Assembly: GCA_963836315.1 (NCBI GenBank) | Contig: CAWIJG010000002.1 | Coordinates: forward strand, 1,042,461 to 1,106,460 | From: an uncultured Verrucomicrobiae bacterium | GTDB taxonomy: Bacteria > Verrucomicrobiota > Verrucomicrobiia > Palsa-1439 | Direction: 5' to 3' | Length of the DNA: 64,000 nt | In this document: positions 1-64,000 of the stretch, one piece after another | How positions within the stretch are numbered: position 1 is the first letter of the stretch | How the letters are laid out: each line of letters opens with the position of its first letter | Made by a program: the position numbers and the translations under genes | Notes under the pieces: generated by a model | Seen by the model: the letters and a program-made list of their open reading frames with translations, nothing else | What the model was told of the DNA's origin: nothing | The model's database searches: none

Positions 1-504
1 GCCGCCCACGATCGGCCCCAGCGCCATCGGCACACGCCGCACCAGCGAATGCAACGTGACTCCCATCGTCCGTTGGTTTTTCGGCAGGACGCGGGCCACC
101 AGACCCATGGTCGCCGGCAACGAGATAGCAGTCCATGACAGGAACAACACCGCGCCCCCCAACACCGCCCGCCACGTGGGAATCAACACGACGATCAGGA
201 ACCCAATCATGGAGGCAACATTGAACACAAGCAGCGCTCGTTTCGTGCCCAACCGGTCGGAGAGGTAGCCGCCGGGAAACGAGTAGAGCGCGCCGAGCAG
301 GTTGTCCATGGCGTTGAGGAACCCGACCGAGATGAAGCTGCCGCCGAGCGCGAGCAGGTACAGGGGCAGGAACTGCTCCGCCAGGTGCTCGCCCATCCCC
401 ACGAGCACGACCATGCTCAGCAGACCCACGATGCTGCGTCGCAAACCGAGAAACTCAATCAGCCGCGCGCCGCGGGAATGCGCTTGATCCTGGGTCGATG
501 CCAC
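1..504 (-). CDS. MFS transporter (5' part, runs off window)
   Basis: Own translation of minus strand from GTG 504: ...IVGLLSMVVLVGMGEHLAEQFLPLYLLALGG...LYSFPGGYLSDRLGTKRAL (MFS motif A). Confidence 0.8.
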   Translation of the reverse strand, partial: MASTQDQAHSRGARLIEFLGLRRSIVGLLSMVVLVGMGEHLAEQFLPLYLLALGGSFISVGFLNAMDNLLGALYSFPGGYLSDRLGTKRALLVFNVASMIGFLIVVLIPTWRAVLGGAVLFLSWTAISLPATMGLVARVLPKNQRTMGVTLHSLVRRVPMALGPIVGG

Positions 505-613
505 AGTCTCTGTGTAAGACTCCCGCGCCACAACCGCAAGTCATTCATGGGGAGCGACCCGGGCAACAAGGCTTGGCATTGGCCGGGCAATTCGGTTATG
601 AAAGTGGCACGCT

Positions 614-2947
614 TTGCGTCCTTCCCCGACAGAAGAGGCCGGCTACTCGATCCGTTCCCGGTGGATCGGAGCGGTGTTTTTGCTGGGGCTAACGCTGGGC
701 ATGTTCGGCGACGTGCTGTCTACGAGCAAGCCGATCGTACTTTCCAACGAGGGCGCCGATCTTGCCTCACAATTCATCTACTGGCGCGCGTTTGCTGCCG
801 ATCAACTTCGTCACGGTCATCTACCGTTATGGAATCCACATGTATTTTGCGGGGCGCCGTTCCTGGGCTGGGCCCAGACAGGCGTGCTTTACCCGTCGAA
901 CTGGCTCGACCTGGTGCTCCCGCTGTGGTTCTCGATTAATTTCGGCATCGCGTTCCATGTATTTCTCGCCGGCCTGTTCACCTATGCCTGGGGATTACGA
1001 CGCGGATTGCATCCCGTGGCGGCGGTTACTTCCGCAGCGTTGTTTATGTTCTCGGGCGCGTATTTTTTTCATGTGTACGCTGGTCATCTATCGTTTCTGT
1101 TTGCGATGGCGTGGGCGCCCCTCGTATTGGTTTGTGTGGACGAATGGACTCGGACGCGCACCCGTGGTTGGGTTTTGCTGGGCATGGCGGGCGTAGCGAT
1201 GCAGGTACTGGCCGGGGACATGCAGGTGTGTTTCTACACGGCGGTGGCGGCCGTGCTGCTGGCTATCTTTGGCCTGATCACGGCTGCGCAACGATGGAAG
1301 ATCCTCGCAGGACTTTTCGCACTGTATGCCGGGGCCGCAGCTTTGGGAGCCGTCCAACTTCTGACCACCCTTCAAGCGGCGTCCGAAAGCGTGCGAAGCA
1401 ACGGGGTGGGTTATGAATTCGCGTCAATGCTCTCCTTCGCGCCGGAGAACCTCCTCACGCTGTTGGCGCCGGGGTTTTTTGGCGACATGGCCACGGTGCC
1501 TTATTGGGGACGCTGGTATCTGTGGGAGATGTGCCTGTTTATCGGCGCGGGTGGACTCGCGCTGGCCGTATATGGAGCCATCTGTGGAAGCCGGGAGTCC
1601 CGACGCTCTTTGGTTCCGCTTGCGGTGATCCTGTTGGTATTGGCGTTGGGCTCGGAGACTCCGCTATTCAAAGTTCTCTACAGCCACGTGCCCGGATTCA
1701 ACCGGTTCCGGGCCAACGCCAAGTTCATCGCCCAAGCTTCCTTGTGCCTGACGATGCTGGCCGGAAGCGGGTTGGATCGTTTGCTTCACCAACCGCGAGG
1801 CAACCGGCGGTTGGCGCTGGGCTTATTGATCGCCAGTTTCGTTGTCGGAAGCGCGGCGATGGCGTTGCGGTCCGCGGCCCTTGTGCCCGAATCCAAGAAC
1901 TGGTGGGCGCGCGCGATGCAGGCCGTCAATGACACGGAAGAATCCTACTTGCCGACTGCCGCCTATACGAATCCCGAGTCGGTGATGAAGGCCGGGGTGT
2001 TTGCTTCGAACGGACTATTCGTGGCTGCCGCGGAGTTTATGATCATGAGTGGACAGGTGTTTCTGGCCGCGAAGTCCCGCAAGGTAGTCTACACGGTCGC
2101 GCTGCTCTCAATCGCGGAGGTCTTTGTATTTGCCAGGTCATCACGGGCGACGTTTGATCCATCTTCCACGTATGCGCCCAAACTGAGAACATTCCTCGAC
2201 CAGCGTCCGGGCGACTATCGAATCTACTATCAACGGGCACCCAACATCGCGATGTGGCTGGACAAGGAAGACGTTTGGGGGTATGCGCCGCTTGCTCTCA
2301 AACGCTATGCGGAATTCATGGCTTACACCCAAGGGCAATCCCCGGAAGGAGCGACTCAATATATCGACGTTTCGCGGTTCCATCGGCTCGATGCGATGTT
2401 GCGATGGCGCTACGCCTTTATCGCGAACGATGGTGGAGATCGACTTCTCACGGCGAAATCCGTCATGTCCCACCTGCAATTGGTGTACGAATATCGCGTG
2501 TTGTCGGGCCGTGATGAGATTCTTCGGGCGATGGATTCCGCGTCCTTTGACCCGCAACGACAAGTCATACTCGAAACCGAGCCCAGCCCCGCGCCGACCC
2601 CGTTCGCTGACATCGGAACGGCAACCATTGTCGATTCATCCGCCGGCGAACTGACGGTGGAGGCCGAACTGCCCCATCCCGCCATTCTGTTGATCACGGA
2701 CGCGTACAGCAACGGGTGGCGGGCCCGTCCGCTGGAAGGCAGCGGGCAACGCGCGTATGCGGTTATGCCGGCGAATTACGTCTTGCGGGCCATTCCGCTT
2801 GCACAGGGTCACCACCGCATCCAGATCGAATACAGGCCCGCCGGCTTTCGAGCAGGAGCGTGCATATCTCTGGCGGCCCTCCTCGGCTTTGCCTTCGCCG
2901 TGGGATACGACGCGTGGAAGAACTGGTTTCAACGCCGCGCCGCCTGA
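614..2947 (+). CDS. YfhO-family multi-TM membrane protein (GT-C-type glycosyltransferase)
   Basis: PLWNPHVFCGAPFL...LYP N-terminal motif, many TM helices, C-terminal DAYSNGWRA...PANYVLRAIPLAQGHHRI typical of YfhO. Confidence 0.8.
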   Translation: MRPSPTEEAGYSIRSRWIGAVFLLGLTLGMFGDVLSTSKPIVLSNEGADLASQFIYWRAFAADQLRHGHLPLWNPHVFCGAPFLGWAQTGVLYPSNWLDLVLPLWFSINFGIAFHVFLAGLFTYAWGLRRGLHPVAAVTSAALFMFSGAYFFHVYAGHLSFLFAMAWAPLVLVCVDEWTRTRTRGWVLLGMAGVAMQVLAGDMQVCFYTAVAAVLLAIFGLITAAQRWKILAGLFALYAGAAALGAVQLLTTLQAASESVRSNGVGYEFASMLSFAPENLLTLLAPGFFGDMATVPYWGRWYLWEMCLFIGAGGLALAVYGAICGSRESRRSLVPLAVILLVLALGSETPLFKVLYSHVPGFNRFRANAKFIAQASLCLTMLAGSGLDRLLHQPRGNRRLALGLLIASFVVGSAAMALRSAALVPESKNWWARAMQAVNDTEESYLPTAAYTNPESVMKAGVFASNGLFVAAAEFMIMSGQVFLAAKSRKVVYTVALLSIAEVFVFARSSRATFDPSSTYAPKLRTFLDQRPGDYRIYYQRAPNIAMWLDKEDVWGYAPLALKRYAEFMAYTQGQSPEGATQYIDVSRFHRLDAMLRWRYAFIANDGGDRLLTAKSVMSHLQLVYEYRVLSGRDEILRAMDSASFDPQRQVILETEPSPAPTPFADIGTATIVDSSAGELTVEAELPHPAILLITDAYSNGWRARPLEGSGQRAYAVMPANYVLRAIPLAQGHHRIQIEYRPAGFRAGACISLAALLGFAFAVGYDAWKNWFQRRAA

Positions 2948-2960
2948 AACGAAAATTCGA

Positions 2961-2988
2961 TTGCAAGTGCCCTCACAGGGCTTACAAT
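2961..2988 (+). promoter_or_regulatory. sigma70-like promoter for leuB
   Basis: TTGCAA-N16-TACAAT ending 46 nt before the leuB ATG. Confidence 0.5.
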
Positions 2989-3034
2989 CCCGACTCCCGT
3001 CCACAAGGCCGGGTTTTTTGCGAAAGGTTATCCG

Positions 3035-4163
3035 ATGAAATCCTACAATGTGGCAGTCATTGGCGGCGACGGCACCGGTCCCGAAGTCGTCCGCGAAGCG
3101 ATCAAGGTGCTCGACGCGGCGTCGAAGAAGTTCGAGTTCAAGCTCAACTACACGGACTATGATTTTGGCGGTGACCGCTATCTGCGGACGAAGGAAGTGC
3201 TGCCGGAGAGCGCGGCGGACGAGTTGCGCAAGTTCCCCGTCATACTCCTGGGGGCGATCGGCCATCCGGACGTGAAGCCGGGCATTCTCGAAAAAGGCAT
3301 TTTGTTGCGGCTGCGCTTCGAGATGGAACAGTACATCAACCTTCGCCCCGTGAAACTGTACGACGAGCGGTTCTGCCCGTTGAAGGACAAAGGCCCGAAC
3401 GAAATCGATTTTGTCGTGATCCGCGAAAATAACGAGGGTCTCTACATCGGCAGCGGCGGGTTCGTGTTCAAGAACACGCCACACGAGATTGCCGTGCAGG
3501 AAAGCGTCAACACGCGGCGCGGAGTGGAACGCTGTTTGCGATATGCCTTCGAACTCGCCCGAAAACGGCGCGGGCGGCAAGCCGTGGAAAGGCCTCAAAC
3601 CCGAGGACGTGAAAGCCGGCAAGAAAGCCCAGCTCACCCTTTGCGGCAAGACCAACGTGCTGACGTACGCGTTCGATCTTTGGGAGCGCGCGTTCCATGA
3701 AATCGGACAGAAGGATTATCCCGATGTTAAGCGAGATTACGCGCATGTGGATGCGACGACGATGTGGTTCGTGAAGAACCCGGAATGGTTTGACGTGATC
3801 GTGACCGACAATTTGTTTGGCGACATCATCACCGATCTCGGCGCGATGATCCAGGGCGGCATGGGCATCGCCGCCGGCGGCAACATCAATCCACAGGGCA
3901 CGAGCATGTTTGAGCCGATTGGCGGGAGCGCGCCGAAGTACACCGGCAAGAATGTCATCAACCCGCTCGCCGCGATTTGCGCCGGCAGCATGATGCTCGA
4001 CTTCCTCGGCGACCGCGAATCCGCACCGGCGTTGAAGAAAGCGGCCGCGGCCATCGAAAATGCAGTCATTAAGACTGTTCGCGAGAAACTCAAGAGCCTC
4101 GCTGCCGGCAAGATGGGCTACGGCACGAAAGAAGTTGGCGACCTGGTGGCAGCAGCCGTATAG
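3035..4163 (+). CDS. leuB: 3-isopropylmalate dehydrogenase (one frameshift near 3565, probably a sequencing indel)
   Basis: GDGTGPEV, NLRPVKLY and IRENNEGLY in ORF 3035..3700; NLFGDIITD and FEPIGGSAPKYTGKNVINP in ORF 3489..4163. Confidence 0.88.
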
Positions 4164-4367
4164 CGCAAAGACTGCGACGGCCCGCTCTCGCGCCCGGACG
4201 CTCGGCTTCCTCTCTCATGCGTCCGGGTGGGGGTGTCCCAGATTCAAAGTCGAGCTGCGCGTCCCACATAGGAAAGCCTCTCGCAATTAACCTCCTTTCT
4301 TTCGAATTCAAGCAGCTGATAGCACGCGACTTAGAAGCTTAGTCGATGAGCATCTCACAAATCACTC

Positions 4368-4397
4368 TTGACGCATTTATAGTCTATAGACTATAAG
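4368..4397 (+). promoter_or_regulatory. promoter overlapped by a perfect 20-bp palindromic operator
   Basis: TTGACG 4368-4373, TATAAG 4392-4397, palindrome TTATAGTCTATAGACTATAA 4377-4396. Confidence 0.65.
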
Positions 4398-4420
4398 TCC
4401 CGTACATACGAGAGTGAAAC

Positions 4421-4831
4421 ATGCAAATTGAAATCGATTTCGATGTCTTCAAAGTGCTCACCAACAAGCGGGAGAACGAGGATACGACGTACAATGACGT
4501 GTTGCGCAGAATGCTGGAGCTGCCACAGGCCAGAGCCGCTTCGCCGTCGGAAGGCCACATCATCGGCAGGAGCTTTATTGCGGATGGCGTGGAGTTCCCG
4601 CACGGGACGGAGTTTCGTATGCGGCACAAAGGGCGATGGTTTACGGCAACGGTCTCCGACGGCAGTCTCGTTCAGGACGGCAAAGGATTTGGATCGGTCA
4701 GTAAGCCTGCGTGCGAAATCACAGGCACGAGCGTGAACGGTTGGAAGTGCTGGGAATGTAGATTCCCCGGACATACCGACTGGCTGAGTATTGACACCCT
4801 GAGACATCGGGCGCGGAGCAATGGTTGTTAG
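4421..4831 (+). CDS. small DNA-binding protein: ribbon-helix-helix-like N-terminus plus RAMA/DUF2924-like domain
   Basis: IEIDFDVFKVL...TYNDVLRRML N-terminus; GKGFGSVSKPACEITGTSVNGWKCW matches the RAMA-type S.S..A..I.G...NGW..W pattern. Confidence 0.6.
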   Translation: MQIEIDFDVFKVLTNKRENEDTTYNDVLRRMLELPQARAASPSEGHIIGRSFIADGVEFPHGTEFRMRHKGRWFTATVSDGSLVQDGKGFGSVSKPACEITGTSVNGWKCWECRFPGHTDWLSIDTLRHRARSNGC

Positions 4832-4876
4832 GGCTCAGTGATTGAGTTGAGTCGCACCGCCCTACCGCGGTGATGA

Positions 4877-5768
4877 TCACGGCGCGGCTCGCGCGGCTTC
4901 CCAGCCGATCATGGCCTGCTTGCGGAGGCGGCCGCCTCCGTAGTTTCCGAACGCGCCGAGACCCTGGATCACGCGGTGGCAGGGAATGAGGTAGGCGATG
5001 GGGTTGCGGCCAACAGCCGAGCCGACGGCGCGGTGGGCTTTGGGGACGCCGATCATCGCGGCGACGTTGCCGTAACTGACCAATTTCCCGGAGGGAATGG
5101 TCAATAGTGCCTCCCAGACTTTTAACTGGAAATTGGTCCCGCGAAGATGCAGATGGAACGGAGCGCGCTTGCTCCCTGACGTGGCGTCGAAGATATGACG
5201 GCAGATCGGCGCGGTTTCGCGTTCGTCCTCCTGCAACTCGGCGCCGCTCCATTCGTCACGCAATTCCCGAAGCGCGGCATGTTTTGACTTCATCAGAAAT
5301 TCGAGGAAGCAAGTGCCGCGTTCGGTCATTGCCAGAAGACATTCGCCAAACGGCGTGGCATGAAATCCATAGCGGATCGTCAGGCCTTGGCCGTGAAGCT
5401 TGTACTCGCCGGGCGTGACCGCCTCGCAGGACACGAACAAATCGTGCAATCGACTGACACCGGAAAGTCCCGATTCGCCGGCAACGTCGAGGAGGCTTTT
5501 CGAATCCCGCAGGAGTGTTTTGGCGTGCTCTTTTGTAAGGTACTGAAGAAACCGTTTCGGGCTGGTGCCGGCCCATCGTTGGAACAAGCCGCTCGAAATG
5601 AAACGGGCTCAGGTGGACATGCGCGGCGATTTCCTCCAAGGACGGGCGACGAAGTTGGTGGGCGTTGAGGAAGCGCAATGCGCGCTCGATTCGGGCGTAG
5701 TCCATCGCCGCCTGCGAAAGCGGCTCCGCTTCGCGTTGTTCTGTGGTTGGCGACAATACGGCTTTCAT
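4877..5768 (-). CDS. ada: bifunctional AraC-HTH / O6-methylguanine-DNA methyltransferase (Ada-like; frameshift near 5590)
   Basis: PSLEEIAAHVHLSPFHFER and FQRWAGTSPKRFLQ HTH; GTNFQLKVWEAL, RAVGSAVGRNP and IPCHRV active site. Confidence 0.85.
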
Positions 5769-5832
5769 GACTGCAGGCACAATAACGCAGGTGGGCAGAT
5801 GCCCGCGACCCGATTCTTGCGGGGTTTGAGAC

Positions 5833-5864
5833 AGTAGCCGAGTAACCGAGTAGCCAAGTAGCCG
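5833..5864. repeat. 4 x 8-bp tandem repeat (AGTAGCCG consensus)
   Basis: AGTAGCCG AGTAACCG AGTAGCCA AGTAGCCG. Confidence 0.7.
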
Positions 5865-6128
5865 AAGGGGAAGCGAAGGAGCGATCACCACGAAGGACAC
5901 GAAGGGGGAGGAAGACAAAAAGGCAGATTGGAAAAGAGTGGCCGCGCAGGCGCTTGGAAAGCGGCGGGCGGTGAGGGCTTAGAGAGTGTCAAGAGTCAAG
6001 CGTTGACCCCTTAGCTTATCCATCTGCTTTTAGCGGCCTCCGCCCAGGGCCAATTCAGAACGTACCAGTACCGGGGCCGCATACTCATCTGTAAATTGTG
6101 AGGCGTCGGCCCCTTAGACCCCTTAGAT

Positions 6129-8240
6129 TCAGTTGCTTTCGCCTTTCCACCATTTCAGATGTTGCATACGTTCACGCCCCATGAGGAAGGGAAACGCTAT
6201 GGCCGCGATGGCAAACGGCACCCCAAACCAGACCCAGGCATTTGTTAGTTTGTCAAATGCGGTCTCTCCGTTGCCGTACTCAATTGCCTTTTTCCAAACG
6301 ACGCACCAACCTGCCCCTATGAAAACCGCCAGCAGCAGAGACCTCGCAATGATGGAATGGGTAAGTCTCGCCCCTGTGCACCTGCTTCCTCAGAAGATCC
6401 AAATCTGCCTGAAGAGCGCTGATCCTCGTTTCTGCGGCTTCCCGGGCTGTTTGCTCAATGGCAATCACTTTAGCGAGTTCAGAGTTTCGTTCGGAGAGGC
6501 TCAACCGACTTCCTATTCAATGAACCCAAATCCACTTCGGTCTGCTTTCGTGATTCAGTTTCCTTGCTCAACGCTTGCGTTAGCTCGGTGTTCTTCGTTT
6601 CTAGATCCGCCAGCGCCCTTTTGAATTTCGTGCCCGGGTTGGCAAAGAATCTCTGGATTGTCTTTGCAATCTTCTCACGGTCCTCCGCCCTTCCGGGGTC
6701 GAGGTTCGGACCTACCTTTCGAATTTCACGGACACACGCCTCAACGTCTTCGACCGGCAATTGAGCTGTTTCGATTTCCATCTCGGCAAAGACTCGAAAA
6801 TCGCGAGCGTCGAGAAACTGCTCTGCCCGGTAGTAACTGGTACTTGAGAGCAGTTGAGTAAATAGCTGCGACTTGCTCTACTGTTGCATCGCTGGAACAA
6901 TGTGGGCTTGCCCACTGCAGGAGGGCGTCGAGGCTGATCACTCGCGGTTGTACGTGAAGTGACTCTCGCTCGGCAGCTATGAGGGTCATGTCGAGGGTTG
7001 TGATTCTGCAGTTAGTGTCAACGCCGCGCCGTCGTTCGTCCATCCACCTCAAAAGCAAGGCGTCGTGTCGCGAGGCTTCGGTGGTTTTCGTTCGGCTTCG
7101 CATGGATTGGAACTTCGTCGCTAGTTTCTGCGCAAGCTCTTCAGTTGCCTGCGAATTGCGCTCGGTATCAAACCAAGAGTCGTCCTCAATTTCCACGTTG
7201 AAGGCTTCACGAAGTGTGTCTATCGGTGCTTGAAAGCGGCTCAAGAATTCGTCCAAGTGAAGATCAGGGTCTCGCTTTACGACCTCCAAATATGACTCCA
7301 AGAGAAAGCAATGAACCTTTGACCTAGTTGCAACGGGAATGCGATCATAAACCTGCCTCAGAACACCCGCATGTGCGGCCACGACTCGGCGTAGCTCGTC
7401 AACCGTTATTTGTGCGACTGTCATTTTCATTCCTAAATCCTGACAGATATTTACGACCTCCTGAAATCCGCCGTGATATCGGTCTTCGGGAATGAGGCCA
7501 GCGATCAACACATTGGTATCTAGGAAAACAACGGCGCCCGCCAGCAACTCCGACGACAAAACCCGCGCTTTCGGGTCTATACCGAGAGCAATTGCCACGT
7601 AAAAGTTCTGAGCCATGTTCCACTTGATTGCGTCGAATTGGGGTGTGCTCTCTCGGAAGAATCGTGTCACACCGGCCTCGAATGCCTGTTTGTCGGCAGA
7701 AACCGGGCGCGACTTAAGCACGGCTTCGAACGCGCGATGAATAAGATGGTGGGTGTCGGCGTGCTGCACATCCTTGCCGACCAAGACCGCAACGTTCCCG
7801 GAACTCACGCGCGAGAACACGTGGCAAAGAACTTCGACAAATGCATCTGCGTACTGGCCAAGAGAACCTCTGGCGGCTGCGAAAAGGTCCTTAACCACAA
7901 GATCCCAGTTCTTTTGCGCCTGACCAACGGTTTGCCTGATCTCGTCATCCACCTTGGCAGACAGGATGAACTTCCCTGAGCCCGTTGGCGGCTTCTCCTC
8001 CGCATGCCCTCGACCGATGAGCCTGAAAAGGCCTGCATGTGCATCTGCCGCCGTGAGAATGCGGTTGCCTCCAGGCAATCGGATGGTTTCACGAAGTTCT
8101 TCCTCGCTGAGACCTGTTTGGTCGGCGTAAGCAAGGTTCTGTTCTAGTACACGGTCGATGGCTTCTTCGCGGACACTTGCGCCCGTTTCAGGTGAAAAGC
8201 GCATCCGTGCGCCAAGCAAAACCATTCTATTGGCGTCCAC
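6129..8240 (-). CDS. ~700-aa PIN-like domain + coiled-coil + 2 C-terminal TM protein (three frameshifts near 6810, 6500 and 6370)
   Basis: VFLDTNVLI...TVDEL...HDALLL...TLD PIN-like acidic motifs in 6741..8240; continues through ORFs 6479..6781 and 6280..6504, then own translation SIIARSLLLAVFIGAGWCVVW...AWVWFGVPFAIAAIAFPFLMG to TGA at 6129. Confidence 0.6.
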
Positions 8241-8728
8241 CCGTTACCTACCTTCTTTGGTTCTCGAAACAGTATGTCTCCTGCAACTTGAGAAGGTGTG
8301 TGAGCAGTTCGCGGCGAGCCTCAGACATTCAGCAGGCCTAGGCGAGCGCCGCTGGCCCACCAGCCGAGGGCGAGCGTCCTCTTGATAGAGCAGACGCTGG
8401 GAGCTTTGGATATCCTGGTGAACTGTTCGTGACATCAACTCACCTAACTCGCTGAGACTAAGAGTACTAAGGACAAGGCCTTGAACTGTCAATCGAAAGG
8501 TGGGGATTTGTTTGTAAGGGAAAACCTTACAAGGCGGTAAGGGGAAAACGTACGTGGGGCAGAAGACGGCTCCGAAAAGAATTCGGAGGAGGCGATGCGC
8601 CTCAAGACAGAGGCGGAGCGGATGGGACAAATGGGGCCGATAGGACGAATGCGCTGGGGACAGCTCCGTACACGACACGCGAGCAGGGCGCACGCTACAC
8701 CGACCAAGGACGGAGGGCGGAAGGGGAA

Positions 8729-8835
8729 TCAACGTCCAACAGTCAACATCCAACGCTCAACCTTCAAGTGCAGGGCGGCGGAAGCGAGGGGCGGTAGCGA
8801 ACACGGCGAGACCCTTCGACAAGCTCAGGGTGACA
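8729..8835. repeat. heptamer-like CAAC tandem repeats and a REP-like hairpin
   Basis: TCAACGTCCAACAGTCAACATCCAACGCTCAACCTTCAA; ACCCTTCGACAAGCTCAGGGT 8811-8831. Confidence 0.55.
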
Positions 8836-8962
8836 AATTTGGGGGGAAACGACGGCGACGGCGGATATCGGGAATCGATAATTTTGCTGGACGGGGTGGG
8901 GTGGCGGTGGTATAGGGGCGATGGTTGTTTGAAATAGTCGAGCCGGCAAACGGCAACGGAGC

Positions 8963-9093
8963 GGAGCGGACGTCTCGGAGAGACGTTTGCGGAGAACCGC
9001 GTCTCGTCCGACTCGGCCCTACCAACGGCTAGGGCGACGGCAAAGCGGTTTGAAAGACGGCGCCCGGGGCGGCCGAGACGGCCGCTACTACAC
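8963..9093 (-). repeat. GTAG-type REP module, copy 1
   Basis: 65-bp unit 8963-9027 plus hairpin unit 9069-9093; near-identical to 9331-9395 and 9402-9426. Confidence 0.75.
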
Positions 9094-9120
9094 CTTTGGC
9101 GGGGGAGCCTTCTATAATAA

Positions 9121-9219
9121 AAGAGTGTTTCTGCCAAACGAACCCAACGGAAAAATGTGGAAGTGTTTAGGAATGAATGGGTTGGGAGAAAAACCGAGTT
9201 GGGTTCGTTTTGCAAAAAG
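9121..9219. repeat. ~100-bp MITE-like element with AAACGAACCCAAC inverted repeats, copy 1
   Basis: 13-bp perfect IR 9136-9148/9198-9210; second copy at 27527-27625. Confidence 0.75.
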
Positions 9220-9330
9220 TGGCAAAAAACAGGAAATAAATGGTGGAAAGAGGGCAGAAAAGGGTGATTTTTGGGCCGGAAACGGGGTCAAAGCGAAGCC
9301 AAGGGGGACGGGAGACAAGCCAATGGCAAC

Positions 9331-9426
9331 GGAGCGGACGCCTCGGAGAGGCGTTTGCGGAGAACCGCGTCTCGTCCGACTCGGCTCTACCAACGACAAG
9401 GGCGGCTGGGACAGCCGCTACTACAC
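9331..9426 (-). repeat. GTAG-type REP module, copy 2
   Basis: 62/65 identical to 8963-9027, followed by the same second hairpin type. Confidence 0.75.
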
Positions 9427-9486
9427 TTGAACTTGCGAAGGGGGGGTTCGGGGGTATACTTTCCGCCCCGTTAGAAGGGGTTTTAT

Positions 9487-10497
9487 ATGGCTAAAGCATT
9501 CAATGTGGCAGTGGTGGGCGCGACCGGAGCGGTCGGCGTGGAGATGATCGAGACGCTGGCGAAACGGGAGTTTCCCGTGAAAAGCCTGCGGTTGTTCGCG
9601 TCGGAGCGCAGTGTCGGCAAGAAGCTGAAGTTCAAAGGCACCGATATCCGCGTGGAACTGCTGAAGGACGGCGTGTTTGGGGGCATCGATTTTGCGCTGT
9701 TCAGCGCGGGGGCGTCGCGGTCGAAGGAGTTTGCGCATGGGGCGGCGAAACAGGGGGCGGTGGTGATCGATAATTCGTCGGCGTTCCGGATGGATCCCGA
9801 GGTGCCGCTGGTGGTGCCAGAGGTGAATCCCGAGGACGCGAAGAAGCACAAGGGGATCATCGCCAATCCGAATTGTTCGACCGCGATCATGCTGGTGGCG
9901 GTGTATCCGTTGCACAAGGCGAACCCGGTGCGGCGGATCGTGGTGTCCACTTACCAGGCCGCGAGCGGGGCGGGCGCGAAGGCGATGGCCGAGCTGGAGG
10001 AACAGACCGCGAAGTTGTTGCGCGGGGAGAAGGAGATCAGCGCCGAGGTGTTGCCGCAACGGATTGCGTTCAATTTGTTTCCGCACGTGGATGTGTTCCT
10101 GGAGAACGGGTACACGAAAGAGGAGATGAAGTTCGTCAACGAATCGCGGAAGATCATGCATCATCCGGGGTTGAAGATCAGCGCGACCTGTGTGCGGGTG
10201 CCGGTGTATCGCGCGCATAGCGAGGCGGTGAACATCGAGTTTGAGCGGCCGATGACGCCGGCGGAGGCGCGGGCGATTTTGTCCAAGGCGGCCGGCGTGA
10301 AGGTCGTGGATGATCCGGCCAACAAGAAATATCCGATGCCGATCGACGCGTCGGGAATGTACGACTGTCTCGTGGGGCGGATTCGGCAGGATGTGTCGCG
10401 GGATGATGGACGCGGGATCGAGCTGTTTGTGAGCGGCGATCAGTTATTGAAGGGCGCGGCGTTGAACGCGGTGCAGATCGCCGAGCTGCTGGTGTAG
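9487..10497 (+). CDS. asd: aspartate-semialdehyde dehydrogenase
   Basis: VVGATGAVG, IDNSSAFRM, ANPNCST, YQAASGAG, TCVRVPV, DQLLKGAALNAVQIAE. Confidence 0.97.
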   Translation: MAKAFNVAVVGATGAVGVEMIETLAKREFPVKSLRLFASERSVGKKLKFKGTDIRVELLKDGVFGGIDFALFSAGASRSKEFAHGAAKQGAVVIDNSSAFRMDPEVPLVVPEVNPEDAKKHKGIIANPNCSTAIMLVAVYPLHKANPVRRIVVSTYQAASGAGAKAMAELEEQTAKLLRGEKEISAEVLPQRIAFNLFPHVDVFLENGYTKEEMKFVNESRKIMHHPGLKISATCVRVPVYRAHSEAVNIEFERPMTPAEARAILSKAAGVKVVDDPANKKYPMPIDASGMYDCLVGRIRQDVSRDDGRGIELFVSGDQLLKGAALNAVQIAELLV

Positions 10498-10519
10498 CGG
10501 CGCGGCGCGCCTCGACGGT

Positions 10520-10699
10520 TCAATACCCGGGGCTGCCGGGGGGTCGGAAGCCGCCCATGCCGCCGGCACCTTCCCATTGCTGGGGACGGTTCCAGGGGAT
10601 GGAGCTGACGTCGTCTTCCCTGGGGGTGGCGCATCCGCTCGCCAAGAGGACGACAGTCGCCGCCAGCGCCGTGAGGAGAAGGGCCCGGGTAGCGTTCAT
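10520..10699 (-). CDS. 59-aa small lipoprotein (missed by ORF track)
   Basis: Own translation MNATRALLLTALAATVVLLASGCATPREDDVSSIPWNRPQQWEGAGGMGGFRPPGSPGY; lipobox LASGC; starts 19 nt after the upstream gene on the same strand. Confidence 0.75.
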   Translation of the reverse strand: MNATRALLLTALAATVVLLASGCATPREDDVSSIPWNRPQQWEGAGGMGGFRPPGSPGY

Positions 10700-10718
10700 T
10701 GAAATCGGCCCATCGTGG

Positions 10719-11492
10719 CTAGTGGACTACGAGATCGCCCGAGATGGGTGGTTGACGGAGATACTGCGGCAGAATCTGGGCGATGCTGTTGTGGGTGGCG
10801 ACGGAAACGACCTGGACTTTGCCGACGAACTTGGAGTCGCGGTAGACGAGGAATTCGGTGTTTGGCCGGACTTTTTGCTCCTGGCCGACATCGAGGACGA
10901 GGAAGCCCCACTTGCCTTGCACGAAGGAAACGTGGCCACGGACTCCGAGGGGCGTCGTGGTCAGGTCCTCGATCTTCGCCTTCAACTGCTGGTTCTCGGT
11001 TTGCTTAACCGTCAACTGCTGACCGAGGACTTTATTCTCGTCGGACAACGAGACGATCTTGTCGCGGATCTTTTCGATGCTGGAGAGGTCGCCAAGGCCG
11101 GCCTCTTTCAGGCCGTCCTGGATCTTCTTCAGCGCATCCTGCGAGGAGGCCAACTGGGTTTTGGTTTGCCCCAATTCTTGAGCGGCCGCCGCCAACTGCG
11201 TCTTCAGGCCGTCGGCTTCCTGGGTCTTCTGGTCGAGCGCGGTTTTCGTGGTCTGAAGGGTGTTGGTGGCCTCATCGAAGTCGCTCTTGGTCTTCGTCAG
11301 ATCGGCTTCGGTCTGGCGGAGCGTGGTTTTGGTCTTGTTGAGGCTGGCGGTCGTGGTGTTGAGCGAACTATCAAGCTCGGCGATTTTCGCCGCTTGGGTT
11401 TTCTTGATCCCGCCGAGCATATACGCGAGATACAACGATCCGGCGCAGGCGAGAATGACAATGATGGGGGCGATTTTGCCAAGTTTATTCAT
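10719..11492 (-). CDS. membrane-anchored coiled-coil protein with C-terminal beta domain
   Basis: N-terminal TM helix, long heptad region, C-terminal WGFLVLDVG...FLVYR...VGKVQV. Confidence 0.75.
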   Translation of the reverse strand: MNKLGKIAPIIVILACAGSLYLAYMLGGIKKTQAAKIAELDSSLNTTTASLNKTKTTLRQTEADLTKTKSDFDEATNTLQTTKTALDQKTQEADGLKTQLAAAAQELGQTKTQLASSQDALKKIQDGLKEAGLGDLSSIEKIRDKIVSLSDENKVLGQQLTVKQTENQQLKAKIEDLTTTPLGVRGHVSFVQGKWGFLVLDVGQEQKVRPNTEFLVYRDSKFVGKVQVVSVATHNSIAQILPQYLRQPPISGDLVVH

Positions 11493-11577
11493 AACACGGT
11501 GTCCTCCGTCCAGAGAGTACTGGAACATCCTAGCCAAATTTCAGCTTCCGTGTCAACCACGCCTTCTGGGTGGCCGA

Positions 11578-12063
11578 TTACCCCTCCCAATCGCTCCGTG
11601 CGTGGCCGATTTGCCGACGACGACTGTGCGAGCGGACCAACCCCGCCAACTCGCGCAGCGCGGCCTCGACTTCCGCCTCAAACACTTCTGCTGACGTGGT
11701 ATGCGCGCCCATGGTCTCGACCGTCTGGCGCTCCATGTTGTCCGAAGTCACCACCAGAGTGTTGGCCGTGTGCTCCGATTGCCCGACCAGACGCTCGATC
11801 AGGTCATCGGCCGTCTTGCCGCGTTCTGAAAACAGCACTTCCACCCCGTGCGTCGGCTCCGTTCCCTCAGGCTTGCGTTTGGCCGCGTAACCATCGAACA
11901 CCACCGTCACTCGTCGGCGACTGTGGTCGGCATACTGCCGCAGCAATCCCACGAGCATCTCGCGCCGCTGCTGCAGCGACAATCCACGCACTTTGCGCGT
12001 GGCAAACCTCGGCCACGCATGCAGCACGCTGTATCCATCCACCAGTATCCAACGATCGCTCAT
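11578..12063 (-). CDS. NYN-domain RNase (YacP/Rae1-like)
   Basis: ILVDGYS, VVFDG, TADDLIE and VVTSD motifs. Confidence 0.85.
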   Translation of the reverse strand: MSDRWILVDGYSVLHAWPRFATRKVRGLSLQQRREMLVGLLRQYADHSRRRVTVVFDGYAAKRKPEGTEPTHGVEVLFSERGKTADDLIERLVGQSEHTANTLVVTSDNMERQTVETMGAHTTSAEVFEAEVEAALRELAGLVRSHSRRRQIGHARSDWEG

Positions 12064-12189
12064 TGATCCGCCCCAAGACGATTCACGGTGATACTCGAAA
12101 TCGCGACAGAACTGAAGCCTTCCCCCAAAAAGGAAAGTTTGAACACCCCCCGATTCTTTGTGTCACAAAGCATAAGGACCGTGCCCATC

Positions 12190-12834
12190 ATGCATTTCGA
12201 ACACGCGGAGCATACACTGGAAACCATCCGCACACTAATGGAACGCAGCCAACGCTACGAGCACATCTCGGGCTATTCGGGCCTGCTGGCGGGAGGCACC
12301 ACCCTTCTTGGGTGCACCGCGCTGGGCTTCCATCTGCTGCCATGGGACGCAGAAACCAATTTCACGCTGGTCTGGAGTGTCGTGTTTGCCGTCGCCCTTG
12401 CGGGTCACCTGCTTCTCACATTTGGACGGGCCCGCCAACGCGGGGAACCGGTTTGGTCGCGGCAGGCGCGCACGGTTTTGCTGGCCGTGCTCCCCAGCTT
12501 TATCGCCGCCCTCGCCGTTACCAGCCTGATCTGGCGTCTTGGTCGACTCGACCTGTTGCCTGCATTGTGGGTGCTGTTCTACGGTTGTGGTGCGCTCACC
12601 ACCAGTTTTTTCGCCCCCCGCTCCATCGCCCGGCTCGGTGCGATTTGTCTGGCGATTGGCATTGTCAGTTTAGTGGCGCCGCACAGCCATGCAATCCTGA
12701 CCATGGGTATCGGTTTCGGCGCCACACACATCGGCTTTGGCATCGGCGTGCTGATCGCAGAAAGGCGCGAAGCCCGCGCCCGAGCGTTCTGGGCACAGGT
12801 CGACCATCTGGCCACCGCCCACTCGATGGAGTAG
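12190..12834 (+). CDS. multi-TM membrane protein
   Basis: LETIRTLMERS...ISGYSGLLAG, ~6 TM helices, GFGATHIGFG; family typically paired with the following wHTH. Confidence 0.7.
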   Translation: MHFEHAEHTLETIRTLMERSQRYEHISGYSGLLAGGTTLLGCTALGFHLLPWDAETNFTLVWSVVFAVALAGHLLLTFGRARQRGEPVWSRQARTVLLAVLPSFIAALAVTSLIWRLGRLDLLPALWVLFYGCGALTTSFFAPRSIARLGAICLAIGIVSLVAPHSHAILTMGIGFGATHIGFGIGVLIAERREARARAFWAQVDHLATAHSME

Positions 12835-12857
12835 GACGAACCAAGGAGAGACGCCTT

Positions 12858-13202
12858 ATGGCAGGAAAACTCGACAAGCTGAATCCGACCAAACTGGCCG
12901 CCGATCTCCAGGCATTCGACAAACTGGAGCCGGCCATCCACACCAAGTCGCGGCTGGCGATTGTTTCAGTGCTGGCCGCCAACGACTCACTGTCCTTCAT
13001 CGAACTGCGCGACGGACTGCGACTCACCGATGGCAACCTCGCCGCCCACTTGCACGCCTTGGAAACCGCCGGCTTGATCCACCTGCAAAAAACCGGCAAC
13101 CCCAACAAGCCGACCACTGTGGTGTCGTTGTCCGCCGCTGGCCGAAGCGCATTCACCCGTTATCTGGAGGGCTTGGAACATATCGTGAACCGCCATCGGT
13201 AA
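12858..13202 (+). CDS. winged-HTH transcriptional regulator (HTH_34/MarR-like)
   Basis: C-terminal 114 aa of ORF 10557..13202: IHTKSRLAIVSVL...FIELRDGLRLTDGNLAAHL..LE..G...GRSAF..YL; AAGGAG upstream. Confidence 0.85.
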   Translation: MAGKLDKLNPTKLAADLQAFDKLEPAIHTKSRLAIVSVLAANDSLSFIELRDGLRLTDGNLAAHLHALETAGLIHLQKTGNPNKPTTVVSLSAAGRSAFTRYLEGLEHIVNRHR

Positions 13203-13263
13203 GGCGGCGCATCTCTTTTTTACCCCGAACGCTTTGCGGTACAAAGCAAAATGGAAACACCCC

Positions 13264-14103
13264 ATGAACTCGACTGACTGGCTGGCGTACTTCCGCCAAA
13301 ACCGGCTCGACCGCCGAGGAATCGCCTGGCATGAAGGCGTCCCGCTAAATCCACAGTTGCGCGAACCCCTGGCCCGCTCGCTCGCGCGATTTCAATTGGG
13401 CGAAAGTTCGAACGGGGTGCGACTGCTGGCGGCCGCCCGTCAGCTTTCCCGCGAGACGGGCGACAAGGCATATGGTGAGGCCATCGCGATGTTTATCGCT
13501 GAGGAACAGGAGCATTCCCGTCTTCTCGCCAGCGTTCTTCACCAAATGAATGTCCCGCTCCTGCGGCGGCACTGGACGGACTCGCTTTTTCGACGATGTC
13601 GTCATCTGCTGGGTTTTTACGAAGAGATTTCGGTCCTGCTGATGGCCGAGATCATTGCCCTGAAATACTATGGCGTCATTCGAATCGGCTGCGGGGCCCC
13701 CGTGCTGGAAATCGTCTGCGAACAGATTCTTGCCGACGAAAAATTCCATGTGCGGTTTCATTGCGAACGTCTGCATGAAGAAATCGCCCGACGGCGGTGG
13801 CCGGTCCGCTTCGCCTGCTGGCTGGCGCTGTCGGCAATGTTCGCGGGGGCGAGTGCCGTTGTCGCCTGGGATCATCGCCGGGCTTTCACAGCTTTGGGTG
13901 GCTCCGCCGTCGAATTTCTCCGCGATTCGTGGGCGAACTTCTTTGCGGCCCGCGAAGCCATTTTCACAGATGTTCCATTTGCCCGTGATGCCGCCGACCA
14001 GATCTCCGCTGACCTGCAGAATCGACGGATTACGGATGTTCATCGCCGATCCCATCACCCGAGCAGAGCGTTCCCGTCCCTGTCTCGACTTTTCCCGCCT
14101 TGA
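13264..14103 (+). CDS. ferritin-like domain protein
   Basis: FQLGES, EEQEH, AEIIA and DEKFH di-iron E/ExxH motifs. Confidence 0.75.
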   Translation: MNSTDWLAYFRQNRLDRRGIAWHEGVPLNPQLREPLARSLARFQLGESSNGVRLLAAARQLSRETGDKAYGEAIAMFIAEEQEHSRLLASVLHQMNVPLLRRHWTDSLFRRCRHLLGFYEEISVLLMAEIIALKYYGVIRIGCGAPVLEIVCEQILADEKFHVRFHCERLHEEIARRRWPVRFACWLALSAMFAGASAVVAWDHRRAFTALGGSAVEFLRDSWANFFAAREAIFTDVPFARDAADQISADLQNRRITDVHRRSHHPSRAFPSLSRLFPP

Positions 14104-14130
14104 GGACTAAGATTGACATGCTGGAGCAAC

Positions 14131-16192
14131 ATGAAAACGGTGAAACTGCAGGTTAATGGCATGTCCTGCGCGAGTTGCGCCAGGGCGGTGGAAAAATCGC
14201 TGTGCGCCGTGCCGGGCGTTGAAAAGGCGTCTGTCAATTTTGTCTCGAAAACCGCCGTCATCGACCTGCCGGACGCCGCGGCCAGTGAGCAATCACTCAT
14301 CGACGCCATTAAGCGCGCCGGGTACAGCGCCCGGCTTCCTGTTCGTGACCGCGACCTCGAAGAGGGCCGCGCGGCGCGCCGCGCCCTGGTCAAGGTCATC
14401 GGCGCCGGCGCGCTGCTCTTCATGGGCTGGCTACTGGGCGCCACCACACTGGTGCTCATTGCACTGGTCCTCGCCGCCTGGCCGATTTGCCACCGCGCCA
14501 TCAGGGCGTTGCTCGCAAAACGGCTGGATGCGGATGTGCTGGTGGCCATCGCCGTCATCGCGGCGGCGTCCGTCGGCGAATTCGTCGCCGCGGGTGAAGT
14601 CGCGTTCATCATGTTACTCGGCGCGCAACTGGAAGAATACACCGTGCGCCGGGCCCGACGGTCCCTCGGCGGCCTGCTTTCGCTGGTGCCGCCCACCGCG
14701 CGCGTGCGGCGCGAGGGGAAGGAAGCGGAAGTCGCCGCTTCGGAATTGCGGATGGGCGATGTTGTGGTTGTGCGCGCCGGCGAACGCGTCCCTGTAGACG
14801 GTGTCGTCCAAAGCGGCATGGCGTCGGTGAACCAGGCGCCCGTGACGGGCGAAAGCATGCCCGTGGACAAGAGCGAAGGCGACGAAGTATTCGTCGGCAC
14901 CCTGGCGGAAACGGGGGCGTTGATCATCGAGGCAAAGCGCGTCGGTGAAGACACGACGCTCGCGCGTATCGCGCAACTGGTCGAACAGGCACAGCAACGC
15001 GAAGCGCCGATTCAACGCACCCTCGACCGCGCGGCGGGCTGGCTTGTGCCTGTGATGCTGACGCTATCCGCGCTGGTGTTTATCTTCACCCATGACACGG
15101 CACGAGCCATCACGGTGCTGATTGTCGCCTGTCCGTGCGCGTTGATTCTGGCCACGCCGACCGCCGTGATGGCCGCCATTGCCCGCGCGGCGCGCGCCGG
15201 CGTGCTTATCAAGGGCGGACAATACCTCGAAGCGACGGCGCGTCTGCACACCATCGTGTTCGACAAGACCGGCACGCTCACGCATGGCGAGCCCGAGGTC
15301 ACGCACGTCAGACCGGTTTGATCAGCACAGCGAAGCGGAACTCGTCGGGATCGCGGCTGTCGCCGAGAAGATGAGCGGGCACCCCGTGGCCCGCGCCATC
15401 ATGCGCAAGGCGGTCGCGTTGGGCCTGACGACGGAAGACCCGTCGAAGTTCCAGGCGCACCACGGTCGCGGTGTCGTCGCGGAACGCAACGGCCAGAAAC
15501 TCGTCGTCGGCCAAACGGGATTAATGGACGACGAATCAGTGGCCATGAGCGATGCGCTGCAAGTGCACATGGATGAACATCATGACGAAGGACACACGAC
15601 CATCGTAGTGGCGCACGATGGTGAAGTCTGCGGCACGATCTGTGTGGCCGACACCGTGCGCGAGCGGGCCGATGAAGCGATTCAGGAGTTGCGCTGCCTC
15701 GGCGTCGAGAAGGTCGTCATGCTCACCGGCGACAACCGGCGCGTCGCCATGCAAATCGCGGGCAAACTGGGCCTGGATGAAGTGAAAGCCGAAGTGTTGC
15801 CGGAACAAAAGGCCGAACACATTGAATCCTTGAAGCGGGCGGGACAAACTGGTGGTGTCGCGATGGTCGGCGACGGCGTGAACGATGCGCCTGCGCTGGC
15901 GGTGGCCGATGTGGGCATCGCGATGGGTGTGAGCGGGACCGACGTGGCGCATGAGGCGGCGGATATCGCGTTGATGGCCGACGACCTCTCGAAGATCGCG
16001 TTCGCCGTCGGCCTGAGCCGACACACCTTGTGGATCGTCAAACAGGGTTTGCTCTTCGCGGTCGCTTACAACGTTGTGATGGTCACCACCGCCGCCACCG
16101 GCCATCTCCACATGATCGGCGGCGCCATCGCCCACCAATTCAGCAGCGTCCTCGTCATCCTGAACGCGATGCGGTTGCTGAGGTACAAGTGA
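14131..16192 (+). CDS. heavy-metal P1B-type ATPase, ZntA/CadA-like (frameshift near 15318)
   Basis: GMSCASC HMA domain, TGES, CPC, DKTGT; second frame SGHP, TGDN, GDGVNDAPAL. Confidence 0.9.
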
Positions 16193-16219
16193 TCGGCGTG
16201 GTCAGGAGACCTGTGTCGA

Positions 16220-16654
16220 TCAAGTCGGGCCGCATAGAACCGAGATGTCGTGGCGTGTCTTGGCGATGTCAACCTTGTGCGACGCGAACAGAGCCGCGTC
16301 ACCACCGCATTCTTCTGTCAGAAGACCCAGCAGGATATGCTCAGTGCCTGTATATGAATGAGACATCGTAGCCGCCTCCTGCATAGCCCTCTTCAATGCC
16401 CTTTGGCTTGAGACGCCGAAGTTGACGTCGTCAATCTTCTTGAACTGCTCAACATTGGGCATGCTCGTTCCTATGCTCTGGCGCACAGAATCAACATTCA
16501 ATCCAAGCTTCGTGAGCACAGAAAACTGAACCCCACTCCCGAGAAGAAGGAGCCCCAAAAGAAGGTGCTCGCTGCTAACGCAGGGGAGCCCAAGAGATTC
16601 TGCTTCTGCACTCGCAAGTCTGAACACCTGCTGAGCCCTGAGCGTGCACTTCAT
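16220..16654 (-). CDS. stand-alone Clp N-terminal (double Clp_N repeat) protein
   Basis: SEHLLLGLL and GTEHILLGLL repeats, no AAA+ domain. Confidence 0.75.
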   Translation of the reverse strand: MKCTLRAQQVFRLASAEAESLGLPCVSSEHLLLGLLLLGSGVQFSVLTKLGLNVDSVRQSIGTSMPNVEQFKKIDDVNFGVSSQRALKRAMQEAATMSHSYTGTEHILLGLLTEECGGDAALFASHKVDIAKTRHDISVLCGPT

Positions 16655-16680
16655 TGCGCGCAAGAATGAATTCGGTGATT

Positions 16681-17193
16681 TCACGCCGCCGGCTTTTCGC
16701 GGACGCGGATGATCATTCTCTTCATGCCGGCTTCGTCGCCTTCGCCCTCGCTGATCGCTTCCAATTCGCGGTCTTTCTCCATGTGCAGGTGGATGACGCG
16801 GCGGTCGAAGGCGTTGAACGGCCCAATCTTTACAGGGTCGCCCCAGCGGCGGACTCCGTCGGCGGCGGCGGAGACTTTCTTGAGGATGTCGTCGTGCTGG
16901 CGTTCCCGGTAGCGTTCGCAATCGACGATCACGCGCGGAGCGTCGGGACTCATGCGCTGCAGGATGCGATTCAGCAGGAATTGCAGTTGATGGAGGGTCT
17001 GGCCGTGTTTGCCGATGAGTCGGCCCGGTTCGACCGTGGCGATGTGCAGCAGCGTCGATCCATCCACGGTGGCCGCCTCGACTTTGGTCTGGAGGCCGAG
17101 GCCGTCGAGCATCGTCTGCAAGGCGGCGCGGGGATCGGGTGGCGGACCGGAGGGAATGGAGGAAGCGGCCGGGGTCGGTGTTTCAGTTTCCAT
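16681..17193 (-). CDS. jag: Jag/EloR (KhpB) KH-R3H RNA-binding protein
   Basis: GRLIGKHGQTLHQLQFL, DRRVIH, SEGEG; located after yidC. Confidence 0.88.
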   Translation of the reverse strand: METETPTPAASSIPSGPPPDPRAALQTMLDGLGLQTKVEAATVDGSTLLHIATVEPGRLIGKHGQTLHQLQFLLNRILQRMSPDAPRVIVDCERYRERQHDDILKKVSAAADGVRRWGDPVKIGPFNAFDRRVIHLHMEKDRELEAISEGEGDEAGMKRMIIRVREKPAA

Positions 17194-17308
17194 GCCTGTG
17201 CTCCTATGTTTTGGGCGTTCGGCCTACCCTACGCGGGTAAACCCCGATTTTTTCAGGGTGAAGCTGCGACGCCCGTTGATGCCAAGTTATGCGCTATCCT
17301 ACCGAAAT

Positions 17309-19005
17309 TCATTTCACTTTTCCAGCGGAAGTAATGGGCACCGCCGTCGCGGCGGCGCGCGTCTGGCGCATGCCCAACCACTGTTGAAACAGCGAAAGCG
17401 CTTGCTGTAGCGTATAATACAGCGTCAATCCCGCTGCCAGATTGTAGAAGAAGAAAAGCATCATCACCGGCATGAACATCATCATCTTCTGTTGCTGCGG
17501 GTCGCCGCCCGTGGGCGTGAGTTTCTGCTGCCCGAACGTCCCGGCGGTCATCAAAATCGGCAACGGATTGATCGTCAGATGGTTCCCGATGAGGGGCAAC
17601 GCTAACGGCAGCGTGTGGCTCCAGACCGTGTCGGGCTGCGCCAGGTCCTTGATCCACAAGAACGGCGCGCCCCGCAATGCAATGGCGTTGAGCAACACAC
17701 GGTAAAAGGCAATCAACACCGGCAATTGTACGAGCATCGGCAAACAGCCCGAAAACGGGTTGATCTTGTGCTCCTTGTACAGCTTCATCATTTCCTGATG
17801 CAACCGTTGCTGGTCGTCCTTGTATTTCTCGCGCAGCTTGTTCATCAACGGCTGGAACTTCTGCATGGCCTTCATTGACTGGATGCTTTTTGCCTGAATC
17901 GGCCAGAAAATGATCTTCAGTGTGATCGTGACGAGGATGATGGCCACGCCATAGTTCGGGATCAGCCGGTAAAAGAAATTCAAGCTGTGCAACAGCGCGA
18001 TGCCGAACAATCCGGAATACAAGTCGAGCGGGTCCCGAAGTCCATCAGCTCTTCCTGGTGACCGCCCAGCGCCGCCAGTCGGTTATAATCCTTTGGCCCG
18101 GCATAGAAGGTGAACGCACACGACTCGCTGCCGTTTGTGCCCGGCGTCAGGGGCACCTCGGCTACGGCCATCACGCCGTGATTGACCGGCGCGGGCGACG
18201 TCAAATCCACGGATGCATAGGTCACTGCCGTGACGTTCGTCGTCGGTGACACCACCATCGTGAAATACTGGCTCTTGACTGCAATCCATCCGACGCGGAT
18301 CTCCTCCCGCGTTTTGCCCGTCTTCATTCGATCGATGATGCGCGGTAGCGTGCGATTGCGAAACCGCGACGCCCCCTGCCAGTCCACCACCAGATAACTG
18401 GGTATCTCCCGAAGCTGCGTCGGTGTCGCCGTGCCGACCACGAGACTCACCGCGCCGGACGGCGCCAGCGTCGCCGGCACCTGTACGCTGACGGCCATGA
18501 CGTAGTCATTGCTGAGCGTGACGGTCTTGACGACGCCGTCACCGCTGCGCAACCGAACAGTCTTTTCATTCACGCGTTGGATGGCAAACACGTCGTTGCT
18601 TCCCGCGCCCGGCACGCCGACGAGCGACAACGCCGGCACCAGACCCGCGCCGTTCAGGGTCGCGGAACCGTGGCCGGTGGCCTTGTGTTGGAGCAACTCG
18701 ACGGAGCGCACGCCCCCGCCCCAACTGGTGAAATCCACCCGGACGAATTCATTGCTCAGCGTGACGATCTCTTCGGCAGGACGCGGCTGCTCGGACTCTA
18801 TCTCGGTCTGGTGCGCTGGTTCGGCACTCTTCTCCGCCGGTTTCGCCGTTTCCGTCGGTGGCACCGGAGCGTTCGTGACAGCCGCAACCGGCGGACGCGG
18901 TGCTTTCGGTTTCGGGGGATAAATCGTGTTGATCACCTTCTGCGCCGCGATGAGGGCGATGAGGCAACCTACCACTACGAGCATGGTTTTTCGGTCCATC
19001 ATCAT
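17309..19005 (-). CDS. yidC: membrane protein insertase YidC (frameshift near 18030)
   Basis: Periplasmic domain with FYAGPK; [17 protein letters not shown] and [11 protein letters not shown] in the second frame. Confidence 0.92.
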
Positions 19006-19244
19006 CGCTTGGGCACCGGGTCAAAGCCGCCTTCGACAAACGGATGGCACCGCGCCAATCGTTTCGCCGTCAGCCATACGCCGCGTGCGGGGCCGAGCTT
19101 TTCGACGGCCTCCTGCGCGTAGCAGGAACAGGTGGGATAAAACCGGCAGCAACCGCCCGTCAGGGGCGGCGCCGGCAACAGCATCTTCAGCGGCGACAAA
19201 TAGCGGTACAGTCGCAGAAGAAATAGAAGTAAGCGCTTGATCAC
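19002..19244 (-). CDS. yidD: membrane protein insertion efficiency factor YidD
   Basis: [10 protein letters not shown]...RCHPF..GGFDPVP. Confidence 0.95.
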
Positions 19245-19603
19245 GTCTCGTTCAGGACGCCCGCCGCGCGGAATAATCGCAGCAATTCCGCCTCCACATC
19301 CTGGAGGCGTTTTCCGTTGATGGTGCTGCGGGCAATCATGACAATCAGTAAATTGGTTTTGAGTTTCCGTTTGTTGAGCCGATACGCCTCACGCAACAGT
19401 CGCCGCGCGCGATTCCGTGTCACCGCGCCCCCGATCCGGCGGCTGGTGACCACGCCCACGGCGCGTGGCTGCTCCGTCGAATCGTCGACCACGTAGAGCA
19501 CAAAGAGCTTGCCGACGATCTTGCGCCCGTGTTCATACGCCCGCCGGAACTGATGACCGTGCTGGAGTCGCTCACTTTTCGGCAATGTCCTGCTGCCATG
19601 CAA
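19241..19603 (-). CDS. rnpA: ribonuclease P protein component
   Basis: [18 protein letters not shown] motif; synteny. Confidence 0.95.
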
Positions 19604-19639
19604 CCCGGCCTCCGTCCAGCCGCCACCACGGCTTCCACC

Positions 19640-19774
19640 CTACACAGAAAGGCGCTTGCGTCCCTTGCGGCGACGCCGACGCAAGGTCGCGCGACCACTC
19701 TTCGTGCGCGTCCGTTTCAAAAACCCGAATCTTCGTTGCCGCCGAATCTTGGACGGCTGATATGTCCGTTTCAT
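19640..19774 (-). CDS. rpmH: 50S ribosomal protein L34 (missed by ORF track)
   Basis: Own translation [44 protein letters not shown]. Confidence 0.96.
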
Positions 19775-19801
19775 GTGTCTGTCCCGGTAATGGGAACGCG
19801 C

Positions 19802-19829
19802 ATCATAGCAGGCGTGACTTGATTGTCAA
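19802..19829 (-). promoter_or_regulatory. sigma70 promoter of rpmH operon
   Basis: TTGACA-N16-TATGAT on minus strand. Confidence 0.7.
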
Positions 19830-19891
19830 CCGCCGGGCAAAACGGCTGGACATGAAGGATTTCACACGAAACCGGCACCCGCAGGCTGACT

Positions 19892-20740
19892 TTACGGGCG
19901 AATGAACGTCCGGGCGAACTGCTCGTACACCCGCGCCGACACAGGCCCCGTTTTCCCTGCGCCGATTTGTCGGCCGTCCACCTTCACCACCGGGACCACC
20001 ACGGCGGTCGTGCTGGTGAGGAACACCTCCGCCGCCGCATAGAGTTCCGACTTCGTGATTCGCTCCTCGGCGGTCTCAATCCCTGCCGCGCGCGATTCCT
20101 CCAGGATCTTGTCGCGCGTGACGCCCGGCAAAATGCGCGTGCTTGTCGGCGGGGTGCGCAACCGGCTGTCCGTGACAATGAACACGTTGGCTCCCGTCGC
20201 CTCATTGACGGTTTCGTCCTTATCCACAAAGATCGCGTCGTTCGCTCCCGCCCTTTTCGCCGCCTGATACGCAAGCACGCTCGGCAACAGCGCGATGCTC
20301 TTGATGTCACAACGCGTCCAGCGAAATTCCGACAGGGTGATGACCGCGATACCGGTGTCGGGCAGCGTCGTCGCCGCCGGTCCCAGCTTGCGCACCGTCA
20401 TCACAAGGGTCGGCTCGATGTTTTTCGGTATCCCCCGGTGGCGGGGCGCGCACCCACGGGTGATTTGCAGGTAAATAGTCGCCTCGGCAAACCCGGAGCG
20501 TTGAATTCCCTCGTCGATGATGGACTTCAACTGTCCGTCAGTCGCCGGGGCCTTTAGCTCGAGGGCTTTGAGACTGCGGGATAGCCGCGCCAGGTGTTCG
20601 CCCACGGCGAACGGTTTGCCGCCGTATGTGCGCAGGACTTCATAGACGCCGTCGGCGAATTGAAAGCCGCGGTCCTCCACGCGAACGGTGGCCCGTTCGA
20701 GAGGCAGAAACTCTCCGTTAACGTATGCGATCTCAGGCAT
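19892..20740 (-). CDS. class IV PLP aminotransferase (D-amino-acid transaminase-like)
   Basis: DRGFQFADGVYE, YLQITRG, CDIKS, ILPGVTR, EVFLTST. Confidence 0.88.
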   Translation of the reverse strand: MPEIAYVNGEFLPLERATVRVEDRGFQFADGVYEVLRTYGGKPFAVGEHLARLSRSLKALELKAPATDGQLKSIIDEGIQRSGFAEATIYLQITRGCAPRHRGIPKNIEPTLVMTVRKLGPAATTLPDTGIAVITLSEFRWTRCDIKSIALLPSVLAYQAAKRAGANDAIFVDKDETVNEATGANVFIVTDSRLRTPPTSTRILPGVTRDKILEESRAAGIETAEERITKSELYAAAEVFLTSTTAVVVPVVKVDGRQIGAGKTGPVSARVYEQFARTFIRP

Positions 20741-20912
20741 TGGTCGGTTATCCCCCCTGTCGAGAAAAACAACGGGGCGACTATAAGTTTGTGCCACTCG
20801 TCTGTCAACGACACGACCGGGCTCATGCTTCGGAAATTGCGGTTTTGGTGGATTTTCGGATTGAATTCCCACCAAGTTTGCCATACGGTTTGCGGCGGGG
20901 GACCTCGACACT

Positions 20913-22049
20913 ATGGGAGGAAATCGTAGAAGTCCGAGACCGGTCTCGGCGACCGCCGCTTTCTTTGTGGCGCTATGTCTGTCCGTCTCCACCCTGAACA
21001 CCTTCGGGGCTGCGGGAACCAATTCTGCACCCGCTGAAGGTGACGCGGCCCTAGCCAGGCACGTCGTTCAATCGTACGAGCAACTTCAGGAACAACAGCA
21101 ATCCATGTTGCGGGAGATCGAGCAAGCCCGCCAGGACGCCGCCGCCAACGCCCGTGCCCTGGAGCAGGCCCGACAGGACGCTGAGGCCGCCACGAAGCGC
21201 AACAATGAAGAGATGGAAGCGCGCCTGAATCGCATCGAGCAGTCCGTCTCGGCGCAGCGCGAACACGAAATCGAGGTGATGCAGAACGCGCATCGGTTTA
21301 CCCTGATTATGGTAGGTGTTTTTGCCGGCACCGGGTTCTTCGGGATGCTGTTCTTCGCGGTGTTCCTGCTGCGCGTCATGAATCGCCGCACGGAAACCAT
21401 GATCGCCCAGTTTACCGGCCAGATGCTTGGCCCCGGCTTCGCGACCCCCGCTCTCGGCGACGGCGGGACACAAGTGGTCCCCGTCAGTCGCGTGGAGCAC
21501 TCCACCACGCGTTTCCTCAATACCATCGAGCGACTGGAAAAGCGCATCAACGAACTCGAAGGCACCGTGGAACCGGCATCGACCGTCGGGGAGCCCGCGT
21601 TGAAGAAACCGGTGGAACCATCGCCTGACAGCGACGGACCGCTGACCGAAATGCCGGAATCGAAGGAGTCGGCTGAGTTGGAGACCGCCGTGACGCACGC
21701 CCGGAATGAGCGAGTAGAGCGCGACGCCCGCATCGCCCTGCTGTTGGGGAAAGGCCAGGCGTTACTCAACTTGCAACAGGCGGACACGGCGCTGACGTGT
21801 TTCGACGAAGTGATAGCCCTCGACTCAACGAACGCCGAAGCGTTCGTCAAAAAAGGCATGGCGCTCGAGCGGCTTGGGAAACTCGATGAAGCCATCGATT
21901 GCTATGACCGCGCGATCGCGCTGGACGAGTCAATGACGATGGCCTATCTCAGCAAGGGTGGGGTCTTCAATCGGCTGGAACGGTACGGCGAAGCGCTGCA
22001 GTGCTACGAGCAGGCGTTACGCGCGCAGCAGAAACCCGGAGTCGCGTAG
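20913..22049 (+). CDS. coiled-coil/TM protein with C-terminal TPR repeats
   Basis: Signal-like N-terminus, coiled coil, TM helix, three TPRs (e.g. AFVKKGMALERLGKLDEAIDCYDRAI). Confidence 0.75.
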   Translation: MGGNRRSPRPVSATAAFFVALCLSVSTLNTFGAAGTNSAPAEGDAALARHVVQSYEQLQEQQQSMLREIEQARQDAAANARALEQARQDAEAATKRNNEEMEARLNRIEQSVSAQREHEIEVMQNAHRFTLIMVGVFAGTGFFGMLFFAVFLLRVMNRRTETMIAQFTGQMLGPGFATPALGDGGTQVVPVSRVEHSTTRFLNTIERLEKRINELEGTVEPASTVGEPALKKPVEPSPDSDGPLTEMPESKESAELETAVTHARNERVERDARIALLLGKGQALLNLQQADTALTCFDEVIALDSTNAEAFVKKGMALERLGKLDEAIDCYDRAIALDESMTMAYLSKGGVFNRLERYGEALQCYEQALRAQQKPGVA

Positions 22050-22592
22050 GTTCACGCGGCCGGGGCGCGGGCCGGTCTCGGCTTCCAGCGCCTTCTTTGC
22101 CAGCTGGAAATTCGCCCGTATGAGCTCGTGTTTCTCTCCTTCTTTCACGGCCAACTGGCGTTCCAACTCCGTGATGCGCGCCTCGTAGGTGGCGATCTTC
22201 CTTTGCACGCCCTCCTGCGCCTTCGCGATCCGCTCCTCCAGCTCGGCCATGCGCTGGGTGGCTTCAGCTTGCGTGTCGATCAAGTTCTCGCGCTGCGCAA
22301 ACAGCGCCTGCACGAGCCGGTTCATCATCAGGCGCGCCAATTGTGGGATCAAGGCCGCCCGGACACTATTCGGGGCAATCTCGACGTGCCCCTTCTCCGG
22401 ACGAATCAGCTCCAGACCGCTGGCGACGGGCGCGCTGGGGTGTCGGGTCGGCTTCGCTGAAAAGAATTCCGTGATGGAATACGGAGGCACGACGATGCGC
22501 TCCGCGCAGTTCGGGCAGGAGACAACAGCGCCAATACCATCCTCATTCACAGCCAGCTTCTGGCCACAATTCAGGCAACGAAACTTGATCAC
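22017..22592 (-). CDS. N-terminal Zn-ribbon + coiled-coil protein
   Basis: MIKFRCLNCGQKL...CPNC; GGAGG RBS. Confidence 0.7.
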   Translation of the reverse strand: MIKFRCLNCGQKLAVNEDGIGAVVSCPNCAERIVVPPYSITEFFSAKPTRHPSAPVASGLELIRPEKGHVEIAPNSVRAALIPQLARLMMNRLVQALFAQRENLIDTQAEATQRMAELEERIAKAQEGVQRKIATYEARITELERQLAVKEGEKHELIRANFQLAKKALEAETGPRPGRVNLRDSGFLLRA

Positions 22593-22751
22593 GGTCCCTC
22601 CTTGGTGAAACCGTATGCGCTACAATGGCTTGGCCCAGCGCCTGAGTCAATCCAAATTCCGCATTCCGGGAAAAACTTTTTCGCGTCTGGCCCGCCGATG
22701 GGTCGGCCCGTTCTTGCAACGCCGCCGGGATGTGATACCAATGGGGACATC

Positions 22752-23036
22752 ATGGGCTTGGCTATCGATGATTTCCAACACGAGGTTGCGGGCGCGGTGA
22801 AGAACTACGATAAATTCATCGTGTGCGTCGAGAAAACGCCTGATGAATTCCTCAAGAGTTTGCAGTCGCTGATGGGCAAGGCGATCGCGGCGTTTGAGAA
22901 TCGTGCGCCGGGGTTGCGCCACGGCATTGCGCTGGATCGTCAGGTGACCATCATGCTCAGCGAGAATGCCGATGCCCGCCCATTGTGCGGCATTTACTTC
23001 AACCTGCACTCCCCCTTCCGCAAGAAATCCAGCTAG
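22752..23036 (+). CDS. hypothetical protein
   Basis: Fills the gap between opposite-strand genes, protein-like composition, GGGGAC upstream of ATG. Confidence 0.6.
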   Translation: MGLAIDDFQHEVAGAVKNYDKFIVCVEKTPDEFLKSLQSLMGKAIAAFENRAPGLRHGIALDRQVTIMLSENADARPLCGIYFNLHSPFRKKSS

Positions 23037-23046
23037 GGCCGCTGTC

Positions 23047-23961
23047 TCATCCAGACGTCACAAAACCTCGCCGGATCAGGTCCAGCAGGCAGGTGTACGC
23101 GTCGAAATCCGTCCCTGGAAAACTGTCGATGACCGTTTCCAGGACGTCGTGATCCAACACGAGTTGGAACAATTGGATCTCCTCGGTGGCCAGATCGCGC
23201 AGGTTGCCCGGAAGCGGTTCCGCCGCGTGTAACCGTGCACCGCGCCGCGGTAACTTTGGTTCCAGAATTCGAATCTCGTCCAATTGCCGCACCCCCTCCA
23301 AAACCAGCGACGTCGTCGATTCGGTGATTTCCTCCGCAACGACATGTTCGCGAAGCGGCTTCAGGTCGAACGCGCCCTCCGTCCATGCAAACATCCGGTA
23401 GAATGCCTTCCGTGGCTTCACGACGGGGTTGGCTTCGACTTCGGCGTGGTACACCTGGCCCTCGCGGAGGTATATCCTGCCAATGCCATGGGTGGAACGA
23501 ATGGTCAAGACGCCGCTCTTGCGCGAATTGTCAAAAAGCTGCAACAGGTCCGGCAACGGCATCTCGCTGATGGAACCGGAGATGAGTGACGAAACGGCAG
23601 GAGTCGGGCTGCTGACGGCTTGTGCGCTCGGCACGGCGGGATGCGGCACCCGCGGTTTTGCGTCGCCAAGGGACACCAGCCTGATTGTCGCTGCGCCAAT
23701 GGCAATCTGATCGCCCTCCTTCAACTCGATGCTACGAATGCGGGCTCCGTTGACGAACGTGCCATTCCTCGATGCGAGGTCTTCAATCAGCACCTGGCCC
23801 TGATGCGTGGAGATCTTCGCGTGCTTGCGCGAAACTTTTTCGTCAAGCAACAACAGATCCACATCGCTGACACGCCCGATCACAATGGTCAAATCCGGCG
23901 GCAGCGGGAATTCCCGGCCCTGATCCTTGCCCGCAACGAAACGGAGGACGTATTGCAGCAT
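23047..23961 (-). CDS. FHA + DUF4388 domain protein
   Basis: IGR...VSRKHA...DLASRNGTFVNG; GSISEMPLPDLLQL...KSGVL. Confidence 0.88.
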   Translation of the reverse strand: MLQYVLRFVAGKDQGREFPLPPDLTIVIGRVSDVDLLLLDEKVSRKHAKISTHQGQVLIEDLASRNGTFVNGARIRSIELKEGDQIAIGAATIRLVSLGDAKPRVPHPAVPSAQAVSSPTPAVSSLISGSISEMPLPDLLQLFDNSRKSGVLTIRSTHGIGRIYLREGQVYHAEVEANPVVKPRKAFYRMFAWTEGAFDLKPLREHVVAEEITESTTSLVLEGVRQLDEIRILEPKLPRRGARLHAAEPLPGNLRDLATEEIQLFQLVLDHDVLETVIDSFPGTDFDAYTCLLDLIRRGFVTSG

Positions 23962-24027
23962 TCGTTCCTGTAGTATTCTGTCCTGCGGTTGTCCGCTGTG
24001 AAACTTTACCGATGCCCGCCAAGCGGG

Positions 24028-25275
24028 TCAAGCTACTGTGCCCTGTCGCCGGCGCGCCAGAAACATCATGACGGTGAGGAACGCTGCCGCAATCGACACT
24101 TCCCCCAACCACAGCAGCACCGTCGGCGCCGGGGTTTGACGCAACACCACGGTCCAGATTTGCAGACCAAACGCCACACACATCGTCGCCGAAGTCACGG
24201 CCCCGCGTGCAGCAAACACCGCCCCGCGCCGTGCGTCCTCAACCTGGATCTGCAGCTTCGCATCGATGTAGATCAACACGGTCGCCGCCACGGCGCCGAG
24301 CACAACCACCACTGGCGCGGCAAGCCAGGCGTTGGTGATCAAGCTCAGGCATATCAAGGCGCCCGCCGCCAGGAGTAACTGCACGAACGGAAGCCAATCG
24401 GAGTGCGTCCAGGGTCTGCCGTGGCCCAGTAGACCTATCCCGGCGCCCGCGCCAATTCCTCCAGCCGCGACCAGATAACCGACGCCAGCCGTTTGCAGCC
24501 CGAGCGTTTTCATCGCGTAACCGACGAAGACCACCACCAAAATGCCAAGCAGGAAGGCAAACACCCCGGACAAGATTACCAGCGGCATTGCGGATGGGTG
24601 GTCCCGCAAATAGATCATACCGATCCTGAATTCGCCCCAGCCGCTTTTCTTGATTCCGGTCACGGTCGTTGCGCTCGCATGCGGATCCACACGAATGCGC
24701 CATAAGAACAGCATGCTCACCAGGTACATCACCCCGTTCGCGGACACGGCCCAAGTGACCCCAATCCGCTCGGCCACGAACCCGCCAACGGCGCTGCCGC
24801 CGATCGTCGCGACCGCCAGACTGGCGGCAAAGAGCGCGTTGGCCTTCATCAAGTACGCGGGCTCAACCAAGTTGGGCAGCAACGCCGAACGTGCCGGCAG
24901 ATAGAACGTCGCGATGGCGCCAATCACACCCACAGCGATATAAACTGCCAGCAGACTGCGTTGCTCGATGCGCCCCGCGATCAACGGCAGCAGCCACACC
25001 ACGACACCGGCCACGAGCACCGCCCGGATACCGTCACTGATGATTAGTACGCCGCGCCGCTGCCAACGGTCGAGCCATGCGATGGCAAACGGCCCCAACA
25101 CCAATCCCGGCAATGCCAGCGCGAAGGAGAACTTGGCGGTCTCCACCCGCACATCGTACCCGTGCGTGCGGAAGACTTCGAGCAACCCCATTTGCATCGA
25201 CGCGCCGCCCAATGCCAGCAGGATTTGCGAGATCCACAACCTTCGAAACCCGGCGTTCTTGAACAAGGGAACCAC
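24028..25275 (-). CDS. MFS transporter
   Basis: ~12 TM helices, LDRWQRRGVLIISD, RGAVFA. Confidence 0.85.
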   Translation of the reverse strand: MVPLFKNAGFRRLWISQILLALGGASMQMGLLEVFRTHGYDVRVETAKFSFALALPGLVLGPFAIAWLDRWQRRGVLIISDGIRAVLVAGVVVWLLPLIAGRIEQRSLLAVYIAVGVIGAIATFYLPARSALLPNLVEPAYLMKANALFAASLAVATIGGSAVGGFVAERIGVTWAVSANGVMYLVSMLFLWRIRVDPHASATTVTGIKKSGWGEFRIGMIYLRDHPSAMPLVILSGVFAFLLGILVVVFVGYAMKTLGLQTAGVGYLVAAGGIGAGAGIGLLGHGRPWTHSDWLPFVQLLLAAGALICLSLITNAWLAAPVVVVLGAVAATVLIYIDAKLQIQVEDARRGAVFAARGAVTSATMCVAFGLQIWTVVLRQTPAPTVLLWLGEVSIAAAFLTVMMFLARRRQGTVA

Positions 25276-26001
25276 CTAGACGTGCTCCTGGATGAACGTC
25301 GCCATGTCCTCGGGCAACGTCGCCTGAAATCCGACGGTCTGCCGCGTGCGCGGGTGAAGAAAGGAGGTGTGTTCCGCATGCAACGCGTGGCGCGGCAACA
25401 GCAGTTTGTCCAGCATTTCGCCAGTCACGCCCTTCTGAATGAACTGCAAATATAACGTCTCGTCCGGCCCATAAATCTTATCGCCCACAATCGGATGACC
25501 GAGCCACGCCATGTGCACGCGCAACTGGTGCGCCCGACCCGTGCGCGGCGTGAGCCCGACCTGGGTGAAGCCGCGAAGCCGTTTCTCGACCGCGAACTCC
25601 GTCACGCTCGGCTTGCCGGCCGCGCAGTCCACCACCCGCTTTGTATACACGACCGACGTCCGGCTCACCCCAATCGGTTGATCGACCACCCCGCGCTCCT
25701 GCTCAAACTCACCCCAACAGATTGCCATGTACTGTTTTTCGATTTCCCGACGCAACACGGCTTTGCCCAGTGTCTTCGCCGCGCGCTCGTTCTTCGCGAC
25801 CACAACCAGTCCGCTGGTCTCACGGTCCAGGCGGTTGATCATTCGCGGGGTTGATACCCCATGTTCCCGCAGCCACTCCGCCAACGACCCATACTCGGCC
25901 CGTTGTGCCGAATGACAGACCATCCCGCCCGGTTTGTCCACCACCAGCACGTCCTCATCTTCGAAGACGACCTGCGGCCCGGCATGAGTGACCAGATGCA
26001 T
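25276..26001 (-). CDS. RluA-family pseudouridine synthase
   Basis: VDKPGG, NRLDRETSG, TGRAHQLRVH, GHPIVGDKIYG. Confidence 0.92.
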   Translation of the reverse strand: MHLVTHAGPQVVFEDEDVLVVDKPGGMVCHSAQRAEYGSLAEWLREHGVSTPRMINRLDRETSGLVVVAKNERAAKTLGKAVLRREIEKQYMAICWGEFEQERGVVDQPIGVSRTSVVYTKRVVDCAAGKPSVTEFAVEKRLRGFTQVGLTPRTGRAHQLRVHMAWLGHPIVGDKIYGPDETLYLQFIQKGVTGEMLDKLLLPRHALHAEHTSFLHPRTRQTVGFQATLPEDMATFIQEHV

Positions 26002-26049
26002 GGCGCATGTTATCTTCTGCACAGAGGCGCTGGCAACGAAAAGCGCCAT

Positions 26050-26170
26050 CACCGCCAGCGAGCAAGCCGAAGACTTCACCGCCGTTTAACGAAAGCGTGA
26101 GCGCATGGACCGCCGTAAATGTGCCGAATCGCCGGGTAAGGGCTTTGATTTCCAAAACGATGCCGCTCAT
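26050..26170 (-). pseudogene. 5' remnant of an ABC transporter ATP-binding gene
   Basis: MSGIVLEIKALTRRFGTFTAVHALTLSLNGGEVFGLL; similarity ends just before Walker A. Confidence 0.6.
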
Positions 26171-26327
26171 GACTTACTTCGAAAAGTGTCTCTTCTAAAC
26201 GTGCCAAACAATGGGATGAACACCCCATATAATTGGCCCCCGCGAGATTCCGGCTCCGCATTCGCGGTTGACATCATCGGCCCGGCGTGGCAGTTCTCGC
26301 CGTTGGGTTTGCCAAGAGCGCATCTAC

Positions 26328-27101
26328 ATGGATTCACAATTGACGAATAAGGTGGCCATCGTCACCGGCGCAAGTCGTGGAATTGGGCGGGCCATTGCCC
26401 AGGAATTGGGAAAAGAGCGCATGCGCCTTGTATTGGTCGCTCGCACTGGAGACTTGCTCCATGAAGCAGCTGCATCCATTGGCGGCGAGTGCCTCGTTCA
26501 TGTTGCGGACCTACGCAAACCCGAGGCGGCTTCGGGGGTTATTACGGCGGCCATTCAACGGTTCGGGCGCATAGATGTTTTGGTCAACAATGCCGGGGCA
26601 ACCAAGCGCGGTGATTTTCTGGAGTTGAGTGATGAGGATTGGGGTGACGGTTTTGCTCTGAAGTTTTTTGGGGCCATGCGCCTTTGCCGGACGGCGTGGC
26701 CTCATTTAGTGGCAAATCAAGGCTCGATCATCAACATCATTGGCGTTGGCGGGCGCACTGCCAGCGCCGACTTCACCATTGGGGGCTCGGTGAATTCGGC
26801 ACTTCTCAATTTCACCAAAGCACTTGCCCATCGTGGCCTCACCGACGGGGTTCGCGTGAATGCCATCAATCCGGGTGCGATTGCCACAGACCGGTTGCAA
26901 CGGCGTATTCAAGCTGTAGCCGCCGAGCAAGGGCTGGACTACGAGGCCGCAGCCAAAGCAATGGCTCAAAAACTGGGAATTGCAAGATTTGGCACACCGG
27001 CGGAAATTGCCCAAGCTGTTGCATTCCTCGCTTCATCTGCGGCGAGCTATTGTCAGGGCACCATCATGGATGTGGATGGCGGCGAAACTCGCACCCTATG
27101 A
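26328..27101 (+). CDS. SDR-family oxidoreductase
   Basis: TGASRGIG, NNAG, VRVNAINPG, VDGG. Confidence 0.9.
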   Translation: MDSQLTNKVAIVTGASRGIGRAIAQELGKERMRLVLVARTGDLLHEAAASIGGECLVHVADLRKPEAASGVITAAIQRFGRIDVLVNNAGATKRGDFLELSDEDWGDGFALKFFGAMRLCRTAWPHLVANQGSIINIIGVGGRTASADFTIGGSVNSALLNFTKALAHRGLTDGVRVNAINPGAIATDRLQRRIQAVAAEQGLDYEAAAKAMAQKLGIARFGTPAEIAQAVAFLASSAASYCQGTIMDVDGGETRTL

Positions 27102-27387
27102 ATCGCCACGCGTTTCGTCCAGCTTTAGGCGACTCTACGCGAGACGACTACGATAGAGGCCGCAGGGTTAAACGCATCAGTCCTGCACTATTGCATATTC
27201 CCGGCCATGTCCCCCCCGTCTGCCACAGCTTTAGCGAAGGTGTGAAAAAGCGATCCGTTCGTTCTTTTAATCACAGATGAGTTGCGCGCGCGGGTGCGGC
27301 AACGTTTTGCCGCTCGTTAATGGCTGTGGATGCGTAACAACGGGGGATACGACAGAGAGTGGTCGAGAATGTTGGGTTGAAGAAAAG

Positions 27388-27413
27388 CTTCCAAACCTTC
27401 CAAACCTTCCAAA
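27388..27413. repeat. 3 x 9-bp tandem repeat CTTCCAAAC
   Basis: Direct reading. Confidence 0.7.
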
Positions 27414-27526
27414 GTGCACTAACGGGTTTTGACCGAATGTGCCAGAATTCGAGCATGAGAGAAGAATCTCATGTGACAGTGGGGAGATGGCGCCAAGGGC
27501 AGGCTGCGATCGAAGTCTTTATAGAG

Positions 27527-27625
27527 AAGAGTGTTTCTACCAAACGAACCCAACTAAAAAATGCGGAACCATCGCGACATGAATGGGTTGTGGGAAAAAT
27601 AGAGTTGGGTTCGTTTTGCAAAAAG
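27527..27625. repeat. MITE-like element copy 2
   Basis: IR AAACGAACCCAACT 27542-27555 / AGTTGGGTTCGTTT 27603-27616; extra AAACGAACC half-sites near 27685-27705. Confidence 0.75.
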
Positions 27626-27748
27626 AGCCTAAAAATGGGGGGAAAAGCACCCAAATACCGCTCCGGAAGGGTGGTTTTACGCACAAACGAACCCAAAACG
27701 AACCTATGGATAATGAATAGGTGTGATCCTAATCCCGAATGCTATGAA

Positions 27749-28852
27749 TTAAAGGCGTCCGCTGTTTATCCGCAGCACAGGTTTGATAGTGCTTCCGCCC
27801 TTGGCGTCGGCAATAGCTTGGTTGATCTGGCGAAATGGATAGTACTTCACCAACCGGTCAAAAGGAAACGCCCCCCGCTGATACAATCCGATCAACATCG
27901 GGATGAATTTCTGGGGCACCGCATCGCCCTGGATGACGCTGAGCACTTTGCGGCCGCCCGGCAGGTGGCCCGCTCCGCTCCCCCCAGTCAGCAGCGCCAC
28001 CTTCCCGCGTGGATTGAGCAGGCTGATGGCCAAATGGTGCATTTGCGCATCACCGGTGCTCTCAACCACAGAATCAACACCTCCGCCCGTTATGGCCGAA
28101 ATGCTCCGTGTCAGATCCGCGAGATGGTTGTTGATGGCGTGAGTGGCGCCCAACTGCGTGGCCAGTTTGAGCCGGCGAGGCTTGATGTCCACGGCGATGA
28201 TGATTCGGGCGCCGACGATCCGCGCAGCCATTACCGCCGCCAGTCCAACGGCTCCCGCGCCAAACACTGCGATGCTCGACCCGCGCTTTGTCGCCAGGGA
28301 ATTCATGACCGTTCCCGCGCCTGTTTGGATGCCACATCCGAGGGGCGCCAGCAGCCCCAAGGGAAGCGTTTGGGGAACCTTTACCAGGTTGCGCGTAGTT
28401 GCCACCGCGTGGGTGGCGAAGGAGGATTGGCCAAAGAAGTGCCCGCGCACGCCACTGCCTTGGAGCGCATTGCTTCCGTCCAAGCGCGCAAAGCCGAAGT
28501 TCGCTTCATAAAACCGTTCGCAATCCGCCGGGCAGCCTCTTCTGCAGGGGCGGCATTGGCCGCAGGACTGATAGGAGAGCACGACATGATCTCCTGTCTT
28601 CACGCCTCTTACAAATTTGCCGACTCGCGTTACCACCCCGGCACCTTCATGGCCCAGCACCACCGGCCCGGAGGCGCCCGACTCGCAGAAATCAATGTCA
28701 GTATGGCAGATGCCGCTGGCTGCCAAGCGCACCAAGACTTCGTCCTCGCGTGGGCCTTCCAGTTCCAAGCTTTCGATTTTGAGAGGGAAGCCCGCCTCGC
28801 GCAGCACGGCGGCGTGGATCCGGACCGACTGTCTCCCGTCTGCTCTCTTCAT
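27749..28852 (-). CDS. Zn-dependent (aryl-)alcohol dehydrogenase
   Basis: GICHTD, LGHEGAG, CGQCRPC structural Zn site, PLGCGIQTGAG, GAGAVG. Confidence 0.92.
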   Translation of the reverse strand: MKRADGRQSVRIHAAVLREAGFPLKIESLELEGPREDEVLVRLAASGICHTDIDFCESGASGPVVLGHEGAGVVTRVGKFVRGVKTGDHVVLSYQSCGQCRPCRRGCPADCERFYEANFGFARLDGSNALQGSGVRGHFFGQSSFATHAVATTRNLVKVPQTLPLGLLAPLGCGIQTGAGTVMNSLATKRGSSIAVFGAGAVGLAAVMAARIVGARIIIAVDIKPRRLKLATQLGATHAINNHLADLTRSISAITGGGVDSVVESTGDAQMHHLAISLLNPRGKVALLTGGSGAGHLPGGRKVLSVIQGDAVPQKFIPMLIGLYQRGAFPFDRLVKYYPFRQINQAIADAKGGSTIKPVLRINSGRL

Positions 28853-28861
28853 CCGGCCTTG

Positions 28862-29995
28862 CTACAACACCCCGGCTCGTTCCAGAATCGACTGCATCAC
28901 TTTGGGCGCGGCCAGTCGTTCCTCGGCGAGCTTCCGGGCGGCGGCGCTGTGCCCGGCATAATCCGCGTTGATCGACTCGATCCCGCGCGCGGCATCCTCC
29001 AGCGTGGCAAAGGTGACCAACCCCTTGCCCGTCGGCAGATGTTTGCTGAGTCCAGTTTCCTGCACGAGCGCGGGTCGCCCGGAGGCGAGATAACACACCG
29101 TGCGGTCGCTGAGCCATCCGCTCCGCGTCTTCACGTAGCCATGCTTGGCGACGCTAAACTCGGCCCGCGACCGTTGAATGTAGGAACGGAATCCGTCGCG
29201 TCCGCCCGCAACCTCGTGCGGGTTTACCAGCCGCCAGTTGTTCTGGCGCAAGGTCGCGATGTCGGCGGTTTCGAATTCGTGGATGAGCAGTGCCAGCTCA
29301 ATGGGCTGGGTTGTCTTCCGCGGCAACTCAGCGAACCTCAAAAACTCGTCACTTTTTGGTCCGTACATCTCCTCGTTCCACACCGCGTACTGACCGCGCC
29401 ACTGGCCAATCGTGGAGAAACTCGCCGCGCCCGCATCCGTCTGCGCGGGCCAGTACTCCAACGCCACCGGCGGCGTGAACGTCTGCCAGTTGATCCCGCG
29501 CAAGGGAATAGTGAAATCCGGCTGGCCGATATTCAGGCCCACGGTGAAGAACAGGTTGTGCCTTGCAAAATCCATGTCCCATTCGTGCGCCCAGATTTGC
29601 GCGAAGCCGGGGTCGAGGTCAAAATACGCGCGGCGTTTGGCGCGGCCCAACAACTCGTCATCCTTGAGTGCGCCGCAAAGATTGACCAGCAGCGCGCAGT
29701 CGCCGCAAAGCGAACGCAGGTGCCGTTCCTTCATGCCAAGGATTTCGCGGTTGTCGTAAATCACCGCCCAGTGATCGCCCAACCCAAACTGTTCACACTG
29801 CGTCTGGAAATCCTCCACCATCACTTCCGCCGAGCGTTTCGCGGTTTTCTTCGGCGGACCCAGAACGTCCAGCCAGAACACCTCGAAACCCAGCGCCTGC
29901 AGGCCCGCGAGGTAATGCAGATTGAGCCACTGCATCCCGCCGCCTTCGACGTAACCCGATCCCCAGGTGCTGGTGACGATGATCTTGTCCATCAA
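28862..29995 (-). CDS. putative GT-B glycosyltransferase-like protein
   Basis: SRAEFSVAKHGY...SDRTVCYLASGRPALVQETG C-terminal nucleotide-sugar-binding-like region; coupled to ABC exporter. Confidence 0.65.
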   Translation of the reverse strand: MMDKIIVTSTWGSGYVEGGGMQWLNLHYLAGLQALGFEVFWLDVLGPPKKTAKRSAEVMVEDFQTQCEQFGLGDHWAVIYDNREILGMKERHLRSLCGDCALLVNLCGALKDDELLGRAKRRAYFDLDPGFAQIWAHEWDMDFARHNLFFTVGLNIGQPDFTIPLRGINWQTFTPPVALEYWPAQTDAGAASFSTIGQWRGQYAVWNEEMYGPKSDEFLRFAELPRKTTQPIELALLIHEFETADIATLRQNNWRLVNPHEVAGGRDGFRSYIQRSRAEFSVAKHGYVKTRSGWLSDRTVCYLASGRPALVQETGLSKHLPTGKGLVTFATLEDAARGIESINADYAGHSAAARKLAEERLAAPKVMQSILERAGVL

Positions 29996-31780
29996 TCAAT
30001 CAGTCTGTGTCTGCGCGCCGAACTGCAGTTCGCACACCCGCGCGTAGTGTCCGCCGCGCGCCGCCAATTCATCGTGCCGTCCGCGCTCGACGATCTGTCC
30101 GTCATGCATCACGAGCAACAAGTCCGCCCGTCGTACCGTCGACAACCGATGCGCCACTACAAATACCGTGTGCCCCTTCCGCAGGCGTTCCAAGGAACGG
30201 AGCACCGCCGCCTCCGTCTCCGAGTCGAGTGCGGCGGTCGGTTCGTCCAGGATCAAAACCGGCGAGCCCTTCAGGAACGCCCGTGCCAGCGCGAGTCGTT
30301 GCCGTTGCCCGCCCGAAAGGGTGACGCCGCGCTCGCCAATCGGCGTCTCATAGCCCTGTGGCATCGCGCGGATGAACTCGTCGGCTTCGGCTTCGCGCGC
30401 CGCCTCCACGATCTCGTCCAGCGTCGCCTCAGGCCGCCCGTACGCGATATTGTCCCGCACCGGCGTCGAGAACAGCACCGGCTCCTGCGGCACAATCCCA
30501 ATCTGGCGGCGCAACGTGCGATACTGAAACTCGCGGATGTCATGTCCGTCGAAAAGCACGCGGCCCTTCTGGGGATCGTAGAAGCGGAGCAACAAGCTGA
30601 GCAATGTGGATTTCCCCACGCCACTCGGCCCGACCAGTGCCACCATTTGCCCCGGCCGTGCCTCGAAATCGATGCCCTTCAACACTGGCCGGTCCGTATC
30701 GTACCCGAACCACACGTTCTCGAATCGCACCACGCCGTCGCAGCGCGTCAACGGGCGGGCGTTCGGCGCGTCGCGGATTGTCGGCTTGGTTTCGAGAATC
30801 TCGACAACGCGGCGGAATGGCGTCAGGGCACCCTGGATCGCCGTAGCGATGCCGCTGACCGTGCTCATCGGCCCGTACAACATCCCGACGTAGCTGATGA
30901 ACACCACCAATTCACCAATGCTGAGCCGACCCGCCAGCACGCGCTGGCCGCCAATCCAAATCATCGCCACCGTGCCCACCGCCGTGATCAGCCCGACCAC
31001 AAACGACGACATCACCTGCATCTTCGTCATGCGCACGTTGGCGTCCACGCTCTGCGCTGCCCCCGCGCCGAACCGGCGCACTTCGTCCTCTTCGCGCGCA
31101 AAGGCTTGAATGGTCCGAATGGCCGACAGCGATTCCTGGATCATCGCGCTGACCTTGCTCTCGCGCGTGTAATACTCAGCGGAAACATCGGTGATCCGGC
31201 GATTGTAATATTTGATGGTCAACGCCAGCGGGGGCGCAACCGCCAGCGCGAGCAGCGTCAGCACGACGTCGAACCGCAGCATGATGATCGTCATCCCCAA
31301 CAGCGTCGCCACGGCCGCGACCAGCGGGATCAATCCGCCATTGAAAATGGTCTGTATCGATTGGGTATCCCACGTCACCCGGTAAATCGAGTCGCCCACA
31401 GCGCGGCTGTCGTGGAACACCAGGCTCAACTTTTGCAAATGCTCATAGACGCGGAACCGGAGTTCCTGCGTCATACGCAGCCCCGCGCGCACGAGATGGG
31501 TCGTACCCCATGCGCTCAAGCCGCCCCGCAGCACGTGGATCGCCAGCAACCCGAGACACACGACGACCAACGCCCCGGCTTTGTTGTCGGCAACCGTCGC
31601 CAGCCACCCCGGCATAGGCGCCGAGCCGAGAATGCTGTCGATAATCACCTGCAACGGCCACGGCTGGAGCAGGCTGGCGGCGATGCCCAGCAACGTCAAC
31701 ATCAGGCCTCCCACGGCGGCCCGCTGTTGTCCACGAATCAGCGACCACGCCTGCGGCCAGAGTTTGGGCGATTCGTTCAT
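29996..31780 (-). CDS. ABC exporter, fused permease/ATPase
   Basis: GPSGVGKST, LSGGQRQR, LDEPT, 6-TM N-terminus. Confidence 0.93.
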   Translation of the reverse strand: MNESPKLWPQAWSLIRGQQRAAVGGLMLTLLGIAASLLQPWPLQVIIDSILGSAPMPGWLATVADNKAGALVVVCLGLLAIHVLRGGLSAWGTTHLVRAGLRMTQELRFRVYEHLQKLSLVFHDSRAVGDSIYRVTWDTQSIQTIFNGGLIPLVAAVATLLGMTIIMLRFDVVLTLLALAVAPPLALTIKYYNRRITDVSAEYYTRESKVSAMIQESLSAIRTIQAFAREEDEVRRFGAGAAQSVDANVRMTKMQVMSSFVVGLITAVGTVAMIWIGGQRVLAGRLSIGELVVFISYVGMLYGPMSTVSGIATAIQGALTPFRRVVEILETKPTIRDAPNARPLTRCDGVVRFENVWFGYDTDRPVLKGIDFEARPGQMVALVGPSGVGKSTLLSLLLRFYDPQKGRVLFDGHDIREFQYRTLRRQIGIVPQEPVLFSTPVRDNIAYGRPEATLDEIVEAAREAEADEFIRAMPQGYETPIGERGVTLSGGQRQRLALARAFLKGSPVLILDEPTAALDSETEAAVLRSLERLRKGHTVFVVAHRLSTVRRADLLLVMHDGQIVERGRHDELAARGGHYARVCELQFGAQTQTD

Positions 31781-32808
31781 TCCGATCCCACCGCTTCGTC
31801 AATGTTGTCAAATCCGTCGCGCGCCAGCAATCGCAGCAGTCCGCGATTGATGTCTCGCACAATGGCGGGGCCCTCATAGACCATTCCCGTCCAGATTTCG
31901 ACCAAGCTGGCGCCCGCGCGGATCTTCTCGTACGCGTCTTCCGCAGTGAACACGCCGCCCACGCCGATGACCGGCATCCGACCCTTCGTTTGACGACGAA
32001 TGTGGCGAATGCATTCAGTGGCCCGCGCCCGCAACGGCGCGCCGCTCAATCCACCGTCGGGCGGCGTCGGATGATCGACGGTCGTATTCGTCGCGACGAT
32101 GCCCGACAATCCGTGCTTCTGCGCCAGTGCCACGACATCATCGATTTGGTCGAAGGTCAGGTCGGGGGCGATCTTCAGCAAGACTGGAAGCTTCTCGTGA
32201 ATCTGCGCCAGCAGGTTCTCCAGCATTTCCTTGTCCTGCAACTTTCGCAAACCGGGCGTGTTCGGGGAGCTGACGTTAAGGACGAAGAAATCCGCGCGAC
32301 CGCGGAGCGCGCGCATCGCGTCCGCATAACTGTCGCCGGCGTGGGCCAGGTCCACGTCGCGATTCTTGCCGACGTTGACGCCGATGGGAATGCGGTGTGG
32401 GGGCGCCGGGATGCGGGCAGAGATCGCCTCGGCGCCATCGTTGTTGAATCCCATGCGGTTGATGAGCGCGCGTTGGTCCACCTGACGAAAGAGTCGCGGC
32501 GGTTCGGTGCCGGGCTGCGCGCGCGCGGTCACGCTGCCGATCTCGACAAAACCCAGCCCGAGCGCCGGCCACAATTCCAGCCCGAGCGCGTTCTTGTCGT
32601 AGCCCGCGCCGAGACCGACGGGGTTGGCGAATTCGATCCCGAAAACCGCCTGGCGGAGCCGCCGGTCTTCGACGGCGAGCACCGTCTCGACAGCATCGCG
32701 CGCGACGCGGCAACGGCCCAGCGTGCCGGCGAGGTTCAGCGCCCGCTCGTGGGCCGATTCGGGATCGGCCTGAAAAAGCCACGGACGAACCAGCGCCTTG
32801 TAGACCAT
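31777..32808 (-). CDS. pyrD: quinone-dependent dihydroorotate dehydrogenase
   Basis: AGYDKN, INRMGFNN, NVSSPNTPGLR, KIAPDL, GGLSG. Confidence 0.96.
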   Translation of the reverse strand: MVYKALVRPWLFQADPESAHERALNLAGTLGRCRVARDAVETVLAVEDRRLRQAVFGIEFANPVGLGAGYDKNALGLELWPALGLGFVEIGSVTARAQPGTEPPRLFRQVDQRALINRMGFNNDGAEAISARIPAPPHRIPIGVNVGKNRDVDLAHAGDSYADAMRALRGRADFFVLNVSSPNTPGLRKLQDKEMLENLLAQIHEKLPVLLKIAPDLTFDQIDDVVALAQKHGLSGIVATNTTVDHPTPPDGGLSGAPLRARATECIRHIRRQTKGRMPVIGVGGVFTAEDAYEKIRAGASLVEIWTGMVYEGPAIVRDINRGLLRLLARDGFDNIDEAVGSE

Positions 32809-32885
32809 GGCGCTACCATGGCAAATTGCCCGGGCGCTTGCTATATTTTAATATCAGTGCGATGTTTGATAGGAAGCCTCGAGCC

Positions 32886-33392
32886 ATGAAGCCCGATGTT
32901 CAAAAACATGTCGAGTACGCGTCCGGCTACCTGGACTTGGGGATGTACGACGATGCCGTGCAGGAAGCCGACATCGCCCTAGCTCTTTCTCCCAACCTTT
33001 CGCCAGCCATCGCCATCAAATCCGCCGCGCTCTGGCAGGCCAACCGGTTGACAGAGGCGGAACCGTTCGTCGCCCAGTTGGCCGAACTCAATCCGCGCGA
33101 TGCCGGCATTTGGATCAATCTCGCCTACATCCGCCGACGCACCCAATCGCTGGATGCCGCGGTCGATACACTCCAGCACGCCTTCGAAGTGAACCCACAG
33201 GATCCGCTGGCGCACTACAACATGGCTTGTTACCGCGCCGTACAACATCGCTCGGGCGAGGCCATCGAACTGTTGAAGAACGCCTTGCACCTCGACCCCA
33301 AACTGCGCGTCCTGGCCAAAGTCGAGCCTGACTTCGCCGACTTACGTGGCACCTCCGCGTTCCAACAATTGCTCCTCCGGCGGTCCTCCTGA
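32886..33392 (+). CDS. TPR protein
   Basis: TPR repeats, AHYNMACY...DFADLR C-terminal motif. Confidence 0.8.
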   Translation: MKPDVQKHVEYASGYLDLGMYDDAVQEADIALALSPNLSPAIAIKSAALWQANRLTEAEPFVAQLAELNPRDAGIWINLAYIRRRTQSLDAAVDTLQHAFEVNPQDPLAHYNMACYRAVQHRSGEAIELLKNALHLDPKLRVLAKVEPDFADLRGTSAFQQLLLRRSS

Positions 33393-33540
33393 CCGCGACC
33401 GCCCCGCCGTTGCAATTCTTGCCACAGGCCGTGTTTCGTCTTGTCACGCCCCGCGGTTTCTGCGACTCTTGCCCCAGCGAGTTTGGGCGGCGGGCGCCGT
33501 GTGCCCGTCAAAATCAGGAGGAAACCTGGAGGGAAATCTT

Positions 33541-33975
33541 ATGGACAACAACACAACTCCGCAGTCAGTCATTTCCAAGGACGTCGAAATCACCGGCACG
33601 ATCAAAAGTTCCGGCTCGATCCGCGTCGACGGCAAACTGGATGGCGAATTGCATTCCACCGGCGACGCCGTCATCGGGGCGTCTGCGCAGATCAAGGGCA
33701 ACATCGTGGTCAACTCGGCGGTCATTGAGGGCGGCGTGCAGGGCAACGTCACCGCCAAGGACCGCATCGAGATGAAATCGACAGCACGCGTCACCGGCGA
33801 CATCCGCGCCAAACGCCTGAGCGTCGAGGATGGCGTGACTTTCATCGGCCGATCGGAAGTCAATCCGTCGGGCTCACCCATCAGCGGCGTGGCGCCCGTG
33901 GTGAGCGACACGATCGAAGCTGACGGCGAGCGTACGGACGCCGCCGCCACGGTGCGATCATTTGCGCGGCGCTAA
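33541..33975 (+). CDS. bactofilin (polymer-forming cytoskeletal protein)
   Basis: SVISKDVEITG...IRVDGKLDG...VTGDI...VEDGVTFIG. Confidence 0.9.
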   Translation: MDNNTTPQSVISKDVEITGTIKSSGSIRVDGKLDGELHSTGDAVIGASAQIKGNIVVNSAVIEGGVQGNVTAKDRIEMKSTARVTGDIRAKRLSVEDGVTFIGRSEVNPSGSPISGVAPVVSDTIEADGERTDAAATVRSFARR

Positions 33976-34016
33976 TTGCCAGCGCCATAATCGGCGCATG
34001 AAGACGGGAGCGAGCG

Positions 34017-34747
34017 GTGCCCAAGAACCGCAAGGTCAATACACTCGATAGCTACGCGACCATCCGGGCGGTTGCGCGCACCAAGCCCGTGCCCCAACCG
34101 ACGACGGATCCCGACGCCCAGACGTCGACCGAGGCGCCGCCGTCTGATCCTCAGAAGCTGGGCGCAAGGGTGGCGCGGACAACCGTTCCCGTCAAACATC
34201 ACATCGAGTGCTACGAATGCGGCTACAAGTTCCAGATGCACGGCCGCGCGACGACCACACATTGCCCTAAATGCCGCGCGCTGCTGGACCTCACCGATCA
34301 CACCATCGACGCCGAGTGTGTCGAGACGGTCAAGACGGCGGGGACGATTCGCCTCACGCCGACGGGAGTCCTGAAGAATGGCAATCTCATTGGCAGCGAG
34401 GTCATCCTGGAAGGAATCGTTGAAGGCGGACGGGTGCGCGCGTTGCGCGTGATCGAGTTGGGCGCCGGTGCGATCTTTTCGGAAAAGGCCGTGTCCGCTC
34501 CCGACCTGCGCATCGCGGCGGGCGCGGAGTTCAAGTTCAAGCAAGAGATCAAGTATCGCAACGTCGAAATCTCCGGCGCCGTTCGCGCCAAGCTCACGGC
34601 CATGGGCGTCGTGACCGTGAAACCCGGCGGCCTGCTCGAGGGCGAGATCAGGGCCGTGCATCTGATCGTCGAAGACGGCGGCGGGTTGAAAGCCAAGGCG
34701 CACATTGCCCCCAAGTCGGAAACAGTTCCCGAAGACGAAGAAACCAC

Positions 34748-34751
<4 letters not shown>
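34017..34751 (+). CDS. Zn-ribbon + bactofilin-like protein
   Basis: CYECG...CPKC followed by bactofilin-type beta-helix repeats. Confidence 0.75.
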
Positions 34752-36556
<1,805 letters not shown>

Positions 36557-36565
36557 CAGCAGGCG

Positions 36566-36594
36566 ACCTTAGCGAAGCCTCATGGTTTTGACAA
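36566..36594 (-). promoter_or_regulatory. own sigma70 promoter of carB C-half
   Basis: TTGTCA-N17-TAAGGT, ATG 9 nt downstream. Confidence 0.55.
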
Positions 36595-36780
36595 GTGGCG
36601 GTTGGTCCGAGACGGACCAGCTTTCTTGGCCTTGGTGGTCGCCGATCCACAACACTCAGGTTCACAACTGCAATAGAAAGGACTCCCCAAACCAGATTGG
36701 CGCCATCGACCGGAAGATTATCGGCTCCCCGCTTTGTACGAGTTTCAAACCTTGCCGTTTGAACTTCCGGGGGCTGCCCC

Positions 36781-38616
36781 TCACTGGCCACCTTGCAGCC
36801 GTGCGAGCGCGATTCGCGCCTCGGCCAAATCGGGCTTGAGCCGTAGCGCCTGCTCCAAATGCTCCTTCGCGTCCTGTGTCTCGCCTAATTGCGCCAACGC
36901 GATTCCCAGATTGCAATGCGCCTCGGCAAAATCCGGCCTGATCCGCAGCGATTCCTTCCAATGTCCGATCGCCTCCCGTACCCGGCCCAGTCGAACCAGC
37001 GCGAGCCCCAGATTGTACTGCGGGCCGACGTAATTGGGATTGATTTTCACGGCCTGCTCGAAATGCTCCACCGCCTCCTGCGTCCTGCCCTCCCGCTCCA
37101 GGGCGATTCCCAGATCGCAATGCGCATCGGCAAAATCGGGTTTGAGACGCAACGCCTTCTCGAAAAATTGGATCGCTTCAGGCACCCGTCCCGCTCGCGC
37201 CATCGCGTCCCCGAGCGCACAGTCCGCATGCGCGTAGCTTTCGACGCTCGCCAACAAATTAAACACCACCGAGAAACCCAGCAGCAAACCCCAGCCCCAA
37301 CGCGCCGTCCGCCTCCAGGCTGGCCGGCTCGCCAATGCGCGTTCCAATCCGAGGATACCGACCACTGCCAGCCATAGTAGTGCCGGCAGGAAGTCCACCT
37401 CGTAGCGGAAGGCCGCGCCAAGGAAGAACCCAAGGGTCAATGCACAAATCCCGAACAGCAGGGCCACCGCCATTACAAACCAGCGCAAGTTCGTGCCCGA
37501 CGGCCCCGGCCGTTTCCGCCATGCCAGCGGCGCAGCCAACGCCAGCCACACCAGCGGGATGTTGGTAAGGATGCCGAACGGTTTGTTCACCCCGCCATGG
37601 CCCCTCGGTACGGGTGGCATGGCGATTTCATGCACAAAGGGGAACCGGGCGCTCCAGCGCGCCGGCTCCAGAAAATAGACCCGGAAATTGAACCAGAGAT
37701 ACCGCGGACTGAAGTTCTGTTGCGTAATCACCCGCTCCCGGAAGTTCAACTGGTAGTGCTGCCCGAAATCGAATGGACTGCCGAACCGTTGGGCGTTGTA
37801 GAGCATCAGGCCCAACCCGATGAGTACGATCGGGCCGGTCGCCGCCAGCCATGCCGCCCAAACCTGCCGCCGCTCACACCACGCTTGGGCCACCGGCACC
37901 AGCAGGATGACCGCGCCAAAGACCAGGGACGGTCGCGCCCCCACCGCCAGCCCGTACGCCACGCTTGCCGCCGCCAGCCACCGGCCCCTCCGCTCCGACT
38001 CGTGCAACGCGCGCCAGATCGCCCCCAATGCCAGCATCGTCAGCATATACCCGCAACTGATCGCCACTTCGTAAACATCCGACTGGGACAACAACATCGT
38101 CACCCCCGTCGCCAGGCCGAGCGCCAATGCGCACGCCGCCACCACCCCGCCGCTGACTTCAGCAAAGTAGCGTCGCCACAAGGCGCGCAGCAGGCCCACG
38201 CTGGCCAGAAAGCCTGTGGTGCAAAAGATCATCACGGCCTGCCGATGAAACAGGTACTGGCCGGTCAGCGCGACGTACGGCCAGAACAAGATCAACGCGG
38301 GCACAACGCCAAAGTACAGGTAGAACCGGCCCTTGTAGTAGCTCAGGTCGCTCATCCGGTACTGCGGATCCTGATAAGGTGGATCCACGGCCGGATCGTA
38401 CGGGTCGGCAAGCCGCGAAAACCAGGGCGGGACCTCCTTTTTCAGGCTGAGATGGCCCGCGCGAAAGCCCTGCACCAATAAATTGTAATACGTGCCCGCC
38501 GCATTCGGACTGACTAGTTCCAACACCCCCGACTCGGCCATGGATGCGTACACTCCGATGACCAGCGCGCACACTGCGGCCAGCAACATCCACGGACTCT
38601 TCATTGCGCGGGTCAT
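36781..38616 (-). CDS. multi-TM GT-C-like protein with C-terminal TPRs
   Basis: YYNLLVQGF...DLSYYKGRFYLYFG, many TM helices, four TPRs. Confidence 0.72.
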   Translation of the reverse strand: MTRAMKSPWMLLAAVCALVIGVYASMAESGVLELVSPNAAGTYYNLLVQGFRAGHLSLKKEVPPWFSRLADPYDPAVDPPYQDPQYRMSDLSYYKGRFYLYFGVVPALILFWPYVALTGQYLFHRQAVMIFCTTGFLASVGLLRALWRRYFAEVSGGVVAACALALGLATGVTMLLSQSDVYEVAISCGYMLTMLALGAIWRALHESERRGRWLAAASVAYGLAVGARPSLVFGAVILLVPVAQAWCERRQVWAAWLAATGPIVLIGLGLMLYNAQRFGSPFDFGQHYQLNFRERVITQQNFSPRYLWFNFRVYFLEPARWSARFPFVHEIAMPPVPRGHGGVNKPFGILTNIPLVWLALAAPLAWRKRPGPSGTNLRWFVMAVALLFGICALTLGFFLGAAFRYEVDFLPALLWLAVVGILGLERALASRPAWRRTARWGWGLLLGFSVVFNLLASVESYAHADCALGDAMARAGRVPEAIQFFEKALRLKPDFADAHCDLGIALEREGRTQEAVEHFEQAVKINPNYVGPQYNLGLALVRLGRVREAIGHWKESLRIRPDFAEAHCNLGIALAQLGETQDAKEHLEQALRLKPDLAEARIALARLQGGQ

Positions 38617-38785
38617 CGTTTCGCCAGAATCCTTGCTCCCTTGGGACAATAACCCCTCCCGGCTGGTCAAACGTCAACTGAAAAGTGGGTTCGGCTTGTC
38701 CCGAAAATAATTTGTCCCGCCAGACAGGAGTCAGGCGTTCGGCTAAAGCCACCACGCATCCGGTCGCTGGGTTTGCGGTGGCGCG

Positions 38786-40954
38786 TCACCGCTTGGCGGT
38801 GAGCTGGGGAAGTGATGCCGGCTCGGTGCCGGAACGAATTTCGTAGAGATGATGGCCGATCTCGCGGGAGGCTTCGACGGTCTCGGTGTACGGCGTGTCG
38901 GCAACATCCACAAAGCCGTTCTGGTAATTCTCGCCGTCGAGCGTCCTGCCCGTGGTCGGTTCGTCGCGGTAGGAGAACCAGTGGCAGCCGACGATGTTGG
39001 GATGGCGGAGGGCGCCGCGCACGAAGCCCTGATAGGCCGCGGCGCGCTCCGCCTGATCCTTAACCCTCACCAGCCCGGGATAAAACTGTCCGCGGTCGGT
39101 CGCGCCAAAGTGGAACTCGCCGATGATCACCGGCGCGTCCACGCCAGCGGGCAAACGGAAATCAGCTACCGAACGACGATAAATGTTGTAACTGAGCACA
39201 TCGCAGAAATGTGACGCGACCTCGACGACGACGGGGTTCACGCCCGAAAAACGGCAGCCGAGGTACAGATGGTTGGGGGCGGTCTCGCGCACGGCCTGGC
39301 GGCAGAGTTTGAAGTATTCCCGGACCGTATGCTTGTAAAACGCCAGCAGGTCATCGTGGGCGCGCGCCTTGTCGGGCGTCTCGCGGCTTTCAATCATGTC
39401 GCCCCATGATTTGTACGACATCTTCCAGACCGCGTTGAGTTTATCCACCGTGCCGTATTTGGCCATCAAATCGGACACGAACACCTGCTTGGCCGCCTGG
39501 TACGCGGGCGAGTTGAGCGTCGCCAGCGCCAGCGAGACCTCGCTACCCCAGATGATCTCGTTGTCGATGAAGTAACCGATGCACCACGGATCGTCCGCGG
39601 TGGCCGTGGCCTGGTCCGCCACACTGGCGCGGAGTTCGATCCCGAAATCGGGGTCGAACACATCGCGGAACCGCGCCCAGTATCCCTTGTTCCCTTCCAG
39701 CGGCTTGCTCGCAAAGTGGACCGCCGCCACGTACGGCGTCCGTTGTTGCGCGCAGAGCCTCGGGTCCGACCAGTTGCCGATCGTGTTGAGTCCCCAACTC
39801 CGGAGCCGGCGCTGCGTCACGTCGGAAAAATCCTTCCGCCAATCCGCGCCGTATTTCCGCTTCAGGTTGACGCCTGCGAAATCAAAGGCCGCCGGCCTCG
39901 CGGCGAGATAATGTCCCCATTGCGGCTGGCTGCCGGGAGTCAAAAAATTCTTGAAGTCGGCCTCCGCGCCCGGGAAATCCTGGAACCACGCGCTGCGGCC
40001 GTCGATGGGGGTGGATTCGCCCGGCCAAATGCAGTCGATTCCGTTCGAAAAGAACAGCCGCCCATCGGGATCCACCAGCCACCATTTCCCGTCGTACTTG
40101 GCCGTGCGAAAGAACCCCGTGCCCAGCAGCAACGGCCCCCTTCTCCAGCCCCCATACTTGTCCCACGATTTCTCGCCGGGATTCGAGTCCAACTCGGTCA
40201 TCTCGGCGGCGCTTCGTGCTCTCAATTCCTGCAGGCTGTGGGTCTTGTTCGGCCAATCGGCGTGCAGGTACTGGCCGAACGTGTCGATGAACGGAAGCAG
40301 AGAGCGTACCGCCTCGGGTGCCTTCTCGGCGCTGATGCTGAGCGCGCTCAGGCGCACGTCCCCAATCTCAAAACTGAACTTGCTTTTCGGTTTCGGGACG
40401 ACAATCGCCACGCGCGCTATCGCGCCGGGATCAATCGTGTCTTCGCCCCGGTCGGGCGGCGGGAACCCGCGCATGCCAAACATGGGAAGCGACGCCAGGC
40501 TGAACGCCGACCGTTTGAATCTCACATCCAACGTGCCCCGTGCGCCCGGCGCGAGCGTCACCTGGTCGGTATTGGAATGCAGGGGGGGGTCGGCATCGGC
40601 ATTTTCTACCCGGCACTCGATGGTCAATGGATCGGTCCCGACGTTACGCACGTCGAGCAGCAGGCCGTCGTGCTCGGAAAGATTCCAGTGGCCGTGCGGC
40701 GCTTTCAACACCATCCCGGCCCACGCGGCATCGTCCTCGCCGTCCACGCGCACCGCCATGCCGGAGTCGCCGGGCGCGGCGGAAACGTCCACGCCGCGCA
40801 GTTCGACCGCGTCTTTCGATGTCGCGCCGGTGAAGGCAAACAGGATTGATTCTGCACTGACCCGAGCAACGCCGACTTGACCCGTCAGCAGGCAAATCCC
40901 GGCGACCACCAGACCTCTTGCGGTCGCGAGGCGAGTTACATGTCGTCCCATCAT
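38786..40954 (-). CDS. secreted GH50-like glycoside hydrolase (beta-agarase family)
   Basis: Signal peptide; GFFR...WWLVDPDG, SWGLNTIGNWSD, FIDNE, IIGEFHFG, VGCHWF. Confidence 0.82.
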   Translation of the reverse strand: MMGRHVTRLATARGLVVAGICLLTGQVGVARVSAESILFAFTGATSKDAVELRGVDVSAAPGDSGMAVRVDGEDDAAWAGMVLKAPHGHWNLSEHDGLLLDVRNVGTDPLTIECRVENADADPPLHSNTDQVTLAPGARGTLDVRFKRSAFSLASLPMFGMRGFPPPDRGEDTIDPGAIARVAIVVPKPKSKFSFEIGDVRLSALSISAEKAPEAVRSLLPFIDTFGQYLHADWPNKTHSLQELRARSAAEMTELDSNPGEKSWDKYGGWRRGPLLLGTGFFRTAKYDGKWWLVDPDGRLFFSNGIDCIWPGESTPIDGRSAWFQDFPGAEADFKNFLTPGSQPQWGHYLAARPAAFDFAGVNLKRKYGADWRKDFSDVTQRRLRSWGLNTIGNWSDPRLCAQQRTPYVAAVHFASKPLEGNKGYWARFRDVFDPDFGIELRASVADQATATADDPWCIGYFIDNEIIWGSEVSLALATLNSPAYQAAKQVFVSDLMAKYGTVDKLNAVWKMSYKSWGDMIESRETPDKARAHDDLLAFYKHTVREYFKLCRQAVRETAPNHLYLGCRFSGVNPVVVEVASHFCDVLSYNIYRRSVADFRLPAGVDAPVIIGEFHFGATDRGQFYPGLVRVKDQAERAAAYQGFVRGALRHPNIVGCHWFSYRDEPTTGRTLDGENYQNGFVDVADTPYTETVEASREIGHHLYEIRSGTEPASLPQLTAKR

Positions 40955-41156
40955 GCTCCCGCTTCTCTTGATTTATAGTTACGCCCGGAATTTCCCCGCG
41001 TCAACTCGCGCGTGCGATTTTTCGAAAATACTTTTGCGCGGTAACCGATGGCGGCCAAAGTTTCGCGCCCTTGAGAAAATCCGCCCTGGAGACTCGGCGC
41101 CTCTCGCGTCCAATTCCGCGCCGGCCTCGGTCTTCGACGCTATCGGACGCGTCTCT

Positions 41157-42623
<1,467 letters not shown>

Positions 42624-43637
42624 CTAAAATAGATTGTCTTGTTTCGCGCCGGCTTTGACACCGAGTTTCTGGTAGGCCAGCTCGGTCGGCACGCGGCCTT
42701 GCGGGGTGCGTTTGAGATAGCCTTCCTGGATCAGGAACGGCTCGTACACCTCCTCCAGGGTGTCGGCTTCCTCGCCCACGGCAACGGCGAGCGAATTGAC
42801 GCCGACGGGCTTGCCGCCAAACTTGTGCACCAGCGTTTCGAGGATGCGCTTGTCCATTTCGTCGAGGCCGCGCTCGTCGATCTCCAGCATTGCCAGCGCC
42901 TTGTCCGCGATGTCTGCGGTGATCTTTTTCGAATCGGCCTTCACCTGCGCGTAGTCGCGGACGCGTTTGAGCAAATTGTTGGCGATCCGCGGTGTGCCGC
43001 GCGCACGACCGGCGATCTCGGTCGCGCCGCCATCGTCGATGTCCACGTTCAGGATGCGCGAGGAACGACGGAGGATGGAGGTGAGTTCGTCCGCGACGTA
43101 GTAGTTGAGTCTCTCGGTGACGGGGAATCGCGAGCGCAAGGGCGCCGTGAGCAGTCCGCTGCGGGTGGTCGCGCCGATGAGCGTGAACCGTGGAAGCGGC
43201 AGGTGCACACTGTGGGCGTTCGGCCCCTGGTCGATGACAATGTCGAGCTTGAAATCCTCCATCGCGGGGTACAGGTATTCCTCGACCACTGACTGGAGAC
43301 GGTGGATTTCATCGATGAACAAGACGTCACCCTTGTCGAGTTTCGTCAACAACCCGGCGAGGTTGGCCGCCTTTTCCAACGCGGGGCCACTGGTTACCAC
43401 GATGTTGACGCCCATCGCCTTGGCGAGAATGTATGCGAGCGTGGTCTTGCCCAATCCGGGCGGGCCGCTGAGCAGGATGTGGTCGAGCGGTTCCTGGCGC
43501 TGACGCGCCGCCTCGATGGCAAGTTCGAGACGCTCTTTGACCTTGCCCTGTCCTTGGAAATCCGCAAACAGACCGGGGCGCAACGACACGTCCAGCGCCT
43601 TGTCGTGAATGGTTTCGGTAACGAACCGCTCCGCCAT
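42624..43637 (-). CDS. ruvB: Holliday junction helicase RuvB
   Basis: [32 protein letters not shown]. Confidence 0.97.
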
Positions 43638-43779
43638 GTCTGCAAGATGCGGAAGGTGACCGCAAGAGGCAAGACGAAAAGACCGCTGGGCAAATCCGCG
43701 TGGTTCGGGTTGATGAGTTCATTCTTGAACGGTGGCGGGGACTTGCGTTACGGTGCCCATCATGAAGCGAGTTGACGGC

Positions 43780-43807
43780 AAGAGACGCCCGGTGGCGTCT
43801 CTTTTTT
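43780..43807 (+). terminator. intrinsic terminator-like hairpin
   Basis: AAGAGACGCC-CGGT-GGCGTCTCTT followed by T run. Confidence 0.55.
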
Positions 43808-43874
43808 CTGTTCAGCCTGTGCAGGGTGAATTCTGAACACGATCTTCGTAGGCATTGTCTTCGTCGTTGGCTGG

Positions 43875-44471
43875 ATGTTCGTCGGATACGGGGCGCTGGC
43901 CGCCTACCGATTCCGGGAATACACCGGCCGGAGGCGGTGGTTGACCGCTACGGGCGGCGCCCTTGCCGTGATTGGTGGGCTGGGGTTCCTGGGCGCGGCT
44001 TTCTCGGCCGCGGGCGGACTCCGTTGGCTGCCAGCAGACTTCGAATGGCCGATGGGCTTCGCCAACGGCGTCCTGACCACGCTGGATGGGAAATTTGTGG
44101 TTCCCCATACGACAACGGGGAGAATCCAGGTCTATGACCCCGACTGGAAATTCGTAACGGGTTGGTTCGTCAATGCGGGCGGCGGCACTTTCAAGCTCGG
44201 ACTCAAGGGCCGAAATAATATCGAGGTAATCACCGCGCGTCGGCAAATGCGATATCTATACACCATCCATGGCTCTCTTCTCGTGTCCGAGACCTACAAG
44301 CCCCTCACCTATTCCGATTTCCCGACTTCCGGGACGTCCGTTGTGGTTCCGACCCGCTGGTGGCTGTGGACATTCACGACTCCGTTCTTTTCCTGGATTG
44401 TCGGTGCGGTGGGCATGGCGTTGATCATGTTCTCCGATCCGACGAAAAAGAAACAAAATATCTTTGGGTAG
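43875..44471 (+). CDS. membrane protein inserted antisense between ruvA and ruvB (true start probably further upstream)
   Basis: TM segments at both ends, GRIQVYD beta-repeat-like core. Confidence 0.6.
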   Translation: MFVGYGALAAYRFREYTGRRRWLTATGGALAVIGGLGFLGAAFSAAGGLRWLPADFEWPMGFANGVLTTLDGKFVVPHTTTGRIQVYDPDWKFVTGWFVNAGGGTFKLGLKGRNNIEVITARRQMRYLYTIHGSLLVSETYKPLTYSDFPTSGTSVVVPTRWWLWTFTTPFFSWIVGAVGMALIMFSDPTKKKQNIFG

Positions 44472-44535
44472 CGCACAGCGCCGGATTTACGCGTTATCCA
44501 TCCTCCTGACCTTCCCCACGGCTGGCAGATATTCT

Positions 44536-45135
44536 CTACGCACCTCTCAATGCCAAACGCACGAGTTCTTCGACGCCGGCCTTTGCGCCCAGTTCCCCGA
44601 CGGCGGCGAGAACAGCCTGATGGGCGTCGACTTGCTTGTAGCCAAGCGAAATGAGGGCGAGGACGGCATCGGTGAGTTTCTGTTCCTCGGGGGTGGCCGC
44701 GCGGCCCTTCGTCTGGAAGGCGGCCGCCCCGCCGATCTTGTCTTTCAACTCGACGACAAGTCGTTCCGCGGTCTTTTTGCCGATGCCGCGCAATGTGGAG
44801 AGCGTTTTGGTGTCGCCGCTGGCAATCGCATTGCGTAAGGCGGAAATGGACGTGCTGCTCAGGATGTTGACGGCGAGCTTGGGGCCGATGCCGCTGATGC
44901 TGATGAGCAACAGGAACATCTCGCGTTCTTCCGCCGTCACAAATCCGTAGAGTTGCTGCGCGCCATCCTGGGCGTTGACGTGGTGATGCGTCAGGAGTTT
45001 CACGTCGCTGCCGCGCGCGGGGAGCTTGTCGTAGCTCGACAGCGGAATGAACACGGAGTAGCCGACCCCCTGGCAGTCCACGACAACATGGGTCGGGGTG
45101 GATTCCGCGAGCTTGCCGTGGAGGTGGGTGATCAT
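44536..45135 (-). CDS. ruvA: Holliday junction branch migration protein RuvA
   Basis: GVGY, LYGF, SGIGPKLA, GIGKKTAERL. Confidence 0.96.
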   Translation of the reverse strand: MITHLHGKLAESTPTHVVVDCQGVGYSVFIPLSSYDKLPARGSDVKLLTHHHVNAQDGAQQLYGFVTAEEREMFLLLISISGIGPKLAVNILSSTSISALRNAIASGDTKTLSTLRGIGKKTAERLVVELKDKIGGAAAFQTKGRAATPEEQKLTDAVLALISLGYKQVDAHQAVLAAVGELGAKAGVEELVRLALRGA

Positions 45136-45177
45136 CGCCGGCCAGTGTACCCGCGAACCAACGCGAATCAACGCGAA

Positions 45178-45675
45178 TTAGATTTGTTTCTGGGGCTTTA
45201 CCTGGATGCCGCGGCAGCTGTGGGCGTGGCAGATGGCGATGGCCAGGGCATCGCCCGCGTCCGCCTGCGGCGCTTGCTTCAAGCCGAGCATCATCTTGAC
45301 CATGTTGCCGACCTGTGTTTTGCCGGCGCCACCGAGCCCGGTGACCGCTTGTTTGACTTTTCGCGGCGCGTATTCGTAGATTGACAGGTTGTTTCCTGCC
45401 GCGACGGCGATCACGACGCCGCGCACCTGGCCAAGTGTGAACGCGATGCGGGTGTTCTGAACGTACACCAACCCTTCGATCGCCACCACCCCGGGTTTGT
45501 AATCGTCAATCAGTTTCGTCACCACGTCGCCGATGCGCACGAGACAGCGCGACGGCAAGAGATCCGGCGGGTTATCAATGTGGCCGTGGCAAAGGGCGAT
45601 CATCTGGTTGCCGTTGACTTCGATGACGCCGAAGCCGGCGGAACGCAGGCTGGGGTCGATGCCGAGGATTCTCAT
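45178..45675 (-). CDS. ruvC: Holliday junction resolvase RuvC
   Basis: ILGIDP, AIE, KQAVTG, DAGDALAIAICH. Confidence 0.96.
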   Translation of the reverse strand: MRILGIDPSLRSAGFGVIEVNGNQMIALCHGHIDNPPDLLPSRCLVRIGDVVTKLIDDYKPGVVAIEGLVYVQNTRIAFTLGQVRGVVIAVAAGNNLSIYEYAPRKVKQAVTGLGGAGKTQVGNMVKMMLGLKQAPQADAGDALAIAICHAHSCRGIQVKPQKQI

Positions 45676-45707
45676 GGTACGGTGGCCGTCACAGATCGCC
45701 GTGATCA

Positions 45708-46469
45708 CTACGCGGCGGCGGCCTGAACCTTCTCCATCAGGTCGTCGGGAATATCGTAGTTGGAGTAAACGTTCTGGACGTCGTCGTTGTCTTCGAGCGC
45801 ATCGATAATCGCGAGGACGGCACGTGCCGTCTTTTCGTCCGTGATGGACACGGGCGTGAGCGGCAATTGAACCACTTCAGCCGACTGCGGTTTGATGTTC
45901 TTGGCCTCCAGCGCCTTGTGGACGGCCTCGAACTGATGCGGGTCGGTGAGGATCTCGTAGGTGTCGGGATGCGAGATCATGTCCTCGGCGCCCGCGTCGA
46001 GGGCCAGGCTCATCAGGTCGTCTTCGGGAATCTGTTCTTTCGCGACGAGGATCTGTCCTTTGCGGTGGAAGAGATGTTTCACCGCGCCGGTGCCGGCCAT
46101 GTTGCCGTGGTTCTTGGTAAAGAGGGTGCGAATCTCGGACGCCGTACGGTTTTTGTTGTCGGTAAGCAGATCCACCCATAACGCTACCCCGCCCGGGGCG
46201 TAGCCCTCGTAGGTGATTTCCTCGTAGGAGACGCCGGGGAGTTCGCCGGTGCCCTTTTTGATGGCGCGATCAATGTTGTCGGCAGGCATGTTGACAGCGC
46301 GCGCTTTCATGAGGATGGTGCGCAGCCGCGGGTTGAAACCGGGGTCCCCGCCGCCATGCTTGGCGGCCACGGTCATTTCCTTCCCCAGCTTCGCAAAAAC
46401 CTTCCCGCGCTTGGAGTCAACAACCCCCTTGGTGTGCTTGATCTTCGACCACTTGGAATGGCCTGACAT
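45708..46469 (-). CDS. yebC: YebC/PmpR family protein
   Basis: MSGHSKWSKIKH, YEGY, TDNKNRT, DDVQNVYSN. Confidence 0.95.
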   Translation of the reverse strand: MSGHSKWSKIKHTKGVVDSKRGKVFAKLGKEMTVAAKHGGGDPGFNPRLRTILMKARAVNMPADNIDRAIKKGTGELPGVSYEEITYEGYAPGGVALWVDLLTDNKNRTASEIRTLFTKNHGNMAGTGAVKHLFHRKGQILVAKEQIPEDDLMSLALDAGAEDMISHPDTYEILTDPHQFEAVHKALEAKNIKPQSAEVVQLPLTPVSITDEKTARAVLAIIDALEDNDDVQNVYSNYDIPDDLMEKVQAAAA

Positions 46470-46537
46470 AGGTAAGAAATCTTAGCTTGCTGGCGCTCGT
46501 CTTTCCATATAATTTATCAACGTCTCACGCCGCTTGT

Positions 46538-46622
46538 GCGCGGGTGGTGGAATTGGCAGACACGTACGTTTGAGGGGCGTATGGCGAAAGCCGTGCAGGT
46601 TCAAGTCCTGTCCCGCGCACCA
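46538..46622 (+). tRNA. tRNA-Leu(GAG)
   Basis: Acceptor GCGCGGG/CCCGCGC, anticodon arm TACGT-TTGAGGG-GCGTA, long variable arm, GGTTCAAGTCC, CCA. Confidence 0.95.
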
Positions 46623-46724
46623 ATCTTCAACCCGTCTTCCCTTCCGTGCCTGGCGACATCCAAAAAAATCATTCCCCGGCCCCGACAGTTCGTGCTACGG
46701 TACCGGCCGGAAGGCAGGTGGCTG

Positions 46725-47114
46725 ATGCGAGTCTGGTTTCTCTTGAGTGCGACAATCCTCGCCGCCCTCGCGACGTTCTGCGGTGGCTGTGCTTCGGCAA
46801 CCGCTGACAAGCGGGCCGAGCCTGAACCCGAACCCGCGATGCGCGCGCTGGGGCAGCCTGTGTCAGCTCCCGCTCCCGCTGGCGAAGAAATCAGCACGGA
46901 GAGCATTGGCTCTCAAATCCGCCGTCAACTTAGCGCCGATCCTGGCTCGACGGCAGGCATCATTATCGAAGTTGATGGGGACACCGTTACACTTCGTGGG
47001 ACGGCGCCAAATCTTGCCGCCTCATGGCGCGCGGAAGCCATCGCGCACGCTGCGAAGGGTGTCAAGACGGTGATTAACCAGATCCTCGTACCCCCGCCAG
47101 CCGTGGTGCCATGA
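46725..47114 (+). CDS. BON-domain lipoprotein
   Basis: Signal peptide with GGC lipobox; VTLRG...A..IA....GVKTVINQI. Confidence 0.8.
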   Translation: MRVWFLLSATILAALATFCGGCASATADKRAEPEPEPAMRALGQPVSAPAPAGEEISTESIGSQIRRQLSADPGSTAGIIIEVDGDTVTLRGTAPNLAASWRAEAIAHAAKGVKTVINQILVPPPAVVP

Positions 47115-47199
47115 CACCGCTGGCTGGCTTTTGACCGTCGAGGGTGGCGTGTGGGCATCCCGTCGCTGGGTGCGATGTGCCCTGGCCTTTTGCTTTGCT

Positions 47200-49044
47200 T
47201 TACTCCTTTTTCCCGCGCGCCTGCACGGCGGCGCTTTCCAACTCGGGTCGCTTCGCGAGCAATGCCCGTTTCAGTCCCGCGAGGTCCGTATTGGTCAAGG
47301 CGCCGTTGAGTTCCGCCAACGCCTCTTGATACTTCCCCGCCTTGCCGAGGATGTCGATTCCCGACATGGTCGCCTCCGCCTGATCGCTCTGGTGTGCGAG
47401 CTTGTCCGTGAGCGGTTGCAGGTCGAAAGCCCACGGCTCGCCTGCGGCCCGATCCTGTTTCCGATATTCACGAAAGGACGCCGCCGCCTTCTGGAATTCG
47501 CCCAGATCAAGATGCTTCAAGCCCGCCGTGAACCGCGTCAACCCCGCCGCCCAAGGCGGCATGCGCTGGATAGTGGCCTCCAGGTCGGCCAAGGGGGTCA
47601 CGCCGAGCATCGTTTCGATGAGCACGTTCGCAAAATTGCCCGTGGCGATTACCTCGGGCACTCCTGGTTTTGGGGGAATCTTGCGGGCGCGCGTTAGCAG
47701 GCTGTTGGCTTCCTCGGGGCGGTCCGCCACCAGAAGCGTCATCCCCTCGAAAAACTGGATCCACTGGCTTTGCCAGGGATGGGATGGGCCGGCCAATTGG
47801 AGCGCGCTCTCGAAGCCACGCACCGCTTCAGCGTAACGTCCCTGCGTCAGCTGGAGCATGCCCACATTCCACGACTTCACCCACGGGGCGTCTGGCCTGA
47901 AATCAATAACCTTCGCCGTGGCCAGCATCGCGTCCGTCGGTGGCGAAACCGCGGGCGTTGTCGGCCGCCCGATGACGTGGCTTTTCCATGCGAACCAGAT
48001 GACACCAGCACAGACGATAACCGCCAGTGGCGCGCCGAACAGAAACATTTTCAGGTAGCGTTCTCTGCTCGGGGCGGCGACGGGTTTTGTTATCTCCATC
48101 ACTTGCGCCTCGGTGAGATCCCGAATGATTTCGTCATAGGAGCCATACCGCTCGGCCGGATCCCTGGCCAACATCCGCGCGATGACGCGGACGGTGTACT
48201 CGCTTATTGTCGGCACGGACTCTTTGAGCGTGAGTGCGGGATCGGTCAGGGGCTGCCCGCCTACGTCGTCGCTGGCGGTTGCTGCGTCGAAGGGCGGTCG
48301 GCCTGCCAGCGCGTGGAACAGAGTTGCGCCGAGCGAATAGATATCGCTGCGCACGCCTTCTGGTTTCCCGCGGAGCATTTCCGGCGCAACATAGTAGGGG
48401 GTACCCCAAATCGGTTCGGATGCCCACTCCGGGCCGCCTTCGGCAGCGCTATCACGGGCGCGCGCTAGGCCAAAATCAACGATCTTCGGGACGCCATCCC
48501 CGTTGAAGAGGATGTTGCCGGGCTTTACGTCGCGATGAAGCAGGCCGCGTTGCCAAGCCATGCGCAAAGCCGACGCAATTTGCTGGCCGATGGACAGGAC
48601 TTCGGGCTCAGGGAGTTTGCCCAGCTTCGTAATGCGATCATCGAGGCTGCCACGATCACACAACTCCATGGCCAGATAGTACTGACCATTGTGTTCGCCA
48701 AAGGAATACGCTTGGGCAACGTTGGGATGGTTGATGGACCCGGCCGCCTGCGCCTCGCTGGAGAAACTGGCGACGAACGTGGCGTCGCTGGACAACTTCT
48801 TGTGGAGTATCTTGAGCGCGAGATAACGGTTCAGGGGGAGATCGATGGCTTTGTACACCGCACCCATGCCGCCGATGCCGATTACGTTCAGCAGCAGGAA
48901 ATCACCGAACTGCAGTGGCACAACCGAAAGCGCGCCGCAATGCTTGCATTCAACATGCTTGAAACCGGCTTGGCTGGTCAAATCGAGAATCGCCCCGCAG
49001 GAGTGGCAGTTGATGGAGTCTGGCACTTTGCCTGGTGCATCCAT
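47200..49044 (-). CDS. Hanks-type Ser/Thr kinase with N-terminal Zn ribbon, TM helix and helical C-terminus
   Basis: CHSC..CKHC; GIGGMG, ALK, HRDVKPGN, DFG, GTPYYVAPE. Confidence 0.92.
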   Translation of the reverse strand: MDAPGKVPDSINCHSCGAILDLTSQAGFKHVECKHCGALSVVPLQFGDFLLLNVIGIGGMGAVYKAIDLPLNRYLALKILHKKLSSDATFVASFSSEAQAAGSINHPNVAQAYSFGEHNGQYYLAMELCDRGSLDDRITKLGKLPEPEVLSIGQQIASALRMAWQRGLLHRDVKPGNILFNGDGVPKIVDFGLARARDSAAEGGPEWASEPIWGTPYYVAPEMLRGKPEGVRSDIYSLGATLFHALAGRPPFDAATASDDVGGQPLTDPALTLKESVPTISEYTVRVIARMLARDPAERYGSYDEIIRDLTEAQVMEITKPVAAPSRERYLKMFLFGAPLAVIVCAGVIWFAWKSHVIGRPTTPAVSPPTDAMLATAKVIDFRPDAPWVKSWNVGMLQLTQGRYAEAVRGFESALQLAGPSHPWQSQWIQFFEGMTLLVADRPEEANSLLTRARKIPPKPGVPEVIATGNFANVLIETMLGVTPLADLEATIQRMPPWAAGLTRFTAGLKHLDLGEFQKAAASFREYRKQDRAAGEPWAFDLQPLTDKLAHQSDQAEATMSGIDILGKAGKYQEALAELNGALTNTDLAGLKRALLAKRPELESAAVQARGKKE

Positions 49045-49248
49045 GACCGGGCCACGTTAGCACGCGTTGGAAAGGGTCAGCAACAGCAAACCCAGCGCGT
49101 CCGGTGTCCCGCAGGATTTTGACCAGTGTGGACATTTGCCCGCAGCACTCGCCGCGATTTCATGTGGTCGCCTCCGCCTGTCGACGAGATACAACTGCTT
49201 GCTTCCAAATAAATTACGCGGCGACCTTGCGGTGCCGCCCGCAAGCGG

Positions 49249-49264
49249 TGGCATATTGCGTGCT
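49249..49264 (+). promoter_or_regulatory. sigma54 (-24/-12) promoter for glnB-glnA
   Basis: TGGCATATTGCGTGCT: GG 49250-51, N10, GC 49262-63; fits a nitrogen operon. Confidence 0.6.
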
Positions 49265-49387
49265 AACTCGATCGCGCACGAGCAAGAGACTCCCGGTGCG
49301 GCGAGAGCGAGTGACTGCCGAGGTGCTTTTTCTGTTTACAGGCCCGATGTGGTTCTCTAGTATGCGCACCCGCACTTGGGGAGGTAA

Positions 49388-49729
<342 letters not shown>

Positions 49730-49809
49730 TGCCGCCCAAACAGGATTAACGAGGAATCAAAATTCGGCCCGCGTGGTGATTGGCTCACCGCCCGGCCAGG
49801 AGGATACCG

Positions 49810-51219
49810 ATGACACCCAAAGAAGTTCTGGCGCTGTGCAAAAGCAAGAACGTACAACTTGTAGACGTCAAATTCTGCGATTTCTTGGGCACGTGGCAAC
49901 ACTTCTGCTGCCCGATCTCAGAGCTGGAGGAGGAGGTTTTTGAGGCGGGCCTCGGATTCGACGGTTCCTCAATCCGCGGATGGAAGTCCATCGAGGCTAG
50001 CGACATGCTGCTGATGCTGGACCCGGCCACTGCGATCATCGATCCATTCCCACAGGTCACCACTCTGAGCATCGTGGCTGACGCAGTGGACACAATCACT
50101 CACGAGCCATACAGCCGGGACCCGCGTAACATCGCCCGCAAAGCTGAGGCGTATCTCAAGCAAACGGGCATTGCCGACACGGCCTTCTTTGGCCCGGAGG
50201 CGGAATTCTTCATTTTCGACGATGTCCGTTTCGCCCAGACCTCCAACAGCGCCTATTACTACATTGATTCCAACGAAGGCATCTGGAACAGCGGTCGCGA
50301 AGAGTTCCCCAATCTTGGCAACAAGATTCGCCACAAGGAAGGCTACTTCCCTGTGGCCCCGCAGGACACACAAGGCGATATCCGTAACGAAATGATCCTG
50401 GTCATGAGGGATTGCGGCCTCAAGGTCGAAAGGGAACACCACGAAGTGGCCACGGCGGGCCAGGCTGAAATCGATCTGCGCTTCAACGCCTTGGTTCCCA
50501 TGGCCGACGACATGTTGCTGTACAAGTACATCGTCAAGAACGTGGCCAAGCGGCACAACAAGACAGTCACATTCATGCCCAAACCACTGTTTGGCGATAA
50601 TGGCAGCGGCATGCACACGCACCAGAGCTTGTGGAAGAAGGGCAAACCGCTGTTTGCCGGCAAGGAATACGCCGGCCTGAGCCAGATGGCCTTGCACTAT
50701 ATCGGCGGCATTCTCAAGCACGCGCGCGCCGTCGCGGCAATCACGAACCCGACCGTCAACAGCTACAAGCGCCTCACGCCGGGCTTTGAAGCGCCCGTAA
50801 ACCTCGCGTATTCGAGTCGCAATCGCTCGGCGGCTATCCGCATCCCGACCTATTCACCCAGCCCGAAGGCCAAGCGCATCGAGTATCGCCCGCCCGATCC
50901 GACGGCGAACCCCTACATCGCGTTTTCCGCGTTGTTGATGGCTGGCTTGGACGGGATTGAAAACCGCATCGATCCGGGCGAGCCACTCGACAAGAACATC
51001 TACGAGCTGTCGGCCAGCGAACTCAAGAAGGTGCCGTCAATGCCAGGCAGTCTCACCGAGGCGTGCGATGAGCTGGAGAACGACCACGAGTTCCTGCTCA
51101 AGGGCGACGTGTTCACACAGGATGTAATCGACACCTGGCTCGAGATGAAGCGCAAAGAACAGGACCAAGTCCGCCTGCGGCCACACCCGTGGGAGTTCCA
51201 CATGTATTACGACGCGTAA
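49810..51219 (+). CDS. glnA: glutamine synthetase type I
   Basis: [40 protein letters not shown]. Confidence 0.97.
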
Positions 51220-51236
51220 AATTTTGCGTCACGCGC

Positions 51237-51275
51237 AGGGCTCGAAGTTTTCGCGAACTTCGGGCCCTGTTTTTT
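51237..51275 (+). terminator. rho-independent terminator after glnA
   Basis: AGGGCTCGAAGTT/AACTTCGGGCCCT stem followed by T run. Confidence 0.8.
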
Positions 51276-51327
51276 TCTAAGGTCCGCGACTTCCAGAAAA
51301 ATTTTTTGGCGCCACTGCATTTTTTTC

Positions 51328-51715
51328 TTGAAGACCACAAACATGATCGCTATGGTGTCGTCCGCAAAGGCGTAGGCGAGGACGAGGAGAGGGCTGTGAA
51401 TAACCTGTTAGTAGCCTGGATGCTTAGCCATGTAGCTAGTTGGCCGTATGCATCGTCCAGGACATGAGGATTTCTGGTTCGTCTCTCTCCCGAGTCTGAC
51501 ACGAGTGTTGTAACGGGAAAGCGCAACTGCACAGCGGTGTAAGAGCCGTTTTCGAGTTGTAATTTTCGCAGTTGCTGGGGTTTGGATGGCAAGGTAGGAG
51601 GGTTTTTGCGGTTTCTACTTCCTTGGCATTCGTGTGCAGGTCTCCTTCTCCGTCCGCCTCTGGCGCGGTCGGCCCACAGGGCTGATGCGTGGCGGTGTTA
51701 ACACCCTGTGAATAA
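51328..51715 (+). promoter_or_regulatory. dnaA promoter and long leader with two DnaA boxes
   Basis: TTGAAG-N17-TATGGT 51328-51356; TGTGAATAA at 51395-51403 and 51707-51715. Confidence 0.65.
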
Positions 51716-51742
51716 GTCGGGTGTCAGGACTGCGGAGGAAAT

Positions 51743-53092
51743 ATGACGATGGGGCACGATCAGTTGTGGCGAGACGCAAGCAAGATTCTGCAAGGGATGC
51801 TCAATCCCGAATTATTCAACCGTTGGTTCGCGCCCATTAAACCCGTGGAAGTCATTCAAGACGCACTGGTGTTGGGAGTGGCCAATGAGTTCTACCAGAT
51901 CTGGCTCCAAGACAACTTCCTACCCTTGATACGTGAGGCGGTTAATCAGGTTTCCCGCCAACCGCTGCAGGTTCGCTTAACTGTCAGCCAAGGATTGAAA
52001 GCGCCGGCCGAATTGGCGCGACCGGCGGCGGTTATGGCTGAGAAGCGCGAGACAACCAAGACCGACCTCGATGCAAAGCTGAATCCACGCAACACGTTTG
52101 CGGGATTCGTCGTGGGTCCCAACAACAACTTCGCCCACGCGGCCGCGATGGCCGTCGCCCAATCACCCGCGAAGGCCTACAACCCGCTGTTCATCTACGG
52201 CGGGGTGGGTCTCGGCAAGACCCACCTCATGCAGGCCATCGGGCATGCGGCTTCGGCCAACGGCAAGGTCCGCAGGGTTTGCTATATCACCTGCGAGCAG
52301 TTCACCAATGATTTCATTCAAGCGATTCAAAACAGCAGCATGACGAAGTTTCGCAAGAAGTACCGCCAAGCCGACGTGCTCCTCATTGACGACATCCAGT
52401 TCCTGGCGGGCAAGGAGCGGATGCAGGACGAGTTTTTTCACACCTTCAACACACTCTTTGACGCGCATAAGCAGATCGTCCTGTCCAGCGACCGACCGGC
52501 CGCCGAAATTGCCAACCTCGAAGTTCGGCTCGTTTCCCGCTTTGAGTGGGGCTTGGTTACGGAGCTCCAACCACCCGCCCTTGAGACGCGCATCGCCATC
52601 CTCAAGAAGAAGGCAGCTGTGATGGATGTGAAGCTTTCTGATCAAGTGATTGAATTCATTGCCGAGAAGATTCGCACCAATATTCGCCGATTGGAGGGCG
52701 CTCTTGTCCGTGTGGCCTCCTACGCATCTCTCACGGGCAAAGAGGTTAACCGCGACGCTTTGGAGTCACTCCTCCGGGATGCGCTCCACGAAGAAGCCAA
52801 GCGGACGCTCACCATCGAATCCATCCAAAAGAAAGTCGCCGAACACTTCGACATACGCCTCGCTGATATGACCAGTCGCCGCCGTCCCCAAAACGTGGCG
52901 TTCCCGCGGCAAGTGGCGATGTATCTGAGCCGGACGTTGACAAGTCGGTCACTCGCGGACATCGGAGAATCTTTCGGCGGACGCGACCACGGCACGGTTC
53001 TCCACGCGTGTCGGGTCATTGAGAAACGCACGGGAAAGGATCAACGTCTGCGTCAGACGGTGTCGTATCTGGAGCAGTCGCTACAGCGTTAA
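51743..53092 (+). CDS. dnaA: chromosomal replication initiator DnaA
   Basis: YNPLFIYGGVGLGKTHL, LLIDDIQF, SRFEWGL, FGGRDHGTVLHA. Confidence 0.98.
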   Translation: MTMGHDQLWRDASKILQGMLNPELFNRWFAPIKPVEVIQDALVLGVANEFYQIWLQDNFLPLIREAVNQVSRQPLQVRLTVSQGLKAPAELARPAAVMAEKRETTKTDLDAKLNPRNTFAGFVVGPNNNFAHAAAMAVAQSPAKAYNPLFIYGGVGLGKTHLMQAIGHAASANGKVRRVCYITCEQFTNDFIQAIQNSSMTKFRKKYRQADVLLIDDIQFLAGKERMQDEFFHTFNTLFDAHKQIVLSSDRPAAEIANLEVRLVSRFEWGLVTELQPPALETRIAILKKKAAVMDVKLSDQVIEFIAEKIRTNIRRLEGALVRVASYASLTGKEVNRDALESLLRDALHEEAKRTLTIESIQKKVAEHFDIRLADMTSRRRPQNVAFPRQVAMYLSRTLTSRSLADIGESFGGRDHGTVLHACRVIEKRTGKDQRLRQTVSYLEQSLQR

Positions 53093-53323
53093 TAACCTAT
53101 CAACAAGGTGTCAATCGGTTGCCGAAATGTGTTGATGAGTCGAGTTCTTGTTCGTGTTTCAACCATCTTGGTGCAAAACTTCACGATTTTCCCCACGCGA
53201 CAGGCATGCGTAACCGCTTGCTGCACCCTTGACAAGAAAAGTTGTTTGCGATATTCACAGCCCGAACGGTAACGACTATTATTTTCCTATATATTTATAC
53301 ATTGTATTAGTATCCTGACACCA
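53093..53323. other. probable oriC (DnaA-box-like sites, trio-like tract, AT-rich unwinding element)
   Basis: dnaA-dnaN spacer; ATATTCACA 53251-53259 then GCCC, AAC-GGT-AAC-GAC-TAT-TAT and AT-rich 53277-53312; other degenerate boxes CTATCAACA and TGTTGATGA. Confidence 0.7.
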
Positions 53324-54424
53324 ATGCCGATAAAACTCAAAGTCACCAAAGAAGCCATTCTCGATGGTTTGCAGCGCGTTCAGAATGTTGTGAGCACCCG
53401 TACCACGTTGCCGATCTTGTCCAACGTGCTTGTTCAGGCATCTAGCGGTAGTGTTAGTCTCACGACCACGGACTTGGATGTTGGTGTTCGTTGCAAGGTG
53501 GAAGCGGACGTATCAAAAACCGGTTCAACCACGTTGCCCGCGAGAAAGTTGTTTTCCATCTTGAAGGAAGTGCCTGCGGCCGAGATCGAAGTGGAAGTGG
53601 ATGACCGCAACGCGGCCTCGATTCGTTGTGGGTCGTCATTCTATAAAATCATGGGCCTGCCGGAAGAGGAATTTCCACGGTTTCCCGAATCCGGGGCGGG
53701 CAAAGCGCTTAAAATCGAGCAAATCGTGTTGCGCGATATGCTCAAGAAGACTGCTTATGCCGTATCGAATGACGAAACACGCTACGTACTGAATGGCGTT
53801 TTCATGGGATTCAAGGGGGACAAACTCACGGTCGTCGCCACCGATGGGCGGCGCTTGGCTCTCATCGAGCACGACATCGAGGTGCCCAAAGGAGCCGAGA
53901 CCGAGTTGATTCTCCCCAGTAAGGCGGTTGGCGAATTGGAACGCCTGCTGGCCGACAAAGGTGACGTAAAACTCTCCATTGGTGAAAACCAAATCGTTTT
54001 CGATTTGGATGGCACCACTCTGGCCTCCAAACTCATTGAGGGTACCTATCCAAACTTTCGTCAAGTGATCCCTGCTGAGACGAAGGAACGAATCCCCTTG
54101 GAGCGCGAATTACTGTTGGCGGCACTCCATCGCGCCTCGATACTGGCCAGCGAAAAGTCCCAGTCGGTAAAGCTGAGTTTCGGCAAGAACACGCTGACAA
54201 TCACGGCAACCACACCGGAAGTCGGCGAAGCCAAGGAAACCCTCTCCATCAACTACAAAGGCAAGGAGATGGCAATTGCCTTTAACCCGCAATACATGAT
54301 GGACCCATTGCGTAATCTTGATGCCGACGAGGTTTTTCTTGAATTGGCGGACGAACTTAGCCCTGGTGTCATCAAAGTCAACGCGCCCTTCCTCTACGTC
54401 CTGATGCCCATGCGGCTAAGCTAG
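53324..54424 (+). CDS. dnaN: DNA polymerase III beta clamp
   Basis: TLPILSN, TDLD, RYVLNG, VATDGRRL, LIEGTYP, VLMPMR. Confidence 0.98.
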   Translation: MPIKLKVTKEAILDGLQRVQNVVSTRTTLPILSNVLVQASSGSVSLTTTDLDVGVRCKVEADVSKTGSTTLPARKLFSILKEVPAAEIEVEVDDRNAASIRCGSSFYKIMGLPEEEFPRFPESGAGKALKIEQIVLRDMLKKTAYAVSNDETRYVLNGVFMGFKGDKLTVVATDGRRLALIEHDIEVPKGAETELILPSKAVGELERLLADKGDVKLSIGENQIVFDLDGTTLASKLIEGTYPNFRQVIPAETKERIPLERELLLAALHRASILASEKSQSVKLSFGKNTLTITATTPEVGEAKETLSINYKGKEMAIAFNPQYMMDPLRNLDADEVFLELADELSPGVIKVNAPFLYVLMPMRLS

Positions 54425-54516
54425 CTGGCGGCATCGGCGGCCCTCGCATGTTTTCGGGGCTGACAGGCTTGACACCCTTTTCGCATCGTTCTACTCTTTT
54501 CGAGAATCAAGCCGCC

Positions 54517-54590
54517 TGCCTCGTAGTGTAATGGTAGCACAACTGACTCTGGATCAGTTTGTCTAGGTTCGAGTCCTAGCGAGGCAGCCA
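54517..54590 (+). tRNA. tRNA-Gln(CTG), integration target
   Basis: TGCCTCG/CGAGGCA acceptor, ACTGA-CTCTGGA-TCAGT anticodon arm, GGTTCGAGTCC, CCA. Confidence 0.96.
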
Positions 54591-54729
54591 TCTTAGCAAA
54601 AGCCAATGTTTACCGATACAAAGTGAACATTGGCATTTTTGAAAATCCGATTTTATTTGCCCTATTTTGCCTTATGTGCTAGTTTTGCCTGTAGTTTCCA
54701 ACAGTAACCAACGAAGGGAGCAGGCGGCC

Positions 54730-56046
54730 ATGAGAGCACAGAAACGCGGGAAAAAGGGCGAGGTTCACGTTTACCAGCCGTCAGGCTCGGCCTCGTTCTG
54801 GGTGCGCTACACCGTCAACGGCAAGCGGCAGCGGCAGAACACCGGGAAGGCAACCGAGGCTGAGGCGCGCATCTTCGCCGCGCAAGTGGGCCGCATGGTG
54901 GGGCTGGCTTCCAGTGACAACCTCGACGAAAAGCGCCGCCTCTTGGAGATCGCCCGCGAACTTCTCCGCGAACTTCCCGAACTCGAAACCGAAGCCGCGC
55001 ACCTCACGGCGACAAAGAACTTGCCCACGGTGCGGGAATGGTTCACCCGCGAACTCGACGCCATGCGCCATAACACCAGCGGTGATGATCGGGAATTGAA
55101 AGCCGTCAGCATCGCCCGCGTGGGCCAAGTGGTGGAAGACTTCATCGCCCACCTTGCGGCGCAACAGGTCAACCTGGCCGACGCGCCGCTCAACCGTATC
55201 GGGCCGGATGACGTGAAGGGCTTTCTGTCTGACTACAAGGGCAAGGGCTACAGCGGGAAATCCCGCCTCTTTGCCCGTGATCGTATCCGCGCCATGCTGG
55301 GCCACGCCGTGGACAAGGGCTTGTTGCCGGTGAATCCCGCCAGCATCAAACAGGTGGGCCGCCTCAAATTCGACACCGCCAGCATCCGCCAGCCGTTCAA
55401 CGGCGCGCAACTCGCCGCCGTGATCGCCGCCGCCGCGAACTCCCCGGAGAAGTGGGTTTACCTCACGGCCATGCTCGCCCTCTACACGGGCCAGCGGGCC
55501 GGTGACGTTTGCGCCATGCGGTGGGAAGACGTGAAAGACTTCGACGGTCCGCTGCCGACAATTCACCTTGTCCAACAGAAGACGGGCAACGCCCTTGTGA
55601 TACCGATTGCCGAACCGCTACGCCGCGCCCTTAAAGCGATTCCGAAGGCCGAGCGCACCGGCTACATCATCGGCCAGAAGATCGGGGAAGCCTACGCACA
55701 AGGTCGCCGCCGCAACTTTATTCGGGGCTGGCGCGAATTGCTGAATGGCCTCGACTTGGCCGGCATGGTGGACGTGCCGACGCTTGCCAAAGTGGACGGC
55801 AACGGCACACATGGCCGCACCCGCTACGCATGGAGCTTCCACAGTTTCCGCCACACCACGGCCACGCACTTGAGCGGCCCGGACGCGCACTATCTACTCG
55901 GCCATCGGAGCGCCGACGAAAAGCGGCTCGGCATCACCGCGCAATACCGGCACGAAGACTTGCGCCGCCTCAAAAAGCAACTCGACGAAATCTCCCACAC
56001 CGCGCCCCCCAACGTGGTGCAACTGCAAGCTGCTGTCACTGCGTGA
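54730..56046 (+). CDS. tyrosine integrase
   Basis: N-terminal arm-binding FWVRYTVNGKR; TGQRAGD, QQKTG, HSFRH, LGH and AQY catalytic residues. Confidence 0.92.
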   Translation: MRAQKRGKKGEVHVYQPSGSASFWVRYTVNGKRQRQNTGKATEAEARIFAAQVGRMVGLASSDNLDEKRRLLEIARELLRELPELETEAAHLTATKNLPTVREWFTRELDAMRHNTSGDDRELKAVSIARVGQVVEDFIAHLAAQQVNLADAPLNRIGPDDVKGFLSDYKGKGYSGKSRLFARDRIRAMLGHAVDKGLLPVNPASIKQVGRLKFDTASIRQPFNGAQLAAVIAAAANSPEKWVYLTAMLALYTGQRAGDVCAMRWEDVKDFDGPLPTIHLVQQKTGNALVIPIAEPLRRALKAIPKAERTGYIIGQKIGEAYAQGRRRNFIRGWRELLNGLDLAGMVDVPTLAKVDGNGTHGRTRYAWSFHSFRHTTATHLSGPDAHYLLGHRSADEKRLGITAQYRHEDLRRLKKQLDEISHTAPPNVVQLQAAVTA

Positions 56047-56055
56047 AGGGCAAAT

Positions 56056-56633
56056 ATGAAGACGAAGAGTGAAGAAAGCCCAGCGTATGTCATGAAGAGG
56101 AACGGCAGAGGCGTTGAGGGTTGGAACAGACAGGGTTGGGAATTCAAAGTTTATCGCCTTGGCACAACGCGCAGGGATTCCCCGAAAACCAACCCAGCAG
56201 TTCGACTTCTGGGATGCACATGCAGGTTTCATTTTCGCACCCGATGGTGCGGTGGAGGAAGTGAGGAAAAATGCGAAGAACGACAACCCCCAACTCAAGG
56301 TTTTCCCGAAAGTCTTGGCAAAAAAGGATACAAAGCAACGTCTCCAACTCCTCGACGGATTTGCCTATGGCATCCAGTGCTACGTAGAGTCCAGAAGACA
56401 AGGCACCGGGAAAGGATGTTCTGACAGAACGCCTGTCATCAAGGCAATATCGGATGGAATGAAGGAAGCTGGAGAGTTGCGTAGCGTTCGGGAGCTTCAC
56501 GAGTGGCTCACGCGGAAGCTCGGGGCAAATCGCGCGGGGAGCCTGAAGCGTGTCGAAGAAAATCGCCCAATATTTGGGAATCAGTTTCCGCCCACCAGGG
56601 CGGCCCCGAAAAATTCAGAAGCCGGTGCGCTGA
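56056..56633 (+). CDS. hypothetical element protein with C-terminal HTH-like / GRP motif (probably two frameshifts)
   Basis: SVRELHEWL...GSLKRVE, then in shifted frame KIAQYLGISFRPPGRPRK to TGA 56633. Confidence 0.45.
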
Positions 56634-56677
56634 GGCTGGGGAGGTTTTGCATTGCCGCTGGACATACAGTGGCAGTG

Positions 56678-56938
56678 ATGAAACCACACGAACTTTCGAC
56701 ACGTTCCGCGACGGGCGTACTGCCCACTGAACTGGAGATCATCCCTGCCGCTGTCATTCGGCAACGGATACCGGAAACCAACCTCTGGCGCTTGGAGAAA
56801 TCCGGCGAGCTTCCCGCGCTCCGCATTGGCCGTCGCCGGTTCTATCGCCTCAGTGATTGGCAGGCATTTCTCAATCGCGCCGCGAAAGCGCCGCCCGTGG
56901 CCGTGCCGTGGGGCAAGAAGCGAGAGGCCATCGCGTGA
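56678..56938 (+). CDS. excisionase/AlpA-like HTH protein, copy 1
   Basis: LWRLEKSGELPALRIGRRRFYRLSD wing motif. Confidence 0.78.
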   Translation: MKPHELSTRSATGVLPTELEIIPAAVIRQRIPETNLWRLEKSGELPALRIGRRRFYRLSDWQAFLNRAAKAPPVAVPWGKKREAIA

Positions 56939-57171
56939 ACGCCGAGACGGAAAAAAATTTTGCCGCGACATGTTCGGAGTCAACCCTGCTTACTCCGCAG
57001 GACATCGCGCGCCCGAACGCCGTTCACGCCAACACAGTCAAGCGCGTCGCGGACGAGTTGGGCATGGAGATCATCCGCACGCCAAATGGTTGCCGTTTGT
57101 TCACACCCGCACAGGCTCAGCGCATCGGGGATGAGATCAAGCGCCGACGACAGGAGGCGATGCGCCGATGA
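56935..57171 (+). CDS. MerR-like HTH protein
   Basis: LTPQDIA...HANTVKR...RTPNGCRLFT; 4-nt start/stop overlaps on both sides. Confidence 0.65.
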   Translation: MNAETEKNFAATCSESTLLTPQDIARPNAVHANTVKRVADELGMEIIRTPNGCRLFTPAQAQRIGDEIKRRRQEAMRR

Positions 57172-57905
57172 GCGGATTCACCAAACTGTTTTCAGACATC
57201 ATCCTGTCGAGCGTCTGGTCTGAGGATGACAAAACTAGAATCGTGTGGGTGACTTTGCTCGCCATCTCCAACGCCGACGGCTTCGTGAGCGGTTCGGTTC
57301 CCGGCCTTGCCGCCGCCGCTCGTGTCTCGGTAGCCGAGTGCGACACCGCCTTGCAGAAACTCGCCAGCCCTGACCCGCACTCCCGAACCAAAGACCACGA
57401 AGGCCGACGCATCGAAGCCGTTGACGGCGGCTGGCTGATTTTGAATTACCGGGCTTACCGTGACCGGGTGAGTGATGACCCGAACGCGGTTGCGGCTCGC
57501 GAACGTGTGCGCCGGGATCGGGAGCGGCAGAAGTCGCCCCTTCCCCCAGACCCCCATCCCGGAACTACAGAAGACATAAGACAGAAGCAGAAGCAGGGTA
57601 ACATTACGTTACGTTACAGGTAACGGCTTTGAGGAGTTCTGGAAGGCGTACCCTCGCAAAGTGGGGAAGGCAGAAGCGGAAAAGGCGTTCGCCAAATTGC
57701 CGTACCGGTGGCGACACTGCCGCTCATGCTCGCCGCTCTCAAGTGGCAATGCTCCACGCCGCAGTGGACGAAGGACAGCGGCCAGTTCATCCCGTACCCG
57801 TCAACGTACATCAACCTCCGCCGGTGGGAGGACCAGCTGCAGAAAGGCCATCGTGCCCTAACCGACGCTGACGATCAGCGCGGCTTCAGGAGTGCAACAC
57901 TATGA
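57168..57905 (+). CDS. phage-type replication initiator (frameshifts near 57615 and 57705)
   Basis: N-terminal wHTH FTKLFSDII.SSVW..D..TRIVW; C-terminal FEEFWKAYPRKVGK...IPYPSTYIN..RWED. Confidence 0.75.
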
Positions 57906-58264
57906 CTGAGCAAGAGACATCAACCACAACCGACATGACGGCAATGAACCAAGCACCAGTTTTACAGGAAAAAGCAGGCCACAAACCCGGCACGTTCGTT
58001 CCCGGCGACAAGCGCATCAATCGCAAGGGAAGGCCAAAGAGTTTTCGCCAACTCCGTGAGCGCGTCTTGGCGTTCCTAGCGGAACAAGACGATCGCGCCA
58101 GCGGCACACGGCTCGAAGCCATCTTGCGTCAACTCGCTGCTGACGACCCCAAAACGCTTTTGGAGTATGGCTTTGGCAAAGTGCCGTCAGGGGTCGAGAT
58201 GGCTGGCACGGACAGCGAGAAAATTCAGTTTGTCGTGAGGCTCAGGCCCGACGAGTTGCCGTAA
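57902..58264 (+). CDS. small-terminase-like protein (DUF5681-like)
   Basis: FVPGDKRINRKGRPK motif, LLEYGFGK, 120 aa, coupled to the rep gene. Confidence 0.55.
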   Translation: MTEQETSTTTDMTAMNQAPVLQEKAGHKPGTFVPGDKRINRKGRPKSFRQLRERVLAFLAEQDDRASGTRLEAILRQLAADDPKTLLEYGFGKVPSGVEMAGTDSEKIQFVVRLRPDELP

Positions 58265-58380
58265 GTGCGGAGAGTCAGAGCGGCACGCGTCGGCCATCCT
58301 GAGCAGCCCCTTGCCGATCCTGGAGCCTTGCCAGTGCACCCCACCCGGTGTTATCGTGCACGGCAACGAGAGGCGTCAGC

Positions 58381-59440
58381 ATGGACATCACCTTTGCGTG
58401 TGAATCTTGCGGGCAGCATATCGTGATTGACGAGGCGGGGAGTGGGCTGCAAGTGATATGCCCCACATGCGGACTTGGTATCACTGTTCCAAAACCTCGC
58501 CCGGTGGGTTGTCCGAACCTTCCACCTCCACCACGGCAGGTGCCCTCACATTCTTCTGCTGGCGAAGCCGACCTCCCGTCAGTAACACACCTCTTGGAAT
58601 CATTTATTCCCGGAGTGCCTTCTCGCTTCCGCTTGGACTTCATGGGGCGAAGTTCGGAATACGAGGTGTCTGCTGAGCAACCTATGGAAGCGTACCAGGA
58701 TGACGTGGAAGCGCTCAACTTTCATGGCTGGTTCAGGGACTCTTTGAGCGGTGACTACTCGGTTGCGTGGGGCACGCGGAACCCCACTGGGGGATACGAC
58801 ACCGAGTATTTGCTCTTACATCAAGGCAGTATCTTGGCGCAGGGAAAGCGCACAAGCATTCAGGATGCCGTCGTAGCGGACAACGGAACCTTCCTGATTC
58901 ACGATTGCGGCGCATCCCTACAGAATGGGTTACGCTCTTCGATATCGGTGGCAGGAAGCTGAAGCAGGTGAGGCCGCATTCTACCGGCCTACTGACGTTT
59001 GACGTGCGACAGCAGACTGCCGGGATGGAAATCCGTGCTTTCCGGGATGGTTGTCGTCTGTCCGGTTGAATAACCTTCAACCTGCTGGACGGGAATGTTG
59101 AAGTCTAAGACTAGCGAGCGAATACTGCCGGAGAAGCCGAGGAACGCGTACGAGTGTTTTGACCGAGCTACTGGGGAAATGGCTGGGAAGCAATCTCCGC
59201 TGAGGAAAGAAGTGGCTGAGCGTGTCTTATCGCTTGTGCAATCGCGCGTTTGAGTTCGGGTTTGCTGAGAAATACCACTACGCAATATCGCGGACACACT
59301 GGATGCGAGGGGAAGCATTGGAGTCACTGGGCCAAAAAGAAGAGGCTTTGCGCGAGTACGAGTTGGCAGTGCAGCAAGACCCGAAGGTCGGACTGAAGAA
59401 ACGAATCGCGTCCCTGCGGAAAGAGTGCGGGAAAGAATAG
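58381..59440 (+). CDS. Zn-ribbon / beta-rich / TPR cargo protein (multiple frameshifts)
   Basis: MDITFACESCGQHI...CPTC; VADNGTFLIHD; C-terminal RGEALESLGQKEEALREYELAVQQDPKVGLKKRI. Confidence 0.55.
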
Positions 59441-59572
59441 AGGCCGCCGCGCCGCCGCTAAGGTCATCGGCAGCACCGGCTCTCCGCGCACTAGCGGCCA
59501 TCCTCAGCGCAACCGTGGCCGCTATAGTCGACGCCTTGTCAGCACACCCTGCCAGGCGTTAGGATGGCATCT

Positions 59573-60330
59573 ATGAAAACCAACATCGCCCACGGGTTAA
59601 AAAAAATCCTGCCGCATCTGTTGCAGGCTCAACAAGACAACCTGAACGAAGACGGATACGCTGAAAGGTATCGTCAAGGTCTTCGAGGAAGTTCTCGGTT
59701 ATGACTCGTGGACAGAAATTTCCCGCGAGTTGAGAGGTGAAGAGTAAGTACGTTGATCTCGCAATCAAGATTGACGAGAACAATCAAATTCTTCGTCGAG
59801 GCGAAAGCCGCTGGCAAGAAGTTGCGCCAACGCCATGTTGAACAGGTTGAGCTATACGCAGCGCAGGGAAATATCCCGTGGCTCTTGGTGACAAACGGTG
59901 ATTGAGTGGAGATTATACCGCCTTACGATCAGACGGGAGAAAGCGGTTGATTTCGAGCTAAAAGTCTTTAAAAAAAATCCGTGACATCTCGCGGGAGAGA
60001 GAATCGAGGAATCTGCTGAGATGATGCTTTACTTCACCGCAATTCTGTGAAGGCTGGAGCGCATGAGAAATTTTGGGAACGCCAGTCGGCTTGAGCCGGC
60101 GACCATCGGAAAGGCGATTTTCAGGAGGATGCTTCTTAGTACATCGGAAAGAGATTTATAAGCGGCAAGAGATTTGATTGATATTGAAGAGTTGCTGGTG
60201 AAATCAACGCTTTGTTGAAACTGAAGCAAGGGAACTAATCGGGCCGCCAAAAGTTCACTACCACAAACATGCCGTGAAGGAAACCAAGGGTCAACCGTCC
60301 GACGCAGGCGACTCCACCGCTGCTTCGCAA
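59573..60330 (+). pseudogene. HsdR N-terminal (PD-(D/E)XK) nuclease-domain gene, heavily frameshifted; 3' end approximate
   Basis: Stitched reading ...QDNLNE.DT...FEEVLGYD...EISRE..VKSKYVDLAIKID...FFVEAKAAG..LR.RHVEQ...YAA...W..VTNG. Confidence 0.65.
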
Positions 60331-60477
60331 TCCTCTGACCAACCAAGTGCTTCTCCATAGTGAGCGGTAGCGGGCGATGGCCTGCTTGGGGCTGGGCGTA
60401 ACATGCGATACTACCATGAGGCCGAGTTTCTCCGGTTTGTGTCGGACGGACTGTTCGTGGAGAAGTGCCCGGCGGTT

Positions 60478-60738
60478 TCACTGCGCAGCGTGATTCTGTT
60501 TCGCCCACGGCACGGACAGCGGCCCGCGTTGCGCACAACGATTCAGGAACTTTTCCCAGTCGGAGAGACGGTAGTATCTCCGTCTGCCGATCCGCACAGC
60601 GGGTAACTCGCCGCTGCGTTCAAATCTCCAGAGGGAGGTTTCCGGCACGAACTGCCGCACCAGACGGGCAGGGACAAGCTGTAACTCGGGCGGCAGGACG
60701 ACGGCAACGTCTTTGCTGTGGTTGCTGGTCGTTTTCAC
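60478..60738 (-). CDS. excisionase/AlpA-like HTH protein, copy 2
   Basis: 86 aa; 47/86 identical without gaps (hand count) to 56678..56938. Confidence 0.78.
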   Translation of the reverse strand: MKTTSNHSKDVAVVLPPELQLVPARLVRQFVPETSLWRFERSGELPAVRIGRRRYYRLSDWEKFLNRCAQRGPLSVPWAKQNHAAQ

Positions 60739-61073
60739 GCGGTCTTGATCGTGACGATTATTTTCTGAATCACGGGGGTGAGACTAGCACACAAGAAACA
60801 GGAATTTCGGAGCCTGCGGAAGTCGAACGTTGCACGAAGCATCCCCACGTTTATCCGTTTAGCTGTGCTTGCGCAAAATTCCTGATTTTGTGGTTGACGT
60901 GTTTTTGCGACGATCCGCAGTTCTCTCCAACGGCAGTGAATTGCTCCAGCGTGAAGCCATAGAAACCCGCCCGCTGACGAAGCGAGCACGGTCACGGTGG
61001 AGTTGCGAAGCAGACGACCTTGACGGCGCGCAGCGAGTCGTACAATCGACGCGGCATTCACGCACCCCGACTG

Positions 61074-61142
61074 CACGATGAGGTGCTCTTGGAAATATCG
61101 CTGCACATCCGGTAAACTGTATTGTGTTTTCGCTGTAAACAT
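61074..61142 (-). pseudogene. MobF/TrwC relaxase N-terminal stub
   Basis: MFTAKTQYSLPDVQRYFQEHL resembles MobF N-termini from memory; truncated before the DYY catalytic tyrosines. Confidence 0.5.
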
Positions 61143-62421
61143 GTGCACGAGGTTACGCCGGCGCTGCAAGGTTGCGTTAGCTAGTAGTGGGCGCGTTGGT
61201 TCTGGATAGGCCGAAATTGTGCCCCGCACGATTTGGTTGGTTCGTTCTGGGTCTTGGATTTGCGCGCGTTCTTGGTTTGCCAGGGCTTGATCGTGACAAT
61301 CGGTCGCACGCGTCAGGGATTGCGGATCATCACGCAGCGTCGCGAGGATTCCCGTCGCGAAATACCTCGCGCCAGCGACGGGTGGACACCCCGGGCAACA
61401 GGCGCACCATGCAGCCGCACTTTCAACGCATTACGCTTGGGAGACCCGCAGGCGAGGCCCATCCTATGTGGATGGGTTACAGAGCGGACGCCTCACTCCT
61501 ACGCAAATGCGTAGGATTTCTGACCATGCACCGGCCACTATCCGTCAACGATGTGGAAAGGTGTTGAATGGCGTTGACCGATTCAACGCCGCTCAATCCG
61601 ATTCAACACGACTGCGCTACCCGCTGTCAACGCAACAGGGTGCGTGCCTCGCGCCTCGATTATATGGCTCGCTCGCGCCGTCAATGTAGTGCGCCCTGTT
61701 CTCCCCGCGCCTCCACGATTGACTGCGCTCGCTCCGCCAAGAGTCGGCGCTTAAGAGTCACGCTCGGTCTCTCATCGCCTGTTCTGGAGTGTATTCCGAC
61801 GTTTCACCGCTCATGCGGTGACCGATTGACTCGGCGACTGCCGGTCGAACCTGGCTGTCGGTGGCGAGCAGCGCCGGGCCACGCGCCTAGGCAGCGCGCA
61901 GCCACGGACAGCGACGTGGGATCGGTACGCCTTGGCAGCGCCGCAGACGCGGCGAGCGGGACGCGGCATGAAGCGTTCGCCGCGCCGGGTCTGCCGGCAT
62001 TCCACCGGCGAGTGAACGGCGATGATTCCAACGCGGCTGCGTTCAACGCGCCGGAGTCGCAGCCGGTCTGACCGTCAGTGCTCCGGCGGCCTTCAACTTC
62101 TCTGCCATCGGCGGTTCGACATTTCATCTGACAGCGTTTGGCGCGCCCTCCGACTTTCTGTCGAGCAGCCGATGCGCTCGGCTCCAAGCAGCTTCGCCAT
62201 CGCCCGGAGGCGGGGTAAGTGTCATGGTGACTTTTTCATACTTCCGCCGTAGCCAATCCGAAGCGCATTCGGCGTTTTGCGAGGCGGAAGCCAGCCCTTT
62301 CTCCGGCGACATCGCCGCCAAAGTACAGACCAACTTGGCCCTTCCGGTCGCCAGTGCGACGGCCTGCCGCATGTCTCAGGCGCAGTGAGCTTGCGACTCT
62401 GCGCCTGCGTCAACACACCGC

Positions 62422-62450
62422 TTGACGTTATATCAATTCTGACATATCTT
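62422..62450 (+). promoter_or_regulatory. TA promoter with operator
   Basis: TTGACG-N17-TATCTT enclosing the imperfect palindrome ATATCA-N4-TGACAT. Confidence 0.65.
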
Positions 62451-62462
62451 CTCCCATGAAAC

Positions 62463-62795
62463 ATGAACGGCAAACCGCTCCGCTGGATTCATGGCGAGGT
62501 GAAGACCCCGCCCATGAGCCGGGAAGCCCGACGAGAGATCGGTTTCCTGCTCCGGGAATTGCAGGACGGCGTCCGGCTCGCGATGCCGCAGTCCCGTCCG
62601 ATGCCGGTGATCGGGGCGCGCTGCCACGAGTTGCGAGTCAACGACGTGAACAAGACGTGGCGCGTGGTGTACCGGCTGGACGCCGACGCCATTGTGATTT
62701 TGGAAGTATTTGAGAAGAAGACGAACCAGACGCCGCCGGCCGTGATTGCCGCCTGCCGGCAACGGTTGAAGCGATACGAAGAGGCACAACCATGA
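62463..62795 (+). CDS. RelE/HigB-type toxin (Gp49-like)
   Basis: VKTPP, SRPMP.IG.RCHELR, WRVVYR, FEKKT. Confidence 0.88.
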   Translation: MNGKPLRWIHGEVKTPPMSREARREIGFLLRELQDGVRLAMPQSRPMPVIGARCHELRVNDVNKTWRVVYRLDADAIVILEVFEKKTNQTPPAVIAACRQRLKRYEEAQP

Positions 62796-63079
62796 AGAAA
62801 CTGAAGAACGGATGGGTGCAAGGCTCGGCACAAGAGTTTTTGGAGTTGTCCGACGCGGACATGGCGTACATCGAGACCAAGCGCGCCCTGGCCGCTTGTC
62901 TGCGCGAACAGCGGATGAAACGGCGCCTGACGCAAACGGAACTGGCCGCCCGGCTGGAAACCAGTCAGTCCCGCGTCGCCAAGATGGAGTCCGGCGATTC
63001 GACAGTCTCGATTGACCTGCTGCTGCAAGCCCTGTATCGCATCGGCACGAAGCGCCGCCAACTGGCCGCCCTGCTCTGA
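62792..63079 (+). CDS. HigA-type XRE antitoxin
   Basis: LTQTELAARLETSQSRVAKMESG; ATGA overlap with the toxin. Confidence 0.88.
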   Translation: MKKLKNGWVQGSAQEFLELSDADMAYIETKRALAACLREQRMKRRLTQTELAARLETSQSRVAKMESGDSTVSIDLLLQALYRIGTKRRQLAALL

Positions 63080-63456
63080 GTCTCGCGCCAGCGGCCAACG
63101 TCGAGCGATTGCCGGCCAATTCTGCGCGCCTCTCAAAGTTGGACTCGTATCGTTTCGTGAACCAAAGAGTCCAAAATCTCTTTGCCTTACTTTGCCCTAT
63201 CGCACCGAAAAGTGGTGAAAACTCACGAAAAGTCAAAACTGCCGACATGCACGAAACCCGCATGGATATTGGCTAAAATCGCTCTTGTAAGATCGGCTTT
63301 TGGAATGTCTAGGTTCGAGTCCTAGCGAGGCAGCCACTTTATCATCAAGGGATTATGAAGTTTCTCCGACACAGTTCCGTCAGACCAAACAGTGATCCCC
63401 CTGTCTTTACACAGAGGGATTTACTGTAACGGGAACGGATGGTGATATGTGGGAGA

Positions 63457-64000
63457 CTAGGCAACCCTTACGCTGACGGGATGATTGCGCATCGCGAGAT
63501 AGTAGATCACGGGCACGGCCATGCGGGATAGCAGCAGAGAGGCGATTTCGCCCGCCATCAAGGAAATGGCTAGGCCCTGGAAGATCGGGTCGAATAAAAT
63601 CACGCTTCCACCCACAACCACGGCCGCCGCGGTCAGCATCATCGGGCGAAACCGCACGGCACCGGCGTCGATCACCGCTTCGGTGAGCGGCATGCCTTCA
63701 CGCACACGCAATTCGATGAAGTCCACGAGAATGATCGAGTTGCGCACGACAATCCCCGCCCCGGCGATGAACCCGATCATCGAGGTCGCTGTGAAAAATG
63801 CGCCCATTGCCCAGTGTGCGGGCAGGATGCCAACCAACGAGAACGGAATTGCCGCCATGATGATAAACGGCGTCTTAAACGAGCGAAACCAGCCAACCAC
63901 CAGCACGTAAATCAGCACCAGCACCACCGCAAAGGCCGCGCCCAAGTCGCGGAACACTTCATAGGTGATGTGCCATTCGCCGTCCCACTTCATTGACAGG
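63457..64000 (-). CDS. RND efflux permease (AcrB/CusA family), 3' part
   Basis: [28 protein letters not shown]. Confidence 0.88.

Follow-up and report, generated by a model that had tools for sequence, protein, structure and literature searches.

Integration site and gene content of the tRNA-Gln island

The window analysed here is a stretch of 64,000 nucleotides from the genome of an uncultured Verrucomicrobiae bacterium. A tRNA-Gln(ctg) gene on the plus strand (54517..54590; ARAGORN; Rfam tRNA model, 67.3 bits) is the integration target; its 3' end forms a 31-bp attL core (54560..54590), which is repeated perfectly and directly as the attR core at 63306..63336. When the whole genome was searched for this core with up to 6 mismatches tolerated, two perfect copies and one degenerate copy (25/31 matches) were found. 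The original prediction of a perfect att repeat was thus confirmed, and the two cores enclose 8.75 kb as it had proposed, but this element is only the tRNA-proximal member of two tandem insertions that together span 21.5 kb. Neither a circle junction nor an empty site was found among the assembled contigs of the runs examined. The predicted location beside oriC was also borne out, since dnaA (51743-53092) and dnaN (53324-54424) lie directly upstream and the contig's cumulative GC-skew minimum falls within about 25 kb of the island. The suggestion that this position maximises copy number gained no support: dnaN followed by tRNA-Gln is a conserved host arrangement, present in 12 of the 12 congeners fetched, and the placement was therefore not taken as selection for copy number.

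The first gene of the island encodes a tyrosine integrase (54730..56046, plus strand; phrog_1, 5e-40), which scored 47 bits against PF00589 (cut-off, 27.1 bits). Its ORF opens at 54667, with the probable ATG at 54730, and residues 19-459 aligned with a 436-aa homologue encoded beside a tRNA-Gln(ttg) gene in a genome from another family of the class (G444), so that it is full length against this homologue. The integrase gene is followed by a variable accessory slot (56114..56677, plus strand; 188 codons, sharing the frame of the following gene) that had no match in Pfam, PHROGs, PADLOC or NCBIfam; two soil-metagenome contigs carry about 1.0-1.1 kb of other sequence at this slot, between a related integrase gene and a Xis-like gene.

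Four overlapping genes on the plus strand then form an operon, encoding a Xis/AlpA-like HTH protein (xisA, 56678..56938, 86 aa), a MerR/BldC-like HTH protein (56935..57171, 78 aa; NF033787 HTH_BldC, E=1.3e-5, below cut-off), a phage-type initiator and a 120-aa protein. Their three junctions are 4-nt overlaps (GTGA at 56935-56938, ATGA at 57168-57171 and ATGA at 57902-57905). Most likely, only the 86-aa ORF, rather than the entire 274-aa ORF in which it lies, is the Xis-like gene; its product shares 58% identity with an 86-aa paralogue encoded on the opposite strand (60478-60738), and both match HTH_17 (E 1.4e-3 and 2.1e-5) and phrog_66, but below the curated cut-offs. All core genes point in the same direction, in agreement with the predicted absence of an obvious divergent repressor. 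The three overlaps uphold the predicted translational coupling of the run, but the Xis gene is most likely shorter than the 274-aa ORF, and the initiator gene is interrupted twice.

This initiator gene (57168..57905, plus strand) encodes a protein of the phage DnaD-like/'replication initiation protein' type. Its three pieces (in frame 0 as far as a stop at 57621, in frame 1 from 57622 to about 57705, and again in frame 0 over 57708-57905) aligned colinearly with intact homologues of 232-250 aa, which match the replication-initiation families phrog_9474, phrog_270 and phrog_9327 with E-values down to 5e-22, and the C-terminal piece itself matched phrog_9474 at 4e-9. To judge from its reading frames, the interrupted initiator could not work as a single protein. 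No primase match, and hence no primase-replicase, was found among the island ORFs with Pfam and PHROGs. The PHROG matches are consistent with the idea that a phage-type initiator replaces the usual primase-helicase, but this exact module was not seen in other islands without a large terminase (TerL), which use a primase/helicase.

The region from 58348 to 62420 is a zone of cargo and decay. It contains genes for a Zn-ribbon protein (58348-58962) and a TPR protein (59222-59440), a nuclease-like pseudogene spread over three reading frames (about 59564-60357) with three one-letter differences from related contigs, the second Xis-like gene on the minus strand (xisB, 60478-60738) and multi-copy repeat DNA (about 60750-62090). 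The second Xis paralogue and the repeat DNA in the right half look like debris of earlier recombination or insertion. Farther right lies a HigB(Gp49)/HigA(XRE-HTH) pair (62463..63079, plus strand; PF05973, 50.4 bits against a cut-off of 23.9; PF01381, 37 bits against 23), in which a Gp49/RelE-fold toxin gene overlaps the following XRE-HTH antitoxin gene by 4 nt (62792-62795), as in type II toxin-antitoxin systems. The HigB/HigA pair has 96% DNA copies in two congeners (G401 and G415). Scans of the island ORFs (16 in Pfam, 14 in PHROGs) gave no match to capsid, portal, tail, lysis, large-terminase, holin, head-tail connector or capsid-morphogenesis families, in accordance with the predicted absence of virion genes between the att sites. 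One weak match to small-terminase PHROGs came from the TPR repeats of ORF 59222-59440; it was read as a repeat artefact.

The breaks in the initiator gene, and perhaps those in the nuclease-like cargo gene, could be assembly errors in a fully functional satellite. Breaks of +1 and -1 within about 85 nt that restore the frame can arise from consensus errors, and an assembly from long reads would be in keeping with the genome's few, long contigs. In addition, near-identical rep and TerS-like genes lie on a 4,019-nt contig of a different assembly, where their frames are disrupted in other ways (P0091, P0003); this suggests noisy assemblies of this population. However, none of the long flanking genes is broken, and they span their profiles in full (dnaA, 449 aa; dnaN, 366 aa; an AcrB-type gene of 1060 aa, which matches positions 1-1019 of a 1021-position profile), whereas the breaks cluster within the 8.7-kb island, with two in rep and the nuclease-like gene broken over three frames. 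Among the assembled contigs of the runs, no listed piece covered the break sites. We regard assembly error as an improbable explanation and decay as the more probable one.

The DUF5681-related protein at the small-terminase position

The last gene of the operon (57902..58264, plus strand) overlaps the initiator gene by ATGA, and its 120-aa product has 66 homologues. None of the terminase models matched this protein directly, and DUF5681 (PF18932) matched it below cut-off (E=0.1; 13.6 bits against 27.5). Within the family, DUF5681 was matched by 12 of 34 members (best E, 2.4e-6) and a TerS PHROG by 1 of 34, weakly (E 0.012); the Atlas cluster nearest to the 120-aa protein is 77% DUF5681 and 92% viral. 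Like the DUF5681 proteins of tailed phages, the protein has a basic motif at its N terminus and a short core of helices; in its predicted fold, three helices make up the small core and the basic motif is disordered. Unlike those phage proteins, it belongs to a separate, well-supported clade of 12 (SH-aLRT 98) on a long branch. No clade member was found among the viral contigs, whose proteins reached at best 51% identity as compared to 54-78% within the clade.

Gene position links the family to packaging. Viral contigs yielded 196 relatives, of which the best 80 were analysed; the gene immediately after the family member encoded a large terminase in 76 of 80 (65 by Pfam at E<=1e-6, and 11 more by homology to those 65 at BLASTP E<=1e-20), in a collection skewed to contigs bearing hallmark genes such as TerL; the other four (L042, L074, L095 and L096) had no TerL assignment. 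The family gene lay directly before TerL and portal genes in 5/10 genome loci examined, and directly or two short ORFs before TerL in 3/9 metagenome loci. The only other clade member with known context (L023) precedes a methyltransferase gene rather than TerL. These observations support the predicted small-terminase-like gene as far as its position is concerned, while no named small-terminase model matched. Gene position and a distant DUF5681 link are the basis of this putative TerS assignment.

Related islands, related phages and the search for a helper

Two other elements bearing the TerS-like family were bounded by tRNA repeats. One, in a CSSED10-310 MAG (L002), is a tRNA-Ala island with a 65-nt repeat at 94% and 8,835-bp spacing; the other, in an Anaerolineaceae MAG (L012), is a tRNA-Thr island with a 69-nt perfect repeat and 6,458-bp spacing. 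Both carry an integrase gene, primase and/or helicase genes, excisionase-type HTH genes and a TerS-like family member, and in neither was a large terminase or structural match found. Judged by gene content, the PICI/SaPI-like layout is one that recurs across phyla, since the TerS-like family also occurs in these TerL-less tRNA islands, and the family is not confined to full prophages. The expected recurrence of gene order holds for integrase, replication genes and TerS-like gene in two other phyla, but not for the initiator-type module. At the DNA level, the core module (56000-58290 of the window) was not found in any of 60 relatives searched, and a scan of 400 further genomes of the phylum gave no match to the TerS-like profile. 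The host genome itself contains a second island, of 6.2 kb at a tRNA-Glu gene, with genes for an integrase, a DnaC-like loader and an uninterrupted initiator that belongs to the same PHROG families; no virion genes were found in it.

The tRNA-Gln island could also be a deletion remnant of a complete temperate prophage, in which the left arm (int, xis, regulators, replication gene and small terminase) was kept, the TerL, head, tail and lysis genes were lost, and unrelated DNA was later gathered on the right. In the great majority of cases the TerS-like gene is a phage gene adjoining TerL, as seen in the viral contigs, and its association with an initiator of the island's initiator family was found in phages: in two contigs (L065 and L066) the TerS-like gene and TerL follow such a gene at a distance of about 2 kb, and a third (L079) has it about 4.5 kb away on the opposite strand. 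Among 110 loci, the initiator family lay near the TerS-like gene only in these 3 phage contigs. The evident decay (two rep breaks, the nuclease-like pseudogene, repeat DNA and the second Xis paralogue) and the absence of the core module from the relatives point the same way. However, with perfect att cores and a full-length integrase, a large internal deletion must have spared both ends, and the rep and TerS-like genes overlap by ATGA within one compact operon. Moreover, the two other family-bearing elements are complete tRNA-bounded islands of 6.5-8.8 kb without TerL, and L023, the sole other clade member with a known neighbourhood, also has no adjacent TerL. On balance, a prophage remnant seems unlikely, though less so than assembly error, and a satellite-type island is preferred.

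The host genome (95% complete) yielded no TerL (PF03237, PF04466, PF03354), HK97 capsid (PF05065) or portal (PF04860) match, and 21 TerL and 4 portal proteins used as tblastn queries found nothing in it either; thus, no candidate helper phage was identified in this genome. This would suit a phage-independent integrative genomic island or mobilisable element whose DUF5681-related protein is a small DNA-binding regulator or accessory factor. To our knowledge, DUF5681 has no assigned or demonstrated function, and a three-helix core with a basic N-terminal motif suits many kinds of DNA-binding protein. A literature search for DUF5681 found one paper, in whose accessible text such a protein is merely listed in a virion proteome (PMC8954984). 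On the other hand, the strict placement directly before TerL in phages is the position of a small terminase gene, the recognisable core genes are all phage-type, and no relaxase, coupling protein or other conjugation or mobilisation gene was matched among the island ORFs in Pfam or PHROGs. A phage-independent origin is thus also doubtful, about as much so as assembly error.

The satellite interpretation and comparison with known systems

Phage satellites carry defence, toxin-antitoxin and other cargo genes between bacteria, and those catalogued so far stem almost wholly from Proteobacteria and Firmicutes (PMC10085698). With about even confidence, we interpret the 8.75-kb block as a tRNA-Gln-integrating island of the phage-satellite type with a PICI/SaPI-like layout, represented here by a copy that is probably defective or decaying because its initiator is broken twice and it contains a nuclease-like pseudogene, a second Xis paralogue and repeat DNA. 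The gene order would be integrase, accessory slot, coupled operon (two HTH proteins, initiator and packaging-type protein) and then accessory genes. Upon infection by a helper phage, the island would be excised through Int plus Xis, and the origin of its initiator would serve for replication. The TerS-like protein would then bring the large terminase of the helper to island DNA, which would be packaged in helper capsids. The predicted satellite is supported by the discrete island, its satellite-type gene set and order and the lack of virion genes, while the broken genes, the decayed cargo and the failure to find a helper weigh against it.

According to the available text of de Sousa et al. (2023; SatelliteFinder, PMC10085698), PICIs comprise an integrase, an alpA/merR/stl regulator, a replication module and terS, and their accessory genes lie in two places, one separating int from the regulators and the other following terS; the capsid-morphogenesis component is also absent from SaPI-type PICIs, and >99.9% of PICIs are in Proteobacteria or Firmicutes. 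The island resembles SaPI-type PICIs in its site-specific integration, its size (<10 kb), its lack of tail, holin, portal and capsid genes, and the order of its genes, in which an integrase gene and an accessory slot are followed by putative AlpA/MerR-type regulators, a replication gene, a putative small packaging gene and further accessory genes. As in the PICI definition, an integrase is present and tail, holin, portal and head-tail connector genes are absent. Unlike PICIs as described there, the island uses a phage DnaD-like initiator in place of the primase-replicase, its packaging-type gene is DUF5681-related and outside the recognised TerS families, it has neither a capsid-morphogenesis gene nor a divergently transcribed repressor, its host is a verrucomicrobium, and it is known here from genes alone.

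PICMIs, described as minimalist satellites of virulent vibriophages (Barcia-Cruz et al. 2024, PMC10803314), are likewise very small islands with integrase, AlpA and replication genes and no capsid-remodelling genes. In the text available, they also share 4-nt ATGA overlaps, as well as pseudogenes and small ORFs within non-coding DNA; two or three alpA copies occur in some members, attributed to repeated integration and recombination, and a resident prophage helper is not required. They differ in lacking a terS-like gene, integrating beside fis rather than in a tRNA gene, using a primase and being reported from Vibrionaceae only. VEIMEs (marine virion-encapsidated integrative mobile elements; Eppley et al. 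2022, PMC9618062) are similar in being small integrative elements whose gene sets depart from those of classical satellites; non-primase replication genes are present in some, and some are integrated in Verrucomicrobia, but they were defined from virus particles, whereas the tRNA-Gln island was recognised by its genes. The terms 'small terminase' and 'terS' do not occur in the main text of that report as available. Since satellites have already been reported integrated in marine Verrucomicrobia (PMC9618062), describing the island as an undescribed satellite family was too strong.

A broader reading, which we put forward tentatively and with less confidence than the satellite interpretation itself, is that the 120-aa protein may mark a cross-phylum class of minimal tRNA-integrating satellites (Verrucomicrobiota, Chloroflexota and candidate division CSSED10-310). 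Such elements would combine an integrase, an interchangeable replication module (phage initiator or primase/helicase) and a stand-alone DUF5681-type small terminase, and might draw the large terminase of phages with Terminase_3 or Terminase_6 onto their own DNA. If this class is real, it would have been missed by current finders because their TerS profiles do not cover the DUF5681 type. If the DUF5681-related gene encodes a small terminase, a family of unknown function would gain its first role and satellite finders a new marker, and small 'orphan' tRNA islands of soil and peat phyla could be interpreted as phage hitch-hikers. The locus also bears on how islands age: perfect att sites and an intact integrase outlast broken replication and cargo genes, and new islands are stacked in tandem at one tRNA.

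Integration at tRNA-Gln and a second insertion in tandem

The tRNA-Gln(ctg) gene (54517-54590) is located directly downstream of dnaA (51743-53092) and dnaN (53324-54424), and its last 31 bases (54560-54590) are perfectly repeated at 63306-63336. Genome-wide (4.2-Mb assembly), this att repeat was perfect at these two places only and recurred once more in degenerate form (25/31 matches). The tRNA was the sole match in an Rfam scan. Since the cumulative GC skew of the 1.78-Mb contig reaches its minimum within ~25 kb of dnaA, 'beside the origin' is a fair description of the 8.75-kb island bounded by the perfect repeats; the original prediction that a position next to oriC would maximise its copy number was unsupported.

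In G402, the closest congener of the host genome (G000), tRNA-Gln is directly followed by a flank that recurs in the host 21.7 kb downstream, where the third, degenerate att copy immediately precedes it. This displacement indicates that two insertions lie in tandem. The tRNA-proximal insertion is the 8.75-kb island, and the distal one is a 12.75-kb block without an integrase, extending from 63337-64000 of the window onward to G000:C2:1118576 (locus L134). This block sits between attR and the degenerate att copy, the latter abutting the ancestral tRNA-Gln flank, and carries genes for an RND efflux pump, an oxidoreductase, methyltransferases, an ECF sigma/anti-sigma pair, ArsR, a truncated LysR, and a YeiH-like protein. 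The block is probably an older island. In two further congeners, another att-like fragment lies 1.1 and 2.7 kb downstream of tRNA-Gln, and the site is an insertion hot spot. The order of dnaN followed by tRNA-Gln was kept in all 12 congeners fetched, and no homologues of any island protein were found in the fetched stretch of these genomes.

Core genes and the putative small terminase

The left 3.7 kb of the island is a compact core of co-directional genes. The tyrosine integrase ORF (54667-56046, probable start ATG 54730) matched PF00589 (47 bits) and phrog_1 (5e-40), and is full length when compared with a 436-aa, 65%-identical integrase of G444, a genome of another family in the same class. 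The G444 gene (L135:6961-8481) adjoins tRNA-Gln(ttg), with 1.1 kb of contig left beyond it. Targeting of tRNA-Gln genes seems to be general in this integrase lineage. The segment at 56114-56677 had no family match in four libraries. Two soil-metagenome contigs have ~1.0-1.1 kb of different sequence between a related integrase and the Xis-like gene, and this segment was therefore read as a variable accessory slot. It is followed by a coupled operon linked via 4-nt overlaps and consisting of xisA (56678-56938; 86 aa, with similarity to HTH_17 and phrog_66 below the cut-offs), a MerR/BldC-like HTH gene (56935-57171; 78 aa), the replication initiator gene (57168-57905), and a 120-aa ORF (57902-58264). 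A promoter scan returned 6 promoter-like sites where 2.6 were expected, and a terminator scan gave no terminator-like site downstream of the 120-aa ORF. The earlier observation of an att-bounded island with an integrase and coupled core genes was confirmed.

The 120-aa ORF, which had been described as small-terminase-like, matched no Pfam or PHROG family by itself in the family scans at E<=0.1, and against DUF5681 it got no further than E=0.1. It has 66 homologues; DUF5681 was matched by 12 of 34 aligned members (best E 2.4e-6), and DUF5681 makes up 77% of the nearest Atlas cluster, which is 92% viral. Viral contigs yielded 196 relatives, and gene neighbourhoods were counted for the best 80. 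In 65 of these 80 the next ORF was a large terminase (TerL) by Pfam, and in 11 others it showed homology to the terminases so identified, leaving 4 unassigned; the resulting proportion (76/80) is inflated, as the viral collection is enriched for TerL-bearing contigs. The order of TerS-like gene, TerL, and portal was also seen in five loci of metagenome-assembled genomes (MAGs). Since a place directly before TerL is the small-terminase position, this role was taken, judging from gene neighbourhood, as the most likely one for the protein family. An AlphaFold2 model built from a 34-row alignment has three helices and a mean pLDDT of 69. Foldseek found nothing in the PDB at E<=0.001, and its best hit in BFVD was a DUF5681 protein (E 0.2). 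Among 48,161 chains compared by VIA-align, the top score was Z 3.0, and the small terminase 7joq came in at rank 14 (Z 2.0). The model and these fold searches were uninformative. The protein profile had chance-level matches only among PDB sequences, and neither the window protein nor its DUF5681-bearing homologue P0062 had a tblastn match in cultured phage records. In a full-text literature search, DUF5681 appeared in a single paper, as one entry in a virion proteome.

Probable decay and cargo within the island

Nine intact homologues of the initiator are 232-250 aa long, and the three that were scanned matched the replication initiation families PHROGs 9474, 270, and 9327 (best E 5e-22). The window initiator aligned colinearly with the intact homologues in three pieces (frames 0, 1, 0), indicating that one extra base is present near 57621, making a TAA, and that one base is lost near 57700-57708. 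A 22-nt insertion flanked by GGTAAC was considered for the first break and ruled out, as the alignment with intact homologues showed the segment to be native and one surplus base to account for the break. The breaks may be real decay, as the intact state of long flanking genes and the breakage of a second, nuclease-like island gene suggest; they may also be assembly errors, as suggested by a 4,019-nt contig from another assembly, in which a near-identical initiator and 120-aa gene carry different disruptions. The window copy of the island is probably defective.

The right 5 kb of the island consists of cargo and debris. A Zn-ribbon protein has an N-terminal domain with many paralogues in the genome, and the adjoining TPR ORF has a 93%-identical protein copy on another contig (C7). 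A partial copy of this pair (58348-59440) lies at G000:C7:379339-381951, with 87% DNA identity over 262 bp, suggesting exchange between the island and the chromosome. The nuclease-like gene, here scattered over three frames, is intact in two congeners (266 and 261 aa), and in this intact state it is similar to the N-terminal portion of type IIG restriction enzymes. The minus strand carries a second Xis paralogue of 86 aa, 58% identical to xisA. About 1.3 kb of repeat DNA (about 60750-62090) recurs with 70-87% identity in at least five other places of the genome, as well as in numerous genomes from its genus and family; it looks non-coding, contains an inverted repeat (61032-61067 / 61638-61673), and had no Rfam or protein-family match. 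A HigB/HigA pair scored above the Pfam cut-offs and has 96%-identical DNA copies in congeners.

Relation to known satellites and recurrence of the layout

PICIs are defined by an integrase, an alpA/merR/stl regulator, a replication module, and terS, with int and terS each followed by accessory genes, and the gene order of the island matches this definition (PMC10085698). The primase-replicase feature of PICIs was tested for and was absent, and a capsid-morphogenesis gene is missing, as in SaPIs; for these reasons the island was regarded as PICI-like in its working but was not classed as a PICI. With PICMIs it has in common a minimal gene set, ATGA overlaps, debris of pseudogenes, and more than one alpA copy, but PICMIs are without terS (PMC10803314). 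VEIMEs show that satellites integrated in marine Verrucomicrobia are already on record (PMC9618062).

The core module was absent at the DNA level among 60 relatives, and the TerS-like protein profile had no match in 400 other genomes of the phylum. Two discrete, tRNA-bounded islands, each with an integrase, a primase and/or helicase, and a DUF5681-related gene, were found in a CSSED10-310 MAG (L002:1595-10494; 8,835 bp, tRNA-Ala, 65-nt repeat at 94%) and an Anaerolineaceae MAG (L012:4336-10862; 6,458 bp, tRNA-Thr, perfect 69-nt repeat). The former additionally carries excisionase-type HTH genes; neither has a large terminase or gave a structural match. The L012 island adjoins gyrB. On a tree of 97 rows, the window protein falls in a clade of 12 (SH-aLRT 98), in which the context is known for the window and locus L023 only, neither with an adjacent TerL. 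Elsewhere on the tree, TerL-less loci are dispersed, and well-supported branches require at least three origins. Locus L021, which overlaps tRNA-Lys and has a very long branch, was treated as spurious. The initiator family was close to a TerS-like gene in just 3 of 110 loci, all three phage contigs. When contig sizes were compared between close TerS-like and close initiator homologues, the 4,019-nt contig was the single coincidence, so evidence that the initiator-TerS pairing recurs stops at a near-identical copy. The satellite layout thus recurs, but the exact gene combination does not.

In the host genome (95% complete), searches for three families of TerL, for the HK97 capsid family, and for a portal family gave no match; the named control genomes did match. 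Queries of 21 TerL and 4 portal proteins, taken from phages carrying the TerS-like family, found nothing in the host genome by tblastn. The helper, if any, is not resident in the host genome. Neither an attP junction nor an empty attB was seen in contigs of four sequencing runs, each covering less than half of the stretch, and none of the listed pieces crosses the initiator break sites; the island gave no sign of mobility here. The satellite interpretation was partly supported: the architecture and the phage packaging position of the small gene's family mark the island as satellite-type.

A second island of 6.2 kb, at about 9501-15737 of contig C2 in the host genome (L136:5502-11737), is bounded by a perfect 32-nt repeat taken from the end of tRNA-Glu(ttc). 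No virion genes were found in it. Besides an integrase and three unknown ORFs, it encodes a DnaC-like loader and a DnaD-like/phage initiator that is intact at 244 aa; a 143-aa HTH protein is encoded on the opposite strand, and its nearest Atlas clusters are 95-100% viral.
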